Source: the human T2T-CHM13v2.0 reference genome, Homo sapiens. From it: a stretch of 64,000 bases of DNA. The notes below the pieces were generated by a model, which did not search any database, was not told where the DNA came from, and was given only the letters and a program-made list of their open reading frames with translations. Made by a program: the position numbers and the translations under genes. The stretch lies in NCBI RefSeq assembly GCF_009914755.1, contig NC_060933.1, one strand, 5' to 3'. Below, one piece after another: positions 1-64,000 of the stretch. The number at the start of each line of letters is the position of its first letter. Positions within the stretch are counted from its first letter, which is position 1.

Positions 1-590
1 GGGTTTGATCTTTGCCTTTTCTCTCTGACCGCAGAGTGGACCGATCACTTTCCCTTAAGCAGAACTTACAGGCCACCATCACTCTGCTAAAACTAGAATG
101 TGCAAAGCTGCAGGAGACTGGAGAGTGTTCGGCCCAGCCTCTCATTTTACGAAGGAGGAAACTGAGGCCCAGGAGACAGGGAATTGTCTAGGGTCTAACA
201 GCCAGTGAGAGGCAGAGTAGGTCCCAAGCCCTCATCTGCTTTTCCTGCCCTTGTCCCACCGCACCAAGTTGCCTGTCTTCCATGTCATATGGAGAGTGAT
301 AAAGGGACAGGACTACACCTGGAATTACCCTTGGGCTTCTTGCTGAACTAAGTAAATTTGGCTTCACTCTTTGTGACTCAAGGTATAGGAAGGATGAGCC
401 AGAAGGAATGCTGTGTTTTTTCACCTTTTTTTCCCTCGAGAGAGCCGGTGGCTGCCCAGAGTAACTGCAGCATTGCATCCCCTACTTTTTCAGAATCTGA
501 CTTGGCCTTCTCCCCAGCTGCTCTTAAGCCTCGACTGTATTCTTCTTTATCTGGCAACGCCAAATGCATATATTAAGTTTTTGAGTGTGC

Positions 591-797
<207 letters not shown>

Positions 798-1552
798 GTA
801 GCTTTAATATTTAAAATTAGCTAATCTTCAGTGGTTTTCCTAGTTTCCCCTGCCCCACCTGATCCATTCTAAGCATGTTCTTAGGCCTCACAGGTCATTC
901 CTAAGTCTGGTATTTTTCTGATATCACAATATTTAGTTGGGGCTTCTTAGCCTGTTAGAGTTAGTTGTAACTTGGAGATGGCTGGGCTTGAGCCCCTTGC
1001 CTTAGAGATAAGGAAATTCAGATAGTTGTGATTTTCTTGTCTGAGGCAACATAGCTAATTAGAAGCGGAGCTGGGACCAGGACTAGGGCTTTTCCTATGC
1101 CTTCTGTGTGGTGCCTGCCCTCCCTGCCAGCTGACAGATCCAAGAAGGGAACAAGTAATGGAGTAATTTTCTTTCCCATGTAGCAGTTGAGGCAACATTT
1201 GCCAACTCGTTAGATAACAGTACCTGATTTGAATGCCATCTTTATACTCTTATCAGGAATCCACAAATGGATCAGAAAGACCCCAGACTTCCTGGGAGCT
1301 CTGAATGCAGGAGGAGATAACAGTTACACGTGGCAAAGTCTTGCCATTAACTATGGATGTTGTAACTAATTGTAGTTTTGAGTTTGTGCTGCTTCCTGTA
1401 GTTTGAGGCTGTCATCACCCCGACTCCCCAACTCCCATGTAAAATCATCACCTTCCCTTTAGCTGCCTGTGTGGTGCTCATCATTGGCATTCTTAGGTGA
1501 GCTGTTGAATAGTTAATTTGGTTTGCTTTGACTCGGAATGCTACCGGCTCTA

Positions 1553-1966
<414 letters not shown>

Positions 1967-2268
1967 CTACAACAGTCCAGTCTCTCCATGCTTTTTGCAT
2001 GACGCCTCTGATGCACACGATGACTGTAAGGTAGGTGTTGGTCTCCATGTCATGAGTGAGGAAAGTGCGGCTCAGAGAAGCCCAGTGGCCTGTGAAATCA
2101 CAGTGTTCCTCAGGCAGAGCCAGCCCACTCGCTCAGTTATATGCCAGCATCCTTTCTGTTTACCACACTGCATCATCTACCTGGTTGCTAAGCCTTACTT
2201 GTTTTTTTTGACTCTTGTATTCTGCTGAAGGCTTAATTAAACTTTTCTTTTCTGAAATAATTTCATAG

Positions 2269-2343
2269 GTTGATGTTCTTAAGGCAACAGCACTCCCTTT
2301 GTTGAAACAATTTGGGATTGATGGTGAATCATTTGAACTGAAG
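2269..2343 (+). CDS. RCL1: RCL1 internal coding exon (exon 4), VDVLKATALPLLKQFGIDGESFELK
   Basis: tttcatag|GTT acceptor and AAG|gtaaga donor; 75 nt, phase 0/0; peptide recognised as human RCL1. Confidence 0.96.
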
Positions 2344-3255
2344 GTAAGAATGTTTGAACTGTTGACCATATGTTCCTGTGGAAAACATTTTCCCACTGAC
2401 TCATTGGAAGAGCTGTGTGACTCAGTGTATGTGTGTCACATTTGAAGTCACCAGTTATCAGAAGACTCACAGGGCTCATGAAATAAACACTACAGACTTT
2501 GAACTGAAAGGGACCCTTTAGTAATAACAATAGTAGCTGACAGTGATGTTGCACTTCTTTTGCGGTGGGGGCCGTTCTAAGCAGTTTACAAATACTAACT
2601 CCTTTTCTCCTCACAACAGCTCCGCCCATGTGCCTCAGCTAGCAAGCAGTGGAGAATAGATTTGGGCCATATTGGCTCTCTGATCTAAATGATCTGGATA
2701 TAATTTATGTTCAGGGGCTCCCAACCTGGATGTCCCTGAGAATTTTCAGTATTTCCAAAATCTAGTAGAAGTAGTTTAAGCATCTGTATTTTGATGAATT
2801 ATATCAATCCAATGTGGTAAACCGTTTAGCATCTCTGCCTTTTACATTCATGTTTTAAACAGGGGAAATGACTTCATTTTTATTTAATAATGTTTTGGTA
2901 GATCCGTTATTTGCATGGGAGGAGAAAAAGGGGTTTCTGATTATTAAGAAATGGGCTCAGATGATGGACTAGGTCAGCTCCATATTTTAAGGATAAAGAA
3001 GTGACCTGTTCAGGGTTAAAGAGATGAGTGGCAGAGCCACTTGGGTAATCGACTTGGACTTTGACACATGCTGCGCAGGTACTCTCTAGGAGCCAACATA
3101 AGGTGCTGTTGGTCTTGAAGGGAATGACAGATTGAATATGGAAGAGCTGTGCCTTGTAAGGAAGCATCTGCTGGTGTAAACCTTCCTGGGCAGGGTGTCA
3201 GGGTAATCCATTGCTTTGCTGCATCCTCGCCTCATCTTTCTCACTCTCTGTGTAG

Positions 3256-3380
3256 ATTGTGCGACGGGGAATGCCTCCCGGAGGAGGAGGCGAAGTGGTT
3301 TTCTCATGTCCTGTGAGGAAGGTCTTGAAGCCCATTCAACTCACAGATCCAGGAAAAATCAAACGTATTAGAGGAATGGC
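3256..3380 (+). CDS. RCL1: RCL1 exon 5, IVRRGMPPGGGGEVVFSCPVRKVLKPIQLTDPGKIKRIRGM(A)
   Basis: tgtgtag|ATT acceptor; RGxxPxGGGEV motif of the RtcA/Rcl1 family; ends GC|GTATCCTTT (U12 donor); 125 nt, phase 0/2. Confidence 0.96.
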
Positions 3381-3854
3381 GTATCCTTTCCATTTATTTG
3401 GATTTCTTTTTTTGTTGTTGTTGTTGCCTCACTAAGATAAGAATGACTAACAGCTTTACTTCTTCCCGAGGTTATTTACATTTTAGACTACAACTTTGAA
3501 AAGTCTTAGCAGTGAAATTGTAATTGCTGGCTGAGTTAGGATGTTCTGTTATCTGCCTCACCATGACTAGATTGATTGAGTCATTCTTTTTTTTTTTTTT
3601 TTTTAATTTTCCGGTTAACATTTAGGCAAATGGCTCTGATGTATGTGATCCTCTCTCAAGGGCTTTGGTTTGGGGGCCATGAATATACTGCAGTTCCTCC
3701 CTCAGAAGACATCATCATTCGGTGAAGGAACCAAATATGAAAACACACAGTTCTGATATAACATGCAAAATGATATGTGCAGTGGGGTGGGGGCCTGGAG
3801 TAGACAGTGGTCAATTTTGTCTGGAGGACCTAGGGAGGCTGGAGTAATCATAAT

Positions 3855-4075
3855 GAATGATATCTACTATTAAGTATTTACTCTGCATCTACTTCAGTAG
3901 TCACTTTACATGCTTTTAAGCCTCACATTGACCCTTGAGTTCACTTACATCCTTTTTTGCAGATGGGGAAACTGAAGCTTCAAAAGCTTAAGGAATTTCT
4001 TAATAATGTCACACTGCTAATAATGACAGAGCTAGGATTTGAACCTGGTCTGTGTGACTCTAAAGTACAGGCATT
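3855..4075 (-). mobile_element. MIR SINE
   Basis: TTTGCAGATGGGGAAACTGAAGCT core and GAGCTAGGATTTGAACCTGGTCTGTGTGACTC. Confidence 0.75.
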
Positions 4076-7000
4076 TAATTTTTACTTTTGCCTATAGAAA
4101 GGAGCCTTGAAGAACAGAGGATTGCAAAGTAGAGCAAGAAAGGAGGAGGGCTTCAGGCAGAAAAGTGGGCCTGAGCAGAGGTGGCAGTGCACAGTGGTTC
4201 TAGGGAGTGGCAAGTAATGAAGTGTGGCCAGATTTCAGGTTGGTCTATGGCATTTGATGGTAGAATGGGGCATGAAGACAGGCAGGAGCCAGTGAAGAGC
4301 TGAAGGTGGCTGGAATCAGATACTATGCAGAACGCAAAGAAAGGAGGGTGGAACCCTGTGAGGCCACCAAAACTTGAAAGCAAGAGTTAAGTAAGGAGGG
4401 AAGTAAGAGTGGGGAAGAGAATAAACAAAACATAGCTTCCTGGAAGCTCAGGTCAGCACTTTAAAAGGCCCTGAGGAGTTAGCATTGGGGTGGGGGAAAA
4501 GCTGAGGGACTCAGCAGCAGGCTGTCACTGATGCCCTGGGGAAGAGTGCTGGATCCCGATCCCAAGGGACTAATTCTGGGTTGTGGAGTGAAGGGGAGGG
4601 AAACAGCGGCTTGTGGGGACCACTCTTTACAGAACCTTGACAGGAAAGAGAAGGAGAAGGAAGGATGAGGGAGTAACTTGATGAAGCGAGAGTCAGGGAG
4701 ACTCCCTCCCTTTTACAAAAAGATTGGTAAGGATTTGAGTGTTTTTGTAGGTTGTTAATGTAGATGAAGCAAAGTAATGAGCTGATTAAAAGCCCAGGTG
4801 CTGGAGTCAGAAAGACGTGGGTGCCGACGCTGGCTGCGCCACTTACCAATGGAAGCATTTGGCCGTAAGCCTTGGTTGCCCGTATATCTTTAGTCCTGTT
4901 ATAACTGCTGTGCGAGACTGTCATGAAGGTAAAATGAGATCGTAGTTGCACAGTAGGAGGCACTGGTGTGTAAGTAGCATTGGGTAAATGGTTACTACTA
5001 TTCTTTTTATTCTTACTTGAGAGGGGATGGATTCAAGGCCACAGGCATACGGTAAGGGTGGCTCCAGGTAGAGCTGTGTGGAGGTGAGTGGAAGGGGGTT
5101 GGGATGAGTTTTCAGTTGTTACCGAGTTAGGATGGGATTGAGGGTAAGGGGATGGGCGGGGTAGGATAAGAGAGTGTGACAAGGATGGTAAAGATGTGCC
5201 TTCACAGGGGAGCATCATAACTGAAGATAAGAAAAAGGCTGTGTTCCAGCAGTAAGGTCCTTGCTGAAGGTGTAATGTTAACACAGTGCCAGCTGCATGG
5301 CCATGTGGCTATATCCAGTGGCAGTTGGCAGCCTAGAGGGAGGAGTAGAGAACGTGGGAGGACCAATTTCATCCAAGGTTGGATGCAGGTTGGCAAGGTG
5401 GGTGGGTCCTACAGGAGGACAGTTGGAGGGTGGGTGCTGGAGCATTGGGAAGTACATTCCTCACTGAGGATTGTCACAGGGGCTCACCAGCCTGGACAAA
5501 GCAGGTCAAGGGATGAGAAACTTTAACAGGCTTAAAGATCAGATCTAGTGGAAATAGATACATGTACTGTGTAGGACAAGAGATTGTGTTTAGGGAGTTT
5601 TGTTTTGGGATTTCAGATATTAAAAGTGGTAAAATTCTAGGTGCTGACAGGATCTGGGTGGGAGCAGGTGTTGGAGGCCGTAGAGCAAGACAGGCTGTGG
5701 GATGACTTTCCTGGCGGGAGTGTGACAAGGAGGGCAGACCAGAAAGCCTGCTTGTCAGGGCGGGGGTGGGTGCTTAAGGTCGGGTTTTGTGTTCTCAGGA
5801 GGTTTGGCAATGGTATTACTTGGAGGAAGAAAGGTGTAGCGTGGACTGTCTTTTCAGAGGCCTCGAATAGCTTGAACAGTAAGTGGTGAAGGGCAGGGAG
5901 TAGGGTGGGCTGCAGAGCCATGTGTAGAGAGAGTGCTGGTTAAGATAGAAGCTCAAACTTGGGTTGCTGCCTGAAGTTCTTTTTAAGGATCATCAAAACC
6001 ACAGGAATACATAATAACAAAGCCTTCCTGGATTATGGTCTGTTCTCTGCATGGCTGTCCCCCAGCCCATGTAAGCGCCCAGCCTTGTGTGTACCAGGAG
6101 AGAACAGGCAAAAGGAGAAATGGTTCCTTTCCTAGGAGCCCCCAGGTTGATGCATAGTTACATTGCCCAGGTGACTTTCTAAGGTGATATTCAACTCTAG
6201 TATCCAAATCCGAGGAGCTGGAATAAGGTTAATTAGGTTACAAAGAAATGGAAATGCAATGTAACTAGGTGTGTGTTTTTGAAACCAAATGTGCCTTTTC
6301 TACTTGAATTCATTCTTATTAACAGATGCATTGTATTCCACCATATATAGAACCCAAAATCAAATCCTGTTGATGGCCATTGAGTTGTTTTTTGCTTTTC
6401 ACTGTTGCCAAATACACTGCGGTTAATGGCTTTAACCACAACATTTTTGGCAATGGTGAAAAAAAGTGTAATAAGTGTATAGGAATACACTTTCCAATAC
6501 ATTCCAATAAGTGTACAGGAATACACTTTCAGTACTATTTTGGGTTTGTCTGGGGGGTAGTTGTTTTTTTTCCTCCTTATTTGAGATGTGTTTCCTTAAT
6601 GCTGTATTGGCGGCCGTGAACTTTGTTTGGAATCCAGTCTCTGTAGTCTGGAAATGTGATTTCTGGCAGTGTGCTCTGTTTTGACACAATCTTGTCATAA
6701 CAACATGGGTTTCATCACAGTGGGGTCCCCCTTGTTCTCTCTGGGTGTGCAGATGGTCGTGTCCTTTGATGATGATGCTGGGAAATGGGGAAGGGCTTTC
6801 CAGGGGAGAACATAAAAGTTAAAAGAGCTGTAGTGCCGGGCACCTTGGGTGTAACTATGTTCCTCCCTGGCTTCTCCCTCTAATGTTCTTGGAACCTTCC
6901 CTGTGTAGAATCTGAGCCAGGAAGAGACTTGTGAGGTCCCAAGTTCCTCCCTCCCTGGAGGCAGGGGATAGGACATGGAAATCATCCCCAATATATCTCT

Positions 7001-7994
7001 GACTGGTTGAGGCTTCCTCCTGGCTCCCCAGGAGAGTTGACACAGTGCCCTTTCTCAGATCCCTGTCTGTTAACCAAACATTTCAGCCACTGCTCTGCAG
7101 AGCTGCCCATTTCACAAACACCTCAAAGGAATGTTGGTTTGAATGGAGATCGCCCTCTTCTCCAGTTTTGGAGCCTGGGAAAAAAGAGCTGCCTTTGGAA
7201 AAAGCTTGAGTTGGTTTTGTGGTTTTTTTCCTTGCAAGGCTGGTTGACTACTGGACTAAGCTTGGAGGTTGTATTTCCCATGGGAGGGCTCAGACTGGGA
7301 GAAAGAGGCCCACTCTCTTGTGTGCATTTGTGGTTTTAACTGAATTACTTCCAAAGTGCATCTTTTCCCTCTTGCATTCTACAAGATGACCTACCAGCCA
7401 GGGCCCAGAGGGAGCTGGTGTTGGTTCCTGCCAGCAGCTGTGACTACACAGTAGTTACCTTTTACTTAATGCCACCCACTCTTTCTCACCCCTGCCTTAT
7501 GTGGGGCGTAAGAGAAAGGAACATTCTGTTTTAGTTTTGCAGTGCTGTCCTAGGAGCTCATGATTTGGTACATGAGAATTAAGTGAAAAAGCTGGCAGTA
7601 AAGGGGGATAAGTTGGAATTCGTGGGATAATCTAGTTTCTTTTCCTTGACTGTAGGAAAGGTACTTTGAGAATCAAGCTCTCTCTCCACCTACTGTAACA
7701 TACACACACACCCCTCTTAGCTTTCTCTGACATGGAACATTGGGGAAGGGGAAGAGTGGGAGTCCCATATGGACTGTAGCTATGGACTTGTACATTGGTA
7801 TTGGTTCTTAATATGGTTTTCATAAATGGGCTTTAGGAGGTTCATAAACCTGAAAAATTTTCTGCAAGATTGTGAGTATATATGTTTCTCAGGAGAGGGT
7901 CCATAGCTTTCATCAGATTCTCAGAGAGTTCTCTGATTCTTGAAAGAATAAGAACCTCTGCTTGGGATTTGAATCTTGGATAAGTAATAAAGAA

Positions 7995-8215
7995 AAGCAA
8001 TAGCTGACATTTGTTGGGCTCCTACTACACACTAGGCATTAAGAGCTTTACATGCATTTTATTTCATTTGTGCCTCCAAACTCTGTGAGGAAAGTGTTAT
8101 GATTATCCTTCTTTTACTGATTAGGAAATGACAGCACAGAGAAGTTACCACAATTAACCTGGAGTGATGCAGCTTGCTGGAGCTTGGACTTGAACGGAGA
8201 TAATCTGATTCTAGA
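7995..8215 (-). mobile_element. MIR SINE
   Basis: Degenerate MIR core and tRNA-derived head (GGACTTGAAC...TCTGATTCTAGA). Confidence 0.65.
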
Positions 8216-10343
8216 ACTTGGGGGCTGTTAGCCATTCCTTAGTAGGACATCCATGCCAAGCCAGATGGTTCTAAGCAACTGGCTTTAAAGTTCCTTTGCC
8301 TTCTTCATTTCATTGCCTGAGTTCTAGTATAGGATTCTGTAGGCCCTGAATTCGTACTGTTTGTTAACCTTCGTGTTTTTGTATTGGGATGGGTGAGAGG
8401 AGGAAGATGCTTTTTGGGAGTCAGATCTGTTTAATTTTGAGCAAGTGTCTTAGTTTTTTTGTCTTAGTTGTCTTTAATGTAAGTCCTAGAACTCGGAGCC
8501 ATGGCCCTCAACACAGGGTTACTGTGAGCATAAAGTAAGGTGATAATAGATGTGAAAGAACTTTGGGAGCCGTGAGCTCTGTGGGATTATGTGCTAGGAT
8601 GGTGACATCTCTTGTGCTTTCCCGGGGACAGTGGGCAGCCTCAGACCTCAGAAGGACAGCACCTACTTGGTCCAAAGGGTATGAGATTCAGGACTGTTTG
8701 TCTAAGCTGTCTGTGGTCAAAAGTACATTCTGGACTGAAGAGATGGTGATGTAACTGGGCTGTGTGTGTATTGAAAAATCCCTCTTTGCTCTTTCCTCAT
8801 TTCAGGTTTGTCCTTTGAGTCAAGTTAAATATTTATTGAGCATTTCTGAGTACAAAAGTGGTGTATTGGAGAGTTGGGAGGGATTACAGAGGTAAAGCCC
8901 TTGCCCTTATAGAGTGTGTGGTCTCATTGAAGAGCAAGAACAAAATGTGCATATGTGAAGAGAGATGTATGGTAAGTTCAAGTGGAGCTAACACTTGGGT
9001 GCCGGCTGGAGGGTTTCAGGAGAGAGATTGGGACCTCGGGCTGGGAGAATGGGGCAAAGCAGCTCAGGTTGAGGAATTTGGTCAGTTTGGATGGGTGGAA
9101 GGAGTTGATGGTGCAGAGCTGAAGATGGACACAACTGAGCAGGCTGGGGGCTCTAACAACAAGATATGGGAGGATCAGGAGCCACCGAGAGACTGTCACC
9201 AGCATGAGGAAGATTGGTCTTTTAGTATGAAGTTCAGGATGGGTCAAAAAAGGGAGCTAGATACCAGATCAGGTCATGTATCGTCTCTGAGCACTTTGTT
9301 TCTGCAGTTCAGATGAAAATTAAATATGTTATTGTCAGCAGTTCTTGAACATTGGGCTGGATTGGGCAGATTATATACCTCGTTCTACCTGTTGGACTTG
9401 TCACGTGGGGTTTGTATCAGGGTAGTGGGAAGGTCACATGTTATTTCTCCATTTTTTTAGTTCCAAATATATAGCCATCTCTTGACCATACATTGCACAT
9501 TGAAGTGCTCAATACATACTTACTTTTTCTTTGACATGTGTGGTTGGGGAATGCCAGCTTCTGTTATAAAGTCTAGTTTTAGGCAATAATTTCCATTTCC
9601 TCAAGCACCAATCTTTTCACTTGAGTTACTAATATCTTCCTCCTTTCTTTTCTGGGGTGCCCTATTGTAGGAGTGCTAATTATCAATATTTTAACCATAA
9701 GGTAGCAGGTGTGAGGAGGCTGTGTTATCCACAAGTGGAGTAATTAATTCTTAAATAGTAGAAAATAGGCCCTGTAAATGAGAAAAACCTTTTTATATAT
9801 TTATAAATAGCAGCAACCATGTTCTTTCACTGAACTTTTTCTGCTTCTCCCATCAGCATACCAGGAGTCAGATTGGGATCGCCCAGGTCCTGTGTGGTGT
9901 CTGTTCTGGGCTTAGGTTCTTAAGAGAGAGACTCATTGGCTACAGCAGTGGGAATGGACAGAGAATAGAAAGTGTTCTTAGGTGTTGTACTTCAGAGGGA
10001 GCCTGGATCATGACCCGCAGAGAGGCAGGTGTCTTTACACCTTCCAAAATTGACTTGAACCATTTCTAGGGGAAGCGTGTGGGTAGGAAGTCAGGGGGTG
10101 GGGTTGAGGACCTCCAGCTTTATACTTTCCACTGTCTCTATTGTTTGGGTGTTTTTGCCATGACCTTTTATAATAATGAAAAAAATTTAATTATGGTACT
10201 AATTCAGTAAATTCAGTTGGAAAACAATAGATTTGGAAGTCCCAGTTTGTTACTACAGTTCCACAAATACTTGCCAGCTTTATAACTGATTTTTCTCTGT
10301 CCTGGAATTCAAGCAGAATGACATCCTTAACTCCAGGCTGCAG

Positions 10344-10469
10344 GTACTCTGTACGTGTGTCACCTCAGATGGCGAACCGGATTGTGGATTCTGCAAGGAG
10401 CATCCTCAACAAGTTCATACCTGATATCTATATTTACACAGATCACATGAAAGGAGTCAACTCTGGGAA
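10344..10469 (+). CDS. RCL1: RCL1 exon 6, YSVRVSPQMANRIVDSARSILNKFIPDIYIYTDHMKGVNSG(K)
   Basis: GC+G gives Ala in frame with exon 5; AA|gtaagt donor; 126 nt, phase 2/2. Confidence 0.96.
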
Positions 10470-13400
10470 GTAAGTATCTGTGTTTTTGAAGTCTGTTTCT
10501 GCAGCTTTTTCACATGCCTGTTCTAGTTGAAGTTAAAACTGCCAGCTCTGAGGTTGCGCAGCCAGAGGAAGAACAATTTCAGAATTAATTTCTTTCTGCC
10601 TTATTGCCGTTGTCACCAACAGGCATTTCTTGAGTGCCTGTCACATGGAAAGCATCCCAGTGGCTAGAGCTGGAAGCTAAGGGTCTGGTTCCTAGCCTTG
10701 GGGAATTAAAACCTTTATCTATTAATACACAATGCTTTAGGCTTTAAATTCCATCTGCACTCTGTTCCAACAAAAAAATTAAAGTGGACAGGTTCTTCCA
10801 CCCTGAGTAAATAACAGTATAGGGTTAAAATCTTTTGTTATCTAAGTGTAAGTCAGCATCTCTCTTCATCAGTGGAAACAACATATTTACATCCAGAGAA
10901 AGTTGTTATTGCAGACGTGAATTTGGTTTAGTGAAAGCCTTTGCTTTGCTAAAAAATAAAAATTTTAAAAATTAGAAAAAAATTCTAAATAAGGAAAATA
11001 AGTTCTTAAAAAATGATGCTCTATGTAATGAAGATACCTGTTTTAGGCTTTGCTTGTGTATTTAGCAACTAGGAAGTTAGAGAAGCAATTAAAGCCACTT
11101 TCTTAAAATAGGAAAGTGTTAAACATACAGAAAAGATCAAAGAATAGTACAGTGAACACGGAGATATACTCCCGCTGCCTATAGTTAACGATAAATATTT
11201 TGCCAAATTTGCTTCACTTGTTTGTGGGTTTTGTTTGTTTTTGTTTTTTACTGAATCATTTCAGTGTGAATGGGCATCATTTCACTTCAAATCTGAGGCT
11301 TTGCAGGTTGTGTCTCCTAAAAATAAGAATATTAGAGTCTGGGGTTAACTGTTGTAGGTTAAGAAGTCAACTTCTTCTTAAGTGATGCCACAGCTGATCC
11401 TTTTTCACAGCTGTTTCACCTGTGGTTTCTTTTAATTTCAGCAAAAAGAGGAAAAGAGAGTAAAGGAGGGGGGTGAGTGTTTTATACAACCTTTGACCTT
11501 TATAAGGCCCAATGGAAAGATGAAGGTAGTTTTAGAAATACAGTGGAGGCTCATAGTCCAAAGCAACAAAGCTGGTGGCGTCATAACGCTGGGGTTGGGA
11601 AAGGATTTGTGGGCAAAGCTGGACTTTCTGGCTTGGAAAAGTCAATGATGTTCCTAAACCTTTGGTTTATATTCTAGTAACAACAGTATTTTCCTCATTT
11701 ATGCATTGAGGGTGATGATGCCTATGTTTTGGGGTTATTGTAAAGATCACACATATAAGCCATTAATACCTTGCTTGTCACGTGGTAAGTCCTACAGAAA
11801 TGGTAGCTCCTGATGCTGTTCTTTCCTTTACTCTCCCTTGTTGGCCACAGGTCTGGAATTATGTGTCAGCTATTTTCTGGAGAAGGGGGATTTCCGAGGG
11901 ATGGGGGAGGACAGATAGCAGCAGAAGCTGTCTAAATGGCTTCATCTCGATAGTCCCTTCTCTGCTTTGCCTCTCGCTTTATCAGAAAGTGTCCTGGCAT
12001 GAAGCAGAGCAGGCCTGACAGCCATCCTGCCACCAGCTTATAGTGTGGCTTTTTGTTATACCACTGACTCAGCTGACCGTAGAGTGTGGTCAAGTCCATA
12101 CTTACTAATGGTGAGTAGAAGCCTTACACGTAGATAAAGACATGGACATGATGTAGACTGTGGGCCATCAACTCCAAGCCCCATTTTAAAAATTACATGT
12201 AAAACCAATGTGGGATTTAAATTTGTGTTTGGTTTTTTTAAATCTCCAGTTACAGATGACTAATAGTGCTCTTCCTTCTCTGTTATTAAAATTATAAAGT
12301 CATGGATGGGTATTTCTCTCTTCTGATTCAGTGAAGTATCCAGTAAGTCAGGCTTGTTCAGATGTAAGAGTTTATGTTGTGGCCATGGCCTAGAACCTTA
12401 GGGGACAGCACTTCTTGGTGGCCTATGTCAGCGCTTTGGCCAGAATGCACATCAGTCCAGTGTGGTCCCATTTTAACTCTCACAGTAATTTTTTTTTTTC
12501 TTAATTGGGTCCTTTACCAAGGAAAGCTGTGGAGGCTGGCCTTTGCAAACTATACCAGTGCATATCTCTAATGAGGTCACCTGATGACCAGCAGCTTGGT
12601 CAGCCTAACTTGAAATAGGCCTGATAACACATATTTCCCACAAGTTGGGAAGAAAAATTAGAGTAATTTACATAGAACCTAATATATATTCTTTGTCTTT
12701 TCTAAAGTTACTTAAATTGTGTTAAATGGAATAATTCTGATTAAATATAAAGTTTATCGTAATGACAAATACACCTTAGAAAACTCACACAGATGGAAAT
12801 TCTTGGGAAATGCAGGTAAATGGGTAAAGCAGCAGTGGCACCTTGTCTTGCTTTCTCTCCCCTTCATCTTCTAATCTTCACTTTTGTATGCCACTGCCTG
12901 CAGCCACTGCTGGACACCCTCTCACTTCTGCTGGTCAGGTGACTCAAAGGCAATTTGGGATTATGCTAAAATTCTCTAGGTGTCCCATGATGATAGGTGG
13001 ATAGCACAGTGTTAGATTGTTAAGCATAACTCAGAGTGCCTCCCAGAACCTTTGATGAAATGGGTAACTCACTGCACCCCCTTTCCTTGGCAGGTGTTGT
13101 TAACCTTCGACTGCATAGACAAGCAAATTTTTTTTTTCCTTAAGAATCTAAGGACTGACTAACATAGTTCTTCTATATAGTGAGCTCATATAGTGCATTC
13201 GAAACATTAATTTTATACATAGTTTTAGTGAAACAAGTATTTTGGCTAGTCTCCTGCCAGACACATAGAAAGTATTGTGTGAGCGTGTGTTGAGTTGTGT
13301 TAAAGGGGGCAGGTCTGTGTTGTGGTTGCATACGGATTGTACTGCTGGGAAGGCCGCCACACCTTTCCTGTTGATGTGTCTACTTAACAGTCATTGGGAA

Positions 13401-13636
13401 AGTAGAATTGAGCTGTCAAATCTTAAAATTTTGTGGAGAGATGCTTGTTTTTGGACTGATTTTCTTTTCTGGTCAGCTAGTAAACTAGTAGCAACTCTAT
13501 GAGGTTAATGCAGCCAGAAAGAAGCCTTTGAACACAGTGCCGTCAAAAAAAATGTTTGTCTTCTCTTTCCATTTGCTGGTGAGTGGAAACCTCACTTGGT
13601 TAAACCTACTCAGTGTTTTTGCCTTTGTATCTCCAG

Positions 13637-13793
13637 GTCTCCGGGCTTTGGGTTGTCACTGGTTGCTGAGACCACCAGTGGCACCTTCCTCAGTGCTGAA
13701 CTGGCCTCCAACCCCCAGGGCCAGGGAGCAGCAGTACTTCCAGAGGACCTTGGCAGGAACTGTGCCCGGCTGCTGCTGGAGGAAATCTACAGG
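13637..13793 (+). CDS. RCL1: RCL1 exon 7, SPGFGLSLVAETTSG...PEDLGRNCARLLLEEIYR
   Basis: ctccag|G acceptor and AGG|gtatgt donor; 157 nt, phase 2/0; lies within ORF 13596..13826. Confidence 0.96.
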
Positions 13794-15998
13794 GTATGTC
13801 CACAGCTTCCTCTGATAGAGGAGTGACCAGGAAGCAGTTTGTTTTCTCATTCTCATCTCTTGGCAGCTTTCGTCCTCTTCCAAGGGCTCAAGCCAAGGAG
13901 ATAATCTGTTCCTGTGCATTAAGCAGTTCAGCCTTAACTAGTTTAATTGATTAGCTCAACCAGTCAGTGAGTAGAGATCTAGCCCCACTGGGTTGAGACA
14001 CAGGGCAGGTAAGTTTTAACAGTGAGCCAAGGAAAGAACTGGAACAGTCATAAAGGAAAGGGAAGGTTAAAAAAAGGAAGCAGGTAAGGTAAGGTGGTGG
14101 CTGACACACTGCCCTAGCCAAAGAGAGTACCATCCCGGCACCCCCCGATTGCTGCCATGTGGGAAGATGGACTCATTCTTTTTAGATCTTTTAAGAGAAG
14201 CTAGAAATCTGGATTTGTATGTGACAGTTGATTCATATATAAAACAATAGCAACAGGCTAGATTTTGCAATGCATTCTAGAGCACAGAATCTCAGTTAAC
14301 AGATAAGCATTAGAAAAGAAGAAAAAAATTTAAAAAAGCACAGAATAACTAGGAAAGGCAGGCCTGTGGCACAGCATAGCAGAAGCTTTGGAAAACCTAA
14401 GAACATGGAACAGAGAAGGGGTAAACTGATGTTGAAGACAGACTCAACCAGTTGTCATTTTGCTTCTGCAGGTCTGCTGGTGGGACACAGCTGAGACCAA
14501 TTTGCCCTCTCAGTTGCCACAGTCTTTCTCTGTTGATCCTTTCATTGCAACGGGCACATATGCATGCACACACTTTTACTGTTTCCTCAAAATAGGTGAG
14601 GTGACCTAAAGTAAGGGAGAAATTTGGAAAGATGATGGCAGAAAGAATAAGATACAGTTTCCTAAAAGATATATTCCCTGAGATCCCCTATACTTGGTTA
14701 GAAGAGGGTCACAAATCTGGGTCCAAGATTTCTGTTAGTCTGCACCGTCTTTTGCCTTGGTCCCACATCAAGAAGGTGAAACCTTTTCTCTGACATGCAG
14801 AGTCCAGGAAAGGCTCTGAAGGATGGTCGTTTCTCTGCTCTGTGTGTTAGGTCCCAGATTCTTGAACTGAGCATCAGCAAGAACTATACTCTAGTTGATT
14901 TGCTGTTGTATGGTGTATAATGTTTGTAAATCATCTCTCTTCTTCCCCTAAGGAGCTGAAGAGACTTCTTTCTTTGTATTGTTCTGTGTATTTCTTCTCA
15001 GTTGTCAGGCATCTTTCTGGTCTCCAAGTAAGTTTTCTCGTTTATGGTAGCAAAAATCACATCTGAGCCAAGTTAAATAAAATCAGTAAAACAGGTAAAG
15101 TGGCAATTTAGTTTTTCTTTTAATTCTTCCTTTTGCCACTGGTTCAGTTTATTAATCAGGGTGGTAGGGTAAAGCCTGACTAGCCATAGGTATTGATCCT
15201 CAGACCAGCCTCACAGTGGAAAACAGCTTATATTTATAGTCTACTCCCTTGATCCAAGTCAGTGTTCTTGAAAATGTCTCATTGGTCCAAGATGGAACAC
15301 ATGAGAATGAGCTGTTTCAGAATTAATTAAATTTCCAGGTCCTAAATGGCTCTATTTAATGACCATCTAATTAAAAATGGAAGACAGTGGACCTATAGTT
15401 TTATTTTCAGGAGAGTAGCTCCAGCCCCTCTACTCGGCATTCACCTGGGAAATAGTAGAAGAAGGAGATGAAATCTTCCTGAAGGAGGAGGTATTCTTTG
15501 ACAAGTCTTGTGCAGTCACGATCTGGCCTCAGATGTTTTGGTGCTAAATCAGTTTAGTTTTTTATGCTAAATTTAATAATTTTGTGAAAAATGGGTAGTA
15601 ACTAAAAGTTTGGGGTAGATGATCAAGAGGTTGCCCTGCCAGTTACTTAATTCACGAAGTTTGTGGTCTACTTATTTGTAGGGGGCGGGAAACAGTGCAT
15701 GCAATGTGTTTCCCTGGGTCCCTTGTTGTGCAGGATTTCTTTTCCTGGTCCTATAGTGTCTGGCCGTGGCTGGTCCTGTAGTGGCCTTCTCTCTAACTAT
15801 GGGGACACTTCCATGTCTTTCTAATAGACCTTGGGAGAATTAGAAGCATCACATTATACAGTAGTCCAGTAGGAGCCTATGGGCACAGCTAGAGTGTGGG
15901 GTTTATATCCCTATAAATAGCAGGCTATAAGCCTCAGGGTAAAAGCACCTACCACTCCACAAGAGGAAAAACATGCAGTTTAAATTAGGTTCTTTAAT

Positions 15999-16303
<305 letters not shown>

Positions 16304-18572
16304 AATTTTTTTTCTTTAGTTGAGATCTACTTTCAGTCTTCCATTGTGCCTGGACCAAATTTCTTTCGTTTTCTTTTAGTTATTCAGAAAACTTCCTTTT
16401 TATGTCTATGATCTTTAATTATTAAAAGGATGGAAATACTTCATGTTTTTCTGAATAATTTTCTGTAGAGTTGTGATGTGACATGGATTGAATGAGTGGT
16501 AAAAAATCCATCCCTTTTGAAGGTGCTATTTATCAAGTTTTAAGCCTCTGATCTAATCCCCCCTGTTCCATTTATGCCTCATCGGTTACCAAGCCTTCTT
16601 GATTCTGTCCCAGGCTTTCTGGAACTGCCTTTTCTTTCCATCCTTTTCACTGCTCTAATCACTGCCTGCCTCCCTGCTCCACTCCACAACTGGATTATGG
16701 CCACTGGCTCTCTGCATTTCTAGCAGAGAAGTTCTTTCCAAATCCTAACATCCTTTTCAGGCTAAAATACTGATCTGATCTCTTCACTCATGTGCACAGA
16801 GACCTTCACTGGCTTCTCACTTTCCTGGGACAAAGTCAGAATTCTCGACCCATTTCGGAAAGGCTTGCCTTAATTGGGCTACCCACCTTCTCTGTGCTGT
16901 ATGTGCTTCTCCACAGGCAGCAGTGGTGCCTTCCAGGCTGGTCACCTGGCCATTCCTTGCTGGCCCTGGCATTTTATTTTTCCCCATCATTCTGTTCTTC
17001 CTTCCTCCCCAAACCCTGCTCATCTCTCAAGGGCTGGCTCAAGTAGTCCTGAGTCCTAAAGCCCTCCTCAGGTATCTGGCAGGTGACACCTCCCCCCAGC
17101 ATAGGTAGGGTGATAGCCCCTACCACTTCCTCCATGATGTCCTGTACAGGGACCTTAGCTATCTATTACATTAAAATACTGGTCCAGTGAATGGTGAAAT
17201 AACAACAGTGATAGGAAGCAGAGACTGAAGAGAACACTTTAATTTTAGGCTGTCTTATGAAAGGGAGCAAGATCTATAAAACAGTTTTGTTGGTCGTCAT
17301 ATTTTCCATGGGTCAGGTTTTTCTTTTTGGGTAGAAAAGGAAAAGGAACTCTCCTTGTCCTAGAATTTGCTATGTGATCTAAATGTTGTTTTCTGTCCTT
17401 TATTAACTAAGGTAGTTTAGGGACGTGCAATAGATTTTCATAAAGGCTAGCAGTAAGATCAATCCTTATTTCCTTCACCATTTTTAGGGCTACTAAATGA
17501 TATCTGACAGCCAGAGAATTTCAGAGTGTCTGTATCTGAAAATGGATTTATTTCCTACCCTACATGCCTTAAAAAGGAGGCAGGGGCAGTTGTAGCCATA
17601 TGAACCACACTGCTGGCCACCTATCCTGTTCAGTCTAGCCTTGGATAGTAACGTGCCTTGGTCAGACTGGATTTCTAATTTTGACCTGTGCAAAATATGT
17701 AGAAATTCAAGGTCATCCTTCTTTGACTATGTACAATATGTTTTAAAGTTATTCCAGAAAGAATGATCAGAAAGCGTGTTTGTATGCTTATGTATGCGTC
17801 TAGTGGAGGCAAAACAGTTAAAATGGCTGAGAAAATGAAAAACAAAAGAAGAAAGGCAACCTAAGCAGTTGTACCTCAGGAGAAAGTGTTTGAAGAGAAG
17901 TCTGTTCTGCTTGTTAATTTGGAAGAAAGGGAAGGAAAAGGGGGTGGAAGGCATAATTTTATACATAAGTAGTAAGAATAAAGGGATCTAACCTTAACAA
18001 TTCTTCAGTTTTAAGGAACTCAGGAAGAGATAAAGGAGAGAAGTTAATAGAGTATGGCAAGCAGTTTCCTGAATGTATTTGAATAAGTGTAAAAGTAAGG
18101 CCATGAAAAGGCCGTTTCATGTCAGATAGACTGTGTTGTTCTGTGACAGATTCAATAAATATGAGCGTCATCCACTTAACCCTTGGAATTAACTCTACAT
18201 CTTCTAGAACTGATTAAGATTTTTTTTTTTTTTGCATATACTCAATAAAGATGATGTCCTCCTGCTGCTGCTTTAATGATAAAGGGAAAGTTTCATTTTT
18301 TTTTTTTTTACTAGATTCACTTAAGAAGATTTGAATCTGATAGTCTCATTCTGATAGTCTCAACTATTACAGTTGCTCTAATTAACTGTTAGTTTAACCC
18401 TCTACAGTTAGTTGATACAATGATTACTCTTATAAGACCTGTATTCTGTTTTATTGTTGCTTGAACTTTGGATTTTGATATTATGAGTGTATGTTTCTGG
18501 TTTTTTTTTTCCTCCTCTCTTTTGTTGGCTTTCCATTTTCTGGTTTGTACAATTATTAATTTGTGTTTACAG

Positions 18573-18676
18573 GGTGGATGCGTAGACTCGACCAACCAAA
18601 GCCTGGCGCTACTACTCATGACCCTTGGACAGCAGGATGTTTCCAAAGTCCTGCTAGGCCCTCTCTCTCCCTACAC
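18573..18676 (+). CDS. RCL1: RCL1 exon 8, GGCVDSTNQSLALLLMTLGQQDVSKVLLGPLSPY(T)
   Basis: tttacag|GGT acceptor and AC|gtaagt donor; 104 nt, phase 0/2; lies within ORF 18468..18680. Confidence 0.96.
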
Positions 18677-19422
18677 GTAAGTTATTCTTTTTCAACCTCG
18701 TTATTCTGTCCAGTGTAATTTTCTCATTGCCCAAAATGACAAAGGGTGTTGTGCTGCACAGAGCCTGCACTATGAACACCTGCTTGTGTTTATCCTCAAA
18801 TCAGCCAGCAGTTGTCACTCTTAACCTGGTGTTTATTTTTACATACAAGGATTTTTGCATTTCTTTCCTTCCTTAATCCCAGGTAACTGAAATTGCATGA
18901 TCTCTATTGGGCAGTTATTTTGTTCGTGCTTTAGATTTTGTTTCCAGGTTAGAGGTAAACTCCTGGTTTGGTGTAGCTTGGATTTTATTACTAGTTTTTT
19001 TTTAATCATTCTTTTCCTTAGCTGTCTAACTTGCTGTGGGAAAACAGGCTTTTTGTCTAAGATGATAGGATATGAGCTCACTGGGAAAGATGACAAAAGA
19101 CAGAGTTTGTATTAATGCTACTGGACTAGTAGGGAATTGTAGAAGTGAGTTTGGATTGTTGAATGTTAGCAGAAGTTGACTGCTGTGGTGTAAAAGCAAG
19201 CACTCTTCAAAAAGAACAGTGTCAGAAGACTTGAATTATAAATGACACTGTGAAAGAAGCATTTCCCATTGATAGTAAATGAGGTTGCGGAAAACAGCCT
19301 ATTTGAGTACTGACATTGTGTGTGTGTGTTTTCACGTGCTTGCATACTTGGAGATCATCATATGGCCCATCTGAGGTTGGTGAGCTGGGTGGCAGGGAAT
19401 ATTCAGGTAGATATGAGACTGA

Positions 19423-19501
19423 ACTGTCCTTTTTCGGTTATCATGGTACCGATGCTGTATATCTGAAAGGTACAGTACTGTGATAACTGAAGAATGGTGG
19501 T
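19423..19501 (+). ncRNA. MIR101-2: Intronic pre-miR-101-2 hairpin; miR-101-3p at 19471-19491, 5p arm at 19434-19455
   Basis: Contains mature TACAGTACTGTGATAACTGAA pairing with TCGGTTATCATGGTACCGATGC; MIR101-2 is known to lie in the last RCL1 intron. Confidence 0.97.
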
Positions 19502-21012
19502 GCCATCACATTGAGAAAGGGTTGAGGACTGCGGTGGGGCTATGCAGCCTTGGGCCGTGGCGTTGGGGGCATGAAAACCAGGAGCTTGAAATAAATTCTT
19601 ATGGAGGCTTTTTTTTTTCTTTTTTTTTTTTTTTTTGGAATTCGTGGTGGGAGGTTTTTTTAGAACAGGAAAATGGAAGAGAATACATTCTGTTAGCAGA
19701 GAGGGAAGACTGATAAGCAGGAAACTGGTAAGGACCACATTATCTCCTGATAGCTTGTGTAAAAGTATTTCGTAGGACAGGATACCTAAAATTGAGTAAT
19801 CCTAAATGGCGTGGTAACATCAGTAGTAAACAATGCTAAAATAGACTTGGTAGTTAAGTACTTGGAGAGGAGATGAGGGCTGGAAGAATGGCACCCTAGG
19901 TACAGAGACTCGCTTCCTGTAGAGAGCTCACTGGAGGCGGCTGCCAGCTGTGTGGCCACTGTGGCCCCACCGGCTTTGTAGCTGGGCTCGTAGCTGCCGT
20001 TCCCCAGCCCTTGCTTCAGGCCTGGGGAAGTCCTGCTTGCACACACGGTATGAGGTATGGGGTGTTGTCTTGAATGTGTGTGGTCCTGGGGCATGGGGTT
20101 TGGCAGAACATTCTGTGAAAATGGAATACATATATGTTTTTTTTCGTGACACTTTTTTTCTTTTGCTTTTGGAGATTTTTCAATTTGGCTCCAGGACCTG
20201 TATGATGTTTTCAAGCTTTGCAGAGATGCTCAAGATATGACTGGACATTTTTGAAAGTTCCTGTGTCCTCTTCAACACATCTTCTCACCAAACATTAATT
20301 GTAGTGTCTTTTCTTCCAGAAAACTTGCATAAAATGACTTCCTCTCCTGTGAAAACAGTGTCCTGCTCTGAATGGAGCTTTAAAGGAGTAGCACAAATTG
20401 TAAGATGATGTATCTTGAGGCTGGGGCTTAGAGATATTCTGCTGCCTCCCAGAGCTTTGTGCAGACGGGTCTGCCAGGGTGGGAAAGGGAAGCCTCCGTT
20501 CTTTTTGGTAAGCTAGCATAAAGACAGGTAAGGGAGTCTATTTTCAAGAAAGCTGGATCTGTTTCGTACTCTTTCTGCCCCTAATCGCTGTGGACAGCTC
20601 CAGCAGCACAAAGAGATGAAGGGCAAAGGCAGGATGCAGCGGGCAAAGTTAACATTGTATTTGTGAGTACAGTTGAGGATAAAAAAGGGATGAAATCCAC
20701 GGTGAGGACCATCATGGTGGGGGAATAGTTTATTCTAATGGATTCAAGAGCTTTGGAGACCAAACTAACACATTTATTTTTATGTGCAGTTAAAGTCATA
20801 GAAACCTGTTTTGTGAAACCTCAGATTTCTAAAGAAAACCAGAAGCAAGACCTTCCTTGGTTTAAAAAAAAAAAAAGCATTTCTTCAAGCAGTTTGGACC
20901 TGTTTTTCGTGTGTATAAAACAGCTTTTTAAATGTCTATGTAAAGAGCATTGGGATTGCTGTTGGTGGTTTTCTGTGCTACTTGAGAAAGTAAGTCTGTA
21001 TGTGTGAAACTC

Positions 21013-21313
21013 TTTTTTTTTTTTTTTTTTTGAGACAGAGTTTCGCTCTGTTGCCCAGGCTAGAGTGCAGAGGCGCAATCTCCGCCCACTGCAAGCTCTG
21101 CCTCCCGGGTTCAACGCCATTCTCCTACCTCAGCCTCCCGAGTAGCTGGGACTACAGGCACCCGCCACCGTGCCTGGCTAATTTTTTGTATTTTTAGTAG
21201 AGACGGGGTTTCACCATGTTAGCCAGGATGGTCTCGATCTCCTGACCTCGTGGTCCACCCGCCTTGGCCTCCCAAAGTGCTGGGATTGCAGGCCTGAGCC
21301 ACCAAGTCCGGCC
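21013..21313 (-). mobile_element. AluY
   Basis: AluY diagnostics GCAAGCTC...GCCATTCTCC and TTAGCCAGGATGGTCTCGATCTC; TSD TGTGAAACTCTTTT. Confidence 0.93.
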
Positions 21314-21619
21314 AATGTGAAACTCTTTTAGAAAGGCCCAAGAGATTTTTTTTCAGTAGAATAAAATACTGTTGGATAATCACTGGTATATGAAGATTCT
21401 ATTTCTGTTAAATTTGTTGAGTTTTAGGTGGCTTACAGTTAGTGACAGTAGTTGCACCCTCCATTCAACAAGCTTAATTTTACAGTTTAGGGAGGGAGGA
21501 TTTATACTTTTGGATTAACAGCAAGAAAAATAGCAAAAATTAAGATGCATCTTAATTAGCACTTTCAGAAATTATTTGTGGAATGAGACTGCAGTTACCA
21601 GAGCTCTCTGCATTCTGCC

Positions 21620-21835
21620 AGTGCACAAGTCTTGGAGTCCAGCCTATCTGGACTTAAGGCTCTACCACGCGCTACCAGGAGACCGTGGAAATGGTATTTA
21701 GCATCTTGGAGCCTTGGTGTCATTTGTAGATAAGGTGCGTGGTCCTGAAGTCCTGGACTTGTGGAGATGGAACGAAGCTTAGATTAAGTCAGATGCTTAG
21801 TGCTCCTGGCAACGTGCCTGAGGAGCTGTCAGTGC
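21620..21835 (+). mobile_element. Highly diverged MIR carrying GATA motifs
   Basis: Order of degenerate MIR blocks (GGAGTCCAG..., TCATTTGTAGAT..., TGCTTAG...CCTGGCA). Confidence 0.55.
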
Positions 21836-22458
21836 TGGGTGCTGTGGTTCCTGCCTGGACCCCCTTTCACCCTGCTGCAGTCCAGTCCCTTGGTCAGGTC
21901 ACTTTTTTTTTTTTTTTAACTGCTCCTTGAGGAGCAGGACTACCCCAGAGGCAGTGTGGCTAGAGTAGCCCGGTCAGGTCACTTTGAACCCCAGGAGGCC
22001 TAGTAAACTTGCTTTGGGTGATTTTAGGGTTTAAGTCATCTGTAAGTGGTCTGCCCAGCTACCTATAAATCTATATCCATTAATTTTAAATTATGGATTA
22101 AAAAATTTTAATTTCTAGTTATTATTTTTATGACTGACTTCCCCTAGTCACATTACTGAGCAAACTACACACATCTTATTGATCCTAAGAATTCTGTAAG
22201 GTAGATGTTTATTTAAACAACACCGTGTTTACTGTGTGCAAGATGTTGTTTTAAGCACTCAGACATAATAACTTATCTGGTTTTCATCATAACTTCATAA
22301 GGGCAAAAAAGGTAAGTACTATCATGTGCACCGTCTTACAGGTGATGGGATTGAGGCACAGCGAGGTCAAGTTACGTGCCCAGGGTCACACAGACAGTAA
22401 GTGGGGTTCAGACCTGGACAGTCTCCTCCAGTCACTGCTTCCCTTACCCACTGTGCTC

Positions 22459-22754
<296 letters not shown>

Positions 22755-23908
22755 AACCCATTGTGCTCTTATGTAAGAGCTGGGATTCCATCCATATCGC
22801 TGGACTCCAAGCACCTTGCCTGAGGCAGGATGCCATGCTACATCTTTTCAGCAAAGTCCTCGTTTCAAATTCTGCTGTAAAATGATCTCTTTCTATCTTT
22901 AGTTGGAAATCTAAAATAAACCGTGACTTTTTTTTTTCTAACTTTAGTTAATGACCTTTTTCCATGACTGTGGAAGTGCTGAGGAGCTAGAGGACACTGT
23001 CCTTGTTAAACACCAACTGAGTGGGGCTTCCTAGCCCACTCAGCCTAAAGCTCAGCCCTCTGAAGAACCAATGAGGAAACCAGTGGGGAAACTGGGAACT
23101 GCCGGCCAAGCCTGCCTCTACTTGGGGTCAGTGGCCTCACTGCATTCCATGAGCTTGCACAGTACCACTATGTCTTAGTTTTGTGAAGCGTTTAAATTCT
23201 GTAAAGCCCTGTCACCTGATGTTTGAGCCCTAGAACATAATTGGTGTATGGTAAAAGCAAGTGATAGCCTTCCTTCTCAGATAAAAAAGAGGTCACTGAC
23301 CTGCTTATGGTGAGATCCTGTCTGAACTGGGCCTGGGACCCCATCTCCTGACAGTGCAGCTAGCCTAGTTCTCTGTTTCCTGCTGCCTCAGTAACTGAAT
23401 GTAGTAATTTCATTTGGAGCAGAGGTCAGCTTGTCTTTGGGAAAGCCTCTATTCAGCAGAAAAAGCATCAGCAGTATATTTAAAAGCTGCCATGTAATGA
23501 CTATAGGGACTCCATTGAGCAGATCCTTTTCTTATCTCCAGATCTTTTCCCTCAACTTCCAGAGCACGTCCTTACACCTGAGATGTAGGTACCCCCAGCT
23601 CTGTCGCATATCCAGTGGCATAGTAACCAGGTGGCTTAGTGGAGGAGGACGCAGGACCCTCTGTTGTGGTTTGTGCCTGTGGGGGCTGCCAGAGAGAGGG
23701 CTCACCCCATGATTGCCTTTACCCCAATCTCTCACATGCTTCAAAAGAGGGGTCTGGTGGGAGGGGCTGTGTTTAAGGGTGGGATCTGGCAGCCTGTCAA
23801 ATCCTGGTCAGCTGGGATTCAACGGACCCATGACCACAAGCCTCATGGCCTTTCCTGTTGACCAGCAGTGGCAGTGGGAACAACTCACCTTTTGAAAATA
23901 CATAGGAA

Positions 23909-24221
<313 letters not shown>

Positions 24222-25502
24222 TTATCTCTGTGCTCCAGAATTCTCTGAAACCTGCTTGTCAGATGGACTAGAGGCTTTCGTAGAAAAGTCAGTTGCTTTT
24301 TGTTTTCTGAAAATCATTTTGTCCCGGGGAAAAAAAAAGCCTCACTGCAGATAATCATTCTCTATGTTAGGTGTTAAAATCCTTTACACAGGAGTTGCAT
24401 AGAGCCCCTACTGCCTAGAATGGTTCTTCTGAAAAGCTGCTATTAGCACTGTGTGGGTGGTTACTCATTGAGGGGCAGAGCTGCTCTCGGTGAGCGGTGG
24501 GTCTCTCTTTGCCCTGGGTGTGTGGCTGTGTGGTTGTGTCTAGGAAGTGTGAATCTCCAGTGTAGTGCTGTGGAAGAGAGGGGCAGGGAAATATGAACTC
24601 AAGAGGCGGTGCCTCAGTGCAGCTGCTGCTGTGGAGAGCTGTTGGGCTGTGGAGAAGGACGTGGATCAGCACTGGACAAGACTTTGTTCAAGTGCATGTA
24701 GATACAGGACGAGCTTACTCTTCATTTGCTTTTCGTTTTCTTAAGGAGGCTGTTTGCTGGGATTTAATATTGTCTGTGGTTTTTTTTCAGGTTGTGAGCA
24801 TTTTTGCTCTTCAATATCCCAGCTGCCAGAGACATAGGGAGAATGGGGCTAGAGGTGGGGGAAAGATTCTGAAATGTACCTTAATCTAGTCTCTTACACA
24901 GTCTTCCTTGGACAGGCTGAGGAGTTGGCAGAACATTATGTAAAAAGTGGAACTAACTTTGCTTTTTCTAACTGTTCCAAAGGCTACAAATACCCCAAAC
25001 TTGCAAATACACAGGCCTGCACACTTGAGCCTGTGTTCCTCCCATCCTTCTCCAAGAGATCAGAAGCAAGCTGAGGGCCCGTAGAAATTCTGCCAGCTGG
25101 GGAGGGTGTCTGGTTTTTCAAGCACAGTTGAGTGATTCAGAGTGAAGTAGGCTGGGTGAGATCCTGGGAGCAGAGCATGCCCCAGGCCTGTGTTAGTTTG
25201 AGGCAGCAGCAAAGGAGAGACCAATCTGTTTTCTCCTTCAGATGCAGAGTGGGTGAGATGGCTGGCTTTTTCCAGGTTGCCGCCAGCTGGAAGCTTTGCC
25301 CACAGATGTGGACTGTTTATCTGTGGTTTGCTGTGTTTTCTTTTTTCCCTAGGACAGGATGGGGGAGATGGTGGGATGGATAGAAAGCAACAACGACAAC
25401 AGAAATTTAATTGGTTAGTAAGACAGGAAAGCCAGCAGGGAAAGCTGACTTCCCTTAATTGCCAAGAATGTTGAAAATTTTTTCTCAAAATTACCCCAAC
25501 TC

Positions 25503-25676
25503 CTAAATTCTATCCAGTGCCTCTTTACTGAGAACCTTTACAGTGCCTTGTTTGAATAACGGGTTCAGTGATGGAGAAGAGCCTCTTTACTGAGGCTAAA
25601 TTCTATTCAGTGCCTCTTTACTGAGAACCTTATACAGTACCTTGTTTGAATAACGGGTTCAGTGTTGGAGAAAAGC
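25503..25676. repeat. Tandem duplication of a ~80-bp unit (period 93)
   Basis: 25503-25582 matches 25596-25676 with few mismatches. Confidence 0.9.
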
Positions 25677-26209
25677 ATTGCTGTTGAGGTACTTAAATAA
25701 TTTAATGAGGGGGAAGGGGACAGTGATACATAAGCATTTAATTAGACACCATGAGCAGAGAATGCTATGGAAACCTGGAGGGGTGGGAAAGATCGTTTGG
25801 GGTAGGGTTTATGGGCTAGGAAAGACTTCATAGAAAAGTTGACAAATGGGATGTTATTTTAAAGATCGAGATGAAGTTGCACATTCCTAGGTGGAAGGAA
25901 AGCAAGGAATTGGGGGATTTTTCTATGAGCATCCAGCACTGACCAGAACTCCTGCCCTCTAGGGTTGTTAATGTTTCATCTCTTAGCCCCTGATGCGCTG
26001 GTCACTTCAGCCACAGGGTCAGGAATTGTTCAGGCCCCCTTTTCTCCATGTAGCTGTTTCCTTCCTTTAACTAGATCAGTGCTCTTAGCACAGAGGGATG
26101 GGGATGGGAGGGAAATTCATCAAGGCAGGCTTTATATGTAGTTTGGTATACACCGAGTAGGGGTGAGAACCAGGATCAGTTGTTTTATAGCATGGCAAAT
26201 ATGTATTGA

Positions 26210-27840
26210 TTTCTTTATTTTAAAAAGCTTTATTGAGAACCAATTCACATATGACACAATTTACCCATTTTAAGTACACAGTTTAAAGGTTTTTTAGTGT
26301 ATTCACAGACTTGTGTAACCACAGCCACAATCTAATTTTAGCACATTTTTACTACCCCCAGAAAGAAACCCTGTGCCAGCTCACAGTGCCTCCCATTCTT
26401 CCCACTCTCCCCAGCCCCAGGCAACCACGAATCTCCTTTCTGCCTCTGTGATAGATTTGCCTGTTGTGGCTTTTTCATATTGTGTAGATAGAATCATACA
26501 CTATCTGGTCCTTTGTGACTGGATTCTTTCACTTAGCATAATGTTTTCAGGGTTCATTGATGTAGCACGTATCAGTGCTTTGTTCCTTTTTTATGGCAGA
26601 AAAAAAAAATCTTCCATTGAATGGATATACCACATTTTATGCATTCATCAGTTGGTAGACATTTGGGTTGCTTCTACGTTTTGACTCTTGTGAATAATGC
26701 CATTATGAATATTTGCGTGCAAGTTTTTGTGTGGGTGTATGTTTTCATTTCTCTTGTACATATTCCTAAGAGTAGAATTACCGTATCCTATGGTAACTCC
26801 CTGGTTAACATTTTGAGGAACTGCCAGGTTGTTTTCCACAGCGGCTGTACCGTTTTACATTCCCACCAGCAGTGTATGAGGGTTCTAGTGGTTCTGCCTC
26901 CTCACCCACACTTTTGTTATTGTATGTCTTTTTATTATAGCCATCCTATTGGATATGAAGTGATATTTCACAGTGGTTTTGATTTTCACTTCCCTAATAA
27001 CCAGTGATGTTGAGCATCTTTTCATGTCCTTATTGGATATTTGTGAGGAAATATCCGTTTAGCTCTCCCACTTTTTTTTTTTTTTTTTTCAGTGAGTCTT
27101 ACTCTGTTGCCCAGGTGGGAGTGCAGTGGTGCAATCATAGCTCGAGTAGCTAGGACTACAGGCTCCTGCCATCATGCCTGGCTAATTTTAAAACAATTTT
27201 TTTGTAGAGATGGGGGTCGTAATAGACTGGTCTTGAATTCCAGGCCCCAAGCAATTTGCCTGCCTTGGCCTCCCAAACTGTTGGGATTACAGGTGTGAGG
27301 TACCATGCCTGTACTCTCCCATCGTTTAATTAGGTTATTTGTCTTTTTATTATTGAGTTGTAAGAGTTGTTTATATAGTTGAGATGCCTGACCTTTATCA
27401 GATATATGACTTGCAGATCTTTTCTCCAATCCTGTAGGTTGTTTTTTTACTTTCTTGATGGTGCACTTTGATGCACAAAGTATTTTAATTTTGATGAAGT
27501 CCAATTTATTTATTTTGTCTCTTATTGCCATCCTTTTGGTGTTGTATTTAAGAAATGGTTAAGAAACCGTTGCCTAGCCCAAGGTAATGAATATTTACTC
27601 CTGTATTTTCTTTAGTGAACTTTATAGTTTTAGCTCTTACAGCTATGACTTTGATCTCTTTTGGGTTAAGTTTTGTGTGTGATGTGAGGAAGGGGCCCAG
27701 CTTCATTCTTTCACCTGTGGATATCCAGTTGTTCCAGCATCATTTGTTGCAATGATTATGCTTTCCTCATTGAGGAAATTAGCCATAACTGTGTGGTTTA
27801 TTTCTTGACTCTCAATTCTCTTCCATTGATCTATGTGTTT
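26210..27840 (-). mobile_element. L1 (L1M/L1MB-like) 3' fragment interrupted by an Alu
   Basis: Antisense L1 3'UTR/ORF2 end (TTTACATTCCCACCAGCAGTGTATGAGGGTT); ORF 27172..27531(-) gives L1 ORF2-like KINKLDFIKIK. Confidence 0.9.
27072..27310 (-). mobile_element. AluJ-like element with internal deletion, nested in L1
   Basis: ATCATAGCTC joined directly to GAGTAGCTAGG; flanking CTCTCCCA repeats. Confidence 0.85.
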
Positions 27841-28823
27841 CGCGTCAGTGTTTTTAAAGCTCCTTAGGTTATTCCATGTGCAGTCGAGATTGAGAACCAT
27901 CTGGCCAGAGTGGAGAGTTTGGCTGGTTTGATTGGGAGACAGTACAGTGCGAGGTTTTTGTAATACTTCACTATAGATGTGCAAGCCATCATTCTTCACT
28001 AAGCCAGTATTCCCTAACCTTGCCCAATGAGACTTGCCAGGGATTCTTGTTAACAACATAGATTTCTGGCCTCTATGAACTGGGGAGTACAGGGCCTGGT
28101 GGAGGGTAGGGAGGGATCAGCTTTGTGTGTGGACTGTGATTCTGGGCTCTTCCATATGGACATTTCCTACCAGTTGCAAGTTCACCATAACCTTCAGGAA
28201 CCTGTGTATTTAATGAACTGTTCAGGTGAGTCTTATGGTCAGGCTAGCTGGGGTGACGCTAGGTCTGCCAGGCGAGACCATTAGAAGCCTGTGCACCTGC
28301 ACTGCGGTTCATCCACAGAATTGCTCTTCCCAAGGTACTCTTGGACTGATGCCATCGCCCTGTGATGCCATTGTCCTTGTTGTGTTTACTGTGCACACTT
28401 CCCCGGCCACCTTATTTAATATTGCCTTCTGCCAAATATGTGCAAATACTGTCATACCCACAGTTCTTCCCCGTCTGTGTTGTTTGCTTTGTTTACATTA
28501 CATAGCACTTTTCAGGAATAAAATTAATTTATTTATCTAGTCTCTATCTATACCACTAGATTGAAATCCTCCTGAGGGAAGGATTTTTATTTTTATTTTT
28601 TTTCATTTGAGTGCAATATTCCCAGCACCAAGAACAGTGCCTAGCATACAGTAGGCACTTGATACATATTAAGTAAATGCGAGGGTATTATTGGAGAATG
28701 AAGGGAGGGACTTGTCTGTTTCAGCATCAGTAGTCATTGTGCTTGTTTTGAATGTCATGGTGCTGTGAATCATGGAAATAGGTGTTTCTGTCTTTGTATA
28801 GGCCACTCAAAAATCATTGCCTA

Positions 28824-28949
28824 AGCCAGGTACATTGGGACACCCATAGTCCCAGGTAGTCAGGAGGCTGAGGTGGAGGATTGCTTGAGCCCAGGAGCTT
28901 GAGGCCAGTTTGGGCAACATAGTGAGACCCCATCTCTTATAAAAAAAAG
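28824..28949 (+). mobile_element. Alu monomer (FLAM-like)
   Basis: Single arm GGAGGATTGCTTGAGCCCAGGAG...GACCCCATCTC with A-tail. Confidence 0.82.
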
Positions 28950-29263
28950 AGTCATCACCATATTTCTGTCCATTTTCTGCTAGGTCTGAACTAAATAACT
29001 TATGTGTCACGTACGAACTTCTAACCTTTCCCCCCCCAGTTTAATTTATCTTGCTGTATTGCGTGTATCTCTGCAAACTATCTAAATCTTCTTTGGAAAC
29101 TGGCTGGCTGAAAGGAAGTACTATTTAATCAGATTCGATGAGAAGGTCTTAACTTCAGCCCTCTAGGTCTGGGAGATTAAAACCTTGGATTCTAGGTGGT
29201 AGAGGATAATTTTTTTTTGAATGAATTTCTTTTTATTTATTTATTTATTTTTTTCCTTTTTAG

Positions 29264-29414
29264 GATAGAATTTTTGCGGCATTTGAAGAGCTTTTTCCAG
29301 ATTATGTTTAAAATTGAAACCAAGCCATGTGGTGAAGAACTCAAGGGTGGGGATAAAGTGCTGATGACCTGTGTTGGCATTGGTTTCTCCAACCTTAGCA
29401 AGACCCTCAAGTGA
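29264..29414 (+). CDS. RCL1: RCL1 last coding exon (exon 9), IEFLRHLKSFFQIMFK...CVGIGFSNLSKTLK*
   Basis: Long T-rich tract then tag|G; AC+G gives Thr in frame; TGA at 29412-29414; Rcl1 C-terminal GxGF/YxN motif. Confidence 0.96.
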
Positions 29415-29554
29415 TAACCATCACAAGATAAGGCCCCAGTGCCTACAGACAAAGCAGAAGCTGCCACGGACACCAATGGGACCAAGTCCAAATGGATTAA
29501 TCCAGGACAGAATAGCCACTTGCTTAATTTTCTGTGAAGAAATATCAATATACA

Positions 29555-29560
29555 AATAAA
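29555..29560 (+). terminator. Proximal polyadenylation signal AATAAA
   Basis: Canonical hexamer ~140 nt after the stop, with GT/T-rich sequence downstream. Confidence 0.6.
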
Positions 29561-30183
29561 AGACATCCCTGTAGCATATGGTTTCCAGCTGTTTCTCCAG
29601 TGGCATTGCCATTGCCCAGGAGGGGCCCAGTCACCATGAGAGCTCCCTTGCCTTACCTGGAGGAAGAATGTGCCTTCAGGCCACAGTCGTGCTGCTAGAA
29701 CAGTCTCGTAGCTGCAGTTCAGCTGTGCTTCCTCAGCCTACTATCATAGGCTTCCTCAGCCCTCTGTCATATGGCTGTTTTGCAAACCTGTGGAGTCTGT
29801 TACTGTTCTTTCTGCAAGGACTCACCTCCTTGAGCCTTGGTTTTTGTTGTAGGGATTAAATGAGATAATATGAGTGGCAGCTCTTCATGAGTCCTGCAGT
29901 GCTAAGCAAATGTCAGAAATTGGTGTATTAGACTATTTATCTTTGATCTTCTGAATGGATTGCTGTCATGGACACGGACACGGATCTTCATCTGGTTCAT
30001 TGTATTTATATGTGAGGGATGGATGGCTGCGGGGCTCCAAGTAAGTTATTGGGATGTTTTTATATTCCAGGTGTGCTGTACGTTCTTATTTTATTTTCAC
30101 AATAGCTCTGTGATGTAAGTGCTATCTCCATGAGAAAATTCATAAAGGGTGTTTTGTTCCTTTGAAATGTATAATGTAAAGAC

Positions 30184-30189
30184 ATTAAA
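30184..30189 (+). terminator. Distal polyadenylation signal ATTAAA
   Basis: Variant hexamer preceded by two TGTA (CFIm) motifs at 30168 and 30175 and followed by GTGT elements. Confidence 0.65.
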
Positions 30190-30220
30190 TCTCCTCATTT
30201 AAGGATCTAAGTGTAATAAG

Positions 30221-30635
30221 TGTAATAGAGTCAGGGTCTGGGATTTTACCCTTGCAAGCTAATAAGTTAGATTATTACTTTTTTATTGATGCTACCAGAA
30301 GACATGAGGATCCTGGGTCAGAGATAAAGAACTTTACTCAGCATAGCAAGCAGCATGAACTTCGTGTTTATATTGGTTTCCCCTGTCTCACAGTGGACAT
30401 GGAGGGGCCCAGGTAGATGCTATGCATGTTACAAGTTTGCATCATAGCCAAAGAACTTGTTATGTTTGGGGACTCCACCTATTTCATGGCAAGCCTGTTG
30501 TTTCACGTGCAGAGATTACTTCATCCCTTAAGACTGCCTCCTGCAAACACAGTTTTGAGAAAGAACCCAGGCAAGAGCCTGCCCAGCAAGAATATGCAGG
30601 AATACCAGGATCCATGGCAGATTTCCCCTGCCAGC
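30221..30635. mobile_element. Probable old ERV/ERVL-class LTR (family uncertain)
   Basis: Starts TG; sequence resembles old LTR consensus as I recall it; not verified. Confidence 0.45.
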
Positions 30636-32376
30636 TAATAGAGTCTGCATTTGATATGTGCATAGGCTTGAAGTTTGTAGAAGGGGAAAGATGTACTTCT
30701 TTCTACTTGAATTCCAAATGGTGTCCTCCCCCGGGGGTGAACTTTGCCTCATCACTCCCTCTCGGTACCTTTTGCTTTTTAAGTGAAAAGGGGCTAGAGA
30801 AAGGCTGTGCTTTGATGTCTAGGGGTGTGGGAGGATGTGGAGGTAGAGAGTTAACCTTGAGGAAGGCCAGGACATTCTGGACTATGACATTCTACTGAGA
30901 GCTTTACATACTGTATTGGTAATATGCTCTTGGTATATAACAAATGCTCACAAACTTAGTAGCTTAAAACAATACCTCTTTATCATTTCACAGTTCTGAA
31001 GGTCAGATATCCAGGCAGGGCTTGGTTGGATTCTCTGCTTAGAGTCTCATAAGGCTGATATCAGGGTGTGTGTCACCTGGGCTGGGCTCAGCTCTCATCT
31101 GAAGGCTCTGGGAAAGAATGTGCTTCCAGCTCATTCAGGTTGTCGACAGAATTCAGGGTTGTAGGACTGAAGTCACCTGTTTTCTTCCCATTTTTCTTGC
31201 TGGCTGTGAGCTGTGGACAACTCTTAGCATATAGACAGGCACTGTCCGTATTTCTGTTCACTTGGTCTCCCCTACCTTCAAGCTGGCAATGGTGCATGGA
31301 ATCCTGGTACTTTGGATTCACCTTCCGTTTGATACCAGCTGGAGAAAACATTGCTTAAAAATGACTCATAGCACAATAGTCCTACCTGGATTATCTCCCT
31401 ATCTTAAGGTCAACTGACAACAGCAATACTAGATTTGTGTTTAAATAACCAGGGGCTGGGAATCGTGGATTACCATCTAAGAATTTTGCCTGCCACACAT
31501 ACTGCAGTCTTACCTAGTGCCGCTGACGTTCGAACTCAGATCTGCCCATATAGAGCTCAAATCCAGAACTAAGGGGCACATTGCTTTTGGAATATCACAT
31601 ACCTGCCGTTCCTTGTACAAGCTCTGGAAATGGTGCTGTTGGTCAATGTAGGGTGGCACATAGAGGCCAGGCAGATTACTATAAGCAGTAGAGGGGATAT
31701 GTGCTACTGTCTGCTGCAAACCTGGAAGTGTCTGGTGTGGTTCCAGCCCTGCATTTGGCAAAGCTGCTTCTGGAGTTGGAACATCTTGCAGGAATGGTGA
31801 TGGTATTGCCAAAAAGAGGACAAATTTAATATTTATTTAAACAGCTCACTCCCAGCCCCTTCTCAAATTCCCAAGAGAAGCAATGTACCATTCCTTCGGG
31901 AAGAAGTCATCCTTTGCTGTTTGCTGGGACATCTTAGAGACTATTCAAATCCTGCATTCTCTTCCTTTTTTCTAGCTTAGCTCCTGGTCGGTCCACTTAC
32001 TTGCTGGGGTAGCTTGAAGCGAGAGATTCCAGCGTTTTGGGGCTTGGTTTTCTATCTTGGTCTGTCTGTTCCTTTCTGCTGATAGAGATAGACCATTCTG
32101 AGTTAACGGCAGCAGTTGTTCAATGGGAGTGTGAGTTTTTTAGGCAGATAAACCTGTGAACTTGCTGGGGGTCATGGCAGTATCATTCTTTGCCTTCTTG
32201 TCATCTACAAGGCCCTGCTTCTGTCTTTCAACATCCTTTAACTACATTCCATGCAGACTCCAGCCAGCCTCCATCATGATGATTTTACCATAGTGGTCAA
32301 AACAGTTGCTAACGGGTGGGAGGCAGCCAGTGTGTTGCAACATGACATGTTGATTGGGAAGGAGCAACAGGAGGAC
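30630..32376 (-). pseudogene. Candidate decayed multi-exon gene remnant (exons ~32376/32343-32001, 31808-31514, 30793-~30630); family not recognised
   Basis: Minus-strand donors GTAAGT (32000-31995) and AG|GTAAGA (31513); acceptors pyrimidine tract+GG (31810-31809, presumed mutated AG) and ctttctctAG (30795-30794); junction phases compatible; middle exon open for 97 codons; three in-frame stops in the flanking exons. Confidence 0.5.
30910..31498 (-). mobile_element. MLT1 (MaLR) LTR
   Basis: AACTTAGTAGCTTAAAACAA...TCACAGTTCTG signature; ends CTGCCACA. Confidence 0.8.
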
Positions 32377-32429
32377 CTGCTGAATTACACATTGCCCTCA
32401 CTGGGCAGCTAAGCCTCAGGGGTTTTGTT

Positions 32430-32635
32430 CTTTTAAAAAAAAATTAAATTCTTTTTTGAGTCAGGGTCTCACCCAGGCTAGAGTGCAGTGGTGCAGTCCT
32501 AGCTCACTGTAACCTCAAACTCCTGTGCTCAAGTGATCCTCTTGCCTCAGCTTCCCAAGTAGCTGGGACTATAGGCATGAGCCACTGTACCCAGCTAATT
32601 AAAAAAAATTTTTTTAGAGATGTTGTCCAGGCTGG
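32430..32635 (-). mobile_element. AluJ-like fragment
   Basis: Antisense right arm and partial left arm. Confidence 0.8.
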
Positions 32636-32639
32636 AGTT

Positions 32640-32815
32640 TTTGTGTTTTTGTTTTTGTTTTTCCAATTTAATTTTAAGTTCTGGGATACCTGTGCAGGAC
32701 GTGCAGGTTTGTTACATAGATAAACATGTGCCATGGTGGTTTCCTGCACCCATCCACCCATCACCTAGGTATTAAGCCCAGGGTGCATTAGCTATTTATC
32801 CTGATGCTCTCCCTT
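32640..32815 (-). mobile_element. L1PA 3' end fragment
   Basis: GTGCAGGTTTGTTACATAG...CCATGGTGGTTT...CTAGGTATTAAGCCC. Confidence 0.88.
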
Positions 32816-34729
32816 CTGGGTTTTCTTTATTTTAAAAAATCATTTCCAAAAAAGTGGTAAAGGATAGCTAATCACAGACCCAAATTATAAAAACAAAAAT
32901 TCAAGTTGTACCATGGTGCCTGTCCTCACACCAAACGGCAGAAGACCATGAGGTGGCCATTTCCTGTTAGGTCTTTGTGTTGGGAGGCTGCTAGGTGAGA
33001 CCAATCCTGGCACTTAGTTTTATGGGCCCTGAGTAGAAGAGTTGAAGGTGCTAGAGGGAGGCAAAGGAAGTAGGCAGGATGTTGTACAGAGGGCTGGAAG
33101 CAGTTGATGAAATCAAAGGTAGTTGGGGACACTGGAGCATCAGTGAAACAATTTCCAAAGTTTTGGCCGTGCCTGAGGTGAGGGTGGAGTTCGGCTGGGG
33201 GAGGCGGAATCAGAGTGAGCTAAATAAGTGGATTTACTGTGCCTTCGTTCCAGGGTCTTTGGAGTAGAATGTGGGGTTCTGTTGGCCTTCCCAGTTGGTA
33301 GTGTCAGACCTGGGGTGTACAGGTGGCAATTTTAGTCTGTGATGAGTGGGAATGCAGCACTGCAGGGCCTGTGCCCACCCAGGATCTCCATTGTCCCTTA
33401 CTCCAGAGTGGACGAGAAGTAGTTGGCACTTGGGTTTCCATGTTCAGATGGTGCTGGCCTGTTCTTTAGAAGTGACTGAAAGTTTAATGGGATTGTCAAC
33501 AGGCAAGCTGGGCCTTTTTGTACTTTTCTTGGCCACATCTAAGAGGCCATTTGAGTGGAACGCTTTATCAGTGTTTGGCATCTAACAAAGGCCGAGCCAC
33601 GTCACTCCTTTACTCCAGCAAATGAAAGCTGTCCGGTTGTCAGGGTTTGCCCGGGTGTGGGGCTGCCCTCCTTCCTGGTCGCATTTGGCCCGTACCTGTC
33701 AGGTACCCTGAGCACGGGCCTGGGATCGGCACCTGTTTTAAAACATCCTAGATATTTCAGGTATTCAAGTGTCTCTGAGGGCTCGGGACATTCTTTATTC
33801 CTGTTTCCTCCTCATTCCCACCCCTCTGAAGAGCCTTGTGTCCAAAAATCCTCAGATTGCTTAATTTGTTAATTTATTTCTGCCACAATTTGGGACATTA
33901 CATATTTCAACTGATATAGAAATCAGAGGCCAACTTAAAGACAAAAGATAATGAACGAGCCTGGCTAAAAGATATGTGCCTCCGTGTGTCTGTTCCCTGA
34001 ATACCCTGTTACTATGGCTGCGACAGAGCGCTTGGGCTGCTGCCGGACTCCCTGGGGGCCATCTAGGCAACTGGTCTCCGTCTTGGGAGAAAATGATGCC
34101 CCAAAGGTAAGGTCGGCTGCTGCTTCCTGCTACATCTGGGATGGTGAACCATCCTGAAGTTCTTTGTAATCTTCAAGGAAGTCTGTTAGTGTTTGAAATG
34201 GTACCTGGCTTCAGTTGTGGCAACCCAACCTCAGGCTGTTTTAGGTGCTGTGTGCAAGCACTTGTTTCCTGGACCCTCCCACATGCCCCCCTCTTGGTCC
34301 TAAGCTCTGTTTTGACCACCCTGCTATTTTACCCATTCATTAGACAATGAAAGGCATCGTGCCTAAGATCTATAAGCTTTGAAGGACCTATGAAGTGCTT
34401 GCAAGAAACCAGGAAAAATAATCCTGGCTGCAAATCATGCAAAGAAAAGAGCAAGAAAAATATCTACAAAATAAAACACTGTACAGCTTAATTTTTTTCA
34501 GCTTAATTGTTAAAATATTGAGAATAATATAGGTGAGAATTTCTTTTTTCACAAGATTTATAGTTTTAGTGTCTGTTCTGCCAAAGTGAGCATGTCACAA
34601 GAATTTCTAAGTGCATGCAGTGATTACCAAGGAGTCATAGCTAAGCACATTGAGTTGCTGATCACCAAGCCATTTAAAAGGTAAAATTATAAATAGCTTT
34701 TCAGAGATTTGGATAGGGCTACATTTTTT

Positions 34730-34870
34730 CTTTCTTTCTTTCCTTTCTTAAGTTTTTAAAAAATAGAGACAGGGTTTTGCTGTGTTCTCAAATTCCTGGG
34801 CTCAAATAATCTGCCCACCTCAGCTGCCCAAAATGTTAGGATTACTGGCATGAGCTACCACACCCGGCTG
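34730..34870 (-). mobile_element. Alu left-arm fragment
   Basis: AGAGACAGGGTTTTGC...GGATTACTGGCATGAGCTACCACACCCGGC. Confidence 0.8.
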
Positions 34871-36224
34871 AGCTACATTTTAATATGTGTGGTTCGATAA
34901 TGCTCTCATAACACACCTAGAAAGTAAAACCATCTAAGCCTGCCCCTCCTCCTATGGAGCCACCTCCTCAGTCTTAAAGCCTCAGCTGCTCGTGAGGAAA
35001 CCCTCTATCCTCACAATACACCCACTGCTACATGTTCTCATAGACGCCTCTCCCCGTCCTTATCGTAGTACTCACTGCACCCTGTCGTTGCTTAATTTTC
35101 CTCTCTCTTCACCTATGGTGGTAGGGGCCATCTTTTAAGATCTGGTGTTTCCATGATCTTAAAGTTTTTAAGTTTCTATTAAAAATCAATTATATTATTT
35201 GTGAGAGAAGTTTTTTTTTTTTTCTTTTTGAAATACGTAAAATAAAGCTGGCTGGCTTCTTGAATTTTAGTAGTGCATTGTGGAAATAACACAGGCTTAG
35301 GAATTAGCTATGTTTGAATCCCAGCTGTGTTAGTAGCATTGTGCTGGCCCTCTGTCCTTCTGACCCTTAGTTTGCTCATCTGAAAATGGGAATTACCTTG
35401 TGCCCACCCTGGGATTGAGAAGATTTATTAAACTTGTGTTTGTGCTTAGGATTCTTTTTAGTTGTTTGATCCTTGGTAAAGATTCAAAGCAGATTTCTGC
35501 ATAACAGGTTAATGTCAGAATGAGTCACAGCATTTATCTTTAACATCTAGTACTTGGGTGTACTCAGCTAGAAGACCAGAGACAAGCTATGGCACCTACA
35601 TGTGGGTTGAGGTCAAACTGTCCCATGACATATGTTACAAGAGTTAAAGAGAGGGCCTACAGGCATCTCAGTGAGTTCACCGTGTTCCAACGTGGAGTGC
35701 CAGGATCCATCTAGTCGGCACAGAGGAGAAAGCCTGGCTGACCTGGCAGGTCCTGAAGCCACTGTGTACACCAAACCAAACTGAGTCGTAAGGAACTCCA
35801 TCCTTTCCTCTCCCACCAAGAAAGGAAAAGAATCATAATCTCTAGTTGCCAATTCTGAAATTTTATGTGTCAGCCTACGTTTCCTGTAGCCAGCCTGGGG
35901 CTGCATGAAACATCATGTAATAGAAAAAGTCAAACAAGCCTAAGGCTCTGGTCTTGGGTCTTCTGCCTAAGGCACACCTCTGAGCAAATCATTCAGCTCT
36001 TTGAACCTCAGTTTCCTCATTAGGATATGAACAAAACCTACTGCAAAAGACTATGAAGACTAAGCATGCGTACTGTACAGGCCCTGGCAATACTAGGCAT
36101 TAAAAAACTGTGAGTTGCCTCCTTGACTGGTGGTAGAGCGAAAGATTAGGTTTCATGAGTCCAGAGATACAACAGGAATGTAGAAGTCAGTTTAACTTGG
36201 GTGAGCCCTAAGGCTTTGAATTGA

Positions 36225-36905
36225 ATAGAACATAGTTGCAAATAAGAAATTGACTCAAACAGCAGGATTTATAGGCTTTTTAAACTGAGAAGTTTAGTAG
36301 CGCATTTAGCTTCAGGTAAAGCTGGATCTAGGGGTTCAAACAATGTCATCAGAATTCAACTCTCAGGCTGAGGTGGGAGGATCACTTCAGGCCAGGAGTT
36401 CAAGAATTGAACTCTCTCCCATCTCTGCTTTCTGTTGTGTTGTCTTCCTTCTCCAGCAGGCATTCTTTTTCATATGCTGTTTTTTTTGACAACCCTTAAG
36501 TACTGGATAGAGATTCTCTACCCAATACTGAATCCTAGCTGTGTCAGTAGCATTGGGCTGGGCCTCCATCCTTCTGACCCTTAGTACCCTCATCTGAAAA
36601 TGGGAAATATCTTACCCACCCTGGGATTTATTGGGTAGTGAGTGATTCTCTCTATTCAATACTTAAAAAAAAAAAAAAAACTTTTAAAAAAGCTATCAGA
36701 ATTGTGTCTCCCTCTGTTGAACACAGAGCACCCCAATTGACCAGATCTGGGTCCTGTTCTCATCCCTGGAGTGGTAATGATGTCAGCCTCACCTAAATTG
36801 TACGGACTAAGAGGAAAGGAAGAGTTGATTCTCAAAGGGAAGTCTGAATGCTTTTATAGAAGAGACAATTGATACGGGATAGGCAGAAGGAGCAGTTGTC
36901 CACTG
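36225..36905. mobile_element. Old MLT1-type LTR containing two foreign inserts
   Basis: GCTTCAGGTAAAGCTGGATCTAGGGGTTCAAACAATGTCATCAG block typical of old MLT1. Confidence 0.6.
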
Positions 36906-37311
36906 TAGACTACATTGCCTAATTCCTTGAATATTCTCAGAAAGATGCCCCACAATACTGCCTGCCCACCACCATCTTTCACCATCCAGAATCCTCCAGC
37001 ATTATGGTATAGAATCGAGTAAACAAGGATGAATTCACCTTAACAAATGATGCCCAACAAAGGCAAGATCATTGGACTCAGAAGGCCAAAGTTATCTTGG
37101 ATGCTTGGCAAAGATTTGTTATATTAGCCAGTGGCATTCTTGGGCTAGAAGGGGGAGCAGTACTCTGGGTGGTAACCCAGAGGGAGGAAAAGTGGCAATG
37201 ACCAATTCCATGTGTGGGAGCAGCATGGGTGTTGTGGGCCAAGAGGAGGGGCCGGGGCACAGCGTAAAGAAAAATGTCAGTTGATGTTCTTGTTCTCTAT
37301 CATGGTCCTGC

Positions 37312-37737
<426 letters not shown>

Positions 37738-37944
37738 CATGGTTCTGCTTTTTCTAACCTCTGGAAAACAGATTCAGGAGCTGGGGAGGAAGACCAGGAT
37801 TTTTTGCCCATTGCCAAGATCATGAATTGATGGCAACAATGTCAAGAGCTGCCGGCGGAAGAGCAATGAAGACATATCAAACCTATGACTCCTCCAGTGG
37901 GCGGGAGTGTGAGAGGTGCTTCTCATTTTCAAATGATTTGCACT

Positions 37945-38234
37945 ATTTTTTTTTTTTGGAGATGGAGTCTCACTCACCCAGGCTGGAGTGCAGTGGCATG
38001 ATCTCGGCTTACTGCAACCTCTGCCTCCTGGGTTCCAGCAATTCTCTGCTTCAGCCTCCTGAGTAGCTGGGATTACAGGTGCCCGCCACCACACCTGGCT
38101 AATGTTTTGTATTTTTAGTAGAGTCGGGGTTTCACCATATAGGCCAGGCTGGTCTTGAACTCCTGATCTTGTGATCCACCCTCCTCTGCCTCCCAAAGTG
38201 CTGAGATTACAGGCATGAGCCACTGTGCCCGGCC
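37945..38234 (-). mobile_element. Alu (AluS)
   Basis: Full antisense Alu; TSD GCACTATTTTT. Confidence 0.92.
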
Positions 38235-38368
38235 CGCACTATTTTTTACAGTTATATGTACACACATATATATTTGTATATGTATATATGTTAGTTTATA
38301 TTAAGAATCCCAGGTAGAACTCCAGCAATTTTCCATCAGCCTCAAGGCAAATAAAGATTGGGAATCCT

Positions 38369-38659
<291 letters not shown>

Positions 38660-39236
38660 GATTAGGAATCCTCTTTGTCTCACTCCTCTGCACCCTCAAA
38701 AATCAACAACAACCAAAAACTACATATGCAATTTACCTGTGGCAGAGGCCTCAGAAGAGGCCACAAAAGATGCCTCAGGTGACCTGCTGCAATGCTGGGC
38801 AAGTGGCTTAGGCCCTTGCACATTACCCATTTTCCAGGGCTGGCTCCAGGCTTCTGAGTCAGAGCACTGTGCTCAGCCTCCAAATTAGGGTCTCTTTAGG
38901 GCCAGTGTAGTGCTTCCCAGAGGAGGTTCCATGATACACTAGCATCATGGGGTGCTTTCCCTGAAAAGGGCTTATAGAGGTTTTGAAAATGCAGCAGTCT
39001 CCATCACAGTGTACATTAACAGAGCAAACACTACAAGAAGCCTTGCAAGTGAAGCTTTGTTTTACCTGCACTGTTCAAACTCACCTAACCATGGAACTCT
39101 CCCTACCCTGGAAAAAGAGAGAGAGAGAAAGAGATTGTTTGCATTATGTAGTGCTCTTATTCTGCAGATCACACTTTGGGTGTTCCTGGTCTGATAGGAT
39201 TTATTGATGAATACAGAAAATATAAGCTCTTGCATT

Positions 39237-39543
39237 CTTTTTTTTTTTTTTTTTTTCTGAGACACAGTCTTTCTCTGTCAGGCTGGGGTACAGCGGCGCG
39301 ACCATAGCTCACTGCAGCGTCAACCTCTCCTAGGCTTAAGAGATCTTCCCACCTCAGCCTCCTGAGTAGTAGCTGGGACCACAGGTGTGTACCACCACAC
39401 CTGGCTAGTTTTTAAAAATCTTTTGTAGAGATGAGGTCTTGCTCTGTTGCCCAGGCTGGTCTCAAACGCCTGAGCTCAAGTGATCCTCCTGCCTCGGCCT
39501 CTCAAAGTGCTGAAATTACAGGTGTAAGCCACGGCGCCCAGCC
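39237..39543 (-). mobile_element. AluJ
   Basis: Full antisense Alu; TSD AGCTCTTGCATTCTT. Confidence 0.9.
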
Positions 39544-40746
39544 AGCTCTTGCATTCTTGATTGGGGTATTTGTGAGAAGCCAAGTGGTTGTCAAGAATCT
39601 AGGTGGAAAATCCAGACTCATGTCTAACCCTGGCCCCAGCCCTACAGCATTGAACACCCCCGCACATGAGCTTCGGATCAGTGGCCATCAGCCCAACTGA
39701 CTCTCTGCCATCTTCCCTTATTGTCTGGGCTTCTAGAAATTAGAGGGGCCAGGTATGTGGATAGGGTTGGATTTTGTGGTGTTTATATGATTATTACAAT
39801 GTCCTCATTTTCTTGAGAGTTACACAGACTGTTGTTCTTTTCCTCTTAGCTCAGAGGCTCAATATACCAGGAAAGCTCACTTTAGGTTCTCAGCAAGAAG
39901 TTGGAAGAGGTCAGGGAGAAATCCTTGGGGAGGAGGAACCAAGGAGACATGAAAGGTTTCTTGAAGTCCTATGGTTACTCTAAGGCCAAGCCTGAACCTT
40001 GAAACACCTAGATTTTTAGAGGATTCAGGCCAGGACACCACCTGCTATCACTGAGATGCAAAGACATGGTCCTTGAAGCAATGGACCTTGTTGCTCAGAA
40101 TGGGGAGAGAGCTTGAGCTTTTTAAGTTGGCTTTTGAAAAGATACTCTTGTACTTAAGCCCCTGCTTGACCTGCTTCTCTGTTAATGGGCTCTCCAGAAA
40201 AGAGCTTGGCTTATACTCTCTGAGTGTCTTCTTCAAGATGTAGAGTTAATGTCAGTGCTTTTAAAATCTGTTGAACCTGTGTGCCCAGGATAAACTTTTG
40301 CACCTCTTGACAATCTGAGTGAGTTCTATTTGTAGTCCTGAGTTTTGTCTTTGGGAGTGCAGAAGGTGAAAGAGACCTTGAATCACCTGGACACCCACCT
40401 GAGAAGAAGAGTGAGAAAGGAAGTGGATAACAACCTCAGTTGGAAGTAGTGTGCTCTGAGTACCTTTGTTAACAATGCTAAGAAAACAGCTTTGGCAAAG
40501 TAAGGGGTGCTGTAGGGAGAACAGGAGTGGGTTAGCTGCTCCAGTCCGTCGAGGACTGTCCTACTTGTCTGATCTGTTTGCCGGGGATCTGCATGCCCCA
40601 AGAGGACTGTTTGAATGCTTAGCACATAATATGCTTTGTACATCTTGTGAGACTATCTTCCCAAATTTTAAGAACCATTGTTATTATGGATAATATACAA
40701 ATGCATTTTAAAGCAGTATTGAATTCATACTTATTTCATTGTGTAC

Positions 40747-41041
40747 TTTTTGTTTGTTTGAGACAGGGTTGCACTCTGCTGCCCAGGCTGGAGTGCAGTG
40801 GCATGATCGCTGCTCACTGCATACTTGGATTCCTGGGCTCAGGCGATCCTCCTGCCTCAGCCTCCCGAGTAGCTAGGACTATAGGCATGTGCCACCATAC
40901 CTGGCTAATTTTTCAATTTTTTGTAGAGACGGGATCTCGCTATGCTTCCCAGGCTGGTCTTGAATGCCTCACCTCAAGCAGTCCTCCCTCTTCTGCTTCC
41001 CAAGGTGATAGGATTACAGGAATGAGCTACCATGCCTGGCC
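40747..41041 (-). mobile_element. AluJ
   Basis: Antisense Alu body; explains ORF 40647..41162. Confidence 0.9.
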
Positions 41042-41061
41042 TGTATTTTCTCAATCAACAG

Positions 41062-41144
41062 ATTCTATTGTTCTATTCTACTCTTCTATTCTATTCTATT
41101 CTATTCTATTCTATTCTATTCTATTCTATTCTATTCTATTCTAT
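41062..41144. repeat. (TTCTA)n pentanucleotide microsatellite
   Basis: About 12 pure units with degenerate 5' flank. Confidence 0.95.
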
Positions 41145-42927
41145 ACAGAAAGAAGTCTGTGAAAATTTTAGATGCTGAAAAGAGGTCCTTGTGCTTTCTT
41201 GAAAAGTGTTATATTGTAAAATTGCTTGCCCCGCAGTAGTCATCTCTGGTTAGTTGCCTATCTTGGTTATGTAATTATTCTGAAAGGTTCTGGAAAGTTT
41301 GAACTTCTTGCCACAAACCTTGACTGTTTGCCTGCTTTGGAGGGTAGGGTTAGAAGAGAGAAGAGGGCTCATCACTCAGAGGGCTGAATTTCCATTTAGC
41401 ATCACTGATCTCCTGATACTAAAACGTCCAAGCTGAGCCTCCCTGCTTTGATATAAAGTGCTGCCTCCTTCCCTCAGGATGTTTCCTCCACAAAGCAGCT
41501 GACTTCCAATGTGGCAAGAGCTCCTATTTTTCTTGACTCACAATTGCCACTGCCTTATGGATTTCAGAACACTTCCATGAACATTGTCCCATTTCATCCT
41601 CACAGATACTTCTCAGTTTAGGCTTAGAGAAACTATCAAACTTACTTAAGATCACACAATTAGTGGAGAAATTGCAGCAAGAACACAACACTTTGGGTTT
41701 CAGTAGCTCTGAACCATGACATATGAGTGTCTTTATTAGGTCATACCTTAGTGCCCTTTCAAATGGGCATTATTTAAATGTTTGCTCAATATCTGTTTAG
41801 AGATGAGAAGATGAACAGCTGTGAAAGAAGGGTAGAAAAGGGAGATGTGGAGGCAGCACCCAATTTTTCATGTTTTCCTCAGAAAGACCAAAGCCCAGCA
41901 GCTAACCGTGGATAAATTGATTATCTTTTGTTACTCAAGCATTCCCCTTAGAAATCATATTAGGACTTTTTTTCTTGAATGTAAGTGACTAAAAACAACT
42001 CAAAACAGGCTTAAGCAAATGTATTGACTCATTTAAAGGAAAAGTCCAGGGATGTACCTCACTTCAGGTATAAACTGGGTCCAGGGGCTTGAATGATGTC
42101 ACCAAAACTCATCACTTTTGATCCGTCCTCTAGTAGGGTCACCCCACTGATGGCAGCAAGAAGTCATCAGAAGTTCTTGGCGTGTATCCTATCCTCTCAG
42201 CAGCCCCAATAAAAAGAATCTGACAGTTCCCAAAAATGTCCCCAAAGGGTTGAATATCATGGGATTGATTTAGTTATTTGCCCAACTCTAAATCAATCAC
42301 TATAACCAGTAGTGGTTGGTCAGATTGGCCACATCTGGGTGCATGCCAGCTCCAAGAGCCCAGCGCACTTGGACCTCCCGTACCAAATGAGCTAAGAATA
42401 GGAGAGGCGGTCACCAAGGAAAATATGGCTTCTAGTGCCAAAAGACAAAGAAATGGATGCTGGGCAGGCCAAAGCAATGAATTTGTACTGAAGAAATGTT
42501 CCTCTAGCCCCGAACACCTGGCAGCTTACCAAAATACTGCTTTAGACAATATTCCAGACACTCCCTCAGCAGAATTCCAGTCAATACAATTTTCTCTATT
42601 CCACTGCATTATAGTTTGGTACCCTGGGCAGCTTCTCAGGTAAATCCCCTTTATTCCAACTCTGTCTTCACCAGGTGAGGAAGTTGCAGAGTGGAGGGAT
42701 TTGGCCCAAGTCACACAGCCAGGATAAGGAGGAATTCAGACCAGATCCTGTTCCCAGACCATTGGCTACTGAAACCAGGAAGCACTGCTGACCCTGACAC
42801 TTGGGCCAGCCCAGCAGCACAGCCTTGCTTGTCCCATGACCCAGCCAAGTTCTGTTAGGACCCAAGATTGGTGTAGATTATAGCACCAAAAGATCTCCAG
42901 GTTCTGGAATTGGTCCATTTTGGCCAG

Positions 42928-43283
42928 TGCTATGGTCTGAATATTCGTATCCTCCTCAGATTCGTCTAGTGAAATCCTAACCCCCAAGGTGATGGAATTA
43001 AGAAGTGTGGCTTTAGAGAGATAATTAAGTCTGAAGAGCAGAGTCTTCATGAATGAGATTAGTGTCCTTATAAGAGACACTTCCCCCCTTTCTTTTCCAC
43101 CTTGAGGACACAGCAAGAAAGCACTACCTGCAAACTAGGAAATGGGTCCTCACTAGATACTAAACCTGCTGGCACCTTGATCTTGAACTTCCCATCCCCT
43201 AGAACTGTGAGAAATACATTTCTGTTGGTTAGAAACCATCTGGTGTATGGTCTTTTGTTATAGCAGCCTGAACAGACTAAAAC
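42928..43283 (+). mobile_element. MLT1A-like LTR
   Basis: TGCTATGGTCTGAAT start; TTGTTATAGCAGCCTGAACAGACTAA end. Confidence 0.85.
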
Positions 43284-43707
43284 CTTCCGAGGTAATCATA
43301 CCCTATTTTAGGCTCTGGAGAGGGTGCATCAGTGTGGGCACTGCTGTGGACTTTGTCTAATATTCAGAATATGTGCATTGATTTAGGTAAAAAATGTTCT
43401 TAAGAGTCCCCAAAGAGTGATCATCTGGAAGGATACACATTGTGTCATTAATAGAAGTAGCACAGGCCTGTGAGATTGGGAAGGGTACTTTCACTTTTTG
43501 CTTTATCTATTCTCTGTTGTTGGAATTATTTAGCGGCAGGTGCTGAGCCCCAGTGTGATATCTGGAAGAATCACACTTGTACCTGAACACAGAGTTTGAG
43601 ATAGACCAGGCAAAGTGTCTCTGATGAGGAGCTCAGGGGCAGGTTCGTTAGGGAGAAGACTCTGGACCCAAGCATAAGGCTACCACGTACCCAGAAAAAT
43701 TAAGATC

Positions 43708-44157
<450 letters not shown>

Positions 44158-44559
44158 TGACCCTAGTAGGGAATGTCACTTGCTACACTCGTCCTAACAC
44201 CATCAAGACTGTTGACCAGTGGGCATGATGCTTACTGGCCTGGCCACTTCCCTTATGGGCAATCTTACAAGGCATAGGAGAAAAACAATCACTCAACTGG
44301 CCACACTTAGATTTTTTTTTTTTTCGTCTACACCTCCTCAAAGGAGCACACCTAGATTTTGACCTAAAAGGGAAATGACCAGCTTATTGTCTAGGCTTCA
44401 CTCCAAATGACTTTAGACTTATTTCAATCATCAAATCTGTCCTGAAATGATAATTTGTCATTTTGAGGACATCTAGAGAATAAAGCTATGTCCTAAAGTC
44501 AACAGAGGGTTTCCTAAATTTTTATTAAAAAAAGTCTCCTTTGTTAAAATGAGGATTTT

Positions 44560-44938
<379 letters not shown>

Positions 44939-46940
44939 GGTTTTCACTTTTCCAGGTGGTTACTTTGAGGAAGATGTTGTTCCTTTGCATGAGACTCCCT
45001 TTACACCGCTGACCTGAGAATACCTGGTGGCTCCAACTTTGCTTGGAACTCACCTTCTTGCTCCACTCTCCCACTGCTGATTCCTTCCCAGAAAGGGCCT
45101 GGATCCATCCCCACCTTGACTTCATCCCTTCTTCTCTTACACTAAGTGAAATCTCCAGTGGCTGGACTGGTAGTGGCCATGGATGTGTCTTTTTAATCAT
45201 TAGTAAATCTAAGGACCTTGATAGTTCTGGGCCACTAAGTTTTTTCTTATAGAGTCTACAAGAAAGAGAAAGAGGTGGTGACGGGAGATAAAATAGACTC
45301 ATCTTTTCTTTCCTATTTCCCCTTATCCACATAAGCAAAACCTTTTAGAAAACTGAAAATGAGATGTACTTGGAATAAGATGGAACTCTAAACCTTCAAG
45401 AGATGGGCACTAGAAGGAGATGTCCAGAGTGGCAGGAGTGGGGCACAGGAGTGTGGAGGCAAGCTGCAGACGGGACAGTGCAGCTGGCCAGGAATATACT
45501 GCGTGTCCCTTTGGGGGCCTTTTGATTGCATTTCTATTACTCCCTCCCTCTGGCCCTCCAGTTCCCTCCTTACTCCCCTTTAATGCTCTGCCTCAGCCTG
45601 GTTTCAAAATGAAGGACTGGGAACAGGATGACCTTTTTCTCTTCTGCATTAAATTGATAGAAATGATAGCAAATATATTTTGTAAATCAATTAATGAATT
45701 GCAAACATGAAAACACAACAGGGAACTGTCTTGCTGGACCAGAAATAGCAAAGCATTCCTAAGAGAAGGATGCAGACAGGAAACCCAAAGTAAATCAGTC
45801 TTGAAACCATAAGCCAGGCTGCTCCTCTGTCAAGAAACTGTCTAAGCCCAAGACTTACTCAGAAGAGTACCAATCAAGAATTACCAAACATCTGAGACAA
45901 TAATACCGTGAAAGAAAGAAAAACAACTCAGCAAATGAAAGTCCTTCCTAAGGAGGCAGTGTAGATGGGAGGTAGAGGGCTGAGCCATACCCTCCCTTAA
46001 AGAATCCCATGCGACCTGGGCATGCCCACTTCCCAGTAGACTGGCTCTTCCCAGCATGGTAACCAGTGGTGGTTGTGCTGAGCAAATGCTTCTGTGATTG
46101 GGGAGGTGCTGGCAGGGATGTAGGCACACAAAGATGCTGTGGATAGTCTGGATTTCTTGCTAACTTGGCCTGGGGTTTTGGAGCCTTGGGTCCAGGATGC
46201 TCCTGGAAGAAGGGTCAGTCTTTGCAGCCCAAACCGTGAAGTTGAACTCCCAAGTTAACACTTGCAAATTCATTCATTGCCTACTAAGCAGTGGGCAGGT
46301 TGGCTATCCACTCTTTCTCATCTCTGTGTCTTTAAAGCCATGATTCTCGAGGGAGGGGAGGGAGGGGGGAGCATGCCTTCCTAAGTAAGAGTATCAGGGT
46401 CATTTATTCTCTCCCTCTGATCCCAGCACCTATAAACTCCATCCTGCCCCCTCCTCAATTCTGATATGCTTTCTCTAGGGTGTATGTGGTGTCCACCCCC
46501 ACTGAAGAGACGTGTTTTGATATTCAGCTGGGCTAAGGTAGTTAAAAATTTAGAGAACCACCATTTTTAGGTAATTGTGATTCTTTCCAATTTGTATAAA
46601 TCACCTATCTGGTACAAACTATCTTCCTTATTCTGATGACCCAAACGCATCTCTCTCACCAGAGCTCTTAAACTGTTTCAGAATTACAGCCCAGCTTTCT
46701 CCCCTTGAAGACCTCACAGGAATGAGAAGCCTAAATGCTCAAAGCAGAGCTCATTTTATCTTGCTTCCAGAGCCCATCCTCGGCCTACATTTGTTTTCTT
46801 GGTGGATGATAGCTCAATCCAGAAATCTTGGACTATTTATTTTATTATTTATTTATATAGAAGATGCAAGGTGAGATCTTGGAGTCCTCTTTTGCTGTAC
46901 CCTCTCTTATTTCCCATATTCTACACCCCGCTACCTCCCC

Positions 46941-47226
<286 letters not shown>

Positions 47227-49596
47227 TCCTACACCCTTTTCATCAGCCTCCAGTCATATTAATTCTACCTCCTTAATAGTTCTCATCATTATCCCTTTTC
47301 TCCACATCCATGGACACTTGTTTAACCATTTCATTAATTTAAGCATCCACAGTCTCCTAATTGGTTTCTCTGACTCTAGTCTTGCTCCCTCCAATTCATT
47401 TTCCTCTCTGCTCTCCAGATCTATCTCAGTAAAACAAATCTTACCAGGCCACTTCCCTGTTAAAGTCTTCACTGTAAAGGGGAATAGAGAATTTGTATCA
47501 GAAGTTCTAAAAATCTTCATAGGCTTTGATGGGTATGATTTCCTTGCTAGAAGTTTATCCTAAGGAAGTAATCAGATGTTTGGACAAAGGTTTGAGTACA
47601 AAGATGGTCACAGGAAAAATCTAACCATTCGATATTAGGAAATTTGTCAAACCAAAGGACATTTATAAGATGAAATCTCATATAGCCATTCTATGTTGTG
47701 AGCTACAGAGAATTTAAAAATATGCTGGGGACAGCTTGGACCAGGTGGTGTCTTTGCTGATCCTCATGGTACCCTTGGCATATCTCCCTCAGAGCATCGG
47801 AGGACTTATCCCACTGTGTCTGCCTGTTCTTGGTTCTTCCCCATTGGGTTATAAGGTTCTAGAAGGGACTGTGTTATATTTGTCTCTTTACCCCCACGTC
47901 CTGTAGCAATGCTGGCATACAGTATGGTGTGGGAGTGGGATGTCCTTAAGGATAGTTGGGCTTCAAGATCTGACACACCCTTAAGTGGTATATCCAAAAC
48001 TGAAATCAATGCTCCTCCCAACCCCTACCCCAAAAAATCTCAGACCCAGAATGTTATTCCTCTCCTCCATAGCAATCTCCATGAAAGAGTCATCTTTGGT
48101 GGCCTTGGAGGTACCAACCTTTCCCATACTGGTGAAGAACATGGTGTGGTGTGATCCTATCCCATAGCTCCTTAATCTTCCCTATATCCTAGTACCCAGA
48201 TTTTAAAAAATAGGGCTCAGGCTGGGCTCTGAGGTGAGGGAAGAGGAAAGTTGGGGCTAGCCAGGGCCCTGAGGCATGGGCGGGGCGTGGTGTGACATGG
48301 TAAGGGGTGGGAGTGGGCAGGAGAGACTGCCTGGGTGAGGCTTGCCTCAGATGGAGAAGCCTGACCTGGATCCACTTGCTGCCTGTAGGAGCTCAGTCGC
48401 CAAAACCTGTCTGGCCTAAAGACAGGCACAGTTTGATTTAATAGTTGGTACTGACCTCACTTGAACATTAAATCAATAAATGCCAACTTAATGGAGCTGT
48501 TGCTGGGAAACTAAGGAGTATCAAATATCCAATATCTGCACAGAGGAGATTGTTTTGATCTGTTTTGTTTTTCTAAAGCTGCAACTTGCTCCTTGGTGCA
48601 CTTTAGGTTATTCCTTTTTGGTAGGAAAGTGGCTCCCACACTCTCCTCTCCACCCACCCTTTGAAGAGGCTTGGAAATGCACTCAGCAGCTGCCCCCATG
48701 ATAAGCCGAAGGGCCTGTCCTGTCCAGGTTGGCAGGTCCTCCCAGCAGGCAGAGTGAGGAGTTCATGAATGAGGGAGGAGACTATGGTGTCTCAGAAGGA
48801 AAACTCTAGAGGAAAAACACTTGAGTAACAATGCCCAGTTCAACCTCTGGATCTCTCTTGCAGCTTGCTGAGGCTCTATTTCCAGCTGAACTGTGTAGCT
48901 CTCAGCGTGGGTGCCTTTTATCCATCACTGGTGTCATGCCAGGTCATCTTCATCTTTTCTTAGCTAACTGAGGAGGACAGTCATCCAAGCTGGGGTCTCC
49001 TCTCCTGTGTGTCTCTCCTAGGGATGGAGTTGCCAGGCTTTGTGCTTGTTTTACTTCTTCTCCAGCCTTTCCTTCCCCTCCCTTTCCTGTTCCCTAGGTT
49101 GGTCATAGCAGAGGTTGTGTTGGAGGGTGGTACTGGCTTTTGGGAAAAAGAGGACAATCCCCATGTTCTTCAACACGGCTGCCGCAAACACTACCCAGAA
49201 ACAGGCTGGGAATGGGGACTTGAATGCCAGCTGTGGGGTGCCTGCCTTGCAGCCAGCTCTGCCAAAGCTTGTGGTTATGATTGTCTCCTTTCTTCTGCTT
49301 CACAGCCAGTCATAAATGCCATCTTCCTTGGATGTCTGAGTCCCTTGGAAACTGGGCTCTGAACTCGATTCCACTGGGGTTAACCATGGGCTATGCTATC
49401 AGAATTTCCACCTAGGCCTCCAGTTTCCTTAGAGCAAAAGGAAAACAAATTGTGAAAGGGGAGTAGCAGAGTGGGAAGGTGGTCTAAGGACAGCTGTTCT
49501 GACCTGAGTAATATTACATCCCTGATGGGAGGCAGCAAGTGCAGCACCTTCCACACCTGAAACCATCACTTAAATAGCGCTTCATGGTTTGGGGAC

Positions 49597-50057
49597 TGTG
49601 ACAGTTTCCTAGGGGGCTATAACAGAGTACTGTAAACTGGGTGGCTTAAAACAACAGAAATTTATCATCTCACAGTTCTGGAGGCCAGAAGTCCAAAATT
49701 AAGTTGCTGGCAGTTGGTTCCTTCTGAGAGTTCTGAGGGAGAATCTTTTCCTTGCCTCTCTCTTAGCTTCTGGTAATCCCAGACATTCCTTGGCTTATTG
49801 ATGCTTATAGATGTCCTTTGAATAGTAGACGCAATCCTCCATTTTCATATGGTGTTCTCCTTGGGTCTCTTTCTTCATGTCTGTCTTCTGTTAAAGATAC
49901 CAATCATATTGAATTAGAAGTCCACCTACTCCAGTATAACCTCATCTTATCTAATTAAATCTTCAACAACCCTATTTCTAAATAATGTTACATTCTGAGG
50001 TTCTGGGATTAGGACTTCAACATATCTTTTTTTAGGGGATATATAGTTCAACCCATA
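49597..50057 (-). mobile_element. MLT1B/C-like LTR
   Basis: AACTGGGTGGCTTAAAACAACAGAAATTTATCATCTCACAGTTCTGGAGGCCAGAAGTCC signature. Confidence 0.88.
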
Positions 50058-50321
50058 ATGGAGATCAAAGGCTGAAGGATTTGCAGCAAGCAGATCCGGG
50101 AGTTATGTGGGTAACTTGGAAGACCTGCCAAAACAGTGGTCTTGTTAATTCTACAGGGAAAGCCATCTGAACTCCAAGACTTCATAAAACCGTATTTGTA
50201 TGTATTGTATTGGTGAAGACTTCGGTGGCAAGTCATGGAAATTAACTTAAATAAGTTTAGGTTGCAAACGATGGAAACTCAATTCCAGCTGGTTTATACA
50301 AAATAATAAGAAAAGAAATTC

Positions 50322-50657
50322 GGCCGGGCGCAGTAGCTCACACCTGTAATCCCAGCACTTTCGGAAGATGAGGCGGGTGGATCACTTGAGGTCAGGAGTT
50401 TGAGAACAGCCTGGCCAACATGGTGAAACCCCATCTCTACTAAAACTACAAAAATTAGTCGGGTGTGGTGGTGGGCACCTGTAATCCCAGCTACTCAGGA
50501 GGCTGAGGTAAGAGAATTGCTTGAACCCTGGAGGTGGAGGTTGCAGTGAGCCGAGATTGCACCACTGCACTCCAGTGTGGGCAAAAGAGCAAGAGAGGAA
50601 GACATCATCTCAAAAAAAAAAAAAAAAAAAGAAAGAAAGAAAGAAAGAAAGAAAGAA
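50322..50657 (+). mobile_element. AluS with (GAAA)n tail
   Basis: Full dimer; TSD AAGAAATTC. Confidence 0.92.
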
Positions 50658-51957
50658 ATTCATTGTAATGAATTGTAATTCAAATAATGACAAAAACCAC
50701 GATTATTTTTGTACCAGCCTAATATAACCAGAAAAATCTGGGAATGGACCTAGTTTTAGGTAGAGCAGAATCTAAGGTTCAAATTATGCATTTGGAAGTG
50801 TCTCTCCTCCCTCCTCCCTTCTTCCCTCCTTCTCTCTCTCTCCTTCCCTTCCTCCCTCCCTTTTTTCTTCTCTCTGCTCTCTCTTTACCTGTCCTTCTCT
50901 TGGTTTGGCTTGTTTCTGCTTGGTTTCATTCTACAGGCAGGGCCTCTTCGCAAAGAGGGTTTTAAAATGGTGGCTGAACATTCTGAAAACATCATCTCAG
51001 TTTAGCTACCCCAGCAGAATGAGAACTTCTCTTCCCAACTCCCTAGATCAATCCTGGGGAAGACACTGATTGGCCTTGCTTGAATCATGTGCCCACACAC
51101 AAACCAATCATTGTGGCCAGGGGGATAGGGTGACTGGCCAGTCTGGATCATGAATTCACCCTCTGGGGGCTATCCATGACAATTTGTCCTACTAGATAGG
51201 ACCTCATGAGAATCTGGGGAAAACCAAAGAAGGAGGAAACAAGTTACTAGACTAACACTATAGCTACTACGGTCCACTACATATTCCAACCAGCTTAAAG
51301 GAAAGGGGGAATTTATCTTAAGGATACAGGAGTATCTTGTGGAATACGAGGGAAGGCATACAGCTGGGCCTTTGGAGAGAACTTGGAAGCTATCAGGACC
51401 CTGGCAGCTTCTTTCTGCCCAGATGCTTCATTCTCTCTCTCTGCAATCCTCCTTTTTCTGCTTCTTAGTGTACCCAGTGGGAAGAAAGTGGTGTCTCTAC
51501 AACCTCCCGGTTTTGATCTTCTTCATTCAAGGGACCAGCCTAATTTAAATGTGCAAGGAAAGAAAGCTGATTGATCCAGCTTGAGTCAGATTTCCACCCC
51601 CTAATCAATTGTGTTCAGTGTGTGTGGGGGAAGGGGGCATACACCAGAAACAACATACCCAGAGGAGAAGGATCCAGTATGTGTCAGTTTTAATCTCCTG
51701 CAAGTGTAAAAGCTCCCTAGAATCATCCTAAGGATCATTTTATCCTAAGACCTTCATTTTGCAGATAAATGGAAGTCTCAAAAAGTTAAAGAGTTTGAGA
51801 TCTCACCCATACAGACAGAGGCAAGATAATGACCTAGCTATAACTGGTGCCCAGGTCCCAGGATTTCCTTTCCAGCTCCTTCTACAACTCCATGTTTAGG
51901 CTTAATAATTTCCATGGCTCTTGTCTATAGAGAAAAGTACAAAGCAAGTATAATCAC

Positions 51958-52011
51958 ACAGAACACACCTATGCACACACATGCACACACGCACACACAC
52001 ACACACACACA
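51958..52011. repeat. Imperfect (CA)n microsatellite
   Basis: CA run. Confidence 0.9.
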
Positions 52012-53203
52012 CCCCACTGGCCAACAGAAAACCTGCCTTTCTCCTTCATAGCCTTTGCTTCTGCTGTCCCTCTGTCTGAGTGGTCCTTCCACCTCTGACA
52101 TCCAACCCTTGGCTTGGTTAATTCCTATACATCTTTTAAAGCTCAGCTCAGTTATGACTTGCTAAAAGAAGCTCTTCTGAAATCCCAAACTAGGTCAGCC
52201 CCCACCCTGTTTTGTGTTTTTCTAGTATTTCTGGATTTTCCTTCTTTTGTCATTAAGTTATCAAGAATGAAAATTTGTGTAATTTGTTCAGTAGATGCCT
52301 CCTCCTGGGTTGCAAGAGCTACAGGGCCAAGACTGTGTAGTATCCCTGTGTTGGGCACCATTCTTGCACATGGTAGGTGCTTTGTGAATATTTGTCAGGA
52401 AAACCAAAAAGAATGAAACATAAGAGAACAACAAGAAAAAGAATCTTTACCTTTACCCTTTCTCTTGGAGGAATATTTGACTTCTTATTCTTGTGAAATC
52501 TGGGAGATTAGGAAAAAAGCTTCTGAAATGAAGGTTATTTCAGAAGTAATTTTTATGGGAGAGCTTCCAGAATTCTTAGCCTCAGTAATGATAATGGCTA
52601 ACATTTTGGAGCAGCTACCATCTGCCAGGCTTGGCAGTGCTAAGTGCATTGTCCCTTTTAATCCTCGCATGAACTCTTTGGAATAGGTACTATAGGTGCT
52701 GAGCCTGGCTCTTCAGAACAATAAGCATCCTGACAAATGACTGGTCCCTTGAAGACAGTACCAGGTCTTATTCTTTGCACTTGGCCGGAGACTAGCCAGA
52801 TGCTGAGGTGTGCTCAGTAAATGGGGATCATGGCTGAGAGGCCCTTGCAGGAAGCTAGAACCTCACACACTTCCTCTGGTTCCAGAGCAGGGGTGTGTAG
52901 AATCTGTAGGGAGACACTGGTGGGTGTTTTCACAGGAGACTGTAGTGCCCAAGCAGCTTTAAAAGGGCTAAGGGAATTTTCTGGGATGCTCTACGCTTAT
53001 GTGGGAGCTGACTTTGCTTTGGGCCAAAAATCTGTGGGTGGTGTTCAGATCTCCTTCTATGTCCTTGTAAATAAAAAACCTTTGAAATGCACAATCACAC
53101 AAAAAGCACCATTTATTTGAACTTTTTGAATCTGTTCTTCCTAAGTGGGTACTTATGCTTGCCACCAGAAACTGATTGATTTCTTTCTAAAGCCCTTGGT
53201 ATC

Positions 53204-53585
53204 TGTCTTAGTCTTTTATATGGCTGTAACCATACACAATACCATAAACTGAGTGTCTTATAAGCAATGGAAATTTCTTTTTCACAGTTCTGCAAGATGG
53301 AAGGTCCAAGATCAAGGCACTGGCAGATTTGGTGTCTGGTGAGGGCTCACTTCCTGGTTTTATAGATGGGGCCTTCTTGCTGTGTCCTCCTCACATGGTA
53401 GAAGGGGTCTGGGGTTCTCTAGGCACCCCCCAGTTTTTTTTAAATAAGGATATTCACTAATCGTCTTCTGATGGCTCTGCCCCATGACATAATCATCTAA
53501 AGGCCCTACCTCCTAATACCACCACCATGGGAATCAGGTTTCAACATTGGAATTTTGAGGGGATGCAAACATTGAGGCCATAGCA
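53204..53585 (-). mobile_element. MaLR solo LTR (MLT1A/MST-like)
   Basis: TG...CA termini with perfect 5-bp TSD GTATC (53199-53203, 53586-53590). Confidence 0.88.
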
Positions 53586-54093
53586 GTATCTAATGTCTCA
53601 CATGATCCTTGCAGGAGCAGCCTCCTGAAGTGAGGGTGGCAAGTATGTGACAGGGCACCCACAAAGGCAGACGAGGACTCTGAGAACCAACAGGACTTCT
53701 CTGGTCTTATTCTGAGGCTAAGACAAAAACCGCACCTGAGCCAGATCTCTCAGCCTGGCAGCTCCAGGACCCGTGGGCCCTGCCACTGGCCCATCTCAAC
53801 GGCTAGGACCTAGAGCATCATCAAGCTGCAGGTTAAACAGGTTGGTTGGTTCTGATTTGACTGCACCTCTACAAGGACCTATGGCTGCACTTGTTGATAC
53901 TTTCCCGAGGAGCCACAACACTGAGCAATGAGGGGAGGAGCATGTGTTAGTTCATTCATCAAGTCCTAAATGTTACCTACTATGTGCCAGGTGCTGAGCC
54001 AGGCACCAGAGATACCATGATGAACAAGACACATAAATCTTACCCTCATTGAGCTTACACCATGTGAAAGAGAAGTATGAAATAATTATACGT

Positions 54094-54503
<410 letters not shown>

Positions 54504-54761
54504 TAGGCTGTCACTGTTGTCATTGTCACCCCTACCCTCTCGCAGAGAGTGGTTCCCATTTGCCAGAGCTCATTTATTGTCCTGAAGGTCTGTGAAAAGA
54601 TGACAAAGTCGTGTTGCCTTCTTTCCACTTTCCCAAGTCTCACGTGAGCACCCCTAACTGGCAGAATCAATTCACACCCACAAGCCTAGCTGCAAGGGGA
54701 CCTGGGAAATGTATTCCCAGCTTTCCAACCTCTCCACCCAGGAGATGAAACAGCCAATTTA

Positions 54762-55059
54762 GGCCAGGTGCAATGGCTTACACATGTAAAACCAGCACTA
54801 TGGGAGGCTGAGGAGGGAAGATTACTTGAGCCCAGGAGTTTGAGACCAGCCTGGACAACAGGGCGAGACCATCATCTCTACAAAAAATACAAAAAAAATT
54901 AGCTAGGCGTGGTGTCCTGTGCCTGTGGTCCCAGCTCCTCAGGAGGCTGAGGCAGGAGGATCGCTTGAGATCGAGGCTGCAGTGAGCCGTGATCGCGCCA
55001 CTGCACTCCAGTCTGGGTGACAGCGAGACCCTATCTCAAAAAAGAAAAAAAAAAGAAAG
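54762..55059 (+). mobile_element. AluJ
   Basis: Dimer with small right-arm deletion; TSD AGCCAATTTA. Confidence 0.88.
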
Positions 55060-55109
55060 AGCCAATTTAAGTATCCAGCGCACACAGGGCAAGCCCAAAT
55101 CTGTATGTT

Positions 55110-55750
<641 letters not shown>

Positions 55751-56057
55751 CTTAAGTCTGTATTTTTTAAACAAACATCCAGCTAATTCTGATGCAGGTG
55801 GACCACATGTTGAGAAACACTGCTCTAACACAGAGAATTGAAGCTTATTGCCCAAAGCCACATAACCAAGAAGGCTTTGACGCCAGAGCGTGGATTCAAG
55901 AGCCCATGCTTTTCCTACTTGGACAGTAGATGTCAGAAGGAGGGCCTTGAAGATAAGACATATGTTTCAGTTGTCAATTGAAGCATAACAAAATAACCAA
56001 ACTTTGGTTTCAACATCAATGATTTCTTAAGATTCTGTCGTCCTGGCCGGGTGATTC

Positions 56058-56693
56058 TGTGGCAGGCCAGGTCTCACTAACAACTCTTTCAGTACTGACT
56101 GAGTGGTTAAGTTAAATATTAAAAGCCAGTGCCCTTATACGAAGGCTGGGATGTAACAAAAGCCCAGCAAGAGTTTTGCCTAGGCCTTTTCTGGGCCTTA
56201 AGGCGTGACAAAATAACAAAGGAATTCTTAACAGGACCCGTTTGGGATTAAACAAGTTTTATTGTGGGTCTGAAGAAACTCCCCAGATCTCCACAAACAA
56301 GTTTACTGGAGGCCTGAAGGAACTCCCCAAACCTCCATGATTTAGCAGGAGACAAGATAAGGGTAATCACCCCAGCACCTGGACCCATTTAGATTAAGTA
56401 AATGTACTGAGGCTCCAGAGGAAGGTTTTCAGGACTCAGATCATAGTTGTAGATTAAAAGAAGTTAATCACTTATGTCTTTAGATGAATGCGCACTTACA
56501 CATAGACATATAGTTTAAAAGGTATATAAGCTCTGGAAAACTTTGTAATTTTGAGTTGGTCTGGAAATAATTTCCAGGCCTTCTCTCTGTAACTGGTTAC
56601 AGAAGTAAAAGCTCTCTTCTTCCCCAGTTCATCTGCATCTCATTATTGGGCCATGAGAAATAGCAGCCCAACCCTCAGATTGGTCCAGGAACT
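56058..56693 (+). mobile_element. ERV1-like solo LTR nested in an older MLT1 element (~55960-57050)
   Basis: TG start, TATATAA at 56523, AGTAAA at 56604, near-TSD ATTC/GTTC; exact family not certain. Confidence 0.75.
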
Positions 56694-58347
56694 GTTCTTT
56701 TTTTAGTCTTACCTGGGCTGTCTCATGTCACTACGTTCAGCAGCCAGGTCCACTGGATGCTGGGTGAAGCTGGGATGGCCGGGGCAGCAGGACCTTTCTT
56801 TCCATGATCTTTCATTCTTAAGGAGTCTAGACCAGCCTTCCCTTCATGGCAGTGGCAGTATTCCAAGAAAAAGCTGCAAAGCACAAGTGCTTTTCAAGCC
56901 TCCACTTGTGTCACGTTTGCTAACGCCTCCCTGCCAAAACAAGGCACATGGCCAAGCTCAGCTTCAATGTGGGAAGCAACTATCCTAGGGAATGGCATGA
57001 TTCATTTGGTGCAGGATTCATTTGGAGCCATTAATGTAACAATCTACCATTGCTAGTAAGTTTATGTTTCAGAGGCAATAGGTAACTGGAGAGGGCAGAG
57101 CTAGGGAGAGCCAGGGAATTAAGAGGATTAGAGAAAATTTTGGTGGAGCCAGAAAAGGTCAAAAGGGTCTATGTTACCCCTAGTCATCTTTGAAGGAAGG
57201 ACGTGTTCCCTCTAGTCATCTTTGTGGCCCCCACAGCACTACAGGGGTTTTACATATGGTAGGACCTCAGGAAGTCTTTGCGAAGTTGAATCAAAGTATC
57301 AATGATAAGTTGGGGGAGTTTAGGACCTAGAGGAAGGATGGCTAAATGATAACACACTGAAAGGAGCAAGACCCCTTAAAGCGTAGAAGGGTAAGTGCTA
57401 ACAGAAGAAAAAATTAAAACTGAAATGAAGAGAGACAGATGGGATATAAAATGTAAACAAATGTTTGCTTCACAATTAAACTACGTGCCCACTCTTTCAC
57501 CAATGTTTGTTTGCTAGATGCTATGCAAGGGACTAGAGCTGTGTTTCTCAAAATGTAGGTCATTAGAACAATGTGGAATACTTAGGTAGAGGGTTAGAAA
57601 TGGCTGGTGGAGGTGTCCAGTGGATGGGCCTGAGACAGTGCCCCTGGCTCCATTGTCTTCTTATAACCTGTAGAGAGATCCTAGAAGTCATTGCCTGCCC
57701 CAGTCAGAGGCAACAGATATGGTCAGTGCTCTAATCATCTCATCTTGCCCTTAGCACTTCAGTGCAGGACAGAATATCGGACTGCCAACCCCTGAATGTT
57801 CTCCCTAGGGGCTTTCTCTGGCTACTCCTGCTATAGAGGGAGCAGTCCTCAACCAAAGACTGACAGGAGTTGGTGGAGATTTTAAAACCAAGCCAATTAT
57901 CCATTATAAATCTGGAAGCAAAGAGTGTTCATTATCCTGCTTAGTCAAATACCAGTTCTGCTGAAAAATGCAAAAGGCTAGAGTCTTGCTCATTAAGGAC
58001 CAAGTCTTTCCTTGTATTTCTGTAGCTGCCTGATAGATGGGCTCCTGACTTCAATCTTGTTTCCCTTCAACCTATTTTCTGCACTTCTGAGTGACCTTAG
58101 AAATGCAAATACATTCATTAAGCTTTGAGGATGGAGATGTTTCATATTCTCCATTGGATCTTCAGTACCTGGTAAGCACTCAGTAAATATTTATTGACTG
58201 GGTATTATAGGAGACTCCCAACTCATGAACATGTTATATCCTAACATTTCTCGTCTAAGGAGGTGATTTTGAATTTAGAATACATTTGACCATCACAATG
58301 ATAGGTGGTTTTTAGCTTGACAGGCTAGCTTACAAAAACCAAGTTCA

Positions 58348-58644
58348 AGCCAGGTACGGTGCCTCACACCTGTAATCCCAGCACTTTGGGAGGCCGAGGT
58401 GGGAGGATCACCTGAGATTGGGAGTTCAAGACCAGCCTGGTCAACATAGTGAGACCCTGTCTCTACTAAAAATACAAAAATTAGCTGGGCATGGTAACGC
58501 ATGCCTATAATCCCAGCTACTACTCGGAGGCTGAGGTGGGAGAATCGCTTGAACTTGGGTGGCGGAGGTTGCATTGAGCCGAGATCACGCCACAGCACTC
58601 CAGCCTGTGCAACAGAGAGAGACTCCGTCTCAAAAAACAAAAAA
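58348..58644 (+). mobile_element. AluS
   Basis: Full dimer; TSD AAGTTCA. Confidence 0.9.
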
Positions 58645-59889
58645 GTTCACCCATGATGCAGCCTAATCCAATCCCAGCTTTCTTGGTAGTCATGAGCAGG
58701 AGACCATAACGGGAGGGAGGGATGAAGAAGAAAAGGAAAAACAAAGCCTTTGGGAATTGGATCATTTGTTAACATCTTTCTGTTTTACACTTCTGTTTTT
58801 GCACCTCTACGTGCTCTATGAGTACCTTCTCTGCTCCTCTTCCCTACCATGCCTCATCTCCCACTGGAGCAAGCCTCCAACCCCACTCCAGGGTCCTCTT
58901 ACCTTTCCCCTCTGCCAATCACAACTCCTATTCCCTGACTACAAATAATTTCAAGGATTAAGAGGAAGGTGGTCTGATTGAGCAACTTTACTCTCCACAT
59001 GGATGTCTAACGGCTATTTAATCTTCCTAGAGATGCTTCCAGTTTTCCAAATTAGTTTAGATTACATGAATCTCTAATTAGTGGAATTTACTGTAACAAG
59101 ATAAAATGGAAAAAAAGGTGATGAGAGATATTTTGGGGCAAGTACTCTCACTGATTCTGACTTTTTTTCAGATTCTCCCCCTAGGATTAATAATCTAGAT
59201 TATTCTGGATTTTTATAACTTTTTGGGTCTTTTAAAGATCCCTCCCTGCTTCTTTTTTTCCCACAACTACCGCCATAAGCCTGGTTGAGAAGGGGCTATC
59301 TGAGTGAGCACAGCCATAGGCGCAGGCCTACAGAGTGGGCCCTTCATTGACTTTCCCGATTTGCCTCAGCAAGTGTGCACCTTTAACCTGACCCTGCCTT
59401 TGGTGACACTTGAACCAAGCCCAACACCAAAATGTGGTCAGCACTCAAAAAACAAGAACCAGGAAAATTTAAGGGATTTTCTCACTGGACAGTCTGGGGA
59501 TTTCCATTCCAACATTTGTATTCTCTTTAATTATATGTTATTCAAATGGACTTCAATTCATCTACCACAAAGAACTCTAGCCAGGGGATTTCTGCTTTTG
59601 TAGCTGTAGGAAAGAAATTAGATTAGAAAAGATTAAAGCGATCCTTGCCCAAGGTCACACAGCTAGTTAGAAGAGAGCTCATCTCCTGGTTCCAAATCCT
59701 ATGTTCTTTTGATAAAAACGTAATGCTTCGTATTATTTAAAATATAAGGTTTGGCCAAATAAGTTGAAGATTAGCTTTTCCCTCTTGAGTCAGAGGAAAA
59801 TAATAAATCTATTTCTGCAGTATTCTTCTATTGGCCTGAGCTAGCATTTCTGAAAGTATGTTGTTCCACTGAATACTATTTTTAAAATC

Positions 59890-60160
59890 AGCCAGGCACA
59901 GTGGCTCATTCCTGTAATCCTAGCACTTTGGGAAGCCAAGGTGGGAGGATCAGTTGAGTCCAGGAGTCTGAGACCAGCCTGGTCAACATAAGGTGACCCC
60001 TGTTGCTAAAAAAAAAAAAAAAAAAATTAGCCAGGTGTGGGGCCATGTGCCTGTAGTCTCAGCTACTCAGGAGGCTAAGGAGGTGGAGGCTGCAGTGAGC
60101 CATAATCATGTCCTGCACTCCAGCCTGGGCCACAGAGTTAGACCTCATCTTTTAAAGAAA
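59890..60160 (+). mobile_element. AluJ with right-arm deletion
   Basis: Alu arms with long A linker. Confidence 0.85.
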
Positions 60161-60569
60161 ATGAAGAAAAACAATTTCAACCACAAAAGTCTACTCTCTG
60201 CCATCTTGGAGACTTACAGTGCACATTAACATAGTAAAGTTTCCAGGAAGTCCTGCAACAATAAAATAATAAAGTTTGTTGAACTCGGCAATCTCCAAAC
60301 TTATTTGGTCAAGAGTTATCTCCCTTCCTCCTTCCCTCCCTCCCTCTCTTCCTTCCCTCTCTCCTTTTCATGAAACATCATTACCAACTAATACACTTTG
60401 GGAAATATTGCATTAAGGTTAACAAAATTGAACATCAATCTACAGTAGGCCAACAATTTTCTTGTAAGATTAAGAACTTTCTAATTGTTTTAGCTGTGTT
60501 CTCTACTATAGACATTATTACTAAATGTTAATATTAAGGTATATTTAGTCAATTTGTATCTTTGGGAAG

Positions 60570-60634
60570 GCTTTGATTTAACTTAGATCACCCATATGAC
60601 CTTCTTTCATGGGTGATCTAAGTTAAATCAAAGC
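60570..60634. repeat. Perfect 26-bp inverted repeat with 13-nt spacer
   Basis: GCTTTGATTTAACTTAGATCACCCAT (60570-60595) is the exact reverse complement of 60609-60634. Confidence 0.97.
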
Positions 60635-60829
60635 AGTGAAAGCATCATTATGCTTTGGTGTGTGGGGAGCAGGTATACAGATCTCAGTTGCATACAAGGG
60701 AAACCAGCAGGTGGGATGTATTTATCTTGCTTTATAGTAAATCCAAAAATTCAGTAGTTGAATTCCTCCAACTTTAAATCAACACTCTTTAGAAAAATAG
60801 AATCAAGGGACACTACGATGTATTATTCA

Positions 60830-62700
60830 CAATGTTCGCAAAGAATTCAAAATTTCTAGGCATACAAATCAATGGAAAAATGTGATTTCATACTCAAGAA
60901 AATAGAGAATCAATGCAGACCAACCTTACGATGACTCAGATGTTGGATTTAACAGAAAAGATTGTAAAGATAAAGGTTTCAGCAAATAAAGATTTTATAA
61001 GTATTATAACAATTCATGGAGGTAAACATATATATACATGCTCATCATAAAAGAACAAATAGGAAATCTCAGCAGAAAAGTAGAGATTATAAAATAGAAC
61101 AAGATGGAGATTTAAGAACCAAAACATATAGTATCTTAAATAAAAATTTACTGGAGATCATAATAGGAGAATAGGGATGGCAGAACATGGCTGGGTGTGG
61201 TGGTTCATGCTTGTAATCTCAGCACTTTCAGAGGCTGAGACGGGCAGATCGTTTGAGCCCAGGAGATGAAGGCTGCAGTGAGCTATGATTGTGTCACTGA
61301 ACTCTAGCCTGGGTGACAGAGCAAGACCCTGTCTCTTAAAAAAATAAATAAAATAAAATAAAATAAAATAAAAAGGAACACAGTCACAGGAACCAGCGCA
61401 GCAATATCAAAAGGTCTAACATATGTGTAATTGAAGTTCCAGGACAGTAAAGAGAAAATGGGACATAAAATTTATTTAAAGAAATAAGTGGACAAAGTGT
61501 TTCCCAATTTGCTAAAAGACATTTATTTACAGATTCAAGAAGAACCTTAATCAGGGGAAATACAAAGAAAACCATGTCTAGATACATCATAGTCAAACTT
61601 ATGAAAATGAAAAATAAAGAAAAAATATTGAAAGCATCCAGAGGAAAATAACGCATGACATATAAGCAAAAAATGATTCAAATGACTGTGAACATCTCAT
61701 CAGAAACTGTGGGGGCCAATGACATTTTCACGGTGTTGAAAGAAAAAACAACTGTCATCCAAGATGAAGATTTAATACATATGACAATGATATTATTAAG
61801 GATAAGGGGGAGGTGAGTAAACATATCAACCTGTAAGAGTCATACATTTTATATAAAGTAGTGTGATGTTAACTCTAAATAGAGTTAAGAGAATTTCAGG
61901 ACGTATATTCCTGAGCAATCACTAGGAAATGTTGCAAAGAGGAATAGGTAAAATGCCAATAGCTGAATTGAAAATCCTAAAAACTATTCAGTTAACTAAA
62001 AAGACAGCAAGAATGGAGGAAAAGAGGTATGACAAATAGGGCAAACAGAAAATCAATAGTAATATTCATACAATGGAATGCTACTTAGCAATAAAAGGAA
62101 AGAGCAACTGATCCATGCACCCACAGGAATGACTGTTAAGAACATTATGCTGAATGGAGAAAGCCAGACACAAGAGGGTAAATACTGTGATTTCATTTTT
62201 TATGAAATTTTAGAACGGGCAAAACCAATCTATAGTGAAAAATCATCACAACAGCGGTTGCCTCTTGGGTGTTGAGGAGTGAGTTTATTGGGAAAAGACT
62301 GTCATAAAAGAGTTTTCTAAGGTAATGGTCATGTTCTATATTACAATAGGAATTTGGGTTACACAAGTGTATGCATTTGCCAAACTCATCAAATTGGACA
62401 CTTAAGTTATATACATTTCATTGTATGTACATTTTACCTCAAAAAAGGAGCTATAAACAAATATTAGACTCTAAGTTGAGGATATGCATGCTGAAATGTT
62501 TAGGGGTGAAATGTATGCATTTTTGCAACTTACTCTGAAATCCATCAATAAATAAGAATGATTGATACGTGATGTGATAAAGCAAATACAATAAAAAATT
62601 AATTATACGGTCTAGATTTTGGGCAGATGAATGTAAACTGTACAATTCTTTGAACTTTTCTGTTTTCTTGAACTTTTTTTAATAATAAAATGTTGGGAAA
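60830..62700 (+). mobile_element. Old L1 fragments (ORF1 region then 3' UTR) with a monomer-length Alu at 61189-61373
   Basis: A-rich strand bias; ORF1-like AGATACATCATAGTCAAACT...AATATTGAAAGCATCCAGAG; L1 3'-like TACAATGGAATGCTACTTAGCAATAAAAGG. Confidence 0.75.
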
Positions 62701-64000
62701 AATTAACAGACCCCAAACTGAACTCATTATCACTTCCTACTCCCTTTAAGTCTACTCTTATGCTACTATTATTTGTTTCATTAAACAGCACCAGATTTTA
62801 CCTAGTTGTACAAGTCACAAACTTGACACTTGTTCTTTGTTGCTCTTTCCCTCATTCTTCAGATGCAAATTATCACCAAATATTGTAGATCGCTTTTCCT
62901 ACACATTTTTTTAGTCAGTGCACTTCTTCCATCATAGCTACCAATCTAGTCCATGCCATCATCATCTGTCACATTGACTACTGTATGAGCTTCCTAATGT
63001 GGCTTTCATCATCCACTATGGCCCCTTTCTGTTCCTTGTTAGAATAATCTTTTAAAAATGCAAATATGTTATTTCATTCCTGCTTAAAATTATTCTAGGC
63101 TATCCCATTGCCATTAGGATAAATCTCCAAATCCTTCATGTGGCTTAGGAGACAGTTGTCTATCTCTTGCCTGTCAGCTTCATTTAAACCCATTCTGTAC
63201 TTCATTATCTCAGCCCCAGCTCTGTTGGACTAATTTGAATCCGGCTATGTCTGACATACATGCTGTTTCCTCTGCCTGGAATATTCTTCCCCTTCAATTT
63301 TCTCTTTCTGGCAAATCCTTCCTCATTCTTCGTGTTTCAATTTAAATGAATCATCCTAGGAAGCTTAGATTCTCTTCCTATGGTATGAAGTACTCTTTCA
63401 TAGCACTTATTACATCACCATTATTCACTATATTCCCAGAACTTAGCACAGTAGGCTGGCACATGATATACGCTCCAGAGATATTTGTGCTATGGGTGGT
63501 TGAATGGGAGACGGTATATCATTATACAGTGTTGACTTAGATGATTAGTTTGGGAAAATGAGAGCATGTTTTCATACACTTGTGGGGATATGCATCAGTA
63601 TGTTTTGGATTGTGAACATCAGACACCAGAATCAAACTGGTAAACAATGAGGTTCATATGGGGAGATGTCTAGCAGCAGGGTAGACTTCAGGTACAGTAT
63701 GATCAGGGCTTTCACTCCATTCCTCCTCAATTGTCTTGGCTCTTCCCTTCTCATATGTTTTGTTTATTGTCATGCTGGTTTCCCTCGTGGTTTCAAGATG
63801 AATGCCAGCAGCAACTGCAGCTTCTTTTCACATATTTCAGGTAAGAGACCCTTGTTTCTCATTAGTCTCTCTTAAAGCCAAGAAAGAACTTTCCTAAAAG
63901 TCTTCAGCAGCCATCTCCTTGTGTCTCATTGGCTGCCATTAAATCATATACTAATTCCTGAACCAATCACTGGTTGGCTTATGCTAATCAGCCCGCCTCT

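What the first reader, a model, noticed from the sequence alone, without database searches (positions are those of the whole stretch)
10281..10347. Dual-spliceosome acceptor at exon 6: a U2 3'ss and in-frame ATG overlie the U12 branch point, predicting a 187-aa RCL1
Seen: upstream of the U12 branch site is a complete U2-type acceptor: branch-like ACTGAT (10285-10290), pyrimidine tract TTTTTCTCTGTCCT and tandem AAG/CAG (10311-10316). These AGs lie 30 and 27 nt upstream of the U12 acceptor, so both keep its phase. Immediately after is ATG ACA TCC TTA ACT CCA GGC TGC AGG TAC (10318-10347), so the U12 branch site TCCTTAAC would be exonic and translated (MTSLTPGCR) in frame with exon 6. With exons 6-9 (178 codons) this gives 187 aa lacking the N-terminal half. 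Inference: the major spliceosome could enter exon 6 without the minor spliceosome, a twintron-like arrangement. I vaguely recall a short annotated RCL1 isoform of about this size but cannot verify it.
Basis: partly seen in the sequence, partly recalled or inferred. Interest (0 to 1): 0.7.

Follow-up and report, generated by a model that had tools for sequence, protein, structure and literature searches.

The report
RCL1 short-isoform acceptor beside U12 site
A major-spliceosome acceptor lies 30 bases ahead of the minor-spliceosome acceptor of RCL1 exon 6; an already annotated transcript from a promoter inside that intron uses it, dominates in liver, and could encode a 187-residue half-protein of unknown function.

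Summary
RCL1 intron 5 (3381-10343) is a textbook U12-type GT-AG intron. Thirty bases upstream of its acceptor lie a U2-type branch site, a pyrimidine tract and AAG/CAG, followed by an in-frame ATG at 10318.

The feature is real but already known. The hub's RefSeq table lists another RCL1 transcript with exons 8880-8971 and 10314-10469. That defines a U2-type intron (8972-10313, GTAAGT...AAG) nested in the U12 intron.

- A paper on SwissProt isoforms describes an RCL1 alternative-first-exon isoform lacking 186 N-terminal residues (373-186=187).
- Supplementary tables of Olthof 2019 show 'cryptic 3'ss extending the downstream exon' and 'exon inside the minor intron' at 97% of junction reads in human liver. 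Testis is 24-41%, and the second event is 75% in mouse liver.
- Predicted orthologous isoforms exist in pig, a bat, bovids and gerbils.

Entry to exon 6 without the minor spliceosome is driven by an intronic, liver-enriched promoter, and competition on one pre-mRNA has not been shown.

Translation of the 187-aa protein is unproven, because four upstream ATGs precede its start. RCL1 is absent from published twintron lists, so the only new element is filing it there.

The parts
3381..10343 (+). RCL1 intron 5, a U12-type GT-AG intron of 6963 nt
   Evidence: Donor GGC|GTATCCTTT. Branch site TCCTTAAC with its branch A 13 nt from the acceptor. Listed as a minor intron with human 5'ss score 87.3 and branch-site score 84.2 in Olthof 2019 file 1. 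ZRSR2 CLIP peak over the 3' end. Retained in RNU4ATAC patients.
3381..3389 (+). U12-type 5' splice site GTATCCTTT, preceded by GC at -2/-1
   Evidence: Only copy in the window. The absence of AG or G at -2/-1 fits the rule reported by Kwon 2023 (abstract; section 16).
8581..8971 (+). Conserved intronic promoter and first-exon region
   Evidence: tblastn of the N-terminal extensions of predicted isoforms against the window: Oryx 8581-8724 (E 4e-13), Ovis 8641-8724 (E 1e-10), Meriones 8749-8883 (E 4e-15) and 8915-8953. GC 0.41-0.51, so not a CpG island.
8880..8971 (+). Alternative first exon of another RefSeq RCL1 transcript
   Evidence: Hub annotation table. The dinucleotide before 8880 is GA, so there is no acceptor and it is a first exon.
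8945..8947 (+). First of four upstream ATGs; opens a 45-codon uORF in another frame that overlaps the 10318 ATG
   Evidence: In gerbil predicted isoforms the homologous ATG is the start codon and is in frame with exon 6.
8972..10313 (+). U2-type GT-AG intron (1342 nt) nested inside the U12 intron
   Evidence: Follows from the annotated exons 8880-8971 and 10314-10469. Donor ATG|GTAAGT.
10285..10290 (+). U2 branch-site-like CTGAT; branch A at 10289, 24 nt before the AAG
   Evidence: it is one of two yUnAy matches in 10240-10305.
10290..10303 (+). Pyrimidine tract TTTTTCTCTGTCCT
   Evidence: The 20 nt before the AAG are 75% pyrimidine, which puts it in the top 6.2% of 4857 AGs.
10311..10316 (+). 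Tandem AAG/CAG acceptor; the annotated exon starts after the AAG, at 10314
   Evidence: Hub table. Bovid isoforms read ..S/P-R-M.., which fits a junction after the AAG (inference).
10314..10469 (+). Exon 6 extended by 30 nt at its 5' end
   Evidence: Hub table. Olthof 2019 category CAT8 for human RCL1.
10318..10320 (+). ATG opening the 187-codon ORF (context AGAATGA, A at -3)
   Evidence: A pig UniRef protein of 187 aa starts at the same position.
10324..10331 (+). U12 branch site TCCTTAAC, which is exonic and coding (S-L-T) in the short transcript
10342..10343 (+). AG of the U12-type 3' splice site
   Evidence: and the hub table (exon 6 starts at 10344).

Best explanation
RCL1 intron 5 is a minor (U12-type) intron that contains a second, tissue-restricted promoter at about 8.6-8.9 kb in the window.

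Transcripts from that promoter start with exon 8880-8971, whose donor is a strong U2-type GTAAGT. No U12-type donor lies downstream of this start. Their U12 branch site and acceptor therefore have no partner, because the minor spliceosome recognises donor and branch site together (established knowledge). These transcripts use a separate U2-type acceptor instead: branch CTGAT, a pyrimidine tract and the first AG, which is the AAG at 10311-10313. This joins the first exon to a version of exon 6 that is 30 nt longer.

The U12 branch site thus becomes exon sequence. The ATG at 10318 opens a 187-codon frame that continues into exons 6-9. That frame covers most of the RTC insert domain plus the C-terminal segment and lacks the N-terminal 186 residues.

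- Shown: the sequence elements, the annotated exons, use of the junction class at about 97% in human liver, and U12 dependence of the full-length junction.
- Inferred: the choice is made by promoter use and not by spliceosome competition, the promoter is liver-specific, and the 187-aa protein is made.
For: - **Sequence elements:**. No RTATCC motif lies between 8880 and 10343.
- **Annotation:** the hub's RefSeq table lists exons 8880-8971 and 10314-10469 for other RCL1 transcripts.
- **Short isoform in print:** PMC12442299 (passage read) describes an alternative-first-exon event that removes 186 N-terminal residues of RCL1.
- **Human junction usage:** Olthof 2019 (PMC6717393) supplementary file 6 gives human RCL1 CAT8 as liver 0.966, testis 0.243, kidney 0.071, bone marrow 0.007 and 0 in four other tissues. 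CAT9 is liver 0.970, testis 0.411 and kidney 0.166 (category definitions).
- **Mouse:** Rcl1 CAT9 is 0.745 in liver and at most 0.09 in ten other tissues.
- **Gene expression:** gene-level expression is highest in liver in both species, at 90 versus 2.6-23.7 in human.
- **Mouse liver long reads:** Rcl1 expresses an oscillating and a non-oscillating CDS at similar levels (PMC13076092, passage).
- **Liver cancer:** RCL1 is listed as an alternative-promoter event in hepatocellular carcinoma (PMC13702749, passage).
- **Conservation:** a 187-aa pig protein (representative of a cluster of 19) and a Myotis protein start MTPLT.. at the same position. Bovid and gerbil predicted isoforms carry N-terminal extensions homologous to window 8581-8971.
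- **Domains:** the exon 6 piece matches RTC_insert positions 12-54 of 102, exon 7 matches 57-101, exon 8 matches RTC 172-202 of 221, and exon 5 matches RTC 144-171.
Against: - The tables I could read give event categories, not junction coordinates. That the liver reads are exactly 8971>10314 is therefore inferred from the annotation.
- Four ATGs precede 10318 in the RefSeq first exon. Two of them open 45- and 37-codon uORFs in another frame that run past 10318 and end in exon 6, upstream of three exon junctions. Translation of the 187-aa frame would need leaky scanning, and the mRNA could be a target of nonsense-mediated decay.
- I saw no mass-spectrometry or ribosome-profiling evidence.
- The start codon is not uniformly kept. 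Gerbil models start at the homologue of the human uATG in a frame that differs by one base. Cat and lion models have D at that position and read through the intron.
- The orthologous proteins are gene models, not experiments.
- An HNF1-like site at 8824 is at chance level, with 29 found against 30.7 expected. I have no sequence evidence for liver-specific control.
- The mouse table lists CAT9 only, not CAT8.
Confidence: 0.85

Rival explanations
1. True spliceosome competition. On the full-length pre-mRNA the major spliceosome uses the 10313 or 10316 acceptor with exon 5, a cryptic donor near it, or exon 4. This would happen especially when the minor spliceosome is limiting, and would give a +30 or +27 nt in-frame insertion or a frameshift.
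For: - An exon 5>10314 join would keep the reading frame.
- By Olthof 2019's method text, a cryptic-site category is seeded by reads that map to one flanking exon and to a cryptic site at the other exon. The human CAT8 call therefore may imply that some exon 5>extended exon 6 reads exist.
- Nested U2/U12 introns with competition are known, for example prospero and SRSF10 (review PMC8329584).
Against: - The exon 5 donor GGC|GTATCC is a poor U1 site. It has the non-AG, non-G exonic flank that Kwon 2023 link to avoidance of the major spliceosome.
- In RNU4ATAC patient data the only RCL1 events listed are intron retention: delta-PSI 0.14 in LCL and 0.006 in fibroblasts, and retention of 0.33-0.70 in patients.
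- Exon 4>10314 would shift the frame (my reading of the frames).
- RCL1 appears in Kwon 2023's ZRSR2-bound list but nowhere else in the supplement held for that paper.
- The liver-only pattern fits a promoter better than a splicing switch.
Confidence: 0.1
2. The short transcript is real but not protein-coding in practice. It would be a uORF-laden by-product of an intronic liver enhancer or promoter, or a regulatory RNA, and the 187-aa frame is an annotation artefact of picking the longest ORF.
For: - Four upstream ATGs and two overlapping uORFs precede the start.
- The start codon shifts between lineages.
- The product lacks 186 of 373 residues and the first 11 or so positions of the insert-domain profile.
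- The liver-cancer study of RCL1 that I searched does not mention isoforms, with 0 occurrences of the word.
Against: - An open frame into exon 6 is kept in primate-like, pig, bat, bovid and gerbil models, by different start codons.
- The transcript is abundant in liver, which is unexpected for an efficient decay target.
- PMC12442299 presents the RCL1 isoform as an example among its surface-charge outliers, in a section whose figure legend names the SwissProt dataset of high and confident prediction quality.
Confidence: 0.35
3. Chance pseudo-acceptor: the U2-like signals and the ATG are coincidental and unused.
For: On my crude criteria 69 AGs in the window look equally good, 4 of them inside this intron.
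Against: The exon is annotated as starting at 10314 (hub table). The junction class is at 97% in liver. The peptide is conserved in predicted orthologues.
Confidence: 0.01

Closest known systems
Nested U2-in-U12 introns ('twintrons'): Drosophila prospero, and human HNRNPLL, ZNF207 and C1orf112 (Janice 2013, PMC3564746; review PMC8329584)
   Same: A U2-type intron lies inside a U12-type intron with separate 5' and 3' sites, and both products are annotated. The external U12 intron is the conserved one.
   Different: In RCL1 the U2 donor belongs to an alternative first exon, so the two introns are probably removed from different primary transcripts. RCL1 is not among the 18 human genes in Janice's Table 1, nor among the examples in the review passages I read.
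Cryptic exon inside a minor intron, for example Tmem87b exon 11a (Olthof 2019, PMC6717393)
   Same: It falls in the same category (CAT9) in the same data set. Use is tissue-dependent, and the intronic exon is never joined to the exon that carries the U12 donor.
   Different: Tmem87b exon 11a is an internal exon reached by skipping exon 11. The RCL1 exon has no acceptor and is a first exon.
Dual-type 3' splice sites: CENATAC, DRAM2, PFDN5, KANSL2 (Kwon 2023, PMC10853781)
   Same: One downstream exon is reached by both spliceosomes.
   Different: In those genes the same AG serves both machineries. In RCL1 the two acceptors are 30 nt apart, each with its own branch site. RCL1 is listed only as ZRSR2-bound.
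NAGNAG tandem acceptors
   Same: AAGCAG at 10311-10316 has the motif.
   Different: Only the upstream AG is annotated. The 3-nt choice falls in the 5' UTR of the short transcript, so it would not change the protein. Use of the CAG was not testable here. The family description is recalled and comes from no call.

Membership tests
U12-type (minor) intron, GT-AG subtype | 5' splice site matching RTATCCTT | tested here: met
   GTATCCTTT at 3381; it is the only copy in the window.
U12-type (minor) intron, GT-AG subtype | Branch site TCCTTRAY close to the acceptor (about 10-15 nt) | tested here: met
   TCCTTAAC at 10324-10331, with the branch A 13 nt from the last intron base.
U12-type (minor) intron, GT-AG subtype | Dependence on minor-spliceosome components | not testable with these tools
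   Literature only. ZRSR2 CLIP peak at hg19 chr9:4841207-4841256. Retention is raised in RNU4ATAC patients.
U2-type GT-AG intron (8972-10313) | GTRAGT-like donor, yUnAy branch 18-40 nt upstream of the acceptor, pyrimidine tract, and first AG after the branch | tested here: met
   ATG|GTAAGT. CTGAT with its A at 10289. The tract is 75% pyrimidine. There is no AG between 10289 and 10312.
U2-type GT-AG intron (8972-10313) | The junction is actually used | not testable with these tools
   Hub RefSeq table, plus the published CAT8 and CAT9 values. Junction coordinates are not given in those tables.
Twintron as defined by Janice 2013 | [quoted passage not shown] | tested here: met
   8972-10313 lies inside 3381-10343, and both are annotated (hub table).
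Twintron as defined by Janice 2013 | The two spliceosomes compete for the same RNA molecule | tested here: inconclusive
   The U2 donor sits in a first exon with no acceptor. Patient data list retention only. Nested removal of 8972-10313 from the full-length pre-mRNA is not excluded.
Twintron as defined by Janice 2013 | Conservation of both splice-site sets across vertebrates | tested here: inconclusive
   The mouse 5'ss and branch site are kept. Predicted isoforms through the extended exon exist in pig, a bat, bovids and gerbils. No genome alignments were available.
Dual-type 3' splice site | The same AG is joined to both U2-type and U12-type donors | tested here: not met
   In human the acceptors are 30 nt apart.
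RTC / RCL1 protein family (the 187-aa product) | Complete RTC domain (PF01137) interrupted by RTC_insert (PF05189) | tested here: not met
   Only RTC_insert positions 12-101 of 102 and RTC positions from about 172 of 221 are encoded by exons 6-8. RTC positions up to 171 lie in exon 5 and upstream.

The most novel reading that the evidence does not exclude
In hepatocytes the main product of the RCL1 locus would not be the ribosome-biogenesis factor. It would be a minor-spliceosome-independent short isoform from a mammal-wide intronic promoter, made possible by a dedicated U2 acceptor just upstream of the U12 branch site. This half-protein (insert domain plus C-terminal segment) would have its own liver function. 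The 'high RCL1 in liver, low in hepatocellular carcinoma' literature would then really be tracking this isoform.

A further untested twist: on full-length pre-mRNA the nested U2 intron may be removed first, shortening the 7-kb minor intron without destroying its branch site.
Probability: 0.2. Interest if true: 0.55.

Novelty: already known. Interest (0 to 1): 0.3.

Why it matters
- **Studies of RCL1 abundance.** If about 97% of liver junction reads into exon 6 bypass the minor intron, bulk RCL1 expression in liver mostly reports a transcript that cannot encode the full-length 18S-processing factor. This affects liver, liver-cancer and circadian studies that treat RCL1 as one gene product. The liver-cancer paper I searched never mentions isoforms.
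- **Minor-splicing research.** This is a clean natural case of a gene segment being expressed independently of the minor spliceosome by pairing an intronic promoter with its own U2 acceptor. It is also a reminder that 'alternative splicing around minor introns' can really be promoter choice.
- **Limits.** None of this changes current understanding of either spliceosome.

Tried and rejected
- **Text searches:** 'RCL1' with 'minor intron' found 0 papers. 'RCL1' with 'U12' found 6; I opened only Chang 2007 (PMC1874599), which lists RCL1 among U12-intron genes. 'RCL1' with 'liver' and 'alternative promoter' found 4, of which 3 were listed. I opened one of these, which names an RCL1 alternative-promoter event. 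'minor intron' with 'alternative promoter' found 23, of which 15 were listed. None of the listed titles or abstract openings is about promoters inside minor introns.
- **Psychiatric genetics paper:** Brownstein 2021 only mentions 'additional RCL1 isoforms' in a figure legend.
- **HNF1 site upstream of the first exon:** the match at 8824 has 3 mismatches and is at chance level, with 29 found against 30.7 expected.
- **Processed pseudogene as a record of the short mRNA:** the only other genomic match, on contig 17 at about 73% identity, runs straight across the exon 5/6 junction. It derives from the canonical mRNA and is uninformative.
- **Seal predicted isoforms:** these join an exon homologous to window 9467-9583 at the canonical exon 6 start. 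The human sequence has no GT after that stretch, so this exon is not usable in human.
- **Cat and lion models:** their N-terminal matches to the window are weak and scattered (E 0.012-0.85). For the cat they lie in successive intron stretches up to the acceptor, which I read as transcription straight through the intron. They say nothing about the acceptor.
- **Structure prediction:** not run. The spliced human protein is a joined sequence that I did not type into any tool, and a confident fold of a fragment would not show that it exists.
Full report
**The observation**

ACTGAT is at 10285-10290, the pyrimidine tract at 10290-10303, AAG at 10311-10313 and CAG at 10314-10316. The ATG is at 10318-10320, TCCTTAAC at 10324-10331 and the acceptor AG at 10342-10343.

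Exon 5 ends GGC|GTATCCTTT. GTATCCTTT and TCCTTAAC each occur once in the 64-kb window. Shuffled sequence gives 0.59 and 3.08 copies on average, so the counts alone are not unusual. What matters is that the single copies sit exactly at the annotated donor and 13 nt before the annotated acceptor. Intron 5 (3381-10343, 6963 nt) is therefore a U12-type GT-AG intron.

Published evidence agrees with this:
- Chang 2007 lists RCL1 among U12-intron genes (PMC1874599, passage).
- Olthof 2019 supplementary file 1 gives human 5'ss and branch-site scores of 87.3 and 84.2, and the same motifs in mouse.
- Kwon 2023 Table S4 has a ZRSR2 CLIP site over the 3' end.
- The intron is retained in RNU4ATAC-mutant cells (Cologne 2019 supplements; Olthof 2021 Dataset S4).

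**Is the U2 acceptor more than chance?**

On sequence alone the answer is only modestly yes. The 20 nt before the AAG are 75% pyrimidine, which is in the top 6.2% of 4857 AGs. A stricter crude test asks for at least 75% pyrimidine, a yUnAy branch 18-40 nt upstream and no intervening AG. Of 4855 AGs, 69 pass. 10313 passes and 10316 does not. Only 2 of the 6 annotated acceptors pass, so the test is insensitive. The AAG is the first AG after the branch A at 10289.

**What is really there**

The hub's RefSeq table lists, for other RCL1 transcripts, exons 8880-8971 and 10314-10469. The first of these is preceded by GA, so it has no acceptor. It is followed by ATG|GTAAGT, a strong U2-type donor. The annotated structure is therefore a 1342-nt U2-type intron (8972-10313) nested in the U12 intron, belonging to a transcript that starts inside the intron.

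No RTATCC motif lies between 8880 and 10343. Such a transcript therefore has no U12-type donor to pair with the U12 branch site. This explains why it needs its own acceptor upstream.

Joining 8880-8971, 10314-10469 and exons 7-9 gives an mRNA in which the fifth ATG (10318, A at -3) opens a 187-codon frame. The U12 branch site is then translated as S-L-T.

**The short isoform is already in print**

PMC12442299 (passage read) describes an RCL1 isoform in which an alternative-first-exon event removes 186 N-terminal residues. Full length is 373 residues (PDB chain 7mq8_SH), so the isoform is 187 residues.

**The junction is used, and heavily**

Olthof 2019 (PMC6717393), supplementary file 6, gives these values as a fraction of junction reads. 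Column order was checked and category definitions come from the text and methods.

| Event | Liver | Testis | Kidney | Bone marrow | Other tissues |
|---|---|---|---|---|---|
| Human CAT8 (cryptic 3' splice site extending the downstream exon) | 0.966 | 0.243 | 0.071 | 0.007 | 0 in four |
| Mouse Rcl1 CAT9 | 0.745 | 0 | 0 | 0.079 | at most 0.09 in seven |

The tables give categories, not coordinates. Equating the reads with 8971>10314 is therefore my inference from the annotation. Mouse has no CAT8 row.

Other observations fit a liver promoter:
- Gene-level expression is highest in liver in both species, at 90 versus 2.6-23.7 in human and 36.7 versus 1.8-21.1 in mouse.
- Mouse liver long reads show that Rcl1 expresses an oscillating and a non-oscillating CDS at similar levels (PMC13076092, passage).
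- A liver-cancer study lists RCL1 as an alternative-promoter event (PMC13702749, passage).

**Conservation**

A search with the first 50 residues of the short frame, restricted to longer proteins, returned 260 proteins at E <= 0.001 among 269 candidates, of which 120 were listed. I fetched 22, chosen for short length or full query coverage. I dropped four that carry the canonical exon 5/6 junction (P0046, P0053, P0090, P0104), which leaves 18 tabulated.

- **Same start, mammal-like (5 of 18).** These have M-T-(S/P)-L-T at the human position: a 187-aa pig UniRef entry that represents a cluster of 19, a Myotis entry, Oryx and Ovis isoforms, and one unnamed protein.
- **Same position, different residues (4 of 18).** One barn-owl partial model and three unnamed proteins have M at the same position followed by different residues.
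- **Gerbils (2 of 18).** These start at the homologue of the human upstream ATG (8945). They reach exon 6 in a frame that differs by one base after the branch site.
- **Felids (2 of 18).** The felid N-terminal matches to the window are weak and scattered.
- **Seals (2 of 18).** These use a different intronic exon.
- **Uninformative (3 of 18).**

The bovid N-terminal extensions align to window 8581-8724 (E 4e-13 and 1e-10). The gerbil extension aligns to 8749-8883 (E 4e-15) and 8915-8953. The promoter and first-exon region is therefore conserved across several mammalian orders.

The bovid proteins read ..S-R-M.. and ..P-R-M.., which fits a junction after the AAG. This is an inference.

All of these are gene models. 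The constant nine-residue spacing is also what the U12 branch-to-acceptor constraint alone would give, so it is not independent evidence for coding selection.

**What the protein would be**

The exon 6 piece matches Pfam RTC_insert positions 12-54 of 102 and exon 7 matches 57-101. Exon 8 matches RTC positions 172-202 of 221, below the curated cut-off (14.7 against 27 bits, E 0.018). Exon 5 matches RTC 144-171, also below the cut-off (20.2 against 27 bits, E 0.00037).

The short product would therefore keep most of the insert domain, minus its first 11 or so profile positions, plus the C-terminal segment. It would lack the N-terminal 186 residues.

There are reasons to doubt that it is made. 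Four upstream ATGs sit in the RefSeq first exon. Two of them open 45- and 37-codon uORFs in another frame that overlap 10318 and end in exon 6, upstream of three junctions. I found no proteomic or ribosome-profiling evidence.

**Mechanism and rivals**

- **Best reading (0.85).** Promoter choice decides. The intronic promoter yields a pre-mRNA that only the major spliceosome can process into exon 6, through its own acceptor.
The exon 5 donor has the non-AG, non-G flank that Kwon 2023 associate with avoiding the major spliceosome. The RCL1 rows found in the held supplements of two RNU4ATAC patient studies concern intron retention, the list of U12-type introns and gene expression. Olthof's method seeds cryptic-site categories from reads that touch a flanking exon, so rare exon 5>extended exon 6 reads may exist in human.
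- **Transcript real but not productively translated (about 0.35).** This is a separate open question, and it is compatible with the architecture above.
- **Chance pseudo-acceptor.** This is excluded.

**Comparison with what is known**

Positionally this is a nested U2-in-U12 arrangement, as in prospero, HNRNPLL, ZNF207 and C1orf112 (PMC3564746, whole text read; review PMC8329584, passages). RCL1 is not among the 18 genes in Janice's Table 1. It is also not named in the review passages I read.

It differs from those cases because the U2 donor belongs to a first exon. [quoted passage not shown]

**Verdict**

What has gone unremarked, in the literature I could search, is that RCL1 belongs with the nested U2/U12 introns. 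The bypass isoform also dominates in liver in human and mouse.

**Limits**

- No vertebrate genome alignment was available.
- I could not see RefSeq CDS lines for the other transcripts.
- File 4 of the Cologne 2019 supplements could not be searched, and held supplements may be truncated.
- bioRxiv supplements are closed.

Noticed in passing
window 8749-8883 and 8581-8724: Translated comparison shows that intron sequence upstream of the human RefSeq first exon is conserved with the coding first exons of gerbil and bovid predicted isoforms. The human frame has a stop at about 8752. The real human start site may lie further upstream than 8880.
   Followed up: partly
window 8781-8805: A strong-looking U2 acceptor (a long pyrimidine tract ending in a CAG) lies 75 nt upstream of the RefSeq first exon. 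The gerbil model reads straight through the homologous stretch, so it is probably not used as an acceptor.
   Followed up: partly
window 8800-8980: From memory, the first-exon region and its GTAAGT donor resemble an old antisense MIR-type repeat. No repeat library was available to test this.
   Followed up: no
L002 (own genome, contig 17, 30717480-30720592, minus strand): A processed pseudogene of RCL1 at about 73% identity. It is contiguous across exons 4-9 of the canonical mRNA, including the U12-spliced exon 5/6 junction.
   Followed up: yes
window 9467-9583: This stretch is homologous to an intronic exon that seal predicted isoforms (one a cluster of 106 members) join at the canonical exon 6 start. 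If real, the U12 acceptor would serve as a dual-type site in those species. The human sequence lacks a GT donor here.
   Followed up: partly
window 10335-10336: An AG lies only 5-6 nt after the U12 branch A. It is too close to be used by the minor spliceosome (established knowledge) and it is out of frame.
   Followed up: no
window 19425-19499: mir-101 precursor (Rfam RF00253, 96.3 bits), matching the annotated MIR101-2.
   Followed up: yes
window 55473-55620: A match to Metazoa_SRP at exactly the gathering score (70.3 bits against 70). The stretch is 148 bases against a 299-position model and lies in a repeat-masked region, so it is most likely an Alu-type element and not an SRP RNA gene.
   Followed up: no
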